A stretch of 49,682 nt of DNA. It comes from Opitutales bacterium. Lineage in GTDB: Bacteria; Verrucomicrobiota; Verrucomicrobiia; Opitutales; UBA9783. Location: positions 1 through 49,682 of the forward strand of contig JAEESJ010000030.1 in NCBI GenBank assembly GCA_016286235.1. Reading direction: 5' to 3'. Under the pieces are notes generated by a model. That model searched no databases, was not told the origin of the DNA, and saw only the letters and a program-made list of their open reading frames with translations. Positions 1-49,682 of this stretch are shown here, piece after piece (position 1 is the first letter of the stretch; every line of letters begins with the position of its first letter). Made by a program: the position numbers and the translations under genes.

Positions 1-77
1 ACAAAAAACATTTTTTGATTTTTTTAATAAAGCGGGAACGGGAATGCATTTTTTCCGCTTTGAAAGCGCTTTGCGCA

Positions 78-857
78 TCATCGATACGTCAACGCCAGGG
101 CTTCGACAATTTTATCCCAGCCGTCAACCAGCACAAACAGCATCAGTTTGAAGGGAAGCGAAATGGTCATCGGCGAAACCATCATCATGCCCATGGCGAG
201 CAGAATGTTCGAAACCACCAAATCGATGACGATAAACGGCAAATAAATCAGAAAGCCGATTTCGAATGCCGCGGTCAGTTCGGACAAAACGAACGACGGA
301 ACGATAAGCAATAAACTTGAATCGTCCAAGTCCTCCAAATAGGCTTTCGGCCACAATTTCTTGGCGATGGATTTGAAAAATGCGCTGTGTTTCGGGGTTG
401 AATGTTTGGTTAAGAAGTCCGTCAGCGGTTGTTTGACGTAATTAAAAATTGCCCCCAATTCGTCCGCTTTGTTTCGAACCGTTTGTACGGGCTGTAATAA
501 ATTGGCAAGCCAATCGGAACTTTGCTTTTTTGCGAACGGTTGCATGGGCGGCGGCAGTTTGAAGGTATCGGGATGTGCTTTTCGATCTTCCAGTGCCGTA
601 TTGGCTTCGGTCACGCGTTGAATGCTTTCCTGTAACGTCGGCGCCATGATGTAAATCGTCAAAACAATCGCCAAGCCGTTGATGACCATATTCGGCGGCA
701 CCTGTTGCAATCCCATTGCCTGGCGCAACAAGTTCATCACCACCACCAGTTTGATGAAGGACGTAACCATCATCGCAACGAACGGCACGAGTGCCAACGT
801 TACGAGCAGGATCATGATCCCGGCGGGATCGTAAATGAAAGGTCCGGTATCCGGCAT
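78..857 (-). CDS. sctR: T3SS export apparatus protein SctR (YscR/FliP family)
   Basis: Motifs TSFIKLVVVMNLLRQAMGLQQVPPNMVINGLA, SELTAAFEIGFLIYLPFIVIDLVVSNILLAMGMMMVSP and SLPFKLMLFVLVDGW; last gene of the T3SS operon in the window. Confidence 0.96.
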   Translation of the reverse strand: MPDTGPFIYDPAGIMILLVTLALVPFVAMMVTSFIKLVVVMNLLRQAMGLQQVPPNMVINGLAIVLTIYIMAPTLQESIQRVTEANTALEDRKAHPDTFKLPPPMQPFAKKQSSDWLANLLQPVQTVRNKADELGAIFNYVKQPLTDFLTKHSTPKHSAFFKSIAKKLWPKAYLEDLDDSSLLLIVPSFVLSELTAAFEIGFLIYLPFIVIDLVVSNILLAMGMMMVSPMTISLPFKLMLFVLVDGWDKIVEALALTYR

Positions 858-886
858 GGGAAGCGGCTTTGCTGTTTAAAATAGCA

Positions 887-1933
887 TTATTTGAGGGATA
901 AGTGCGTGACGCGAACGCCGAGGCGGTCGTTGATTTGAACCCATTCGCCCTGACCGATGCAATGCCCGTTTGCCAGAATTTGCACTTGTTCGTCGGGCTT
1001 TTGATCCAATTCAAACGTGTAACCTTCGTGCAACTGTTGCAGTTGTTCGAAGGTAATTTCCTTTTTGCCCGCTTCGAAGGTGACAACCACAGGTAATTGT
1101 TCCATCGGGAACGCGGTTTTTTCGGGTTCCGCCGATCCTTCGGTAAGCGCATTATCACCTTCGAGCTCGGATAATTCGGCATCGTCGTCGGGCATGACTC
1201 CGACGGGTAAATCATGATTTTCTTCTTCCATAAGCAAACCGGTAACGCAAAATTGTTGTTCCTTCTTTTCGGCAAAAAACACGGCTTTTCCGCAGTAAAA
1301 TTTCACGCGATCGCGCGGTGTTTGCGACAGGATAATGTCGCCGACACACAGCGATTTGACTTCCTCAATCGTCAAACGCGCCTGCCCCGTCAATAAGCGG
1401 AACGGGAACATGCAGGCATTTCCGCTTAAGCCTTCGGTCGAACCGTTCTTTTGGTAAATCTTCTCCATCAGTTGCGGAGCAGCATTGTCGCCGTCTTCGA
1501 TAATATAGAGGCGGTAAAGGTTCTTTTCGGCGTTGCTCCAATCAAAGTAGAGCGTATTCGGAATGGTTTGAATGCTCCAATGGCTTTCGCGAATTTTGAG
1601 GGTTTCGTGGAATTGCGCAAAAATTCCGCAAATATCTTCGCGAAGCGTTTCCAGAAATAAATTTAGAAATTCCTTTCCGAGCGCGTTGATATCCAGACCC
1701 GCCAAATCGGGTTCCAGAAATTCACACAAACCTTGTTCGGGGGCGAAGAAGTAGACGGTTTTTTCTCTCCAGATATAACTCAATACCGCGCCGCGCGTGA
1801 ACGTTTGACAGCCGCCGATTTTGAAAAAACATTCATTGTCCCGATACGTGAACGGCAACGGTTCACGCCAGATGTTTCCCAGATGTACGTAAGCTGGTGG
1901 CAGCGAAATACTCGGTTTGAAGCGTTCCGTCAT
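887..1933 (-). CDS. sctQ: T3SS cytoplasmic ring/sorting platform protein SctQ (YscQ, FliM/N SpoA domains)
   Basis: C-terminal SpoA domain (LPVVVTFEAG...ANGHCIGQGEWVQINDRLGVRV), an upstream SpoA-like segment (RLTIEEVKSLCVGDII), position between sctP and sctR, GAGGAGG RBS. Confidence 0.92.
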   Translation of the reverse strand: MTERFKPSISLPPAYVHLGNIWREPLPFTYRDNECFFKIGGCQTFTRGAVLSYIWREKTVYFFAPEQGLCEFLEPDLAGLDINALGKEFLNLFLETLREDICGIFAQFHETLKIRESHWSIQTIPNTLYFDWSNAEKNLYRLYIIEDGDNAAPQLMEKIYQKNGSTEGLSGNACMFPFRLLTGQARLTIEEVKSLCVGDIILSQTPRDRVKFYCGKAVFFAEKKEQQFCVTGLLMEEENHDLPVGVMPDDDAELSELEGDNALTEGSAEPEKTAFPMEQLPVVVTFEAGKKEITFEQLQQLHEGYTFELDQKPDEQVQILANGHCIGQGEWVQINDRLGVRVTHLSLK

Positions 1934-3198
1934 GTTGTTTCCTCCTCATCTGTCGCTTGGTAATCGAAGCGGTTGCGCGAGCGTCCGTCGTGCGGTTGTG
2001 CAAGTTCCGACGAAGCCTGCGAGGACGAAACCCGCACCGAAATTGCGCGGTACGTTTTTAATTCTCCCTGTAAATACGTTTGTAAGTCCGATTGGTGCTG
2101 TTGCAGAAATTGAATGCTGTCTTTATTTTGCGAAATCAGCCGTATATCCAGCGAAGTGCCGTTCTGTATGAATTGCACCTCAGTGTTCTGCAACAGCCGC
2201 GGCGACAGCTGAACCGTCACGGTTTGTTGCGTGTTGAGCGCGCTCGAAGAAACCAAAATCCGATCGATGATGTGATCGCGTATTTGTTGTGCGATGAGTA
2301 TTGCGTGTGACTTCGATGTCTGCGCGGCGGTCGGAGCCTGCACGGGAGCGATGATTTCGTTCGCCGTCCGTAAAAACGGAATGGTGTCGATGACGGCGGT
2401 TCTTTGAGGTTCGGAAGTATTTTCGGGTGAACGCTCCTGTTTTGCCTTTTCCGCCGCAGGTACCGCAGTCGGAGTGCCGTTTTTGGCTTTTGAAGGAGGT
2501 TTTTGTGCCGAACAGGTTGCATCAAAATTCGAAATTTCCGTTTGGTGAGTGTTCGAACCGTTCCCGGACGGATGGGCAACGTTCGATTCTCCCGTTCCAA
2601 CAAAAGGGATTTTCGAAGTTGTTTTCGAAACGTCTGTTGAAACCGACGGTACCGATAATTTCCGAAGAAGCGTCGTTGGACTTTTGAGTGTCAGTGACGG
2701 TTTCGGATGGGCAGAGAATGATTTTGGCGACGTTTTTTCGGTGCCGTGAACGTCGTTTGTCTGTTTTTCGGGAGGTGTATGATCGAGCAAAGTATCTTGC
2801 GATGTCGTTCCCGCACTTTTTAATGTTTCGCGAAACATCATCGGTTCCGAAACGTTCGCGGCATCGTTTGTGTTTTTAAATGTTTTCGAGGGAGCGATTG
2901 GAGTTTTTGTATCGAATGTCACCGCGGTTTTTGCATGAAAAGATTGATGTGGATTGGAAATGTTTGGTTTAGAAGATGAAGCGGATTTATCATCTGCGTT
3001 TGTCGAAAATCCCGTAGCACTTTTTCCCTCTTCTTTTGACGACGTTTGTAATTGCTTCCGAAATTGGGCGACGTTTTCCGGGTCGATCGATAAATGTTTA
3101 ACATCGGTAGCAATGTTTCCATCCGCATCGGACGTGGCGGTCAACGCAATATCAGATTTGAGGACGGTACCCGTTTCAATCGAAAGACCTTTATCCAT
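1930..3198 (-). CDS. sctP: T3SS needle-length ruler SctP (YscP/FliK-like C-terminal domain)
   Basis: Long S/T/P/K-rich low-complexity region, then a T3S4-like domain (VTVQLSPRLLQNTEVQF...LDIRL...FLQQHQSDLQTYL) and GRSRNRF tail; located between sctO and sctQ. Confidence 0.82.
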   Translation of the reverse strand: MDKGLSIETGTVLKSDIALTATSDADGNIATDVKHLSIDPENVAQFRKQLQTSSKEEGKSATGFSTNADDKSASSSKPNISNPHQSFHAKTAVTFDTKTPIAPSKTFKNTNDAANVSEPMMFRETLKSAGTTSQDTLLDHTPPEKQTNDVHGTEKTSPKSFSAHPKPSLTLKSPTTLLRKLSVPSVSTDVSKTTSKIPFVGTGESNVAHPSGNGSNTHQTEISNFDATCSAQKPPSKAKNGTPTAVPAAEKAKQERSPENTSEPQRTAVIDTIPFLRTANEIIAPVQAPTAAQTSKSHAILIAQQIRDHIIDRILVSSSALNTQQTVTVQLSPRLLQNTEVQFIQNGTSLDIRLISQNKDSIQFLQQHQSDLQTYLQGELKTYRAISVRVSSSQASSELAQPHDGRSRNRFDYQATDEEETT

Positions 3199-3673
3199 GA
3201 TGCGCCTTTGTTTTAAAATCTTCCAATTCCTTGTCCTGCGTAAATTCGTCCAAACGCCGCATGTCTTCCTTCCAAATTTTCTTGTGCTCTTCGATCTTGT
3301 CCATTTCCTTCCAGGCCTGTCTCAACGCCTGCGCGCATTCCCGAACCGTCTCATGCGCCTCGTTGCATTTATTATGAGCTTTTTCGACCTCAACGGCAAG
3401 TTTCATTTGATGCTCGTCCAGCTTGCCGAGCTTGAAAGCGATAATGTCCATGTAATTGCGCCTGAACTTAACCTTTTCAAGTGCCAGTTCGTAAATTCTT
3501 TGAATAAACTTCGGCTTTTTTTGAATAAAATCCGCCTCTTTATCCTGCTGTTCCTTCAGAAATTGTTCCGCTTCGCGCAATGCCTGTTTAGCTTTAAGCA
3601 GTGCCGTTTCGGCGGCATCCTTGCGACGATCGCGAATGCGCAAAATATCCTGCAATTCGTATTTGGCGCTCAT
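3191..3673 (-). CDS. sctO: T3SS stalk protein SctO (YscO/CdsO-like coiled coil)
   Basis: 160-aa charged coiled coil immediately after the ATPase; [13 protein letters not shown] and KIEEHKKIW patterns are typical of SctO/CdsO. Confidence 0.85.
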
Positions 3674-4995
3674 GCATTGACGATTTGGATCATGCGTTCG
3701 ATCGTCTCTTTAAAGGAGATTTTTTCCGACAAGCCCTGTCGCAGGAATTCGTTCAGTTGCGGCATTTTATCGATGGCTTCGTCCGTTTCGGCGTCGTTGC
3801 CCTTTTTGTATTCGCCGATGCGCAACAGCAATTCCACCTCTTGATATTTGGCAAGCAGACTTCGGAATTTTCCCGCCGCCGCTTTATGCTCCCTGTCGAT
3901 AATGGCATTCATGCAACGGCTGATGCTCGCTAAAATATCAATCGCGGGGTAATGGTTCGCGGACGCCAGTTTGCGCGAAAGGATAATATGCCCGTCCAGG
4001 ATGGAGCGCGTTTCGTCTGCGATCGGTTCCGTCATGTCGTCGCCTTCCACCAGGATTGTATATAACGCGGTAATGGAGCCTTTCTCCGATTGACCTGCGC
4101 GTTCCATCAGTTTCGGCAAGGTTGCAAACACCGACGGCGGAAAGCCGCGTCGCGTCGGCGGTTCTCCCGCCGCAAGTCCGATTTCGCGCTGTGCACGTCC
4201 GAAACGCGTTACGCTGTCCATTAAGAGAAGAACTTTCTTCCCTTTATCTCGAAAATACTCGGCAACGCTGGTGGCAACATAAGCGGCTTTCAGACGTTCC
4301 GTGGAGGAACGATCCGAGGTGGCAATGACCAAAACTGAATGTTTGAGTCCTTCTTCGCCCAAATCTTTTTCGACGAACTCGCGCACTTCGCGTCCGCGTT
4401 CACCGATGAGAGCTAAGATCGTAACTTCCGCCTCGGTATTGCGGATGATTTGCGCCAACAGCGTACTTTTACCGCCGCCCGCCGCCGCAAAAATTCCCAG
4501 ACGCTGACCTTCGCCGCAAGTGAGAAGACCGTCGAGTGCGCGCAAACCGAGCGAAATCGGCGTATCAATCGGCTTTCGGGTCATGGGCGGCGGCGGATCG
4601 GCATAAACGGGATAATACGTCTCGGGTTCGAAGGAACCTTTTGTTTCAATATCACTGACGTTGCCCAAGCCGTCCAAAACCCGACCGAGCAGTCCCGGAC
4701 CTACCGGGACGCTGTGGGTACGCCCCGAAGGAATGACTTGCGTGGAAGAAGAAATGCCGTTGACTTCGCCCAAAGGCGTCAACAGAGCCGCATCCTGAAC
4801 GAAGCCGACCACTTCCGCCAATGCATTGCTTTGGTCGTTCGGATTGTGCAACGTGCACAATTCGCCGATTTTGACGCCCGGCACATAGGCTTTAATCATG
4901 CTTCCGACCACCTGCAATACTTTGCCCTTGGTGATCAACGAAGGTGTTGACTGAATGGTACGGGTAAAGAAGCCGTTCGGGAAAAGCGTGTCCAT
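3670..4995 (-). CDS. sctN: T3SS ATPase SctN (YscN-like)
   Basis: Walker [27 protein letters not shown], Walker [36 protein letters not shown]. Confidence 0.97.
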
Positions 4996-4999
4996 GGAA

Positions 5000-5635
5000 T
5001 TACTTCAAACTTGCCTGAACGGCTTTGATGAGGGTTTCCAACTGCAACGGAATGCTGGCATCCAAAATACCCGTTTCGGTTTCGAGAAGGCAGGAATCGA
5101 GCGGAAGTTCTTTGTCGGCAACCACTTCGATGTGTTTCAGCGACGGATGTTGCGCAATCAATTCATCCGTTTTGCCTTTGAGCAGAACCAGCTGATCGGG
5201 ATGCACCGAAATATGAAGGGTTTTCTCCTCCGACAGGGTCTTAATCGATTGTTTCACCAGCTGATACATGCGTTCTTCCGGCGGAATTTCGCCGAGAATT
5301 TTCAGAAACAGATCCTTCAATGTTTGCACGAAGGTTTGTTCGAGCAGGGAAAAATAGCGGATGCCGTTTTCCGTCATCGAAAAAATCATTTCGAGCATCT
5401 TTTGTTGACACTGCTTCTCACTCTCCGCTTGTGCATTTTTAAAGAGTTCGTCGCATTCGGCTTGAGCGTTCTCCTTCATGAGACGGATTTGAACATCGGT
5501 GTGCTCGAGGAGTTTCCGCTGCTTCTTTTGTGCAATTTCAAGAATTTCCTCCGTTTTTGCATGGAGCATGTATTCGTCGCAACGGATGATGCGATCGGCG
5601 GGACAAAATTGTTTCGAACTCTTTAAAATCAGCAT
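5000..5635 (-). CDS. sctL: T3SS stator SctL (YscL/HrpE/FliH family)
   Basis: ISVHPDQ...[33 protein letters not shown]-terminal motif; precedes sctN. Confidence 0.9.
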
Positions 5636-5638
5636 ATT

Positions 5639-6277
5639 TTAGAAAACCTCCGTTTCTTTTAAAAGATGTCGGCAAACGTTAAACAGTTGCTGTTGCAGGT
5701 GCGGATCGATGACGTGGTAAAAATTCCACGTTGATCCGTTGTTAAATTTTAAAATGAGGCGTTGTATCAACGGTTCAGGTTGTTGCGTCCACAGGTATTC
5801 CGTCAAAAATTTTCCGACGGCGGGAATTCTTTGTTCCAATTCGCCGGAACAGGGCGGTACCGCGATGCTCTCCAATATCGGTGCATATAAACTGCCGCGA
5901 TGAACAATAAAATTATAGCCTTTTTCGGAAATAAGCGACAGCAAAAGCTTTTTCTTAAAATAATCGACCGTCGTTTTAACTTCGCTCAAAAAATACAACG
6001 CGCCGAGCAAATCCTTAAACGTGCTCCATTGTTGCGGTGATAAGGCTAAAAAATCGCAATACTGATGTTGTGAGAGTTCTTCCGAAAGAGGTTTTAACTT
6101 CAGATAACGGAAAAGATGCGTAAAGACTTTAAACTTCAACCGCGGATGTTGAAGTGCCGTGAAGTTGTGCAGAGCCTTCGGCAGACATTGATCCAAAAAC
6201 GACGAATGAACGGATAACCGAAAATTGCGGTCAACCGTTTGTCGTATTCGTTCCGATCGCGTTGCATCCGTTGTCAC
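5639..6277 (-). CDS. sctK: probable T3SS sorting-platform protein SctK (YscK-like)
   Basis: Size (212 aa) and position between sctJ and sctL; sequence similarity not recognisable by eye. Confidence 0.6.
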   Translation of the reverse strand: MTTDATRSERIRQTVDRNFRLSVHSSFLDQCLPKALHNFTALQHPRLKFKVFTHLFRYLKLKPLSEELSQHQYCDFLALSPQQWSTFKDLLGALYFLSEVKTTVDYFKKKLLLSLISEKGYNFIVHRGSLYAPILESIAVPPCSGELEQRIPAVGKFLTEYLWTQQPEPLIQRLILKFNNGSTWNFYHVIDPHLQQQLFNVCRHLLKETEVF

Positions 6278-7068
6278 TGTTGTTCACCGTTGTCTTTCGT
6301 TTCTTTGGCTTCGGTCGGCTGTTGTTTTCGGTTGCGGTTTAGCCAAAACAGCAATCCGCCGCCGCTTAAAATTCCGAGTGCGAAGGAAACACCCAGAAGC
6401 GTGAAGAACGGAGCAATCGAAGCAATGTTAAGTTTAATCCCGAAAATATCCTTCGTCATCGGCTTTTTCGCGTTTGCAAACGGCAGACGATCGTTGGGGT
6501 TGGAAGCGGGGAACAGCGATAAATTGACCTTATCGTACGTTAAACCTTCGATGCCGTTGGTGACCAGCTGGCGAATTTCGCGCGAGCAATCTTCCAGGTT
6601 TATTTGCGGCAGGTAAGAAATGAAGACGGAAGCGGAGGAGGGCGTAAATTTTTCCGTGTACGGATCGTTGTCGGGCAACACGATATGAACGCGCGCGGTA
6701 ACAACGCCGTGAATGTGCGTCAACGTTTCCGCGAGTTCGTCCGAAAGCGCGTGCATAAAGCGAATGCGCTCCTCCGTCGGCGACGAAACCAATCCCGACT
6801 TTTTAAAGGCTTCGCCTAATGACGAAAACGTGTCCTTCGGGTAGCCCGCTTCGTTGAGAAGCTGAACGCCCTGAGAAAATTGCGTTTTATCAACGGTCAG
6901 ATCCCATGTATTTTCCGCACCGGCCACTTTTGTACAGGCGATGTCGTTCGACAATAAAATCGCCGCCATGTCGTTGACTTCTTTTTCCGGCAAACCCTTA
7001 TATAAGATTTGTTGTCCGCACCCCGCCAACGACAGCAGGCTCAAAGAAATCAACGCGCGCTTCTTCAT
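6274..7068 (-). CDS. sctJ: T3SS inner-membrane ring lipoprotein SctJ (YscJ/HrcJ)
   Basis: Start moved to ATG 7068 (TAATG overlap with the sctI stop); lipobox LAGC, LYKGLPEKEVNDM, FKKSGLVSSPTEERIRF, GVVTARVHIVLP, PSSASVFI, C-terminal TM. Confidence 0.95.
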   Translation of the reverse strand: MKKRALISLSLLSLAGCGQQILYKGLPEKEVNDMAAILLSNDIACTKVAGAENTWDLTVDKTQFSQGVQLLNEAGYPKDTFSSLGEAFKKSGLVSSPTEERIRFMHALSDELAETLTHIHGVVTARVHIVLPDNDPYTEKFTPSSASVFISYLPQINLEDCSREIRQLVTNGIEGLTYDKVNLSLFPASNPNDRLPFANAKKPMTKDIFGIKLNIASIAPFFTLLGVSFALGILSGGGLLFWLNRNRKQQPTEAKETKDNGEQQ

Positions 7069-7490
7069 TACTGATTTCGCATTAAGGTTTGAACGCCGTT
7101 GGAAACCGAACCGGCAACTTTGCTCGTCAGTTCGTTTTGTAACTGCCACTTCATCACACCGACCTGCATTTTGACGGCATCCGCCATCGTCATGGTATCT
7201 TTGTCGTTCAGACCTTTCGTGACTTCCTGTAATGCGTGCATGGCGTTGGCGTGCGCATCCGATACCTTTTGAATGGTGTTCAAAATCGCTTCGCCGGGCG
7301 TGACCGCTCCTTCATGTACCGCGGATGGTATGCGCGGAGCGGTTTGTTCGTTGGTCGCCAACGGTTCATCGGGAAGCAGGTTCGGCAAATCGGCTTTGAT
7401 GTCATCGAGCGTACTGCCCGATTGTTGATATGCCTGCTGCGCATTGGAGTTGCCGAATGCGTTGGTTAAAATATCGCCTTCGATGGACAT
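7068..7490 (-). CDS. sctI: T3SS inner rod SctI (YscI/HrpB-like)
   Basis: C-terminal QNELTSKVAGSVSNGVQTLMRNQ inner-rod signature; directly before sctJ; strong GGAGGAG RBS. Confidence 0.88.
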   Translation of the reverse strand: MSIEGDILTNAFGNSNAQQAYQQSGSTLDDIKADLPNLLPDEPLATNEQTAPRIPSAVHEGAVTPGEAILNTIQKVSDAHANAMHALQEVTKGLNDKDTMTMADAVKMQVGVMKWQLQNELTSKVAGSVSNGVQTLMRNQ

Positions 7491-7505
7491 ACGCGTCTCC
7501 TCCCT

Positions 7506-7949
7506 TTAATTGGCAACCTTTTGGCACTGCTCCGCCTGCAATTTATGCAGCGACAGCGTTTTTTTGCAGGTTTCCAAAATCCCTTGCGCAATGGAACGCG
7601 TGTCGTTGTCCTTGCAGTTTTTCAGAATGTGCTTCGACAAACTGACGGCTTCGTCATCCGCTTTGCCCATCCTGAGCGCAATCGCCAGGAAACCTTTGAC
7701 CGTTTCGTTATTCGGGTCTTCTTTGAGACACGCCATCAGCATTTTATTGGCATCCGTAACATGACACATCATCAGTTCTCCCATCGCCTGCGCAATTTTG
7801 GAATTGATGTTGTGCGGACGTGCTTCGACGAGTGCGGAGAAAATTTCCTGCGCTTCCTTAAAACGTCCGCGTTCAATACCGACAAATGCCACATTGGCAA
7901 GTAATTCCAGCAATTCGCCCGGGAATGTTTTTTTAAGTTCTTTGTCCAT
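7506..7949 (-). CDS. TPR-like needle co-chaperone (YscG/CdsG/SsaH-like)
   Basis: TPR-like helical repeats (LLANVAFVGIERGRFKEAQEIFSALVEARP); follows the needle gene as YscG/CdsG do. Confidence 0.72.
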   Translation of the reverse strand: MDKELKKTFPGELLELLANVAFVGIERGRFKEAQEIFSALVEARPHNINSKIAQAMGELMMCHVTDANKMLMACLKEDPNNETVKGFLAIALRMGKADDEAVSLSKHILKNCKDNDTRSIAQGILETCKKTLSLHKLQAEQCQKVAN

Positions 7950-7956
7950 GATTCAA

Positions 7957-8283
7957 TTACCTCCCGACGTTTTGAATGGTATTTTTCAGACCCGAAGCGA
8001 TACCCGAAGCAAAGTTGGACAGCAGTTGCGATGCCAGTTGCCAACGCGACAGGTTCACTTGTGCCTGCAAAAGACGGCTTTGATCCAACTGACCGGGATC
8101 GATTTTCGACAAATCGGTCAATTCCTTGTTAATGGCCGCTTCGCCTTTCGACAATAAGCCTCCGATATTGTTGAAGACCTTATCGAGGTTTGCGACATCG
8201 CTCAGTTGCCATGCGCCTTCGTAAAACAGGTAGTTATTCCCTGATTGTTCGGGCGCGATATCCGGCATGGGTACGTCAGGCAT
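7957..8283 (-). CDS. sctF: T3SS needle subunit SctF (YscF/CdsF-like) with N-terminal extension
   Basis: Helix-turn(DPGQLD)-helix with LLQAQVNLSRWQLASQLLSN...LKNTIQNV needle C-terminus; lies between E- and G-type chaperones. Confidence 0.85.
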   Translation of the reverse strand: MPDVPMPDIAPEQSGNNYLFYEGAWQLSDVANLDKVFNNIGGLLSKGEAAINKELTDLSKIDPGQLDQSRLLQAQVNLSRWQLASQLLSNFASGIASGLKNTIQNVGR

Positions 8284-8284
8284 A

Positions 8285-8497
8285 TTATGCTTCCTCCGTT
8301 GTTAAAATGGTTTGCGCGTGTGTAACGGCTCGCAGAATGTGCGACAGTACGGATTTCAGGTTTTCCGGAACCGCCGCACCCGCCAGTTGTCGCTGATAAC
8401 GCGCCAGGGTATCCGACAACTGCCGACGATAATGACCGCCATGGTCGCTTTTCAATTCGCGCGACATGTCGGTCAGGTGAAGATTGGGTGTATTCAT
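8285..8497 (-). CDS. needle co-chaperone (YscE/EscE/SsaE-like)
   Basis: 70-aa helical hairpin LTDMSRELKSDHGGHYRRQL...AVTHAQTIL; position between sctD and sctF. Confidence 0.7.
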   Translation of the reverse strand: MNTPNLHLTDMSRELKSDHGGHYRRQLSDTLARYQRQLAGAAVPENLKSVLSHILRAVTHAQTILTTEEA

Positions 8498-8503
8498 AAA
8501 GTT

Positions 8504-10066
8504 TTACAGTTCCGATAAGGTGAAAATGACTTTGTCTTCATTTTTCCGCAGTTGAATTTCCTTCTTGGTGACGGATTCGATTTTGTACCCGGACGGCAAC
8601 AGCGCACCTTCGTAATACCGATCGCCGTTCTGTAAATCGATCCATGGAAGTTCGTGCTTCGGAATGGAAACCGTTGTGATGGTTGACGGAAAGAACATTT
8701 GCTTAACGGCATTCGGAGCGACGGTCGCCACGTATGACAAAACCCTGCAAACACCGCGAAAATTTTTCTTCAACGCCTTTTGTGCTTCTTTCCAACGCGG
8801 TTCGTCGGATGCCTGAAGGTTGCCCATGACCATCAGACCCGTTCGCACCGTTTGTATTTTCAGCAGTCCCATCAACTTATGTTGTGTAAGCAGATTTGAT
8901 GCCAAGTCGTAGACTTCGTCCGGACTGAAGAGAGCGGTTTCAACGGAATTAAGCCCGGGGACATCGGTTAACAGGCGGCTTTTAATCGCAGGAAGTTGTT
9001 CAATTGTTTGCAGGTAACCCTTCATGAGAATACCGTCCAATTTGGCGGCGGGGACGGCGGTCAGGGTTTGGAGGGTATTAAGCAATTCCTGCGCCTGTTC
9101 GATCATTTTTTCCTGAACGTAAATGTGAAGCGACTGAAAACTTACCTTAGGTAGCTGATGCAGTTCTTTTTCGAGCTCTTGTTTTTCTTGGGACGTTGCA
9201 ACGTAACACGAAAGGACGAAACGTTTTCCGCTGAGTGAAATTTTTACCAAATCCGCATCGACCTTATGTTTATCCAAAACTTCTTCGATGGATTCTCTAA
9301 GAGCGACAATCGGGAAGGAAGATTCTTCAACAGCAAGGCGTTTTGCTTCTTTTTTGTGCGATACGTGCGTTAAAGTACCGGCGGCTCCAAAAAGCAACAG
9401 CACGATTCCCGAGCCAATCAGCAGAAAACAGAACAATTTTTTCCTGTTGTTCCGTTCAACTTCGGCTTTTTCTTTTGCCTCTTCGGCTTCTTCCGCTTCG
9501 GCTTCGGATTGGAGTTTCGGGACGGTGATGGTCGGCCAAATTTGATTTTTCGGACCGAGTGCCAACAGCGTGGTGCCGCATACAATCGGTTGAAAGGCAT
9601 TTACTTCGCGCTCTTCGTGCGTCTCGATGCCGCCGACAAAAACTGCGGCTCCGTCCTGCGGCGTACAGATGATCTTGTCGTCTTTTACGGAAAAGTTTAC
9701 GTGTTGCTCCTGCAATGCATCGTCGATGAGCACAATATCGCAGGTATCGGCTTTGCCCAACAGAGACGGTTGCGCTCCGATATCGACTTCCGCACCGCCA
9801 TGTGGTCCCGACAAAACGCGCAGGACGAATTTTTTAGCTCCTTCGGTATTTTCGGGCTTATCGCGTATAATGGTAAGCGTATCGGGTGTTTTGCTTTTCC
9901 CGTCTTTTGCAGGCTCCGCCGTTTCCGTATCTTCCGACTTTGTTTCTTTGTTATCGGTATTTTCGGATGTCTCTAAACCCTCCGTCGTCGGTTTCGCTTC
10001 GGACGCGGGATCCTCATCCACCTTCTTCACAGGCGGTACCTTGTCCGTCTCATCAACCTCCGACAT
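8504..10066 (-). CDS. sctD: T3SS inner-membrane ring protein SctD (YscD; FHA-like cytoplasmic domain)
   Basis: LRVLSGPHGGAE...CDIVLID FHA-like domain, single TM, periplasmic ring domains, C-terminal NGDRYYEGALLPSGYKIESV; acidic N-terminal extension. Confidence 0.92.
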   Translation of the reverse strand: MSEVDETDKVPPVKKVDEDPASEAKPTTEGLETSENTDNKETKSEDTETAEPAKDGKSKTPDTLTIIRDKPENTEGAKKFVLRVLSGPHGGAEVDIGAQPSLLGKADTCDIVLIDDALQEQHVNFSVKDDKIICTPQDGAAVFVGGIETHEEREVNAFQPIVCGTTLLALGPKNQIWPTITVPKLQSEAEAEEAEEAKEKAEVERNNRKKLFCFLLIGSGIVLLLFGAAGTLTHVSHKKEAKRLAVEESSFPIVALRESIEEVLDKHKVDADLVKISLSGKRFVLSCYVATSQEKQELEKELHQLPKVSFQSLHIYVQEKMIEQAQELLNTLQTLTAVPAAKLDGILMKGYLQTIEQLPAIKSRLLTDVPGLNSVETALFSPDEVYDLASNLLTQHKLMGLLKIQTVRTGLMVMGNLQASDEPRWKEAQKALKKNFRGVCRVLSYVATVAPNAVKQMFFPSTITTVSIPKHELPWIDLQNGDRYYEGALLPSGYKIESVTKKEIQLRKNEDKVIFTLSEL

Positions 10067-10102
10067 TACCCTTAATTTAACGGTTTTTGGGGAGTTTGTA
10101 AA
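10067..10102 (-). promoter_or_regulatory. putative sigma70 promoter of the T3SS operon (possibly leaderless)
   Basis: Minus strand TTTACA-N17-TAAATT-N7-ATG(sctD). Confidence 0.5.
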
Positions 10103-10690
10103 TAAAAAGAGATTGAGGTTATATTTTTAAAGTGATAAAAGCACACTTAAATTTTTTTCGTAGAGAAGCAGGGGGGCAAAGTTGTTTAGAGTAGCGGTAT
10201 TAGTGAAGGTTTTTAAAGGAAAATTTTAAAGGTGCTTGTTTGCTTAGAAGTTATGAAAGAATGAGTACACAGTGTGAAGTATACGGGACTTTCGGTTTTC
10301 AAAATGCAATTGCGCTTAGAGAAGCACAAAAGAATGGTCGCTTGTATGCGAGGCAATCGATATTTGGAAAACATATGCGAGTTTGCCAATAAGTCTATTG
10401 CCACCCATTGCCATTTATGTTTCCGCAACGCCGTGTTGGCAAATCCTAAAGAGCCCTTCAAAACCACTCTAAGTCGCATACTTTTGTCATTTTGGTCAAT
10501 TTTACTTATTTATCACTTGTCATTACTGTTACTCCATGTGTTTATAACCAAAGGTTGCGCCTGCCGTCCCTTCGCACGCAAAAATTCAGCTTTTATCCTC
10601 CATTTCCCGGATATTGTTTTTTATCGTATTTTCAAAAATCAATTCCGTAATTGTTAAAAACATGGCATACTACGGGTGTAATCCATCGTT

Positions 10691-11806
10691 ATGTCTTTGT
10701 CGCGCGAAGACGCTTATCTGATTTTGAATGCGCTTCCGCGGGTCGGGTGGGTAACGTTGCAACGTTTGTTGCAAAATTTTGACAACGATCCGCAGGCAAT
10801 TTTGAACGGGACGGAGACGGATTTTAAGCGCATCGGGATTACGGCTGCCGCTTGTAAAAATTTGTGTCAGTGGCGGTCGTTGTTTGAACCGACGGCGGAA
10901 AAAAAGCGCTTAGCCGCGATGGGAGCCGTTTTTATCTCCTTCGAGCATCCGGATTATCCGCCGCTGTTGAAAAACATCTACGATCCGCCGATCGGGTTGT
11001 ATCTGCTCGGTGCGTTGCGACCGTCGGATCGAACGATTGCCGTTGTCGGCAGTCGGTATGCGACGGCGTACGGATTACAACTGGCGGAACGGTTTGGAGC
11101 CGAGTGCGCCGAGCGCGGTTGGTGCGTAGCGAGCGGTTTTGCGCGCGGCATCGATACCGCCGCCCATCGCGGGGCGTTGCGCGCCAAAGGTGCGACCGTA
11201 GCGGTGTTGGGGTGCGGGCTGGATCGCATTTATCCTCCCGAGAATGCCGATTTGTACGCGCAACTGAAACAACACGGGTGTTTGCTGTCGGAATTTCCGC
11301 TCGGGACGCGTGCCGATCGCATGACGTTCCCGCGGAGAAATCGGATTTTGTCGGGCATGTCGCGGGCAACATGGGTGATTGAATCCGATGTTAAGGGCGG
11401 CAGTATGCTGACGGCGGCGTTTGCCAACGATCAAAACCGACCGGTGTTTGCGACGCCAGGGCGTGTGGATTCGCCGCTAAGCCGCGGTTGTCACGCGCTT
11501 ATTCGCGACGGTGCAACGTTGGCGACGTGTGTTGATGATGTACTGGAGGATTTAAAAGCGGCGCCTCCGTTACCGTTACAGCTGGATTTTGAAGCAAAAA
11601 TGCAGCATATTCGGCGCGACAAAGAGCCTTCTTTGGAGGGCGCGGAGTTGCGCGTTTATGAAACATTGAAGGCGAAGGGAGCACTCGGAAGTTCGGAGTT
11701 GTGTGCGTACTGCGAATTGGAGCCCGAAGTACTGCAACGGGTTTTGTTTTCGCTGGAACTCAACCGTTGGATTGTGCGCCGAAACGACGGATTGTTTGAA
11801 TTATGA
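10691..11806 (+). CDS. dprA: DNA-processing protein DprA (Smf)
   Basis: YPPLLKNIYDPP, AVVGSR, SGFARGIDTAAH, SEFPLG...FPRRNRILSG, C-terminal winged helix. Confidence 0.96.
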   Translation: MSLSREDAYLILNALPRVGWVTLQRLLQNFDNDPQAILNGTETDFKRIGITAAACKNLCQWRSLFEPTAEKKRLAAMGAVFISFEHPDYPPLLKNIYDPPIGLYLLGALRPSDRTIAVVGSRYATAYGLQLAERFGAECAERGWCVASGFARGIDTAAHRGALRAKGATVAVLGCGLDRIYPPENADLYAQLKQHGCLLSEFPLGTRADRMTFPRRNRILSGMSRATWVIESDVKGGSMLTAAFANDQNRPVFATPGRVDSPLSRGCHALIRDGATLATCVDDVLEDLKAAPPLPLQLDFEAKMQHIRRDKEPSLEGAELRVYETLKAKGALGSSELCAYCELEPEVLQRVLFSLELNRWIVRRNDGLFEL

Positions 11807-12426
11807 TTGGATTTGAAGCATTGATTTGTGACCCGCCGTATCGAACGAATGTTTATTACGCCGTCGATCGGGATCGAAAAATTGCCTGTGTCATCGATGC
11901 GGCACCGGGAAGTTTTAAGGCATTGCAATCGAAATTAAATGGTTTGGAAGTTCACGTGTTTCTGACGCACGGGCATTGGGATCATGTTGCGGATGCGAAA
12001 GCGTTTAAAGAGAGTCTGAATGCCAAACTGTATCTGCATCGGGACGATATGCCGTTGATTAAAGACGTCGGATTTCAGAAAATAATCGCATGCGGTCAGC
12101 CGTATAAACCGTTTGAAGCCGATGTTCTTCTTAATGGCGGTGAAACGTTGACATGCGGCGATTGGGCGTTTGAGGTTTTGCATTTACCGGGGCACACGCT
12201 CGGGAGCGTCGGTTTTTACGACGAAGCCAACAGGCAACTTTTCGTCGGCGATACGTTATTTTACCAAACGATCGGACGAACGGATTTGGGCGGTTTGGAA
12301 GAAAAAATGAAAGCCTCCCTTGCGCGCCTTTCGCAGTTGCCGCCGAGGACTTGCGTTTATCCCGGGCACGGGCTCTCCACGACGATCGAAAACGAAAAAG
12401 TAACCTTCGAGCGGTTCGGGAAGTAA
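11803..12426 (+). CDS. MBL-fold metallo-hydrolase (glyoxalase II/YcbL-like)
   Basis: THGHWDH, PGHT, GDTLF, PGHG motifs. Confidence 0.9.
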   Translation: MIGFEALICDPPYRTNVYYAVDRDRKIACVIDAAPGSFKALQSKLNGLEVHVFLTHGHWDHVADAKAFKESLNAKLYLHRDDMPLIKDVGFQKIIACGQPYKPFEADVLLNGGETLTCGDWAFEVLHLPGHTLGSVGFYDEANRQLFVGDTLFYQTIGRTDLGGLEEKMKASLARLSQLPPRTCVYPGHGLSTTIENEKVTFERFGK

Positions 12427-12709
12427 GAAACGCCCGTAATCTGCCGTGGGTTTGGAAAACGACGGCGGAGGCAGAACGGGAAAAAGTGTTAATCTGCATC
12501 GCAACCGCCTGTGATAAATTGAGCAGTAACGAAGAAAGTTATGAGGATGACGACGAAAGTTTTTTAAACGGTATTAAAATACGCGCCCGACACAAAAACC
12601 GCCCAAAAAAGACGGACAATGATTTTTTTGCTGACGGTCAACCGAGCGTGAACCGCTGATGTTATACCTCATACGGTCGGGAGCAACGGATTTTGCTTCT
12701 TTACGCACT

Positions 12710-13393
12710 TCAAATTACACCCGCCGCAAGCACTTTATCGACGATGGTCATGCACGTTTCGGCGGTGGTTTTAAGGCGCTTTTGAAATTCGTCGGCACCA
12801 CCCGTGATGCTGTCGGAAACCGTCTTGATCAGCAAATTCGGGATGCGATTGAGATCACATATAAGAATAACCGCGGCACTTTCCATGTCGCAAATGTCCG
12901 CGCCGAATTGCCGATGAAGGTTCGCCTTTTGTTCGGGCGCATCCACAAATTTGTCGGCACAGGCGCACACCGCCGTCGGGATGTTCGGGTAAAGTGCGCA
13001 AACGGTCTTCAAAACGTCGGCGGAGGTGGGCAAGTAGATATCCGAATACTCCAAGTACCGACCGACTTCGCAATGATCCAACGCTGACGTATCCATGTCG
13101 TAATGCACGACCTTCGACACAAAGCAGGTATCGGCGGTTTTCAGTTGTTCCGTCAGAGCTCCGACGACGCCGAAATTCAGCAAAAATTCGATCTTAAAAC
13201 AGTCGCAGAGCATTTGAACCGCCGCCGCTGCCTTAATCAGCCCGACGCCCGAGTGTACAAAATGCAATTTGCAGTCTTTGCGTTCAAGGATATAAACGTC
13301 AAAGCCGTTTTGCCGAACGTGCTGTAGCTCCGATTTGTACTGCGTAAGAACGGCTTCGATTTCGCATGCCACCAACAATCCGATGTTCTTCAT
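12710..13393 (-). CDS. mtnN: 5'-methylthioadenosine/S-adenosylhomocysteine nucleosidase
   Basis: SGVGLIKAA, NFGVVGAL, VVHYDMD, DMESAAV, KTVSDS (PNP/UDP_1 family). Confidence 0.88.
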   Translation of the reverse strand: MKNIGLLVACEIEAVLTQYKSELQHVRQNGFDVYILERKDCKLHFVHSGVGLIKAAAAVQMLCDCFKIEFLLNFGVVGALTEQLKTADTCFVSKVVHYDMDTSALDHCEVGRYLEYSDIYLPTSADVLKTVCALYPNIPTAVCACADKFVDAPEQKANLHRQFGADICDMESAAVILICDLNRIPNLLIKTVSDSITGGADEFQKRLKTTAETCMTIVDKVLAAGVI

Positions 13394-13662
13394 AGGTCTG
13401 ACTTCTATGTGTAATGTAGGAAAAATCTATTACCTTCCTCCGAAGAATGCCCGAAAAACGAAACTTTTTCAATGCTTTTCCGCGTATAGTATGTCGCTAA
13501 GGTTGAAAATGCTTCGAAAATGACAAAAATAAGTCCTGTTCTGCCTTCCAAAATGATATTTTTATGTTTTTTTGATGCAAAAACAGGCATTTGTCGCCAT
13601 TCTCCCCTTTTAAGGTTTGCTTTCACGAAAATTATGCTTTCAATGGGAGCAACAAGCAAAAA

Positions 13663-14823
13663 ATGACAAAACAAACAATGCATATTTCGTCGGAAGGTAT
13701 CGGCGAGGGGCATCCCGACAAGGTCGCGGATTATATTTCGGATTCGATTTTGGATGCCTGCTTAGCGCAGGATCCGCAGGCGCATGTGGCATGCGAAACG
13801 CTCGTGAAGTCCAATCATGTCGTGGTGGCGGGGGAGATTACGACAAGTGCGGTTTTTGATACGAACGCCGTTATTCGGCGGGCAATTCGCGAGATCGGTT
13901 ACACCTACCCCGAGATGCTTTTCAATGCCGATACGGTGTTTATCACGAATTTGCTGACGAAGCAGTCGGGAGAGATTAACGGTGCGGTGGTAAAAGAAAA
14001 GGAGGAAGCGGCGGAGGTCGGTGCCGGCGACCAGGGATTTTTCTTCGGGTACGCCTGCAACGAAACCGATCAGCTGATGCCGGCGTCCTATTTGTTGGCG
14101 CAAAAGATTGCTCAAAAACTGGCGACGGAGCGCAAAGAAGGGAATGTTGATTGGTTGCGTCCCGATTCCAAGATGCTGGTAACCATGCGTTACGAAGGTT
14201 TGGAGCCGATTGAAATCGAAAATATCGTCATCGCGACCCAACACGCCGAATCGGTTTCGCAAAAGGAGATTGAAACCTTCTGTCGGGAGTGCGTTATTCC
14301 GGCGGTTATTCCCGCCAAGTGGCTGACGGCGAATACCAAATACTTTATCAATTCAAGCGGTCAATTTACCTACGGCGGTCCGGAAGCCGACACGGGCTTG
14401 ACGGGGCGCAAAATCATCGCCGACACCTACGGCGGTTGGGCGCATCACGGCGGCGGGGCGTTTTCCGGCAAAGATCCGTCGAAGGTGGATCGTTCGGGTG
14501 CGTATTTTTGCCGCTGGGTCGCCAAGAACGTTGTTGCGGCGCGACTGGCGGATCGCGTGGAAGTACGTTTGGCGTACACCATCGGAGGAACGCATCCCAT
14601 TCATTACGATTTAACCACCTACGGAACGGAGCATTGCGATTTGGATTGTTTAAATAAAGCTGTTACGGAGGTATTTGACGGTCGTGTGGCGGCGATTATC
14701 GAACAAATGGATTTGCGGCGTCCGATTTATCGCCAATCGACGCAGTTCGGGCATTTCACGAAGCCAAACCTTCCTTGGGAACAGACTAATCGCATTGAGG
14801 AATTAAAGAAGCGTTGCGGTTGA
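13663..14823 (+). CDS. metK: S-adenosylmethionine synthetase
   Basis: EGHPDK, GAGDQG, GLTGRKII.DTYGG, HGGGAFSGKDPSKVDRS; start moved to ATG 13663. Confidence 0.96.
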   Translation: MTKQTMHISSEGIGEGHPDKVADYISDSILDACLAQDPQAHVACETLVKSNHVVVAGEITTSAVFDTNAVIRRAIREIGYTYPEMLFNADTVFITNLLTKQSGEINGAVVKEKEEAAEVGAGDQGFFFGYACNETDQLMPASYLLAQKIAQKLATERKEGNVDWLRPDSKMLVTMRYEGLEPIEIENIVIATQHAESVSQKEIETFCRECVIPAVIPAKWLTANTKYFINSSGQFTYGGPEADTGLTGRKIIADTYGGWAHHGGGAFSGKDPSKVDRSGAYFCRWVAKNVVAARLADRVEVRLAYTIGGTHPIHYDLTTYGTEHCDLDCLNKAVTEVFDGRVAAIIEQMDLRRPIYRQSTQFGHFTKPNLPWEQTNRIEELKKRCG

Positions 14824-14907
14824 GCGCGGCGTTCGGTTGTATTCCGTGATGCATGGGTTGCGTTCGTCGGCTTGACAGAACTTTTCGCGATTTGACATAA
14901 GAAAGGT

Positions 14908-15111
14908 GTGTTAATTGCGAGCAGACGGGTCGGTGAGGCGTTCAATATCTGTGCGCCCGATAAAGAGACCGTTATTTGTTCGCTCAAAGTAAAAAATATC
15001 GAAAGTCGGCATGATGTTCACCCCGAATTGACGGGAAAGTGCGGTTACAAAGGCGTTGGAGTCGTCGAATTTTTGGCGGATAAAAAAGAGATTTTTGTTT
15101 CATCGAAATGA
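14908..15111 (+). pseudogene. chimeric ORF: CsrA-like N-terminus fused to a decayed accC copy
   Basis: MLIASRRVGEAFNI resembles CsrA MLILxRRVGExxxI; from 15026 the DNA matches accC; upstream TTGACA-N18-CATAAG-N6-GTG. Confidence 0.5.
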
Positions 15112-15215
15112 ACGCCGCCTTCAAGGGAGTACACCGTACCGAAGAAACCATGGGAATTGATTTGGTTAAACGGGTGGCAAACGACGAAAAACTGACGTTG
15201 CGACGGAAGGATATT
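15026..15215 (+). repeat. degenerate duplicate of internal accC segment 20832-21034
   Basis: Aligned by eye at roughly 80% identity, with shared blocks tttcatcgaaatgaa, ccatgggaattgatttggtt, gggtggcaaacg and gaaggatatt; several small deletions. Confidence 0.92.
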
Positions 15216-15269
15216 GTTTGATAGAAACAAAAAGGATACCGTGCGTTAAATACTCGTTGCTATCATATT

Positions 15270-16665
15270 ATGGAATTGACGGAGGTATTGAAAGCCGAAG
15301 AAGCGTTTTTTGATCAACGGAAAATTTATGCTTTGGTATTGCGTTTGGGAATACCGGCGATTATTGCCCAATTGGCATCGGTTGCCATGCAATATATTGA
15401 TGCCGCGATGGTTGGAAGTCTTGGAGCTTCCGCATCGACTGCCGTTGGTGTTGTTACTTCATCTACGTGGATTGTAAGCGGACTTGCCTATGCCGTTGCT
15501 ACGGGATTTTCGGTTCAAACAGCCCATGCAACGGGAGCGGATGACGCGGTTCGAGCCAAAAAGGTTTTCCGCGAAGGGTTGAGCATTTGCTTCGTGATTT
15601 CATGCTTGCTTTCTTTTATCGGAATCGGCTTAAGTCCGCATTTACCTTCTCTTATGGGAGCCGAACCGAAAATTTGGCACGATGCATCAATGTATTTCTT
15701 CATCTATTCCTGTGCGATTCCTGCCATGTTGTTGCGAGTTTTTTCGGGGAATGTTTTGCAATGTGCGGGAAATACAAAAATTCCGAGCCTCCTTAATTCA
15801 CTTTTGTGTTTATTCGATGTTTTATTCAACTGCTTTTTAATTTTTTCCGGTCCGCAAAATTGCAATCGGGAATTTTTTGATTTACATACCGGGTGCGAAT
15901 TTAGGCGTTGCCGGCGCGGCTCTCGGAACGGCTTTTTCTGAAATTATTATTTCAATCGCGATGTTTATGACGGCTTTTCGGATGCCGAATCTTCATTTTG
16001 ATTTTTCCTTTTCGAAATTTTCAAAAGACATCTTAAAAACTGCATCCAAAATCTCCGAACCCATGGCGCTCGAATCGGTGGTAATGAACGGAGCATATAT
16101 TGTTATCACAAGTATTGTTGCGCCGCTTGGAGCCGTCTCGCTTGCCGCTGATGTTTTCGGATTTATAATGGAACAAATTTGCTATCTTCCCGCATTTGGA
16201 ATGTCAATTGCCGCCACAACGCTCATGGGACAAGCTCTCGGGGCAAAACGAAAAGATCTTGCTCGAAAATTCGCTTGGTCCGCGGTCAAATGCGGAGTGG
16301 TGATCGTAACGATGACGGCGGTTGCTTTGTATTTTTTCGCACCGGTTGTTTTCGATTTATTAACACCCGATATCGCCGTAAGAGAATTGGGGGTGAAGAT
16401 ATTAAGAATCGTGCTTTTTTCGGAACCGTTATTTGCGGCACCAACGGTTATTGTCGGCGCATTAAGAGGGGCAAAAGATACATTCATACCGAGCATGTTC
16501 ACGGTTGTCGGTGAGTGGTTTGTGCTTATACCGTGTGCATTGTTTTTTGTGAAAACGTACGGACTGGCGGGTGTTTGGTTCGGTATTTCCGCAAATTTTT
16601 GTATACGCGGAATTTTCTTCCTGTTACGTCTGCGAAACGAGAAAAGTTGGATGAAAATATCATGA
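15270..16665 (+). pseudogene. MATE family efflux transporter split by a +1 frameshift
   Basis: ORFs 15270-15941 and 15877-16665 both encode MATE halves (IDAAMVGSLG, LGVAGAALGT, GALRGAKDT); removing one T from T6 at 15841-15846 gives continuous LIFPVRKIAIGNFLIYIPGANLGV. Confidence 0.85.
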
Positions 16666-16960
16666 AAGTTTGAAAATCGGATTTTATATCAAACGGTCAC
16701 GGAAGCTTGCATTGTAAAAAATCATTTTTTGGGCTCCGGACTGACATCTTTTACAACTTTCTCCAAAAGATACGTTCTATAGAATGAGAGAAGTTATTTG
16801 TTTCTATGGTTAAGTATGCATTTGCTTTCTTTTAAATACGAAATAAACTTCACATCCGTTAAACGATTAAACCTTACAAAACGCAGTTTGAGGTAACTCC
16901 AAAAACATTCAATGCCGTTTCTCGCGGACAAATTCGTTTTTGCCGTGAGAAACGTGATGG

Positions 16961-17098
16961 TCATTGCCGATTACCGCGAACCAATCGCAATTCAAAATGA
17001 TTTTCATCCGGCTCCAATTCGCACAATTCTTTCTTTTGTCTTTTCGGAGAATATTGCAAAATCCTCTCTCGAATTTCGTTGTAATATGCATTTATCGT
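16961..17098 (-). mobile_element. decayed IS1595-family transposase fragment
   Basis: Frame not in the ORF track reads TINAYYNEIRERILQYSPKRQKKELCELEPDENHFELRLVRGNRQ*, resembling IS1595 N-x-IRERI...GExExDESYFGxxRVRGKRG. Confidence 0.55.
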
Positions 17099-17220
17099 TG
17101 GTTTTGGAAGTTTTTCGGCGCGACGGTTTTGAAGTGACGATTTTGAAAAAAGCTTGCCTTGTGTTTTATGACTTTTTATTGACGAAAAGTGCCTTCAAAA
17201 TATGCTTAAAATGAGGGCGC

Positions 17221-17850
17221 ATGGTCGGGGAAGACGAGGCGGGAAAGGCGGCGGCTTCCGACGTGGAGGATTTGGAGTGGTTGGAACGCTTCAAATCCGG
17301 CAATCGGCGGGCGTTCGAATTTTTCGTCAAAAAATATCAGCGGCGGCTGTTTCGGGTCATCTACAACATGACGAGCTCGAAGGAGGATACCGCGGATTTG
17401 CTGCAAGATGTGTTTTTGAAGGCGTTTCGTTCGCTGGAAACCTTCAGGGGGCAATCGAAGTTTTATACGTGGCTGTGCCGCATCGCCATCAATAAGACGC
17501 TGGATTTTTTGGATGCGCGCAAACGAAAGCCTGTGTACAGCCTGGAAACATGGGGTGAAGGCGAGAATGTGGCGGAATTTTTGATGCCCGGCGAAAACAT
17601 TCCCGCCGCCGATCGGGCGGTGCTGTTGAAAGAATTGCAGGAAAAATTGAACGAATCATTGCAACAGCTGTCTCATAATCATAGAACGGTGGTTGTTCTG
17701 TTCGAGATCGAAGGAATGAGTCATGCCGAAATTGCAAAAACGCTGCAATGTTCGGAGGGGACGGTGCGTTCACGCTTGCATTATGCAAAGGAACAGCTTA
17801 AACAATCATTGTCGCGGTATTTGAAAGGACATGGAAGAACCGAAGTTTGA
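17221..17850 (+). CDS. ECF RNA polymerase sigma factor (RpoE/SigW-like)
   Basis: DLLQDVFLKAF, FRGQSKFYTWLCRIAIN, EGMSHAEIAKTLQCSEGTVRSRLHYA. Confidence 0.95.
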   Translation: MVGEDEAGKAAASDVEDLEWLERFKSGNRRAFEFFVKKYQRRLFRVIYNMTSSKEDTADLLQDVFLKAFRSLETFRGQSKFYTWLCRIAINKTLDFLDARKRKPVYSLETWGEGENVAEFLMPGENIPAADRAVLLKELQEKLNESLQQLSHNHRTVVVLFEIEGMSHAEIAKTLQCSEGTVRSRLHYAKEQLKQSLSRYLKGHGRTEV

Positions 17851-18217
17851 ATTGGAGCGCTTATTGAAGGCGAAGCGTTTTGAAATGCCCGATGAGGCAT
17901 TTTGGGATGCGTTTGATGCGCGCTTAAAGGCATCGCTTGCGGAGGAAGCTCAACCGCAACATGTTTCGTGGAAACAATATCTCGGTGCATGGTTGCGACG
18001 CTGGTCGCCCGTTGCGGCGGTCGGATTGTTCGTATTCGGCGGCGTTTGCCATTTTTCGTCCCGTTTTAACGCGCCGCATCTTGAGATGTGTTTTCAGCCG
18101 TCCGGTGCGCACGCTTGCCGTTCGTTGTCATTTCATGTCGCTCCTTCATCGGAAATTGCAAAGAGCGTTCTGAAGAAAAATGTTGCTTTAACGGCGGGGA
18201 ACGGCTTCACTTTCTAA
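17831..18217 (+). CDS. putative membrane-anchored anti-sigma factor
   Basis: Overlaps the ECF gene; LLKAKRFEMPDEAFW N-terminus and a single TM segment. Confidence 0.6.
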   Translation: MEEPKFELERLLKAKRFEMPDEAFWDAFDARLKASLAEEAQPQHVSWKQYLGAWLRRWSPVAAVGLFVFGGVCHFSSRFNAPHLEMCFQPSGAHACRSLSFHVAPSSEIAKSVLKKNVALTAGNGFTF

Positions 18218-19561
18218 GTGATGGCGGTTGTCGGCAGGCGAACAACGGTGGCGGCGGTTCGGTTGCGTTTGGGTTGTGCCGGTGCGTTTTTGTGCGCGGG
18301 CGCGCTTTGCGGATGTTGTTTTAAATTTTCATCTGTTTTTGGGGCTTCGGAACAGGATGGTTCGGGTGTAAAACAGCAACGGGACGGCAGTGCGATTTCT
18401 TCGAGTTCCGCTTCTTCGAATGCTTTAAGATCTGCGATTACAACAGAGGGAAGTGCTTCCGTTGCGTCCCAAAGTACATCGGATGAAAGACCGTCTTCCG
18501 AAAGAGATGCATCTGACATTGCTTCCCGTCGAACGGTATCCGTCGAAGCGCAAAGCCCTGTCTCCGTTAACGGAACTTCCGCTGAAGAAGAGCCATCCGT
18601 TTTATCTGCCAATCCCTCTCAAACAACATCTTCCGATGCGCAAGCTTCGTTGGGAAATGTTTTGTTTTTGCTTTCGGATCTGTACGAACGTTTCAGCGAT
18701 TGTTGTGTGCGTGTTCGTTATAAACTGGACGGTAAAACGCAGGTGGCAAGCGGTTTTTTCGTCAGTGACAAAGGACATGTGTTGACGCCCGTAATCGGCG
18801 GGGAAGATTTTTATGTCGAGACACGTTCGCATCGGCAGTTTTCGGCAAAAAAACGCGGCGAAGATCCCGTCAGCTCGTTGTGTCTGTTGCAGACGGACGA
18901 AGAGCCGTTGCGAGCGGGTAAAGATAAATCCGCGTCGGAGGCGCGAAGCGTGTCGTATTTTTCACTGTTGCGCAATGACGGGTATCCGAAAATCGGTCAG
19001 CCGATCGTCAGCCTTTCCTGTAAATTGGGAGGGTCGGTCTCGCCGCAAATCGGTTATGTGACGGCGTTTCAGGAACGTTATTTCGCCACCGAATTTCCGT
19101 TTGTGTTTGTTCGCAGTTCGTTGCGCATTGATGCGGGCGATTGCGGCGGTGCGGTACTGGATGTACACGGGAATTTACTTGGGATGTTGTTCCATGCGTT
19201 GCCCGACGCGCAGGAAACGTTCTATATGCCGTCGCAGGCGCTGGAACGGCTGTTTCAAGACTTGTTGCTTTTCGGAAACGTTCGTTACGGTTACGCCGGC
19301 TTGTCGGTCGTAACCGCGTATGATCCGAAAACGCACGCGGTTTGTTTGCAGGTTCGTGAGGTTCAGCCGAATTCGCCGGCGGCGCAAAGCGGTTTCAGGG
19401 GCAATGACGTACTGTTGCGGGTGAATGACAGCGAAGTTTCCTCCATGGAGATGTTCAAGAATTTCATTTTCCTGTCCAAGCCGGGCGATGTGTTGCAATG
19501 TACCGTGATGCGCGGCAAAAAAACGCTGGATTTGACGTTGACGTTGGCGGAAAAGCAATAG
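18218..19561 (+). CDS. HtrA/DegS-like trypsin-fold + PDZ protein, catalytic triad degenerate
   Basis: ASGFFVSDKGHVLT, GDCGGAVLDVHGNLLGM, C-terminal PDZ (VQPNSPAAQSGFRGNDVLLRVN); Ser-rich linker; true start uncertain. Confidence 0.85.
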   Translation: MMAVVGRRTTVAAVRLRLGCAGAFLCAGALCGCCFKFSSVFGASEQDGSGVKQQRDGSAISSSSASSNALRSAITTEGSASVASQSTSDERPSSERDASDIASRRTVSVEAQSPVSVNGTSAEEEPSVLSANPSQTTSSDAQASLGNVLFLLSDLYERFSDCCVRVRYKLDGKTQVASGFFVSDKGHVLTPVIGGEDFYVETRSHRQFSAKKRGEDPVSSLCLLQTDEEPLRAGKDKSASEARSVSYFSLLRNDGYPKIGQPIVSLSCKLGGSVSPQIGYVTAFQERYFATEFPFVFVRSSLRIDAGDCGGAVLDVHGNLLGMLFHALPDAQETFYMPSQALERLFQDLLLFGNVRYGYAGLSVVTAYDPKTHAVCLQVREVQPNSPAAQSGFRGNDVLLRVNDSEVSSMEMFKNFIFLSKPGDVLQCTVMRGKKTLDLTLTLAEKQ

Positions 19562-19598
19562 ATTTTCGCGATAAAACAGGGTAAAATTAAGGAACGGC

Positions 19599-20054
19599 AT
19601 GAATGTTCAAGACCTTCAAAAAGTCCTGCAGCTGGTTGAAAAGTTCAACCTGACCGAATTCGGTTTGGAGGAAAAAGATTTAAAGCTTTCCGTGAAACGC
19701 GGGTCATTGCCTGTGGTTCCGACATTGCCGACTGTGCCTGTTCCGATGCCGACGGTCGCGCCTTCGGCACCTTCGGGTACGTTGGCGGGAACGAAGGCGG
19801 AGGAGAAGAACGTTTTTGTCATCAAGGCACCGATGGTGGGCGCATTTTATGTCGCTCCGTCGCCCGAGAGCGAGCCCTACGTCAAGGTCGGGAGCGCGGT
19901 GCGTCCCGAGACAACAGTGTGTATTTTGGAGGCGATGAAGGTGATGAACGAAGTGCGCGCCGAATGTTCCGGAGAAATTTTGGAGGTTTTGGTGAAAAAC
20001 GGCGCGCCCGTCGAATACGGACAGCCGCTGTTTAAAGTGCGCACGTCGGCATGA
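19599..20054 (+). CDS. accB: acetyl-CoA carboxylase biotin carboxyl carrier protein
   Basis: EAMKVMNE biotinylation motif; Pro/Ala linker. Confidence 0.97.
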
Positions 20055-21424
20055 TGCACAAAGTTCTTATTGCAAACCGCGGGGAAATTGCACTGCGCGT
20101 GGTTCGTGCCTGTCGGGAGATGGGTTTCAAAACGCTGGCGGTGTATTCGGAAGCGGATGTGCATTCGTTGCCGGTGCAGTTGGCAGACGAGGCGATTTGC
20201 ATCGGTTCGGCGCCGGCGTCGCAGAGTTACTTAAAGGCGGATCGTATTCTCGGGGCGGCGGAAATCGGCGGCGCGGATGCTGTTCATCCCGGTTACGGAT
20301 TTTTGGCGGAAAGCGCAACGTTTGCCGAACAGTGCGAAGCGTGTCGCATCAAATTTATCGGTCCTTCGCCGCAGGCGATTCGTTTGATGGGGGATAAAAT
20401 CGCGGCGCGACAAATGGCGCACAAAGTCGGCGTTCCGACGGTTCCCGGGAGCGAGGGCGCGATTTCGGACGAGGAAGAAGGCTTGAAGCTCGCCACAAAA
20501 ATCGGCTTTCCCGTTATTATCAAATCCGCGGCGGGTGGCGGCGGAAAAGGTATGCGCACCGTGTGGAATGCGGCGACGTTTTTAAAAGCTTTTCTGTTGG
20601 CACGTACGGAAGCGGAAAAGGCGTTCGGCGACGGTTCGGTGTACATTGAAAAATTCATTGAAGATCCGCATCACATTGAATTTCAGGTGTTGGCGGATGC
20701 GCACGGGCATGTCATTCACGTCGGCGAACGCGATTGTTCGTTGCAGCGCAATTACCAGAAGTTGGTTGAGGAAGCGCCTTCGACGTTTTTAAATTCCTCC
20801 CTGCGCGAAAAAATGGGCAAAGCCGCGGTGAAACTGACGGAAAAATGCGGTTACGAAGGCGTCGGAACCATCGAGTTTTTAGTGGATAAAAAGGGTGATT
20901 TTTATTTCATCGAAATGAATACTCGCCTTCAGGTGGAGCATACCGTGACCGAGGAGGCCATGGGAATTGATTTGGTTCAGTGGCAGTTGAGGGTGGCAAA
21001 CGGCGAAGAGTTGACATTACGACAGAAGGATATTAAGTGCCGCCGACACGCAATCGAATGTCGCATCAATGCCGAAGATCCCGACAATAATTTTATGCCG
21101 TGCCCCGGGCATGTGGATTTTTACCACGAACCGGGCGGGTACGGCGTGCGCATGGATTCGCACGTGTATGCGGATTATGTCATTCCGCCGTACTACGACA
21201 GCCTGATCGGGAAGGTGATTGCGACGGGACAAACGCGGGAGGAAGCAATCACGCGTATGTCGCGCGCGTTGGGTGAATACCTCGTCGGCGGCATTAAGAC
21301 GACGATTCCGCTGTGCAAAAAGATTATGCTGGATCCGACGTATTGTGCCGGCGGAATTACGACGCATTTTATGAAAACCTTTTTGCAACGAACCACGGAA
21401 ACCAAGAAAAAGAAGAAAAAATGA
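20051..21424 (+). CDS. accC: acetyl-CoA carboxylase biotin carboxylase
   Basis: [48 protein letters not shown]. Confidence 0.98.
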
Positions 21425-21855
21425 GCAATAACTCGCAGCAACTGTCCGAAAAGATAAGCGTCCCGTTCCCGAAGGAGCATTCGACGTCGGTGAAGGGCGA
21501 TATTAAAATCAATCTTGCCGTGGTGGCGGGAATTGTGCGTCTGGCGGCTCAGCGCGTCAAAGGCGTGCATTCGGTCGGCGGCGGTTTTGTGGAGGGGATT
21601 GCCGAAATGTTCTCCAAGAAAGATTCCGAGCGCGGTGTCAAAGTGACCGAGAACGAGAACGGCAATTATGACATTGAGGTCAAGGTCAACTTATTGTTCG
21701 GTGCGGAACTGGTGAAGGTCGGCGAAGACATTCAGCAAACCATCGCCGAAAGCGTGTTGCAAATGACCCGCAAGCGGGCGGAGCGTATTGACGTGATTAT
21801 CGACGGCGTTCGTACCGAAACATCGGATGCAGGCACGAAAAATGCTTCTTCTTAA
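21421..21855 (+). CDS. Asp23/Gls24 (YqhY-like) family protein
   Basis: [18 protein letters not shown]...RGVKV...[13 protein letters not shown]...IDVIIDGV; start moved to ATG 21421 overlapping the accC stop. Confidence 0.88.
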
Positions 21856-21869
21856 AAGCCATCGAAGGA

Positions 21870-22424
21870 GTGAGAAATATGGAAACGTGGGATCAACAAC
21901 TGTTGGCGTTTATCATCAAGTATAAAGAGGCGGTCGGCGGTGCATGCCTCTTTCTGCTGTCATGGTATATGCTTCATCGCTTCCGCGTCTTCCGTCAGCC
22001 GTTTCGCGCCGCATCCACCGACAACGGTTCGGTTTGGGTCAGTCGCGCAACGGTTTTGAATTTGATTCAATCGGCGTGTGCGGGAATCGAAGGCGGTTCC
22101 GTTAAACGCGTTCAATGCATCAATAAACGTCGGTTGCTGCTTTTGAAATTATACATCTCCCTGGATGTCAATCAATCGTTCGAAGTGTCCTCCATGCGCT
22201 TCCAGGAAGCGGCAAAAAACGCCGTTACGCATTGCCTCGGCGCGCTGAAAGCCGTTCGGGTGGACGTGGTGTTGGACGGTGTGAAAGGGGAGTATATCAA
22301 TTCGAAAAAGTCCGTTGCTTCAACTGGGTTGTTGACTTCTGTTTCGGGAACCGAGTCTGTTAAATCCTCTGAAAATTCGTCGACTGTCCCTTCGGCGGGG
22401 GATGTAAAATCTGAGGACGATTAA
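21870..22424 (+). CDS. membrane protein, AmaP-like (Asp23 membrane anchor)
   Basis: N-terminal TM followed by NGSVWVSRATV and an Asp23-like beta domain; adjacent to the asp23 gene. Confidence 0.55.
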   Translation: MRNMETWDQQLLAFIIKYKEAVGGACLFLLSWYMLHRFRVFRQPFRAASTDNGSVWVSRATVLNLIQSACAGIEGGSVKRVQCINKRRLLLLKLYISLDVNQSFEVSSMRFQEAAKNAVTHCLGALKAVRVDVVLDGVKGEYINSKKSVASTGLLTSVSGTESVKSSENSSTVPSAGDVKSEDD

Positions 22425-22433
22425 GGCTGGCGG

Positions 22434-22469
22434 ATCGGTAGTGAGACATTAAAAGTACCGATTTTTTTT
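22434..22469 (+). terminator. putative intrinsic terminator
   Basis: ATCGGTA...TACCGAT stem followed by a T tract. Confidence 0.5.
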
Positions 22470-22685
22470 GATTTTTTTGAAAAACCGCCTGTTGAAGGGT
22501 GTGAAAAAGAGGGCAGATTGTTGAGCCTCATCGATAGTGTTTCGTAAAGTAACGTTTGCTTTTTTCGGAAAATTATTTAGGTGCGTGCGCACGAGCCCGA
22601 TGGGTATGTATGGGGAATTTCAAACGTGTCAATTGCCCCCAAAAAATCCTTTGCCACATAAAATGAAACAACTTTCCATAAAAGT

Positions 22686-23693
22686 ATGTCGGAACCGAAA
22701 AGAGTTCTTTTAACGGGCGATCGCCCGACGGGTCCGTTGCACCTCGGGCATTACGTTGGGTCGTTGCAAAATCGCGTTCAATTGCAGCATACCTGCGAGC
22801 AGTTTGTGATGATTGCCGACATGCAGGCGTTGACCGATTATTTTGAACGTCCCGAGCATGTGGTCAAAAATGTCGCCGAAGTTGTTAAGGATTACTTGGC
22901 GGTCGGGATTGATCCGAAAAAGACGACGATTTTCATCCAGTCGCAAATTCCCGAGTTATGCGAATTGACGATGTTGCTGTTGAATTTGGTCACAACATCG
23001 CGTTTGCAGCGCAATCCGACGATTAAGAACGAAATTCAACTGCGCGGTTTCGAGGAATCGATTCCGGCGGGTTTTTTGTGTTATCCCGTCAGTCAGGCGG
23101 CGGATATTACGCTGTTTCGCGCGACGCACGTTCCGGCAGGCGAGGATCAGGCGCCGATGATTGAGCAAACCAACGAATTGGTGCGGCGTTTCAATCATAC
23201 TTACAAAACGGATTGTCTGTGCGAGGTCGAACTGATGCTGAGCAAAACGCCGCGTTTAATCGGCATTGACGGCAACGCAAAGGCCTCAAAGTCGCTCGGG
23301 AATGCTATTTTTCTGTCCGATTCCGCCGAAACGGTTCACGAAAAAGTGTTTTCGATGTACACGGATCCGAACCACATTCGCGTTTCCGATCCCGGCAAAA
23401 CCGAAGGCAACGTGGTATTCGCTTATTTGGATGCGTTTGATTCCGATAAGGATGAGGTAGAATCGTTAAAAGCGCAGTATCGAAAAGGCGGGCTGGGGGA
23501 TATGACGTTAAAACGTCGGTTGGATGAGATTTTGCAAACTTTACTGGCACCCGTTCGCGAGAAGCGCGTCGCCGTTACGGATAAGGAAGCCTTGGAGATT
23601 GCGATCGAAGGTACGAAGAAGATGAAAACGATCGCGCAAAATACCATGGAAGCCGTTCGCAATGCGGTCGGAATTGTGTATCGCGCGGAGTGA
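22686..23693 (+). CDS. trpS: tryptophanyl-tRNA synthetase
   Basis: TGDRPTGPLHLGHYVG (HIGH), YPVSQAADI, KASKS (KMSKS variant). Confidence 0.97.
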   Translation: MSEPKRVLLTGDRPTGPLHLGHYVGSLQNRVQLQHTCEQFVMIADMQALTDYFERPEHVVKNVAEVVKDYLAVGIDPKKTTIFIQSQIPELCELTMLLLNLVTTSRLQRNPTIKNEIQLRGFEESIPAGFLCYPVSQAADITLFRATHVPAGEDQAPMIEQTNELVRRFNHTYKTDCLCEVELMLSKTPRLIGIDGNAKASKSLGNAIFLSDSAETVHEKVFSMYTDPNHIRVSDPGKTEGNVVFAYLDAFDSDKDEVESLKAQYRKGGLGDMTLKRRLDEILQTLLAPVREKRVAVTDKEALEIAIEGTKKMKTIAQNTMEAVRNAVGIVYRAE

Positions 23694-23812
23694 AGACCTA
23701 TTGAGTAGGCTGTTTCAAAAACAGAGAGCTGCCAGTGCATGCTTGTTTTGCATGCGGGAAAGACGGGTTAAAGCATTTGACAGGCGGCGCGTGACTTTTT
23801 AGTGGTGAGATA

Positions 23813-24319
23813 ATGAAAACGACACGGAAGTCGCTCGGTTTTTCGTTGATTGAGGTCGTCATTTGTCTGGCGGTTATGAGCGTGTCTCTCGGCGTTTCGC
23901 TTAAGGGTTATCAAATCGTTCGCCGTTGGTTGGATTATTGGAACCGAAGGGCGATTGCCTTTTCCGTCGCAGATGCTTTTGAGAAGTATTACGAATACTA
24001 CGGAAAGCATGCAAACGCCTTCCCGAAAAACAAGTGGTTTGATGTATCGTCCGGGAATTACTTTGTGCGTTTTATGGGAGTGATGTCCGATTGTCCGCCG
24101 ATAGGTGCCAATCCGGAACGCATCGAATTTTACCGACCGACGGCGGAGCAGACGCGTACCGAAAGAGTACGCGGTCCGATTTATATTTATCTGAAAGACG
24201 AATGGATCGATCGGCGTGCCAATCCGATGTCGCAATTGAGTGAGCTGACGGGAGGGCGTTCCGTTCCCGTTCATGAAGTGGTTCACGGCGAAGAGGTGTT
24301 ATGGTTCGTGCCTCAGTAA
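23813..24319 (+). CDS. prepilin-type N-terminal cleavage/methylation domain protein (pilin/pseudopilin)
   Basis: Basic leader followed by G|FSLIEVVICLAV class III signal. Confidence 0.82.
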   Translation: MKTTRKSLGFSLIEVVICLAVMSVSLGVSLKGYQIVRRWLDYWNRRAIAFSVADAFEKYYEYYGKHANAFPKNKWFDVSSGNYFVRFMGVMSDCPPIGANPERIEFYRPTAEQTRTERVRGPIYIYLKDEWIDRRANPMSQLSELTGGRSVPVHEVVHGEEVLWFVPQ

Positions 24320-24475
24320 TTCGACGAGACGGTTTACGATGGGTGCACGGCGTAAAAGGTTCTTCGAATGTCTGATGTCTGTTTTTTATCCGCTTTTCCT
24401 GCGTCAAAAACATCAACATACAAAAAACCTTGCACACAAAAACGTTGGGCATCAGTTTGAAGTCGTAAGCGCGGT

Positions 24476-26080
24476 ATGAAGTTCGTTTTTATCACGGGAG
24501 GCGTTGTGTCATCGCTCGGGAAGGGGCTGACGGCGGCCTCGATCGGGGCGTTGTTGGAAGCGCAGGGGTTGAAGGTCGGGATGTTGAAAATGGATCCCTA
24601 CTTAAATGTCGACCCGGGCACCATGAACCCGTGTCAGCACGGCGAAGTCTATGTGTTGGAAGACGGTGCGGAAACGGATTTGGATCTCGGGCATTACGAA
24701 CGTTTCACGCATGCGAAATTGACGCGCAACAACAGCGTGACGTCGGGGAAGATTTACGAAGCGATTTTGCGGAAAGAGCGCGAAGGTTCCTATTTGGGGA
24801 AAACCGTGCAGGTCATTCCTCACGTGACGGACGAAATCAAGCGCCGCATTGCGCTTTGTGCGTCTGAGGACATCGAAGTGCTGATTGTCGAAATCGGCGG
24901 TGTGGTCGGCGACATCGAAGGGCTTCCGTACCTGGAAGCGTTGCGTCAGTTTGCGCAGGAACAGGGGCGGAACAATGCGGTGTTCGTCCATTTGACGTTG
25001 CTGGTGTATTTGCGGGTGTCGTCGGAATTGAAAACCAAGCCCTCCCAGCAGAGCGTTGCCAAACTGCGCGAAATCGGATTGCAGCCCGACATCTTGGTTT
25101 GTCGCACGGAAGTTCCGATGGAGGAAAGCGTTCGCGAAAAGTTGAGTTTGTTTTGCAACGTTCCGACGGAGGCCGTCGTTGAGGAACGCGACGTTGAAGT
25201 TTCGACCTACGAATTGCCGCTTTATTTGCATCAACAGCACCTGGATAAATTATTATTATCCCGCCTGGGGTTGCCGTACGTCGAAAAGCCGCTTTCGGTG
25301 TGGGAGGACGTCAATCGGCGCATTCGTTTCCCGAAAACAACCGTTACCATTGGTCTCGTCGGAAAATATACCGATATTCCCGATGCTTACAAATCCGTTC
25401 GCGAGGCATTAGCGCACGCGGGTATCGAAAATCAATGCAAAGTCGATATCCGAACCGTTGAAGCGGAGTCGTTGGAAGTGGACGGATGGGAAGAAAAGTT
25501 GTCGGATGTGTGCGGCATTCTGGTGCCGGGCGGCTTCGGATTGCGCGGTTTGGGAGGGAAAATGCGCGCGATCCGTTATGCGCGCGAACATAAGGTGCCG
25601 TTTTTCGGTATTTGCCTCGGGATGCAACTGGCGGTGACGGAATTTGCGCGCAACGTTTTGGGATACGCGGATGCCTGCAGTACCGAAACGAATTGCCCGA
25701 CCGAACATCCCGTGATTGACCTGATGGAGGCGCAAAAGAAGGTTTCGTGCAAAGGCGGAACCATGCGTTTGGGAGCGGAACCGTGCGTTTTGGCGCCGAA
25801 CAGCCGTATTCGGGAGATTTACGGTACGGAACGCATTTCGGAGCGTCACCGCCATCGGTATGAATTTAACGATACTTACGCGCAGGCATTCGAAGAGAAG
25901 GGTTTGCGTTTGGTCGGACGACATGAGCAACTTAACATTGTCGAAGCGGTGGAGTTGCCGAGCCATCCGTGGTTCATCGGCGTTCAATTCCATCCCGAAT
26001 TTCAATCGAAGCCGCATCGTCCGCATCCGCTGTTTGTCGGTTTTGTGAAGGCGAGTCTTGCGCATCAAAAACAGGGTTGA
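24476..26080 (+). CDS. pyrG: CTP synthase
   Basis: TGGVVSSLGKG, DPYLNVDPGTM, GICLGMQ, RHRHRYE, QFHPEF. Confidence 0.98.
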   Translation: MKFVFITGGVVSSLGKGLTAASIGALLEAQGLKVGMLKMDPYLNVDPGTMNPCQHGEVYVLEDGAETDLDLGHYERFTHAKLTRNNSVTSGKIYEAILRKEREGSYLGKTVQVIPHVTDEIKRRIALCASEDIEVLIVEIGGVVGDIEGLPYLEALRQFAQEQGRNNAVFVHLTLLVYLRVSSELKTKPSQQSVAKLREIGLQPDILVCRTEVPMEESVREKLSLFCNVPTEAVVEERDVEVSTYELPLYLHQQHLDKLLLSRLGLPYVEKPLSVWEDVNRRIRFPKTTVTIGLVGKYTDIPDAYKSVREALAHAGIENQCKVDIRTVEAESLEVDGWEEKLSDVCGILVPGGFGLRGLGGKMRAIRYAREHKVPFFGICLGMQLAVTEFARNVLGYADACSTETNCPTEHPVIDLMEAQKKVSCKGGTMRLGAEPCVLAPNSRIREIYGTERISERHRHRYEFNDTYAQAFEEKGLRLVGRHEQLNIVEAVELPSHPWFIGVQFHPEFQSKPHRPHPLFVGFVKASLAHQKQG

Positions 26081-26111
26081 AAACTGAACGTTTCGGGCTA
26101 AAATTAAGGTA

Positions 26112-26648
26112 ATGAAACGCTTCCTTTTTCCTTTTTTATTGCTCTTGGGCGGCTGTTCATGGTTTAAAACCTCAACCGAACCGAATCCGCGGTTGTCGGA
26201 TACCGTTGTTGAGCTTTCGAAGCCGAATGAAACGGAGCCCTCGATAACGGTTGATGCGAAGGAAGTCGGTACATCGGAGGAAACACCGCCGTGGTACGGG
26301 CTGTATGACGAAAAGGACGTGGTCGGTCGGATTTTTTTCGAGTTCGACAGTTCGGTTGTTTCGGAGCGCGATCGGTTGTTTTTGAAGAATAAAATTATCC
26401 CCTTGCTCCAAAAGAACCCGCAGCAGCGTTTATTGCTGGCGGGATATGCCGATTGGTACGGCGAGGATGCATACAACCAAAACATCGGTACCCGACGGGC
26501 ACAACAGGTCGCGGATGTTTTGATGTCCTTCGGTGTTGCATCCGATCGACTGGGCATGATTACGCTCGGAAATCGGGAGGCGACGCGCAACATCGGGAAA
26601 GAAGATGCCGTGAAGGATCGCCGTTGCGACATTGTGCTTTTGCATTAA
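26112..26648 (+). CDS. OmpA-domain lipoprotein (Pal-like)
   Basis: Lipobox LGGC; IFFEFDSS, GYADWYG...YNQNIGTRRA, DRRCD. Confidence 0.88.
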   Translation: MKRFLFPFLLLLGGCSWFKTSTEPNPRLSDTVVELSKPNETEPSITVDAKEVGTSEETPPWYGLYDEKDVVGRIFFEFDSSVVSERDRLFLKNKIIPLLQKNPQQRLLLAGYADWYGEDAYNQNIGTRRAQQVADVLMSFGVASDRLGMITLGNREATRNIGKEDAVKDRRCDIVLLH

Positions 26649-26657
26649 CCGTGCTCC

Positions 26658-27845
26658 GTGAAACACTTTCCCGCGTTGCGACGTTGGAAGCAATCTGTCG
26701 AGGAGTACGTCAGAGAGCTGTTATATCGTCCGCCGAAGGATAAAAAGGCGGCGTGCATCGCGTTTTTTTTTCGTGCGCTGTCGATTGTCTTCGGCGGTAT
26801 TGTTTTTTCGCGGGAAAAACTGTACAAGAATCGTTTATTGAAGGATCATCCGCTCGGATGTCGGGTGATTGTGGTCGGGAATTTGACGGTCGGCGGTACG
26901 GGGAAAACACCGGTTGTGGAAAAGTTGGCGCGCTTGTTGCAAAACCGGAGGCGAAAAGTTGCGATTTTGAGTCGCGGTTACAAAAGCAAAGCCGAACCGT
27001 GGTGGAAGAAGAGCTGGCATTGGCTGGTGCATGCCGATCCGTGTCCGCCGAAGGTGGTGAGTGACGGCGTGCGCTGTCTATTGCCGTACGAAAAAGTAGG
27101 CGACGAACCGTTGCTGTTGGCGAAAAATTTGCCCGGCGTATGTGTGGTGGTCGATAAGAATCGCGTGAAAGCGGGGCAGTACGCAATCGAAAAGTTCGGG
27201 TGTGATTTGTTGTTGCTGGACGACGGTTTTCAGTATTTTCGTCTGAAAGGCGCGTCTTATATTGTGCTGATTGACGCGACCAATCCATTCGGGAATGGGC
27301 ATATCCTGCCGCGCGGCATTTTGCGCGAACCGATGAATCGTTTAAGGCGCGCGCAGTTTATTGTTTTCACCAAGAGCGATCGGGTTGCGGCGGAGGATTT
27401 GAAAAATCTGGAACAACGGGTGCGGTGTCATAACGAATATGCACCGATTTTTTTCTGCAAACACGTACCGAAATATCTGCAAGCCGTTAACGGTACCGAA
27501 CGGTTGGAATTATCTTCGTTAAACGGTTGTCGGGTGGCGGCGTTGAGCGGGATTGCATCGCCGCGGTCATTTGAACAGTCGTTGGAAGATAACGGTGCAA
27601 ACGTAGTGTACGGGAAGCATTTTTTGGATCATCACGGTTATTCGGAAGAAGATTTACGCGAATTCTTTGCGGAAGCGAAGCGTGCTGATGCCGATGCGGT
27701 GATCACGACGGAAAAGGATGCGGTTCGTATTTCGGCAACTTCGTTTGAATTGCCGTTTTATTTTTTGCGCATGGAAATCGAGTGGACGGGAAACGACGAT
27801 CCGTTCGAAAGGATTTTGCAACAATTATCGGTGAAGGCGGCATGA
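26658..27845 (+). CDS. lpxK: tetraacyldisaccharide 4'-kinase
   Basis: [45 protein letters not shown]. Confidence 0.96.
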
Positions 27846-28876
27846 AGGAGCGGATTTGGTTTATTTTCGGGGCGGATGAGTTTTTTGTCGAACTCAGGGC
27901 AAAAAAGTGTATTGAAGAACAAACGCAGGGCTTTTCGTTGGAAACGATCGACGGAACCGTCAATACGATTGCCGATTTAAAACAGGTTGTCGATCGGGTT
28001 ATCGAAGCGTTGCAGACGGCGGATTTTTTTACGCCCAACAAATGCGTTTGGTTGCGCGCGACCAATCTGTTCGGTACGGGGTCGCCGGCAACGACCGAAG
28101 GCGGGCAGGGGAGTATCGAAAAGTTTTTATCCGTCCTGCAACGATTACCTTCGGGAACGTGTTTAGTGATTTCCGCTTCGCCGGTCGATAAGCGCATGCG
28201 TCTGTTCAAAACCGTGCAGACGCTGGCGACATGCGAAGAAATGGAGGAGAAACAGTCGGAAGCGTATCTGCGGTTTCTGATAAAGAAATTATGTAAAGAG
28301 CAGGGCGTTGCGATTGAAGCCGATGCCTGTGAATTGTTGTTCCAAAAGATGAACCGACAGCCGCGCGCAATTGCCAACGAGTTCGAAAAACTGGCGTGCG
28401 CGAAACAGTGGAGCGGGTGTATTACGATTGAGGATGTGCAAACGTACACGCCGACGCTGATGAATAACGAATTTTTTGAACCCGTCGAAGCGTTTTATGC
28501 CAAAGACGCGATGCGTTACGTTCGGAGTCTGCGCCAACATTTTATTCTCAACAAAGAAATGCGCAGCGTGTGGACAATGTTCCAAAATCGCAATCGCCTT
28601 CTCATCCAATCGACTTCGTTAAAATTGTCCTCCATTTCGAAGGTGACGCTTGATAAAGCCTATACTTCATATGCGGATGATTTCGGTGCGGTTGAGGATA
28701 AGAATACGTTCTGTATTTTTTCGCAAAATCCCTGGTATGTCAGCCGTTTGAAATCCGCTTTTCCATTGCCGACGCTGTTGGAACTTCAGAAAGAATTGGT
28801 GTCGATTTTTGACAAAACCTTATTGTATCCGAAGCAGGCGTGTGCGTGGATGGAAGCGTTGGTGCGGTTCTTTTAA
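27842..28876 (+). CDS. holA: DNA polymerase III delta subunit
   Basis: FIFGADEFFV N-terminus, DKRMRLFK, NEFEKL; start moved to ATG 27842. Confidence 0.8.
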   Translation: MKERIWFIFGADEFFVELRAKKCIEEQTQGFSLETIDGTVNTIADLKQVVDRVIEALQTADFFTPNKCVWLRATNLFGTGSPATTEGGQGSIEKFLSVLQRLPSGTCLVISASPVDKRMRLFKTVQTLATCEEMEEKQSEAYLRFLIKKLCKEQGVAIEADACELLFQKMNRQPRAIANEFEKLACAKQWSGCITIEDVQTYTPTLMNNEFFEPVEAFYAKDAMRYVRSLRQHFILNKEMRSVWTMFQNRNRLLIQSTSLKLSSISKVTLDKAYTSYADDFGAVEDKNTFCIFSQNPWYVSRLKSAFPLPTLLELQKELVSIFDKTLLYPKQACAWMEALVRFF

Positions 28877-29027
28877 GGTTTTTCGGACATTTGTGAGGTG
28901 CATATAACACGCGCGCAATCTCTTGCGGTTGTTTTAATGTTTAGAGGCAGGAGAAAAATTTTCCGAAATTCCAAGATAACGGCGAAATTTGCTTTTTAAA
29001 AACAACGAAGATTGCTATCATGGAACC

Positions 29028-30224
29028 ATGGACGGTATCAAGTCGGTTCGGGAGTTGGCGGTTGAAAAAAAGCGTGTTTTTGTGCGTGCGGATTTCAATG
29101 TGCCGCTGGATCCGAGCGGTACGGTAACGGACGATACGCGTATCACGGCGGCGTTGCCGACGATACAATACCTGTTGGAGCAGGGCGCAAAAGTGATTTT
29201 GGCGAGCCATTTGGGGCGTCCGAAGGGGAAGCGCAACATGCAGTATTCGTTGCAGCCCGTGGCGCGGATTTTGGCGACGCGCCTCAATCAGCCGGTTTTG
29301 TTTTTGGACGATTGCATTGGCAAAGATGCGGAGCAGGCGGTGGCGGATATGGCGGAAAATTCCGTCGTTTTGTTGGAAAATCTGCGTTTTCACCCCGAAG
29401 AAGAGGCGAACGACGAAGCGTTTGCCAAACAACTGGCGGCGTTGGCGGATGTTTATGTCAACGATGCCTTCGGAACGATGCACCGCGCGCACGCGTCGAC
29501 GGCGGGGATGGCTCCGTTTGTGTCGCAAAAGGCGGCGGGTTTTTTGGTCGAAAAGGAATTAAACTTCTTAAAGGAGAAAATCGACGTCCCGCAACATCCG
29601 TTTTGCGTGGTGTTGGGCGGCGCGAAAGTGAGCGATAAAATCGGTGTGATTGAGGCACTTTTGGAGAAAGCCGACCAAATTCTCATCGGCGGCGGCATGT
29701 GTTTTACGTTTGCGTTGGCGCAGGGGAAAAATATCGGCAACAGTTTGGCGGAACCCGACAAGGTTGAACTTGCGAAAGAGCTGTTGGAAAAGGCGAAAGC
29801 GCGCGGCGTTGATTTGCGTCTGCCGACGGATGTGGTCGCTTCCGATGCCGTTGATATGAAGGCGCGTACCTTGGGTGCGACGAAAATTTTTGAAAGCAAC
29901 ATCGACAACGGTTGGCAGGGCGTGGATATCGGACCAAAAACCGTCGAGGATTACGCGTCATGTATTCGAGCCGCGAAAACGGTTTTTTGGAACGGACCGA
30001 TGGGAATTTTTGAAATTCAGGCTTCCGCGGAAGGTTCATTCCGCATTGCGCAGGCGTTGGCGGCGTGCGAAGGCACAACCATTGTCGGCGGCGGCGACTG
30101 CGTGAAGGCGGTGCGTCAGAGCGGTTGCACGGCGGATATTACGTTCCTCAGTACCGGCGGCGGCGCAAGTTTGAAGCTGTTGGAAGGGAAGCCGCTTCCG
30201 GGATTGGAAGCGTTGAAGCGATAA
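29028..30224 (+). CDS. pgk: phosphoglycerate kinase
   Basis: RADFNVP, ASHLGRP, LENLRF, NDAFGTMHRAH, GGAKVSDK, STGGGASL; start moved to ATG 29028. Confidence 0.98.
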   Translation: MDGIKSVRELAVEKKRVFVRADFNVPLDPSGTVTDDTRITAALPTIQYLLEQGAKVILASHLGRPKGKRNMQYSLQPVARILATRLNQPVLFLDDCIGKDAEQAVADMAENSVVLLENLRFHPEEEANDEAFAKQLAALADVYVNDAFGTMHRAHASTAGMAPFVSQKAAGFLVEKELNFLKEKIDVPQHPFCVVLGGAKVSDKIGVIEALLEKADQILIGGGMCFTFALAQGKNIGNSLAEPDKVELAKELLEKAKARGVDLRLPTDVVASDAVDMKARTLGATKIFESNIDNGWQGVDIGPKTVEDYASCIRAAKTVFWNGPMGIFEIQASAEGSFRIAQALAACEGTTIVGGGDCVKAVRQSGCTADITFLSTGGGASLKLLEGKPLPGLEALKR

Positions 30225-30256
30225 ATTTTCCAATTCGGCCGATATAAGAAATACGT

Positions 30257-31033
30257 ATGGGAAAACGATTCTTAATCGCCGGAAATTGGAAGATGAACAA
30301 AACCGCCGCGGAGACGCGTGCGTTTTTTGAAGCCCTGAAGCCTTTATTAACGCCGACGGTGCGCAGTGAGTTACTGATTTGTCCGTCGTTGGTGAGTTTG
30401 GCGGCGGCGTTCGAAGCCAATGCTTCGGTCGGGATTGCGCTGGGGGCGCAAAACGTATATCCGAAGGACAGCGGCGCCTTCACGGGCGAAGTGTCGCCGT
30501 TAATGCTGAAAGAATTTGTTTCGTACGTGCTTGTCGGTCACAGCGAGCGTCGCACGCTGTTGCACGAAAGCGACGATTTTATTAACGAAAAACTGCATGC
30601 GTTGTTGGCGACGGGCTTGAAACCGATTTTGTGCGTCGGCGAAACGCTGTCGGAACGCAAAGAAGGACGCGCCTTTGAGGTGATCGCGCACGAGCTGGCG
30701 GAAGGCTTAAATGGTGTGACGAACGAACAACTTGCGCAGGTGACGATTGCCTACGAACCGATTTGGGCGATCGGAACGGGCGAAACGGCGACGCCCGAGA
30801 CTGCGGAAGAAATGCACGCGTTTATGTATGATTGGCTGACAAAGCGTTTCGAAGCTTCTTCCGTCGAGAAGGTTCGCTTGTTGTACGGCGGTTCTTTAAA
30901 GGTCGACAACGCGAAACAGCTCTTGTCGCGACCGCATATCGACGGCGGATTGATCGGCGGTGCTTCGCTGAAAGCCGATTCCTTTGTCAAAATCGCGCGT
31001 ATTGCGGACGGGATTGAGAAAGGAGACGTCTGA
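30257..31033 (+). CDS. tpiA: triosephosphate isomerase
   Basis: AGNWKMN, GHSERR, AYEPIWAIGTG, LYGGS, GGLIGGASL. Confidence 0.98.
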   Translation: MGKRFLIAGNWKMNKTAAETRAFFEALKPLLTPTVRSELLICPSLVSLAAAFEANASVGIALGAQNVYPKDSGAFTGEVSPLMLKEFVSYVLVGHSERRTLLHESDDFINEKLHALLATGLKPILCVGETLSERKEGRAFEVIAHELAEGLNGVTNEQLAQVTIAYEPIWAIGTGETATPETAEEMHAFMYDWLTKRFEASSVEKVRLLYGGSLKVDNAKQLLSRPHIDGGLIGGASLKADSFVKIARIADGIEKGDV

Positions 31034-31416
31034 CAAGCTTCCTGAGCGGTTTTAAAGGCGCTTCCGGCGACGCAATTTGCGGTTTGGATTGTGTTAAAAC
31101 GCGCAGAGTGACGATTGAAAAGCATGTACATTGTCTGTACAGTGCCTCTGTATGAACGTTGCCTTTGATGCAAAGCGGTTCCGTTTAAGTATTTTCCTTT
31201 CCTGACTTGCTTCATGTGCGAAGTGCGACTCCAACGGACGAACGGGGTGTTGCGGGCTAAGAGATTTAGCTTTTAAAAAAAGCCGGGATATGCGAATGTT
31301 TTTTGGCGCGTTCGTGCTTCGGTAGTGTTTTTGAGCACGTTGTCGTTTTGTGTTACAGTCTGTTGCTTTAAGCTTGCAGAGTGCTCGATAATCGCACCCA
31401 GTAAAGCTGTCGGCGC

Positions 31417-31504
31417 GGAGAGATGACAGAGTGGTCGATTGTGCCTGACTCGAAATCAGGTGTGGGGCAACCCACCGGGGGTTCGAATCCCTCTCTCTCC
31501 GCCA
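31417..31504 (+). tRNA. tRNA-Ser(CGA)
   Basis: GGAGAGA acceptor stem, anticodon arm CCTGA-CTCGAAA-TCAGG, long variable arm, GTTCGAATCC, encoded CCA. Confidence 0.96.
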
Positions 31505-31684
31505 GGTTTTTGAAGGGCGGTTTTTAAAAAAAGCACCATCGCGGAGAAGAAGGCGGAAGTATCCGAGGATGCGGAAAGCTGTGTCGGCGTTGTCGAGTAC
31601 TTCTGTTCAGTATGACTTTCAACACAAGATTTAGATTCCATCTGTTGCGGTGCGGTTGTTGATTGAAACAACGCACATTGCGTC

Positions 31685-31860
31685 TTGACGCTTATAAAGA
31701 AGATTTTTTACCATGAGCTGTGTTGGGTTTTCGAAGCACTTTCATGCTTTTGGCGCCGCATTGTTTGGCGATGTGCTCTTTCGACACAAACACTATGACC
31801 ACAACGTCGACTTCGGAGCGGTAGTTTATTTCCGCTTCTTTCCTTCCTCTTTTTATCCTT
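31685..31860 (+). promoter_or_regulatory. promoter plus ~140-nt leader with Thr/Ser-rich uORF and terminator-like hairpin (candidate attenuator)
   Basis: TTGACG-N18-TACCAT; uORF (M)CSFDTNTMTTTSTSER* ending 31824; stem GGAGCGG/CCGCTTC followed by a pyrimidine-rich tract. Confidence 0.55.
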
Positions 31861-33039
31861 ATGTTTCGTAGATATAAAAACCAAGCCTCGTTTCTGATCT
31901 TTTTCGGTGCATTGTTGTTGCCGTTGCTGTGTGGAAATTTTGTGCCGACGACCGTAAAGGCTTTCCTGCACGCCGTCAGTTTATGCATTAAAGAAGGGTT
32001 GGTGTTTTGTCTGCCGTTTGTGATTTTCTCACTGCTGTTCGGCTCAATTTCACGCCTCGGTCATCGGGCGTTTCGCGTGGTGCTGACGATTTTCCCGCTT
32101 ATTTGCTGTTCCAACTTTTTAAATACCATGCTGAGTTACGGCGTTTCCAAAGTTCTGTCGGGGCAGGGCGAACGCTATTCGGAGGCATTCTCCGGTTCGG
32201 CTTCCGTTTTGAAAGCTTCGTTTCACGTATCGCTGACGCCGTTGTTTTCCAATGATGTCGCGTTGGTGTGCGGTCTGATTTTGGGATTGTTTTTGCGACC
32301 CGTTTCCCAACCTGTGGCAATAGCCTGCGAGCGTGCGGCGTCGGTTGTGACGAATGTTTTTTTTAAAATTTTATTGCCGTTGATGCCGCTGTTTATCGTC
32401 GGCATGATGTTTAAAATGCAACACGACGGTATTTTGTCGTCCGTCTGCGGTTCCTACCTGCCGGTGTTGCTGGTATTTGTTTTGTCGGCGTGCAGTTGGA
32501 TTTTGTTGCAATACGTCCTGTGGTCGAAAGGAAAGCTTTCGCAGGCGGCGACGTATGTGAAAAATGTGTTCCCCGCCGTTGCAACGGCTTTCGGCAGTGC
32601 CTCCAGTGCCGCCGCCATGCCGCTTTCGCTGAAAGCGGCGGAAAAAAATTGTTCCAATCCCGCCAATGCCGACATTATTATTCCGTCAACGGTTAATGTA
32701 CATCTGGTCGGAGATTGTTTTTTTATCCCGATGTTTGCCCTGAGTGTTCTGCAGTCTTTTGGGTTGCCGTTCCCGAGTTTTGGCGTTTATTTGCTGTTCG
32801 CGTTCCACTTTGTGCTTGCAAAATTTGCCGTTGCGGCAGTGCCCGGCGGCGGCGTATTGGTGATGTTGCCGATTTTGCAGAATTATTTGGGCTTAACGCC
32901 TGATATGTTGGCATTGGTGACCGCAATTTACATTTTATTTGACCCGATCATTACCGCTTGCAACGTCGCCGGGAACGGTGCATTCGCGATTTTTTTTGAC
33001 CGCATCGGGAGGCGGTTGCAGGGCGGGTGCGGTAAATGA
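31861..33039 (+). CDS. dicarboxylate/amino acid:cation symporter (DAACS; GltP/SstT-like)
   Basis: TAFGSASSAAAMP, PSTVNVHLVGD, AAVPGGG, FDPIITACNVAGN; multiple TM segments. Confidence 0.9.
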   Translation: MFRRYKNQASFLIFFGALLLPLLCGNFVPTTVKAFLHAVSLCIKEGLVFCLPFVIFSLLFGSISRLGHRAFRVVLTIFPLICCSNFLNTMLSYGVSKVLSGQGERYSEAFSGSASVLKASFHVSLTPLFSNDVALVCGLILGLFLRPVSQPVAIACERAASVVTNVFFKILLPLMPLFIVGMMFKMQHDGILSSVCGSYLPVLLVFVLSACSWILLQYVLWSKGKLSQAATYVKNVFPAVATAFGSASSAAAMPLSLKAAEKNCSNPANADIIIPSTVNVHLVGDCFFIPMFALSVLQSFGLPFPSFGVYLLFAFHFVLAKFAVAAVPGGGVLVMLPILQNYLGLTPDMLALVTAIYILFDPIITACNVAGNGAFAIFFDRIGRRLQGGCGK

Positions 33040-33283
33040 GTAAAAATTAACGGTTGGGAAGAAAGATGGGCGGCTCCCCGTAAAAGCCGATCAAGAACGT
33101 GCGAATACCTGAAATTAAGGTGATTAAACAGACGGGTATTCTCTGCCATCTTTTCCTTGCCCCTTCATAATGTGTATGCTTTGGCCTCCTTTCGGAGGCG
33201 ATTCTTCTCGAAAGCGATCAAAAGAGGTTTTTTCGTTTTTTTACTTTTTTTAAATTTTTTCGAACCATTCCTCCTCAAAAAAC

Positions 33284-33319
33284 TTGATCTTCCTTCCTTC
33301 CTTCCTTTATCATGAAAAC
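33284..33319 (+). promoter_or_regulatory. sigma70-like promoter with (TTCC)4.5 spacer
   Basis: TTGATC-[TTCCTTCCTTCCTTCCTT]-TATCAT-N6-ATG. Confidence 0.6.
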
Positions 33320-34105
33320 ATGGAGAGGAAATTCACATGTTTCATAAGCTCAACGTGCGTTGTTGGGATGCTGTCGGGTGTGTCGTTGGGAGCGACGAGT
33401 AGTTCAGAGGTTGATTACGGACGGGAATGGAATCCCTATGTAACGGTACGCGGCGGGTGGTTGTTTGGAGGGAAGACGAAGTATGTTGACCGCTTGACAC
33501 AAGGGCCTGCGGAAAAGAAGGGCGATCGTAAAGAGAGCCTTAAAAGTGCGTTGTCAGGTTCGGGTGAATTTGGTGTTTCGCTCTGTGAAGATCGCGTATT
33601 GGTCGGATTGGAATTGGGATATTTTACTGGGAAGGCAAAACACGAGTTTGACGCCAACGAAAAGGCAAAATACGGACCCCCTTTGACACTGAATTGGGTG
33701 GATGGCTCCTATGCCGTTGCGGACGGAAAGTACAAAAATCTTTTTGCCACCTTTAATGTAACTTTGAAGAAGGATGTCGGCGAACGCGCTTTTTTGTACG
33801 GCGGTGTTGGTGCCGGTATGGCGCGATCGGATTTTGGGGAACTTAAGAGTAAATGGGATGATGCCGGGGCATGGGTTACCGGAAAGATTGATTTTAAATC
33901 AAAATGGCGGTTTTTGGGGCAGGTATTTGCCGGTGTCGGAATTTATTTGGATGATAATTGGTCGCTGGGTATCGGCTACCGCATGCGGTATTTAACGGGA
34001 GATGTCAATGGATCAAAGGACTATGGCGGTGGTGTTCAGTGGGATTGGAAAGTGAAGCAGGATATTATCCATGCCGTCGAGGTGGGGCTGACATATCAGT
34101 TTTAA
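33320..34105 (+). CDS. outer-membrane beta-barrel protein (OmpA-N/Opa/Ail-like)
   Basis: Signal peptide, amphipathic strands (PYVTVRGG, VGLELGY, LYGGVGAG, SLGIGYR), C-terminal VGLTYQF BAM signal; start moved to ATG 33320. Confidence 0.88.
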   Translation: MERKFTCFISSTCVVGMLSGVSLGATSSSEVDYGREWNPYVTVRGGWLFGGKTKYVDRLTQGPAEKKGDRKESLKSALSGSGEFGVSLCEDRVLVGLELGYFTGKAKHEFDANEKAKYGPPLTLNWVDGSYAVADGKYKNLFATFNVTLKKDVGERAFLYGGVGAGMARSDFGELKSKWDDAGAWVTGKIDFKSKWRFLGQVFAGVGIYLDDNWSLGIGYRMRYLTGDVNGSKDYGGGVQWDWKVKQDIIHAVEVGLTYQF

Positions 34106-34128
34106 CTCTATCCTGTTGCGGGATTTGT

Positions 34129-34167
34129 AAAAAACGAAGCGCGAGCACTATTCGATGCCCGCGCTTC
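34129..34167. terminator. hairpin between convergent omp and hpf genes (terminator, mainly minus strand)
   Basis: GAAGCGCGAGCA-N8-TGCCCGCGCTTC stem preceded by an A tract. Confidence 0.6.
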
Positions 34168-34190
34168 TGTATTCCATTCAAATTGCGTCT

Positions 34191-34526
34191 TTACCTTCCG
34201 ACATACGCTTCTTTGCGCTTGGTCTTCATCAAACGCGCGCGGTTCCGCAGTTTCCGCAGGAGTTTTTCTTCTAAATCGTCGATGGCATTGTAGAGATTAT
34301 CCGAAAACGTCGAAACGATGAAGTTTGGTCCGCGAAGTTCGATAATGCCCTTGGCTTCGAAGGCACTTTGATCTTTTTTATCGACATCTTTCGTAAGTTC
34401 CACGCGAACGCGGATAATATCGGGTTCGTGACGAAAAAGCTTGCTCATTTTTTCGTGCACAATCGACTTAATGGCTTCGGTCAGTTCAAAATGAACGCCG
34501 GTAATAATAACGGAAGCGGTATCCAT
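34191..34526 (-). CDS. hpf: ribosome hibernation promoting factor (HPF/RaiA, short form)
   Basis: IITGVHFELTEAIK...KMSKL, RVRVEL, DNLYNAIDDLEEKLLRKLR. Confidence 0.92.
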   Translation of the reverse strand: MDTASVIITGVHFELTEAIKSIVHEKMSKLFRHEPDIIRVRVELTKDVDKKDQSAFEAKGIIELRGPNFIVSTFSDNLYNAIDDLEEKLLRKLRNRARLMKTKRKEAYVGR

Positions 34527-34538
34527 GCCTGTATGTAA

Positions 34539-34555
34539 AGCAGTTTTTATGCCAA
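34539..34555 (-). promoter_or_regulatory. sigma54 (-24/-12) promoter of hpf
   Basis: Minus strand TTGGCATAAAAACTGCT with correct GG-N10-GC spacing, 12 nt upstream of the hpf ATG. Confidence 0.7.
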
Positions 34556-34584
34556 TATTTCGGCAGAAAACATCGAAAATATGC

Positions 34585-35535
34585 TTATTTCAAAGTTCGG
34601 AGCTCGGAGCCGTCGGACGTTTCGCGGGCATATTTTAAAATTGCACGTACCAGATTATCTCTTTCGGCAGACGGGGTGTTGTAACGGACGTAAACGCTGC
34701 GCAAGAGGTATTCGAAGCAGTTGGCACGGAACCGTGCTTTAATTTCTTCCTTTAAACAATCTCCGCAGGTTGCATCAAAACCGTCAACGCACTTATTGAA
34801 ACAGGTTGTCACGGAATTGATGAAATCCTCCGTTTTTTTGGAGCTGAATTGCGTTGTGTGCGGAACCATGACCGAATACAGAACGGTTGACCAGGAACCG
34901 TCGGATGCCTGTGCGGCAAGGTACCACGGATCCTTATGAAGTTCGTTGGCAAGTATGTCGGATTTTTTAAGATCATACCAGGAACGAATGCCGGTGCGTA
35001 CAATTTCCGCGATTTCATCGGTTACGTTAAAAATCTTTGCGCAAGCCTGTACATATTCCTGAAACAAGGATTCGGCTTTACGGAAAATTTCTGAGGTTGT
35101 GTCGGAAAGATGCCGGAAGTTTGGCTTTGATGCGTCCGGCGGGTTTGTGAGTTCGCATTGTATTTTATCAAAGGACCACCGCGAAAGATGATGAAAACAA
35201 AAGATATCCCCGCGATGCCTTTGTCCGGACGGTTTTTCGTAACCGCCGGTGTCGATTTTGGTTCGAATTTCCTCAAACGACAGCGCATCTTTTTCTAAAA
35301 AAGTAAGCAAATCCCGCATGAGAGCGACGGCAAGTTTGTGAAGGTTTTCAAGGATTTTTGTTTCGTAATCGTCGGAGCAGGCTTGAATTTTTTGCAACAG
35401 CTCTTCCGACGGAACGGGGAACGCAACGTTATGGTAAAGAACGTTATGTACAATTTCGCGGAGCGGGCGCGTTGCCGAACAAGGCTCGATAAACGGCAAC
35501 AACACCCAGAAAAGCAGAAAAATTTTCAATCTCAC
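34585..35535 (-). CDS. hypothetical exported protein
   Basis: 316-aa ORF with GTG start and Sec-type signal peptide, apparently helical; upstream TTGACA-N16-TATGGT; no family recognised. Confidence 0.75.
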   Translation of the reverse strand: MRLKIFLLFWVLLPFIEPCSATRPLREIVHNVLYHNVAFPVPSEELLQKIQACSDDYETKILENLHKLAVALMRDLLTFLEKDALSFEEIRTKIDTGGYEKPSGQRHRGDIFCFHHLSRWSFDKIQCELTNPPDASKPNFRHLSDTTSEIFRKAESLFQEYVQACAKIFNVTDEIAEIVRTGIRSWYDLKKSDILANELHKDPWYLAAQASDGSWSTVLYSVMVPHTTQFSSKKTEDFINSVTTCFNKCVDGFDATCGDCLKEEIKARFRANCFEYLLRSVYVRYNTPSAERDNLVRAILKYARETSDGSELRTLK

Positions 35536-35831
35536 TTTTCTATACCCTCACCATATGGAATGTGCCAAAGGTGTCAATCGAATAGGAATTATTTTGTATT
35601 TTATGGAAAATTTTTCCGAAATACGGCTTGTCGGATATGATATTAAGGGAAGTTGTCTGCCCATATAGGTATGAAAGCTTTTGTGTTGCCGACGTTGAGG
35701 CAACTGTACGGCGGCGAAATTTTTATGAAAAATGCGGTTATTTTCCGCAAAAAAAACGCTTGACGGCTTTCCCGAACACCTCAACAGTGGAGGAAGCATA
35801 GCTTTTGTGAAAGCCGAAAGCGGCGGAACGT

Positions 35832-35907
35832 GCCCTTGTAGCTCAGTCGGCAGAGCGCGTCCTTGGTAAGGACGAGGTCGGCGGTTCAAGTCCGCTCGGG
35901 GGCTCCA
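35832..35907 (+). tRNA. tRNA-Thr(GGT)
   Basis: GCCCTTG acceptor stem, anticodon arm CGTCC-TTGGTAA-GGACG, GTTCAAGTCC, CCA. Confidence 0.96.
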
Positions 35908-35943
35908 CGGTTGAAAGCGTGCGTCGGGAACTTTAATTTTGAT

Positions 35944-37134
35944 ATGGCGAAGGAAACATTCACTCGAACGAAGCCCCACGTGAACGTGGGAACGATTGGT
36001 CACGTGGATCACGGTAAAACAACGTTGACGACGGCGCTCCTGAAGGTGCAGGCCGATAAAGGTTTGGCGCAGGTAAAGTCTTACGCGGAAATTGCGAAAG
36101 GCGGTACGGTGCGCGATGCGTCGAAGATTGTGACGATTGCGGTTTCGCACGTCGAATACGAGACGCCGAACCGTCACTATGCGCACGTGGATTGCCCGGG
36201 ACACGCGGACTTCGTTAAGAACATGATTACCGGTGCCGCGCAGATGGACGGCGCGATTTTGGTGGTTAGTGCCTATGACGGTCCGATGCCCCAAACGCGC
36301 GAGCACATTCTTTTGGCGCGCCAGGTCGGTGTTCCCAATATCGTTGTGTTCCTTAATAAGGTCGATTTGGTCGACGATGCCGAAATGTTGGATTTGGTCG
36401 AGGTAGAGGTTCGCGATCTGTTGAAGAAGTACGAATATCCCGGCGATGACATTACCGTTATTCGCGGTTCGGCCTTGGGGGCTTTGGAAGGGAAACCGGA
36501 AGCGGTGAAGTCCGTTTCGGATCTGTTGGAGGCGTTGGATAAGGATATTCCGGAGCCGAAGCATGATTTGGATAAGCCTTTCTTAATGTCCATCGAGGAT
36601 GTTTTCAGTATTACGGGTCGCGGTACCGTGGTAACGGGGCGTATCGAGCGCGGCGTTATTAAGGTCAACGATGAAGTCGAGATTGTCGGTTTGGGCGAAA
36701 CTCGCAAGACGGTTTGTACCGGTGTCGAAATGTTCCGCAAGTTGTTGGATCAGGGGCAGGCGGGCGATAACGTCGGCGTTTTATTGCGCGGTATTGAAAA
36801 GAAGGATGTGGAGCGCGGTCAGGTGCTGGCGAAACCCGGTTCGATTACGCCGCACACGAAGGCAAAGGCCGAGATTTACGTTTTGACGAAGGACGAAGGC
36901 GGTCGTCATACGCCGTTCTTTAAAGGTTATCGTCCGCAATTCTTCTTCGGAACCGCCGATGTCACGGGTGTTTGCGAATTGCCGGAAGGTACGGAAATGG
37001 TGATGCCGGGCGATAATCTCGGGATTACGATTGAACTCGGGAAGCCAATTGCGATGGAAAAAGGACAGCGTTTTGCCATGCGCGAAGGCGGTCGTACCAT
37101 CGGTGCCGGTCGTATCGCGGAAATTTTGAAGTAA
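35944..37134 (+). CDS. tuf: elongation factor Tu
   Basis: [21 protein letters not shown]; start moved to ATG 35944. Confidence 0.99.
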
Positions 37135-37182
37135 GAAATTTTTGTTGACAAAGGCAAAGTTCTTTTGAATGTTTTTCTTAAT

Positions 37183-37258
37183 AGGGGAATAGCGCAATTG
37201 GTAGAGTAGCGGTCTCCAAAACCGTCGGTTGGGGGTTCGAGTCCCTCTTCCCCTGCCA
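37183..37258 (+). tRNA. tRNA-Trp(CCA)
   Basis: AGGGGAA acceptor stem, anticodon loop CTCCAAA, GTTCGAGTCC, CCA; usual position before secE. Confidence 0.96.
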
Positions 37259-37269
37259 GGTTTCGTCGT

Positions 37270-37473
37270 ATGAAGTGGTTGAAAAAAGCGCGCGCGTTTT
37301 GTCGGGAAATGATCGGGGAGCTGAAAAAGGCTTCCTGGCCCGGTTGGCGGGAGTTGCGCCAATCCACCGTGAAGGTTTTGGTCGGGATCATTCTGTTGGG
37401 TGTGTTTGTAGGAGCCGTCGACATGTCTTTGTATCACATGGTGGATTTGTTGATGCATTGCGTGGGGCGTTAG
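37270..37473 (+). CDS. secE: preprotein translocase subunit SecE
   Basis: ELKKASWPGWREL motif plus TM; before nusG. Confidence 0.93.
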   Translation: MKWLKKARAFCREMIGELKKASWPGWRELRQSTVKVLVGIILLGVFVGAVDMSLYHMVDLLMHCVGR

Positions 37474-37477
37474 GGAA

Positions 37478-38050
37478 ATGACGGATACGCAAACGGACGA
37501 TTTTAAATGGTACGCGGTGCGAACGCTGACGAACCAGGAGTTGAAGGTGAAGCGTTTTATCGATCAGGCGTGCGAGGCGGGTATGTTAAAGGATTGCGTT
37601 AAGCAGGTGCTGGTGCCGACGAAAACCGTCCTGGAGGTGAAAAACGGGAAAAAGACAAGTCGCACCGCCAAGTTTTTCCCCGGATACGTCTTTTTGTGCA
37701 TGAAGCTTTATGACGAAGGCGGTGAATTTTTGCAGGATACGGCTTCGTTTGTTCGTCGCATTCAGGGCGTAACGGGCTTTATGGGCGGCGATAACCGCCC
37801 GGTTCCGATGAAGCCGTCGGAGGCGGAGGCGTTGTTGGGGCAGGCGGAAGAGAATCATGGCAAGAAGGTTTTAAAGGCGAATTACGAAGTCGGCGGAAAA
37901 GTGAAGGTGATCGACGGAGCGTTTGTCGGTTCGTCGGCGGTGATCGATGAAGTGGATGCCGAAAAAGGGCGTTTGCGCGTTTCGGTATCGATTTTCGGTC
38001 GCTTTACGCCGGTTGAGTTGGAGTATTGGCAGGTACGGAAGGAGAATTAA
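37478..38050 (+). CDS. nusG: transcription termination/antitermination factor NusG
   Basis: WYAVRT, KFFPGYVF, KOW domain, SIFGRFTPVELEY. Confidence 0.97.
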   Translation: MTDTQTDDFKWYAVRTLTNQELKVKRFIDQACEAGMLKDCVKQVLVPTKTVLEVKNGKKTSRTAKFFPGYVFLCMKLYDEGGEFLQDTASFVRRIQGVTGFMGGDNRPVPMKPSEAEALLGQAEENHGKKVLKANYEVGGKVKVIDGAFVGSSAVIDEVDAEKGRLRVSVSIFGRFTPVELEYWQVRKEN

Positions 38051-38053
38051 AGG

Positions 38054-38482
38054 ATGGCATCGAAAAAAGTAACGGGTGAAATTCGGTTGCAGTTGCCCGC
38101 AGGCGCGGCAAACCCGGCGCCGCCGGTAGGACCGGCTTTGGGTGCGAAGGGCGTAAATATCATGAACTTCTGCAAGGAGTTCAATGCGCGTACGCAGGAT
38201 AAAGCCGGATTGGTCATTCCGGTGGTGATTACGGTTTATTCGGATAAATCGTTCACGTTTATTTTAAAGACGCCGCCTGCTTCGGTGCTCTTGTGTAAAG
38301 CGGCGGGCATCCAGAAGGGTTCGGGCGAGCCGAATAAGAATAAAGTCGGTACGGTGACCGCCAAGCAACTGGAGGAGATTGCGACGATGAAGATGGCGGA
38401 TTTAAATGCGATCAATGTGAAGCATGCGGCTCGGATGATTGCCGGGACGGCTCGCAGTATGGGAATTCAGGTCGTCGGGTAA
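38054..38482 (+). CDS. rplK: 50S ribosomal protein L11
   Basis: [29 protein letters not shown]. Confidence 0.98.
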
Positions 38483-38486
38483 AGGT

Positions 38487-39179
38487 ATGAAGAAGTACGG
38501 AAAACGGTATCGCGCGGCTTTGGAAAAAGCGGAAGCCGGAAAGCGGTATGATTTAAAGAGTGCTTTTGCGACGTTGCTTTCGTTGCCGGCGACGAAATTC
38601 GATGAAACGGTCGAGTTGGCGTTGCATCTGGCGGTTGATCCGAAGCAGAGCGATCAGATGGTGCGCGGTCGTGTGCAGCTGCCGAACGGAAACGGCAAGG
38701 ATGTTCGCGTGGTTGCTTTTACGAAGGATCCGCAGGCGGCGTTGAAGGCGGGTGCATGCGAAGCGGGTTTGTCGGATTTGATGGAGAAAATCAAGGGCGG
38801 CTGGCTGGATTTTGATGTGGCGGTTTCAACGACGGAAGCCATGAAGGACGTTAAAACTTTGGCGCGCCTTTTGGGCCCGAAGGGGTTGATGCCGAGTCCG
38901 AAGGCAGGGACGGTGACCGATGATTTGGCGGCTTGCATTACCGAGTTAAAGAAGGGGCGTGTGGAATTCAAGATGGACAAAGCGGCAAACGTGCAGTTGG
39001 GTATCGGTAAGCGTTCGTTCGGTCTTGAAAAGCTGTTGGCGAATGCGACGGCGGCGTTGGAGGCGATTCGTCAGGCGCGTCCGTCGGTTTTCCGCGGAAA
39101 GTTTGTGCTTAACGGTGCGATTTCATCGACCATGAGTCCCGGTTTATTGTTGGATGCTTCGGTGTTTGCCAAGTTTTAA
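38487..39179 (+). CDS. rplA: 50S ribosomal protein L1
   Basis: KFDETVE, DQMVRG, LGPKGLMPSPKAGTVT; start moved to ATG 38487. Confidence 0.97.
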   Translation: MKKYGKRYRAALEKAEAGKRYDLKSAFATLLSLPATKFDETVELALHLAVDPKQSDQMVRGRVQLPNGNGKDVRVVAFTKDPQAALKAGACEAGLSDLMEKIKGGWLDFDVAVSTTEAMKDVKTLARLLGPKGLMPSPKAGTVTDDLAACITELKKGRVEFKMDKAANVQLGIGKRSFGLEKLLANATAALEAIRQARPSVFRGKFVLNGAISSTMSPGLLLDASVFAKF

Positions 39180-39184
39180 GAGCG

Positions 39185-39691
39185 ATGAGAATTGAAAAAA
39201 CATTTTTGTTAAACGAGATTTCCGACAGCGTTAAGGGTTCGGAGTACGTTTATTTTGTGGACTTCGGTGGCGTGAAGGTGGATGAAATTTCCGAGTTGCG
39301 CAAAGGGTTGCGCGAGCACGGTGCGCAGTTTCACGTCGTTCAAAACACGCTGTTGCGAAAAGTCGGCGAAGGATTATCATGGCCGTCTTTTACGCAGTGG
39401 TTGCACGGACAGACGGGTATTGTGTTCGGCGGTGATAATCCGACCGGCGTGGCGAAGCTTTTGGTGCAATTTGCGAAAGATAAGGGAAAATTGCCCGCCA
39501 AAGGCGGTTTGATGGACGGTCAGTTGTATGACACGGCGGCGTTGGAAGAACTTTCGAAGTTGCCGGATCTGCCGACGCTTCGGGCGACATTCCTGTCGTT
39601 GTTGCTGACGCCGTATCGTCGTTGTCTGTATGTCTTGCAGGGGGTTCCGCAGGCATTGTTGAATGTATTGCAGGCGAAGAGCGGGAACTAA
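39185..39691 (+). CDS. rplJ: 50S ribosomal protein L10
   Basis: ISELRKGLR, VVQNTL, LSKLP; position in the cluster. Confidence 0.95.
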   Translation: MRIEKTFLLNEISDSVKGSEYVYFVDFGGVKVDEISELRKGLREHGAQFHVVQNTLLRKVGEGLSWPSFTQWLHGQTGIVFGGDNPTGVAKLLVQFAKDKGKLPAKGGLMDGQLYDTAALEELSKLPDLPTLRATFLSLLLTPYRRCLYVLQGVPQALLNVLQAKSGN

Positions 39692-39775
39692 TTATTTTCA
39701 GGTCAGGTTAGGGAGAACGGTTCTCCTTAAACGGTTCGTCTGAAAAAACGAATACTAATCTGTTCGGGAGAAATC

Positions 39776-40159
39776 ATGGGAGAAATCAAAAAAGAAGAGG
39801 TCATCGAGTGGTTGAGTAACCAGTCGGTATTGGAGATTGCGGGTCTGGTAAAAGATCTGGAAGAAAAGTGGGGCGTCAGCGCGGCGGCTCCCGTTGCGGT
39901 TGCGGCGGCACCGGCGGGCGGCGCGGCAGCACCGGCGGCGGAAGAAAAGACGGAGTTTGACGTTATTCTCGCCGATATGGGTGCCAAAAAGATCGATGTC
40001 ATCAAAGAGGTGAAGGCGATCACGGGCTTTGGGCTTGCGGAAGCGAAGGCACTGGTGGAAGGTGCTCCGAAGCCGGTAAAAGAAGGCATCGGAAAGAAAG
40101 AGGCGGAAGAAATCAAAGCCAAACTGGAAGCCGCCGGCGCAAAAGTCGAATTGAAGTAA
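39776..40159 (+). CDS. rplL: 50S ribosomal protein L7/L12
   Basis: [40 protein letters not shown]. Confidence 0.98.
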
Positions 40160-40208
40160 ATTACATAACCTTCGACAAGGATGGATTGGAAGAACCTTTC
40201 TTGTTTAA

Positions 40209-43200
40209 GTGCCTGAATTTATGTCCGATCGTATCAATCTCGGGAAATTAAAAGAAGTTATTCCTCCTTCGGATCTGCTGGGTCTGCAGTTGAATTCCTA
40301 CAAAGAGTTTTTGCAACAGTATATTCCGCCGTCCGAACGCAAAAAGGTCGGCTTGGAGGCGGTCTTCCAAGACTTTTTTCCGATTGAGGATTATGACAAT
40401 AAATATCGCCTTGAGTATGTTTCGTACCGGTGGGGTGATGTGACGGGCGATTATTGCGATTGCATCCGAAACGGCACCACGTACGGCACGTCTTTGTACC
40501 TGACGTTGCGCCTGATGAGCGACAACAAGCAGGTTCAGGAGGGTGAAATTTATTTGGGCGAGTTTCCGTTGATGACGGATCGCGCCTCTTTCGTCATTAA
40601 CGGTGCCGAGCGTGTGGTGGTGAGTCAGTTGCATCGTTCGCCTGGCATCAGTTTCGACCAAGAGTGGCATCCGTCCGGGAAGCGGTTGCATGCGTTTCGC
40701 ATTATTCCCGATCGCGGCGTCTGGGTGGAGGTTCAGTTTGATGCGAACGATCTGTTGTACGTTTATCTGGATCGTCGCCGTCGTCGTTATCGGTTCCTTA
40801 TTACGACGCTTTTGCGCGCTTTCGGCTTCGGTACGAACGAAACCATTTTGAAGTTATTTTACAAGCCGACCAAAATGCGCGTTTCGGCGCTGTTGTCGCA
40901 GAACGATCTGACGCATTGGGTGTTGACGGAAGACGTGATTGACGTTGCGAAGGGTTTGGTGTTGGGGCGCGCGTTGGAGCCGAGCACCAAAACCGCACTG
41001 CAGGCGTTTCAACGGTCGAAAATCGAGACGATTTCGGTGGTCGACGCAAGCGCGGATGACGGTGCGATTGTGCGTTGTTTGAGAAAGGACGGTGCGACTT
41101 CGACGGAAGACGGATTGTGCGACATTTATCGATTGTTGCATCCGGGCGAGACTGTGAATTTGCAGGATGCGCGCGCCTTTTTTCAACGTTCTTTTTGCGA
41201 TTCCAAGCGTTACGATTTGACGCGCGTCGGACGTTATCGTCTGAACGAAAAACTCGGTTTGGATGTTCCGCTTTCGAAGACGCTGCTTCAACCGATCGAT
41301 ATTGCGGAGGAGGTGCGCGAACTGTGTCGCTTGCGCAAGGGGCAGGGGTCGGTCGACGATATCGACTTTCTCGGCAATCGTCGCGTGCGTTTGGTAGGCG
41401 AACTGGTGGCGGCGCAATGCCGTTCCGGTTTGGCGCGCATGGAACGTATTATTCGCGAACGTATGGCGCAATTGGATCGGGCGGAAGGGGTTTCGTTAAA
41501 ACATGTGGTGGATTCGCGCGCCGTCACGATGGCGGTGATTGATTTTTTTGCCCGCAATCCGCTGTCACAGCTGACGGATCAAATCAATCCGCTGTCGGAA
41601 ATTACTCACAAGCGTCGTTTGTCGGCGTTGGGCGCCGGCGGTTTGGATCGCGAACGGGCGGGCTTGGAAGTGCGCGACGTGCATACTTCCCATTACGGTC
41701 GCATTTGTCCCATCGAAACGCCGGAAGGTTCCAACATCGGCTTGATCAATTCGTTGACGACTTACGCGCGCATCAACGAGCTCGGTCTCATTGAAACGCC
41801 GTACCGACGCGTGCATAACAAGGTTGTGACGGACGAAGTCGATTATCTGACGGCGGAACAGGAGAAAACGGAGGTTGTTGCGCAGGCGGATTCGGCGGTC
41901 AATTCGAAGGGTTGCCTGGAAGGTACCGTTATGGCGCGCAAGAATTTCGATGTGTGTGAAGTGAAGCCCGAAGAGGTGACGTACATAGAGGTTTCGCCGA
42001 AGCAGGTGATTTCGGCGGCAACCGCTCTCATCCCGTTTTTGGAGCACGATGACGCCAGTCGCGCGTTGATGGGTTCGAACATGTTGCGTCAGGCGGTGCC
42101 GCTGTTGCGACCCGAAGCGCCCTTTGTCGGAACGGGGTTGGAAGAGACGACGGCGCGCGATTCCCGTGTTACGGTTGTGGCGGAAGCGGACGGGAAGGTG
42201 GCGGAAGTGAGCGGTACGCGGATTGTCGTGACGCCCGACGGTACGTTGCCGCACGTGCGTAAGGATCAATCGTTGCGGACGGATCCGCAGAACGGATTAT
42301 ATGTTTATCCGTTACGTAAATTTGCGCGTTCCAATGCGATGACGTGTTTCAATGCCCGACCGTCGGTACGACCGGGAGATACGGTGAAGGCAGGGCAGGT
42401 GTTGGCGGACGGCGGTGCGACGGATCACGGCGAAACGGCATTGGGGCGCAATGTTCTGGTGGCGTATCTGTCCTGGAAGGGGTACAATTTCGAAGATGCG
42501 GTGATTTTGAGCGAGCGCATGGTTTCGGAAGATGTTTATACGTCGATTCATATCGAAGAATACGAAATCGTTGCGAACGATACGAAGCTTGGAGCGGAGG
42601 AAATTACGCGCGATATTCCGAATGTCGGCGAAGAGGCTTTAAAAAACCTGGATCGCAACGGGATTATCCGCATCGGTTCTGAGGTACATCCCGGGGATAT
42701 TTTAGTCGGGAAAATTACGCCGAAGAGCGAAACGGAATTGGCGCCCGAAGAAAAGTTGCTGCGCGCGATTTTCGGAGAAAAAGCGGCGGATGTGAAGAAT
42801 TCTTCCTTAGTTGCGCCGTCCGGTTGCTCCGGGTACGTGATGGACGTTCACGTGACGACGCAGGGCGGTATGGACGAAACGTCGGGTGTTGCGAGCGATC
42901 GCCGTCGTCGGGAGAAAAAGCTGATTGAAGAGTATCGGGTCGCCAAGGAGCGTTTGCGGGAATCGTTGACGGAGGCGTTGTCGAACGTTCTTTTGGGTGA
43001 AAAAATTCCCTTAAATATTACCAGCGGTGAAACGGGCGAGGTTATCATTCAGGCAAATCGGAAAATCACCAGAACGGCGTTGCGTAAATTGGCGTTTCAT
43101 CCGAGCGACGTTCAAATGGAGCAGTCGCCGATTAAGTTGAGGGTTTTTGAGATTATAACGCCGTTTGTGCGTCAGTTTGACGAGGTAGAGGCATCGCATC

Positions 43201-44003
43201 GGGCGAAATTGGGGGATTTGGATGCGGAAGCGGCGGGAACCGTGAAGAGCGTGAAGGTTTGGGTTGCCGTCAAGCGCAAAATTTGCGTCGGCGATAAAAT
43301 GGCGGGACGTCACGGAAACAAGGGCGTGGTGGCGCGCGTGGTTCCCGTTCAGGATATGCCGTTTTTGGAAGACGGGACGCCGGTGGACATGATTTTAAAT
43401 CCTCTGGGCGTGCCGAGTCGCATGAACATCGGGCAAATTTTGGAGACGCATCTCGGTTTGGCGTGCAAACTGCTCGGTATTAAGGTTTCGACGCCGGTGT
43501 TTGACGGTGCTTCCGATGCAACCATCAGGGAGTATTTAAAGAAGGCGCATCTGCCGGAGGACGGCAAGGTGACGCTTTACGACGGATGTACCGGCGAGCC
43601 GTTTAAACGAAAAGTGACGGTCGGTTATTCCTACATGATGAAGCTCAATCACCTGGTGGATGATAAGGTGCACGCGCGTGCGGTCGGTCCGTACAGTCTG
43701 ATTACGCAACAGCCGTTGGGCGGTAAAGCGCAGTTCGGCGGACAACGTTTCGGTGAAATGGAAGTGTGGGCGTTGGAATCGTACGGCGCGGCGTACACGT
43801 TGCAGGAAATGTTGACGGTCAAATCCGATGACGTTCAGGGACGTACCAAAATGTACGAATCCATTGTGAAGGGGTACCATTCGTTGCAGGCGGGTGTGCC
43901 GCAGTCGTTCAAGGTGTTGGTGAAGGAAATTCAGGGATTGGGATTGGATTTGCAACTCAATGCGGATCGCCTGATGACGGAAGAAGCGGAGGTTGCGGAG
44001 TAA
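40209..44003 (+). CDS. rpoB: RNA polymerase beta subunit
   Basis: [56 protein letters not shown]; start could be ATG 40221. Confidence 0.99.
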
Positions 44004-44007
44004 TTTT

Positions 44008-47000
44008 ATGTTTAGGGACGACATTCACGGTCTTTTGGGGTTCGAGTCGGATCCGACGTTTGATTCGGTTCGGATTTCGATTGCTTCTCCCGAAACCATT
44101 CGTCAATGGTCGAAGGGTGAAGTCAAAACACCCGAAACCATCAATTACCGCACCTGGAAGCCGGAACCGGACGGTTTGTTCTGTCAACGGATTTTTGGTC
44201 CGGTGACGGATTACGAATGTGCCTGCGGTAAGTACAAGCGCATCAAGTACCGCGGGGTGGTGTGCGACCGTTGCGGCGTGGAGGTTACCGTTTCGCGCGT
44301 GCGCCGCGAGTGGATGGGACACATCGAATTGGCGGTTCCCGTGGCGCACGTTTGGTTTTTAAAGAGCGTTCCGAGCTGTTTCAGTCTGCTTTTGGATATG
44401 ACCGTTCGCGATTTGGAGCGTGTCATTTACTACGAAAGTTATCTTGTTCTGGATCCCGGCAGTACGCCTTTGGAGAAAAAGCAGCTCTTGACCGAGAACG
44501 AATACCAATCGGCGCAAGCCGAGTTCGGCGAAGATGCGTTCACGGCGAAAATGGGTGCGGAAGCGATCCGTGAGCTGTTGTGCGACATGAGTTTGGAGGA
44601 CGAGGCGGAGGAGATGCAGATGCGGATGGCGACGGATACCTCAAAAAGTCTGAAGCAAAAATTGTCCAAGCGTCTCAAGTTGATCAACGGAATGATTCGC
44701 AACAAAATCCGACCCGAGTGGATGGTGTTGCGAGTGTTGCCGGTGACGCCGCCCGATTTGCGTCCGTTGGTGCCGCTGGACGGCGGGCGTTTTGCTACCA
44801 GCGATTTGAACGATTTGTACCGTCGCGTCATCAACCGCAACAATCGTCTTCGCAGTCTGTTGCAACTGAAAACGCCGGATATTATCATTCACAACGAAAA
44901 GCGCATGTTGCAGGAGGCGGTGGATGCGCTTTTTGATAACGGTTGCCGCGGAACGCGTGCGGTTGCCGGTTCCAACGGTCGTCCGTTGAAGTCACTGAGC
45001 GAGTCGTTGAAGGGAAAGCAGGGGCGTTTTCGTCAAAATCTGCTCGGTAAGCGCGTCGATTACAGCGGTCGTACCGTGATTGTCGTCGGACCGGAGTTGA
45101 AAATTTACCAGTGCGGTTTGCCGAAACAGATGGCGTTGGTGCTGTTTGAACCGTTCATCATTCATCGATTGCGAGAGTTGGGTTTTGCCTATACGGTGCG
45201 TGCGGCGCGCAAGATGATCGAAAACAAAACGCCCGAGGTGTGGGACGTATTGCAGGAAGTGATTAAAGGGCATCCCGTGTTGCTGAATCGTGCGCCGACG
45301 CTGCACCGTTTGTCCATTCAGGCGTTCGAACCCGTGTTGATCGAAGGCGGTGCCATTCGTCTGCATCCGCTGGTGTGTGCGGCGTTCAACGCGGACTTCG
45401 ACGGCGACCAAATGGCGGTACACGTGCCGTTATCCGCGGAAGCGATTATGGAGGCAAGGTTGCTGATGCTTTCGACGCACAATTTGTTTTCGCCTTCGAG
45501 CGGTAAGCCGATTACGGTTCCTTCGCAGGATATTGTTTTGGGAGTTTATGCGTTGACGTCGGAGACCAAACCGAAGCCGGAGAAAACCCGTCAGGTTCCG
45601 ATTGTTTCGGGTGCCTTGGAAGCGGAGCGCATGGAGAGCGAGGGCATTCTTTCGTCGGACGACTGGGTGGATATGCCGAATCCCGATTATCAAAAGGAGA
45701 CGAAATTTGGTGTTTCGTCGGATAAGTACCTTCGTACCACGATCGGTCGTATTCTTTTTAACGCCGTTTTCCCGAAGGAAGTCGGTTTTGTCAACGAAAC
45801 GGTCGGAAAAGACAAGTTGTCGGACGTTATTAACGCGGCGTATCATTTGATTTCTTCGGAGGCGTTCGCCGAGTTATTGGATGCGCTGAAATCTCTCGGT
45901 TTTTCGAGGGTGACGCAAAGCGGTGTTTCCGTCGGAATGGGAGATATCGTCGTTTCGGATGAGAAAGCCGCCGTTATCGAGAAGAGCGAGAAGAAAATCA
46001 AGGAAGTCGAATCGCAATTCCGTCGCGGTATTATTACCGACAGCGAACGTTACAACAAGGTGATTTCGATTTGGACGAACGCAACTGAGGAAGTGGCGAA
46101 TGCTTCGTTTGAAACATTGGCACAGCGCGGGAAGGACGGCGAGGTCAATTCGATTTGGATGATGATGGATTCGGGAGCGCGCGGAAACAAACAGCAGGTG
46201 CGTCAGCTGGTTGGCATGCGCGGTTTGATGGCGAAACCTTCGGGCGAAATCATCGAACAGCCGATTTTATCTTCCTTCCGTGACGGCTTGAAGGTTTTGG
46301 AGTACTTTACGTCGACGCACGGCGGTCGTAAGGGTATGGCGGATACGGCGTTGAAAACGGCGGATGCCGGGTATTTGACCCGAAAATTGTGCGATGTTGC
46401 CATGGATTGCGTCGCGGGAGGAACCGACGAGCCCTTGGATAACTCGAAGGGCGTTTGGAAGCAGGCGATTTGCGACGGTGATGATGAGATTGTTGCTTTG
46501 TCGGAGCGTATTGTCGGGCGTTGCGCCTGCGAGGATGTTGTCAATCCGAGCGATCCGAACGAATGCGTCATTCATCGCGGGGATTTGATTACCGAGACGC
46601 AGGCGAGGCGTGTTGAAGCGTTGGGAATTGATGCGGTGAAAATTCTGTCGCCGCTGACCCATATGGTTAAAAACGTGATTCCGGCGAAGGCGTACGGCGA
46701 GGATACGGCGACGCACGCGTTGGTGTCGGAAGGAACGTCGGTCGGAATTTTGGCAGCGCAGTCGATCGGTGAGCCGGGTACGCAGTTGACGCTTCGTACG
46801 TTCCACTCGGGCGGTGTGGCGGGTCAGGCGTTCAAAATGCCGGAATTTCGCGCGCAACATGCCGGTATCGTCAAGTATGACGGTTTGAGGACGGTGACGA
46901 CGCAAGAGGGGACGATTGTGGCGTTAAACAAAACGGGTGTGCTTCGAATTTTGTCGGAGGATTACCGGGAGCTGGAATCGTACCGCATTCATCCGGGTTC

Positions 47001-48207
47001 CGTTATGGCGGTTGCGGATGGGGGTGCCGTTGAGAAGGGTGCCTCTCTGGCGGTGTGGGACGCAACCAAAATCCCGATTTTGTCGGAAAAGAGCGGCGAG
47101 GTGCGTTTCAAGGATATCATGGCGGGTGTGACCCTTTGTCGTGCCGGTGAAGGGGCTGATGTACGCATGATCATGGAGCATCAGGACGATTTGAATCCCT
47201 CCGTTGAAATTGTCGATAAACGCGGAACGTTGTTGGCGACCTATCCGATTCCGTCGGGAGCGCAGCTGGTGGTCGCGGAAGGTGATGCGGTGTATCCCGG
47301 GACGATGATTGCCAAAATGGCGCGCGTTTCGAACAAAACGCAGGATATCGTGGGCGGTCTGCCGCGCATTACCGAGTTGTTTGAAGCTCGTTGTCCGAAG
47401 AAAACGGCGGAAATGGCGCGCATCGACGGTGTGGTGTCGCTGACGGGAACGATGCGCGGAAAAAAGCGGTTGATCGTGACCGACGCCGAAACAGAAGCGG
47501 TCGATGTGCATTTTGTAGCGCAGGATAAGCAGATTATCGTTCAGGACGGAGATTTTGTGAAGAAAGGTCAGTTCCTGACCGACGGATTGGCGGATCCGCA
47601 CGAAATGCTTGCCGTATTGGGCGAAGCGGCGACGCAGGAGTATTTGTTGTCGGAAATTCAAAAGGTGTATCGTTTGCAGGGAGTGACCATCAACGACAAG
47701 CACCTGGAAGTAATTTTGGCACGGATGTTCGGAAAGATTCGCGTAACGGATCCGGGTGATACGGAATTTTTCCATGACGAACAGGTGGATCGTCATCATT
47801 TTGCCGAAGCGAACAGGAACGTGGTCGAGATGGGCGGCAAGCCTGCCGAGGGCGAACCGATATTATTGGGAATTACAAAGGCGTCGTTGCAGACGGACAG
47901 CTTTATTTCTGCCGCTTCCTTCCAGGAAACAGCGCGTATTTTAACGGAAGCCGCCGCCGTCGGAAAGCAGGACAACATGAAGGGCTTCAAGGAAAACGTC
48001 ATCATGGGAAATTTGATTCCTGCCGGAACCGGGATGCCGAAGTACCGACATTTGACGGTTTGTATAACGGAAGCGGGACAGGCGGCCGCCGGTGCGATTG
48101 CCGAAGGAGCCGTGTTGTGGGGAGATGCCGAAACGTCTTCAACGGAGAGTACTTCGGATGTTGCTCCCGAGGAAGCGGTATCGGTTGCGACGGAGCGTGT
48201 TTCTTAG
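44008..48207 (+). CDS. rpoC: RNA polymerase beta' subunit
   Basis: N-terminal Zn ribbon, [19 protein letters not shown]; start moved to ATG 44008. Confidence 0.99.
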
Positions 48208-48401
48208 GAAAGACGGTGTAAATGAAGGCTTTTGGAAAAAAAAACACGGCGATTACGGAGCAGTTTTGGGTACTCTGCGGTCGTATGCGTATTGTTCGTC
48301 GGTTCGAATGTGCGTCTGAGCGGTCACGCGGAGGCGGGACAGCGTGTAAAAAAGCTTGCGTTCCGTCGCGTGAATCTTTGTTAATGAAGTGTTAAGATAA
48401 G

Positions 48402-48785
48402 ATGCCTACCATCAATCAGCTTATTTCACATCCGAGGCGGGCGGTACGTTCAAAGTCGTCCGCGCCGGCGTTGGAGAAACATCCGTTTAAGCGCGGCGTG
48501 TGCATTCAGGTGATGACGCGTACGCCGAAGAAGCCGAATTCCGCGGTTCGCAAAGTGACCAAAGTGCGTTTGACGAACGGTTCGGAAGTGATCGCTTACA
48601 TTCCCGATGAAGGGCATAATCTGCAAGAGCACAGCATTGTGTTGGTGCGCGGCGGTTGCGTGCCCGATCTTCCTGGTGTGCGCTACCACGTAGTGCGCGG
48701 GACATTGGATGCGCAGGGTGTTGAGAAGCGTCGTCGCAGTCGTTCCAAGTATGGCGTGCATCGTCCGAAGGAAGCGAAAAAGTAA
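48402..48785 (+). CDS. rpsL: 30S ribosomal protein S12
   Basis: [30 protein letters not shown]. Confidence 0.98.
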
Positions 48786-48794
48786 GGTTTTGTT

Positions 48795-49268
48795 ATGTCA
48801 CGTCGTCGAAGAGCAGTACGTCGGGAAATGAAAGGAGATCCGCGTTACAACAGTCCGCTGGTGGAACAGTTGACGAACCGCGTGATGCGTTGCGGGAAAA
48901 AGTCTTTGGCGCGCCGCATTGTGTACGGAGCGATCGAGAAGGTAAGCGAGATATTGGGTAAGGGCGATCCGATGGATTTTATGTTGGCAGCTTTGGAGAA
49001 TATTCGTCCGAAGCTGGAAGTGAAGAGCCGTCGCGTTGGGGGGGCGACCTACCAGGTGCCGATGGAAGTTCCTTATCAACGTCAAATCGGTTTGGCGTTT
49101 CGTTGGCTTGTTTTGGCGGCGGATAAACGCAAGGGGACGATGGCGGAAGGATTGGCGAACGAACTGCTGGATGCGTACAACAATACGGGCGAAGTAGTGA
49201 AGAAAAAGGAGGAAGTCCATCGTATGGCGCAGGCAAATCGTGCCTTTGCGCATTTCCGCTGGTCTTAA
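48795..49268 (+). CDS. rpsG: 30S ribosomal protein S7
   Basis: [33 protein letters not shown]. Confidence 0.98.
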
Positions 49269-49274
49269 ACGGCT

Positions 49275-49640
<366 letters not shown>

Positions 49641-49682
49641 GATGCGGAATTTCTTTTCCATCGGCTCCAGGTGAATATCGGA

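Follow-up and report, generated by a model that had tools for sequence, protein, structure and literature searches.

The gene of a DAACS-family transporter in an Opitutales bacterium (assembly GCA_016286235.1) is preceded by a short upstream open reading frame (uORF) that ends in a run of threonine codons, and both the frame and the run are conserved in close relatives. The comparison supports well that the uORF is a sensor, probably a threonine-sensing regulatory leader of one kind or another, and the switch that it would operate appears to be non-classical. In the reading that we favor, a ribosome translating the threonine run would relieve termination at a downstream hairpin and pyrimidine tract during threonine starvation; this reading as a whole is given a probability of about 0.45. 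The analyzed window is the complete contig C37 (49,682 nucleotides) of a 1.03 Mb assembly (49 contigs, 88.8% complete), referred to below as G000.

The leader is located in the spacer between a tRNA-Ser(CGA) gene and the transporter gene (Table 1). The initial annotation, which was made from the letters of the window, had described a promoter-like site, a uORF with in-frame ATG codons, its threonine and serine counts, a hairpin and a U/C tract, and all of these were recovered exactly where it had placed them. The order of the parts, in which hairpin and pyrimidine tract follow the uORF and are in turn followed by a gene of the DAACS family, was recovered as well.

Table 1. Features of the leader and its surroundings, numbered from the first nucleotide of the window
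Feature	Position	Strand	Details
pgk	28989-30224		
tpiA	30257-31033		
tRNA-Ser(CGA)	31417-31504		
Spacer, tRNA-Ser(CGA) to transporter gene			about 356-359 nt
Promoter-like site	31685-31714	+	TTGACG 31685-31690, 18-nt spacer, TACCAT 31709-31714; 9/12 matches
Three-part stem-loop	31719-31788	+	encloses uORF start and first 15 codons; RNAalifold, 6 sequences
Helix P1	31719-24 / 31783-88		
Helix P2	31732-39 / 31773-80		
Helix P3	31754-60 / 31764-70		
Leader uORF	31744-31824	+	26 codons and stop TAG 31822-31824
Threonine-codon run	31786-31812	+	T N T M T T T S T in this genome
Terminal hairpin	31815-31838	+	GGAGCGG 31815-31821 / CCGCTTC 31832-31838, 10-nt loop
Pyrimidine tract	31832-31860	+	U/C-rich, extends to transporter ATG 31861
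SDF/DAACS transporter gene	31861-33039	+	392 aa; PF00375

Six promoter-like sites were found in the region 31000-33400, compared to 1.6 +/- 1.4 in shuffled sequences, and the -35 and -10 hexamers of the site upstream of the uORF are retained in all six aligned sequences, as TTGAC[G/A] and TA[C/G]CAT. The transcript is likely to start near 31720-31722. With this conserved promoter the uORF would be the first reading frame on the mRNA, which supports its reading as a sensor. The frame contains in-frame ATG codons at 31744, 31771 and 31795 and a GTG at 31720, from which the uORF would comprise 34 codons and which could serve as a leaderless start, and its stop codon lies 36 nt upstream of the transporter ATG. 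The predicted peptide ends in ...MCSFDTNTMTTTSTSER and the stop (T-N-T-M-T-T-T-S-T-S-E-R-stop), and the last 15 codons include six threonine codons (two ACA, two ACT, ACC and ACG) and three serine codons (TCT and two TCG). The codons of the run are read by all three tRNA-Thr genes; ACT, the rarest threonine codon in genes (8%), makes up 3 of the 10 threonine codons in the leader of the related locus L002. Since TCG is the commonest serine codon (36% of the serine codons), the adjacent tRNA-Ser(CGA), which had been put forward as the reader of the TCG codons, is regarded as an incidental neighbor. From the proposed sensing of threonine and serine the threonine part was retained, as threonine is enriched, and the serine part was dropped, codon 24 being serine in two and alanine in four of the six sequences.

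For the comparison, G000 was aligned with five close relatives, namely G001, G002 and G004 of the same genus, whose transporter proteins are 90-92% identical to that of G000, and the metagenome contigs L031 (94%) and L032 (91%). The uORF frame is retained in all six sequences: at the start position 31744, three of them have ATG and the other three GTG, the stop is TAG in one and TAA in five, and the sole indel within the uORF has a length of 6 nt (L003). Four of the five relatives carry T T T T T T T S T, i.e. seven threonine codons in succession, and their uORF ends in ...YSFDTTTTTTTST(A/S)ER and the stop. In G000 two threonine codons of the run are replaced (by Asn and Met), and the run of L003 lacks two codons and contains one Ala. 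The threonine-rich uORF first noticed in G000 is thus real and conserved, and the relatives show its signature more strongly.

In codons 12-27, the variable sites among the six sequences are distributed over the three codon positions as 2/2/6, and the third-position changes are either synonymous threonine changes or TAG to TAA. The distribution in codons 1-11 is 6/8/1 and hence mostly affects positions 1 and 2, so that this half of the peptide is not conserved; because it pairs in helices P2 and P3 (see below), the 5' half of the uORF appears to be constrained at the level of bases and not of amino acids. The alignment shows that uORF and threonine run are conserved and that the substitution pattern resembles that of coding sequence, and the uORF is probably translated. 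Contigs from three further sequencing runs carry the states found in the relatives, namely 31744 A>G, 31796 T>C (which restores a threonine codon), 31800 C>T, 31803 A>G and 31824 G>A; as they possibly belong to the same species as the loci of the relatives, they are not independent of them.

Two candidate explanations of the uORF were dropped. It could have been a remnant of the transporter N-terminus or part of a read-through product. However, uORF and gene share one frame in L001 and L004 only; 1-nt indels in the spacer put them out of phase in L002 and L003 (open frames of 404 vs 417 and 415 aa), so that the uORF is not a lost N-terminus. The interpretation as a RiPP precursor was set aside, with no modifying enzyme being encoded nearby in this 1-Mb genome.

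It was also considered that the uORF has no regulatory role and has merely persisted by chance, or encodes a small protein, in a spacer that is young and common to very close relatives. The six leaders have a mean column identity of 85% and the transporters are 90-94% identical, so that retention is not very demanding, and the threonine enrichment in G000 taken alone appears barely beyond chance: 2 of the 19,309 small ORFs (8-60 codons) of this genome have at least 6 threonines in 9 codons, such enrichment is expected once or twice per genome, and two threonine codons of the run have been lost. The leader is moreover absent in G003 and in other genera. The signal comes from the comparison. Of 11 ORFs with at least 12 codons on both strands of the spacer, the uORF alone has the same stop and a similar length (32-34 codons, counted from the first start) in all five relatives, whereas none of the other 10 is kept in five of five; two short ones are kept in four, with inconsistent lengths. 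The run of seven threonine codons is found nowhere else in G002 or G004, and even ACNx6 runs have a single occurrence in each of these genomes (~1 Mb each), which is the leader run. Also the alternation of the start between ATG and GTG and of the stop between TAG and TAA speaks against chance retention, and its location fits regulation, with a conserved promoter on one side and a transporter on the other in a genus in which thrC and hom were not detected. On balance, we consider it quite unlikely that the uORF has no role.

Folding of the six aligned sequences with RNAalifold yielded five helices, which are P1, P2 and P3 of the three-part stem-loop, a 4-bp mini-hairpin inside the run and the terminal hairpin. 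In the consensus fold 96.4% of the cells are paired, and two pairs, one in P2 and one in P3, have changed in a compensatory manner, in either case on the branch of G000; this value was also attained by 24 of 500 shuffles. The support that the compensatory pairs lend to P2 and P3 is modest. The long imperfect stem described by the initial annotation is real, and its conserved register, given in Table 1, differs slightly from the one proposed. The whole leader (31715-31875) folds no better than shuffles (z -0.23). Pairing of a purine box (31543-31559) with the pyrimidine tract was rejected, as the fold of 31505-31890 (z -1.0) contained no such helix in its centroid. At its beginning the threonine run overlaps the 3' strand of P1 (31783-31788), and the remainder of the run is located downstream of the P1-P3 stem.

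The terminal hairpin of G000 consists of 7 bp with a free energy of -10.5 kcal/mol (z -2.0 vs shuffles). Its 5' arm is formed by the last base of codon 24 and the codons GAG CGG, and the stop codon is placed in the loop. All 7 pairs are kept in all six sequences, solely via one-sided changes from G-C to G-U and with no compensatory change; in the relatives the hairpin is weaker and does not exceed shuffles (-7.1 to -8.8 kcal/mol, z -0.4 to -0.85). Both observations speak against the favored reading. In L004 an alternative register of the hairpin is followed by U7, while the U tract of the other sequences is interrupted by C, and a consensus scan did not call the terminal hairpin.

To follow the hairpin during translation, a ribosome covering -12 to +15 of the P site was placed on each of the last 17 codons and the RNA of G000 and L002 was refolded. 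In G000 the hairpin had a probability of 1.00 at all A-site positions through ACG 31804 and of 0 from TCG 31807 on, the stop codon included. The same boundary was obtained for L002, with a hairpin probability of 0.28 in the free state, 0.23-0.89 up to ACG and 0 from TCG. With the A site on ACT 31810 the whole 5' arm is covered. The proposed occlusion of the hairpin by a stalled ribosome is consequently seen from the TCG codon onwards and does not extend to the earlier threonine codons. In this model, stalls on the first threonine codons would leave the hairpin intact, which argues against the mechanism, and since a ribosome at the stop codon also covers the hairpin, the timing of termination under plentiful threonine is hard to place. 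No antiterminator helix for either hairpin arm was found at any ribosome position in G000 and L002. Given the lack of such a helix and the position of the run, the leader does not follow the classical three-helix model.

The same results bear on an inverted logic, or translational coupling, in which ribosomes restarting 36 nt downstream of the uORF stop, or a following ribosome that melts the hairpin, would keep expression high when threonine is plentiful and let it drop in starvation. Stalls early in the run leave the hairpin free and ribosomes that reach the stop cover it, the uORF stop is close to the next start, and the transporter has no Shine-Dalgarno site. Such motifs are barely enriched in the genome: GGAG was found in 5.6% of the upstream regions vs 3.6% in the background, and any of four Shine-Dalgarno motifs at 73 of 385 starts. 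Against this logic, the accessibility of positions -20 to +15 around the transporter AUG is unaltered by the ribosome and stays at 0.48-0.78 in all states, and switching off an importer in starvation makes little sense for a cell in which thrC, hom and a threonine or serine dehydratase were not detected. We therefore regard the inverted logic as very unlikely.

What the ribosome would act on depends on the sequence that follows the uORF. Sites with a hairpin and a T tract were found after 52 of 559 genes and inside 47 of 562 (11 vs 2 at the strictest setting), so that canonical intrinsic terminators seem to be scarce in G000 and hardly enriched after genes, and the terminal hairpin would be a weak representative of its kind. 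Positions -30 to -1 of the transporter consist of 93% pyrimidine, compared to a genome mean of 49% (sd 12%), and only 1 of 385 well-defined starts is as high. The composition of this tract of ~29 nt is conserved among the six sequences and its sequence is not. It could be the U tract of a terminator, a loading site for Rho or a landing site for ribosomes. From an RNA library, a contig belonging to a relative was obtained which spans 31476-32081; being an assembled contig it has neither RNA ends nor strand, and it is consistent with read-through, with carry-over of DNA being possible.

In E. coli tnaC, a ribosome that stays on the last codons of the leader blocks Rho behind the stop codon, in a spacer of about 220 nt. 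A similar Rho-dependent attenuation can be envisaged here, with the tract behind the uORF stop loading Rho and a ribosome at the end of the uORF hindering it. Rho is present in the genome (499 bits, marginally below the cut-off of 509), and the scarcity of canonical terminators, the length of the tract, which far exceeds that of a terminator U tract, its rare and conserved pyrimidine content and a C/G ratio of 2.2 in 31822-31899 (top 3% of the genome windows) are all in line with this possibility. However, a ratio within the top 3% is not rare, a ribosome on the threonine run reaches at most about 31825 and thereby leaves most of the tract free, and with a gap of just 36 nt, ribosomes translating the gene should soon occupy the tract. 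Rho-dependent attenuation is thus judged to be unlikely, and as output of the leader we infer masking of a weak terminator first, with hindrance of Rho on the C/U tract close behind.

The distribution of the leader was analyzed in a family of 21 species genomes, 13 of which encode an orthologue of the transporter (E <= 1e-60). A covariance model of the leader found one copy each in G000, G001, G002 and G004 (E 1e-33 to 1e-36). The other 17 genomes of the family gave no convincing match; three matches with E 0.44-0.91 were obtained, none of them upstream of a transporter. In G003, a member of the same genus with 60% protein identity, the gene starts 19 nt past the tRNA-Ser without a leader. Two orthologues of group g3 have short spacers, the g4 orthologue has no threonine-rich frame upstream, and five g5 orthologues possess a different conserved leader of roughly 270 nt. 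The closest homologues outside the family are assigned to Holosporales or Alphaproteobacteria (39-55% identity), and no threonine-rich frame was found upstream of them. Among 36 loci, a frame with at least 5 threonines in 9 codons within 400 nt upstream was present at 6 of 6 close loci and at 1 of 30 others. The conservation of the uORF hence extends to all five close relatives and does not reach the more distant orthologues. On this distribution the leader is a young element confined to part of one genus (4 of the 21 family genomes), and it may for this reason offer a snapshot of how such leaders arise.

Further ACNx6 runs were found at 6 places in the family, three inside long open frames (157-668 aa) and three in short frames, none of them upstream of a transporter homologue. 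G000 contains 19 candidate uORFs with amino-acid runs, of which the leader uORF is the sole threonine-rich one; of five genes scanned downstream of such uORFs, three have no Pfam family, one encodes a glycosyltransferase and one an LpxD-like protein. An Rfam scan of 31000-32200 (E <= 1) returned the tRNA and sub-threshold overlapping matches, and neither Thr_leader (RF00506) nor a T-box; RF00506 was likewise not found in L002, L004, L008 and L010 (E <= 0.1).

The sRNA GcvB binds C/A-rich sites in the mRNAs of enterobacterial amino acid transporters. The ACN repeat might accordingly be read as a C/A-rich RNA element, i.e. a translational enhancer or the target of an sRNA or a protein, over which the open frame is incidental. 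The g5 orthologues carry CAACAACTACGCTAAC about 25 nt before the ATG without an in-frame start codon, part of this motif is common to the run in the leader of the present genus (g1), and sstT turns up in available excerpts of papers on the GcvB regulon. But the g1 frame keeps start, stop and phase across the 6-nt indel, its run varies chiefly at third positions, so that the amino acid is conserved and the bases are not, and the covariance model of the g1 leader misses the g5 leaders. Elsewhere in G000, stretches complementary to the leader were limited to scattered 10-13-mers, with no complement beyond about 12-13 nt, which is a weak test as exact 10-mers without G-U pairs were searched. A C/A-rich element with an incidental frame is accordingly deemed highly improbable.

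The transporter matches PF00375 over residues 15-381 (E 5.6e-41, 141 bits, cut-off 27.9). The suggestion of an SstT-type transporter did not hold, as the NCBIfam equivalog model NF010151 gave 30.3 bits with a cut-off of 308; judged by this model, the protein is not an SstT equivalog. It was further compared with aspartate and ASCT2 transporters of known structure. The conserved stretch ...DMaRT... of chain 9bgz_A stands opposite ...DPiIT... of the query, i.e. the Asp is kept and the Arg is exchanged for Ile. In this family the Arg binds the side-chain carboxylate of the substrate and the Asp binds its amino group, and loss of the Arg is a mark of ASCT-type carriers for neutral amino acids. The binding site is thus of the neutral-amino-acid type, and the substrate is probably threonine. 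A paralogue in G000 (C2:563-1780, 34% identity) has Ala at the position of the Arg; some 50 nt separate its start from the gene before it, and none of the ORFs listed upstream of it is a uORF with a threonine run.

Neither thrB nor hom was found in G000, and its sole, weak match to thrC corresponded to trpB (TIGR00263, 551 bits), which is the only PALP-fold enzyme found. Neither a dedicated threonine or serine dehydratase nor an Fe-S serine dehydratase was found, and the sole Beta_elim_lyase match above cut-off is glyA. In G001-G004, hom and an above-cut-off thrC were not detected; the five genus assemblies searched for thrC and hom are incomplete (76-91% complete). As far as these incomplete assemblies show, threonine would be neither made nor obviously degraded. 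With no route for its synthesis or degradation detected, threonine has to be imported, and in a genus without detected thrC and hom the sensing of threonine for uptake makes biological sense. In the available text of a study on an Opitutales family from the guts of farm animals, the genomes are described as smaller than about 1 Mb and as lacking amino acid biosynthesis (PMC12306168).

Based on these results the following course is proposed for the favored reading. The frame would be translated as a leader ORF, in which the run of threonine codons makes the transit time of the ribosome dependent on charged tRNA-Thr, and the run ends one ribosome footprint ahead of the terminal hairpin and the long pyrimidine tract. 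When threonine is short, the ribosome would linger near the end of the run, on ACG 31804, TCG and ACT 31810, and mask the 5' arm of the hairpin. This would relieve premature termination at hairpin and U/C tract and increase production of the importer for neutral amino acids (probably threonine). When threonine is plentiful, the ribosome would depart at the stop codon and the hairpin would be free to form. Translation of the uORF, stalling of the ribosome, the direction of the response and termination as its output are inferred; a leader that is switched on in starvation is favored since neither synthesis nor degradation of threonine could be traced in the genome. As the output step, masking of a weak intrinsic terminator by the ribosome is put forward tentatively and is less likely than not to be correct. 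Equally doubtful is the more general notion of a leader-peptide sensor of a hitherto undescribed, antiterminator-free build, in a bacterium with hardly any Shine-Dalgarno sites or canonical terminators. In such a sensor it would be solely the place where the ribosome stalls, opposing Rho or a weak terminator, that couples the charging of tRNA-Thr to the import of an amino acid which the cell seems unable to make.

Leader-peptide attenuation is textbook knowledge for biosynthetic operons of proteobacteria, and here it would act on an importer in a genome-reduced verrucomicrobial gut lineage. If this holds, the leader would be, within the literature searched, the first ribosome-based amino acid sensor known from Verrucomicrobiota and also the first that controls a DAACS importer. 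It would indicate that streamlined auxotrophs tune nutrient uptake by ribosome stalling, provide a compact example of stalling that acts without an antiterminator helix, and point, from the side of regulation, to threonine as the substrate of an uncharacterised DAACS clade common to reduced Opitutales and Holosporales. In this literature, in which subscription journals and older comparative-genomics papers on attenuators are thinly covered, no threonine-codon leader upstream of an amino acid transporter was found, and none in Verrucomicrobia.

The classical ribosome-mediated attenuator is thrL of the E. coli thr operon (RF00506). It shares with the present leader a promoter, a leader ORF with threonine codons, a hairpin with a U-rich tract and charged tRNA-Thr as presumed signal. 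Unlike thrL, which controls a biosynthetic operon, the present leader precedes an importer and contains no Ile codons; its regulatory codons follow the large stem, whereas those of the thrL type are located in the first helix strand, and an antiterminator helix, as present in the thrL type, was not found. In the available part of a survey, the Thr_leader family is one of four amino acid attenuator motifs of possibly gamma-proteobacterial origin, in contrast to the verrucomicrobial host described here (PMC3766115).

Several other leaders resemble the present one in single aspects. In the pyrBI leader of E. coli, the leader ORF enters the terminator hairpin and UTP is sensed via pausing of RNA polymerase. 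As in the present leader, the ribosome itself and not an antiterminator helix decides on hairpin formation; pyrBI, however, responds to UTP and not to an amino acid via codons, and here the stop codon is placed in the hairpin loop. T-box leaders control amino acid transporter genes in Firmicutes, and here as there a shortage of one charged tRNA would turn on the uptake of the respective amino acid. T-boxes bind the tRNA directly without a leader ORF, in contrast to the present leader, which has a leader ORF and no T-box match. They form a separate group that senses uncharged tRNA, according to the accessible text of the same survey (PMC3766115). A leader peptide governing an operon with an amino acid permease is likewise described for tnaC-tnaAB of E. 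coli in the portion of a paper that was available (PMC8429421). TnaC senses free tryptophan via its nascent peptide, while the present leader would sense tRNA charging via a run of codons, and the 36 nt behind the present uORF compare to the long spacer of tnaC given above. Ribosome-mediated attenuation of a transporter gene is also exemplified by the bmrB leader of B. subtilis bmrCD, which, as far as the accessible text describes, responds to antibiotics and controls an ABC exporter instead of an amino acid and an importer (PMC4191407). Lacking an antiterminator, with displaced regulatory codons, no Rfam match and a non-biosynthetic target, the leader is therefore best described as a variant of the classical attenuator family and not as a member of it.

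The acceptor strand of tRNA-Ser(CGA) upstream of the transporter could form one arm of a terminator-like hairpin. The last nucleotides of the tRNA (CCGCC, 31499-31503) are complementary to GGCGG at 31516-31520, with which they could pair, and this second arm is directly followed by TTTTT at 31521-31525. When the sequence was compared with that of the relatives, both pairing partners were found to be conserved. Across the whole genome (G000), canonical hairpin-plus-T terminators occur within genes at about the same frequency as after them, and Shine-Dalgarno sequences upstream of genes are barely enriched (GGAG 5.6% vs 3.6% background). Between the hairpin and the promoter-like site of the leader (31526-31684) conservation is patchy; a purine box is one of the conserved patches, and comparison of this stretch with the relatives revealed no conserved ORF and pointed to no function.

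Features around the transporter and trpB of the same genome
Feature	Position	Strand	Description
Terminator-like hairpin and T tract	31499-31525		tRNA-Ser 3' end pairing with downstream GGCGG
Purine box	31543-31559		GGAGAAGAAGGCGGAAG
273-aa ORF	33284-34105		after the transporter; outer-membrane beta-barrel (PF13505), below cut-off
316-aa ORF	34585-35535	(-)	without Pfam family
trpB	G000:C38:8814-9794 (L041 1312-2514)		TIGR00263, 551 bits

The arrangement differs in a fifth species of the genus (G003), where only 19 nt separate the end of tRNA-Ser from the transporter ATG (L005, G003:C16, oriented ~1395-1500). Because this gap is too short to accommodate a promoter, the transporter of this species must, judged from the sequence, be co-transcribed with the tRNA. 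A different conserved leader was found in another genus of the family (g5, L008-L012), ~330 nt upstream of the ATG of the orthologue. It contains a small ORF of ~45 codons (MRVVNL...LRTSMAF...FVC*), which all five genomes keep open; L010 carries two insertions, of +1 and +2, that jointly restore the frame. Downstream of this ORF, ~25 nt before the ATG, lies the C/A-rich motif CAACAACTACGCTAAC, which has no in-frame start codon. Searches with L008 and L010 gave no Rfam match to this leader.

Outside the family, the nearest transporter homologues (L036-L040, list P0024-P0120) share 39-55% identity and are annotated as originating from Holosporales or Alphaproteobacteria MAGs, not from other Verrucomicrobia, which hints that the transporter may have moved between genome-reduced lineages. 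As for the genes downstream of the transporter, the 273-aa ORF scored 21.7 bits against PF13505 (cut-off 28.7), and the Pfam search assigned no family to the 316-aa ORF.

The only PALP-fold enzyme found in the reduced genome G000 is TrpB, and such a retained tryptophan synthase beta subunit would be reminiscent of indole salvage.
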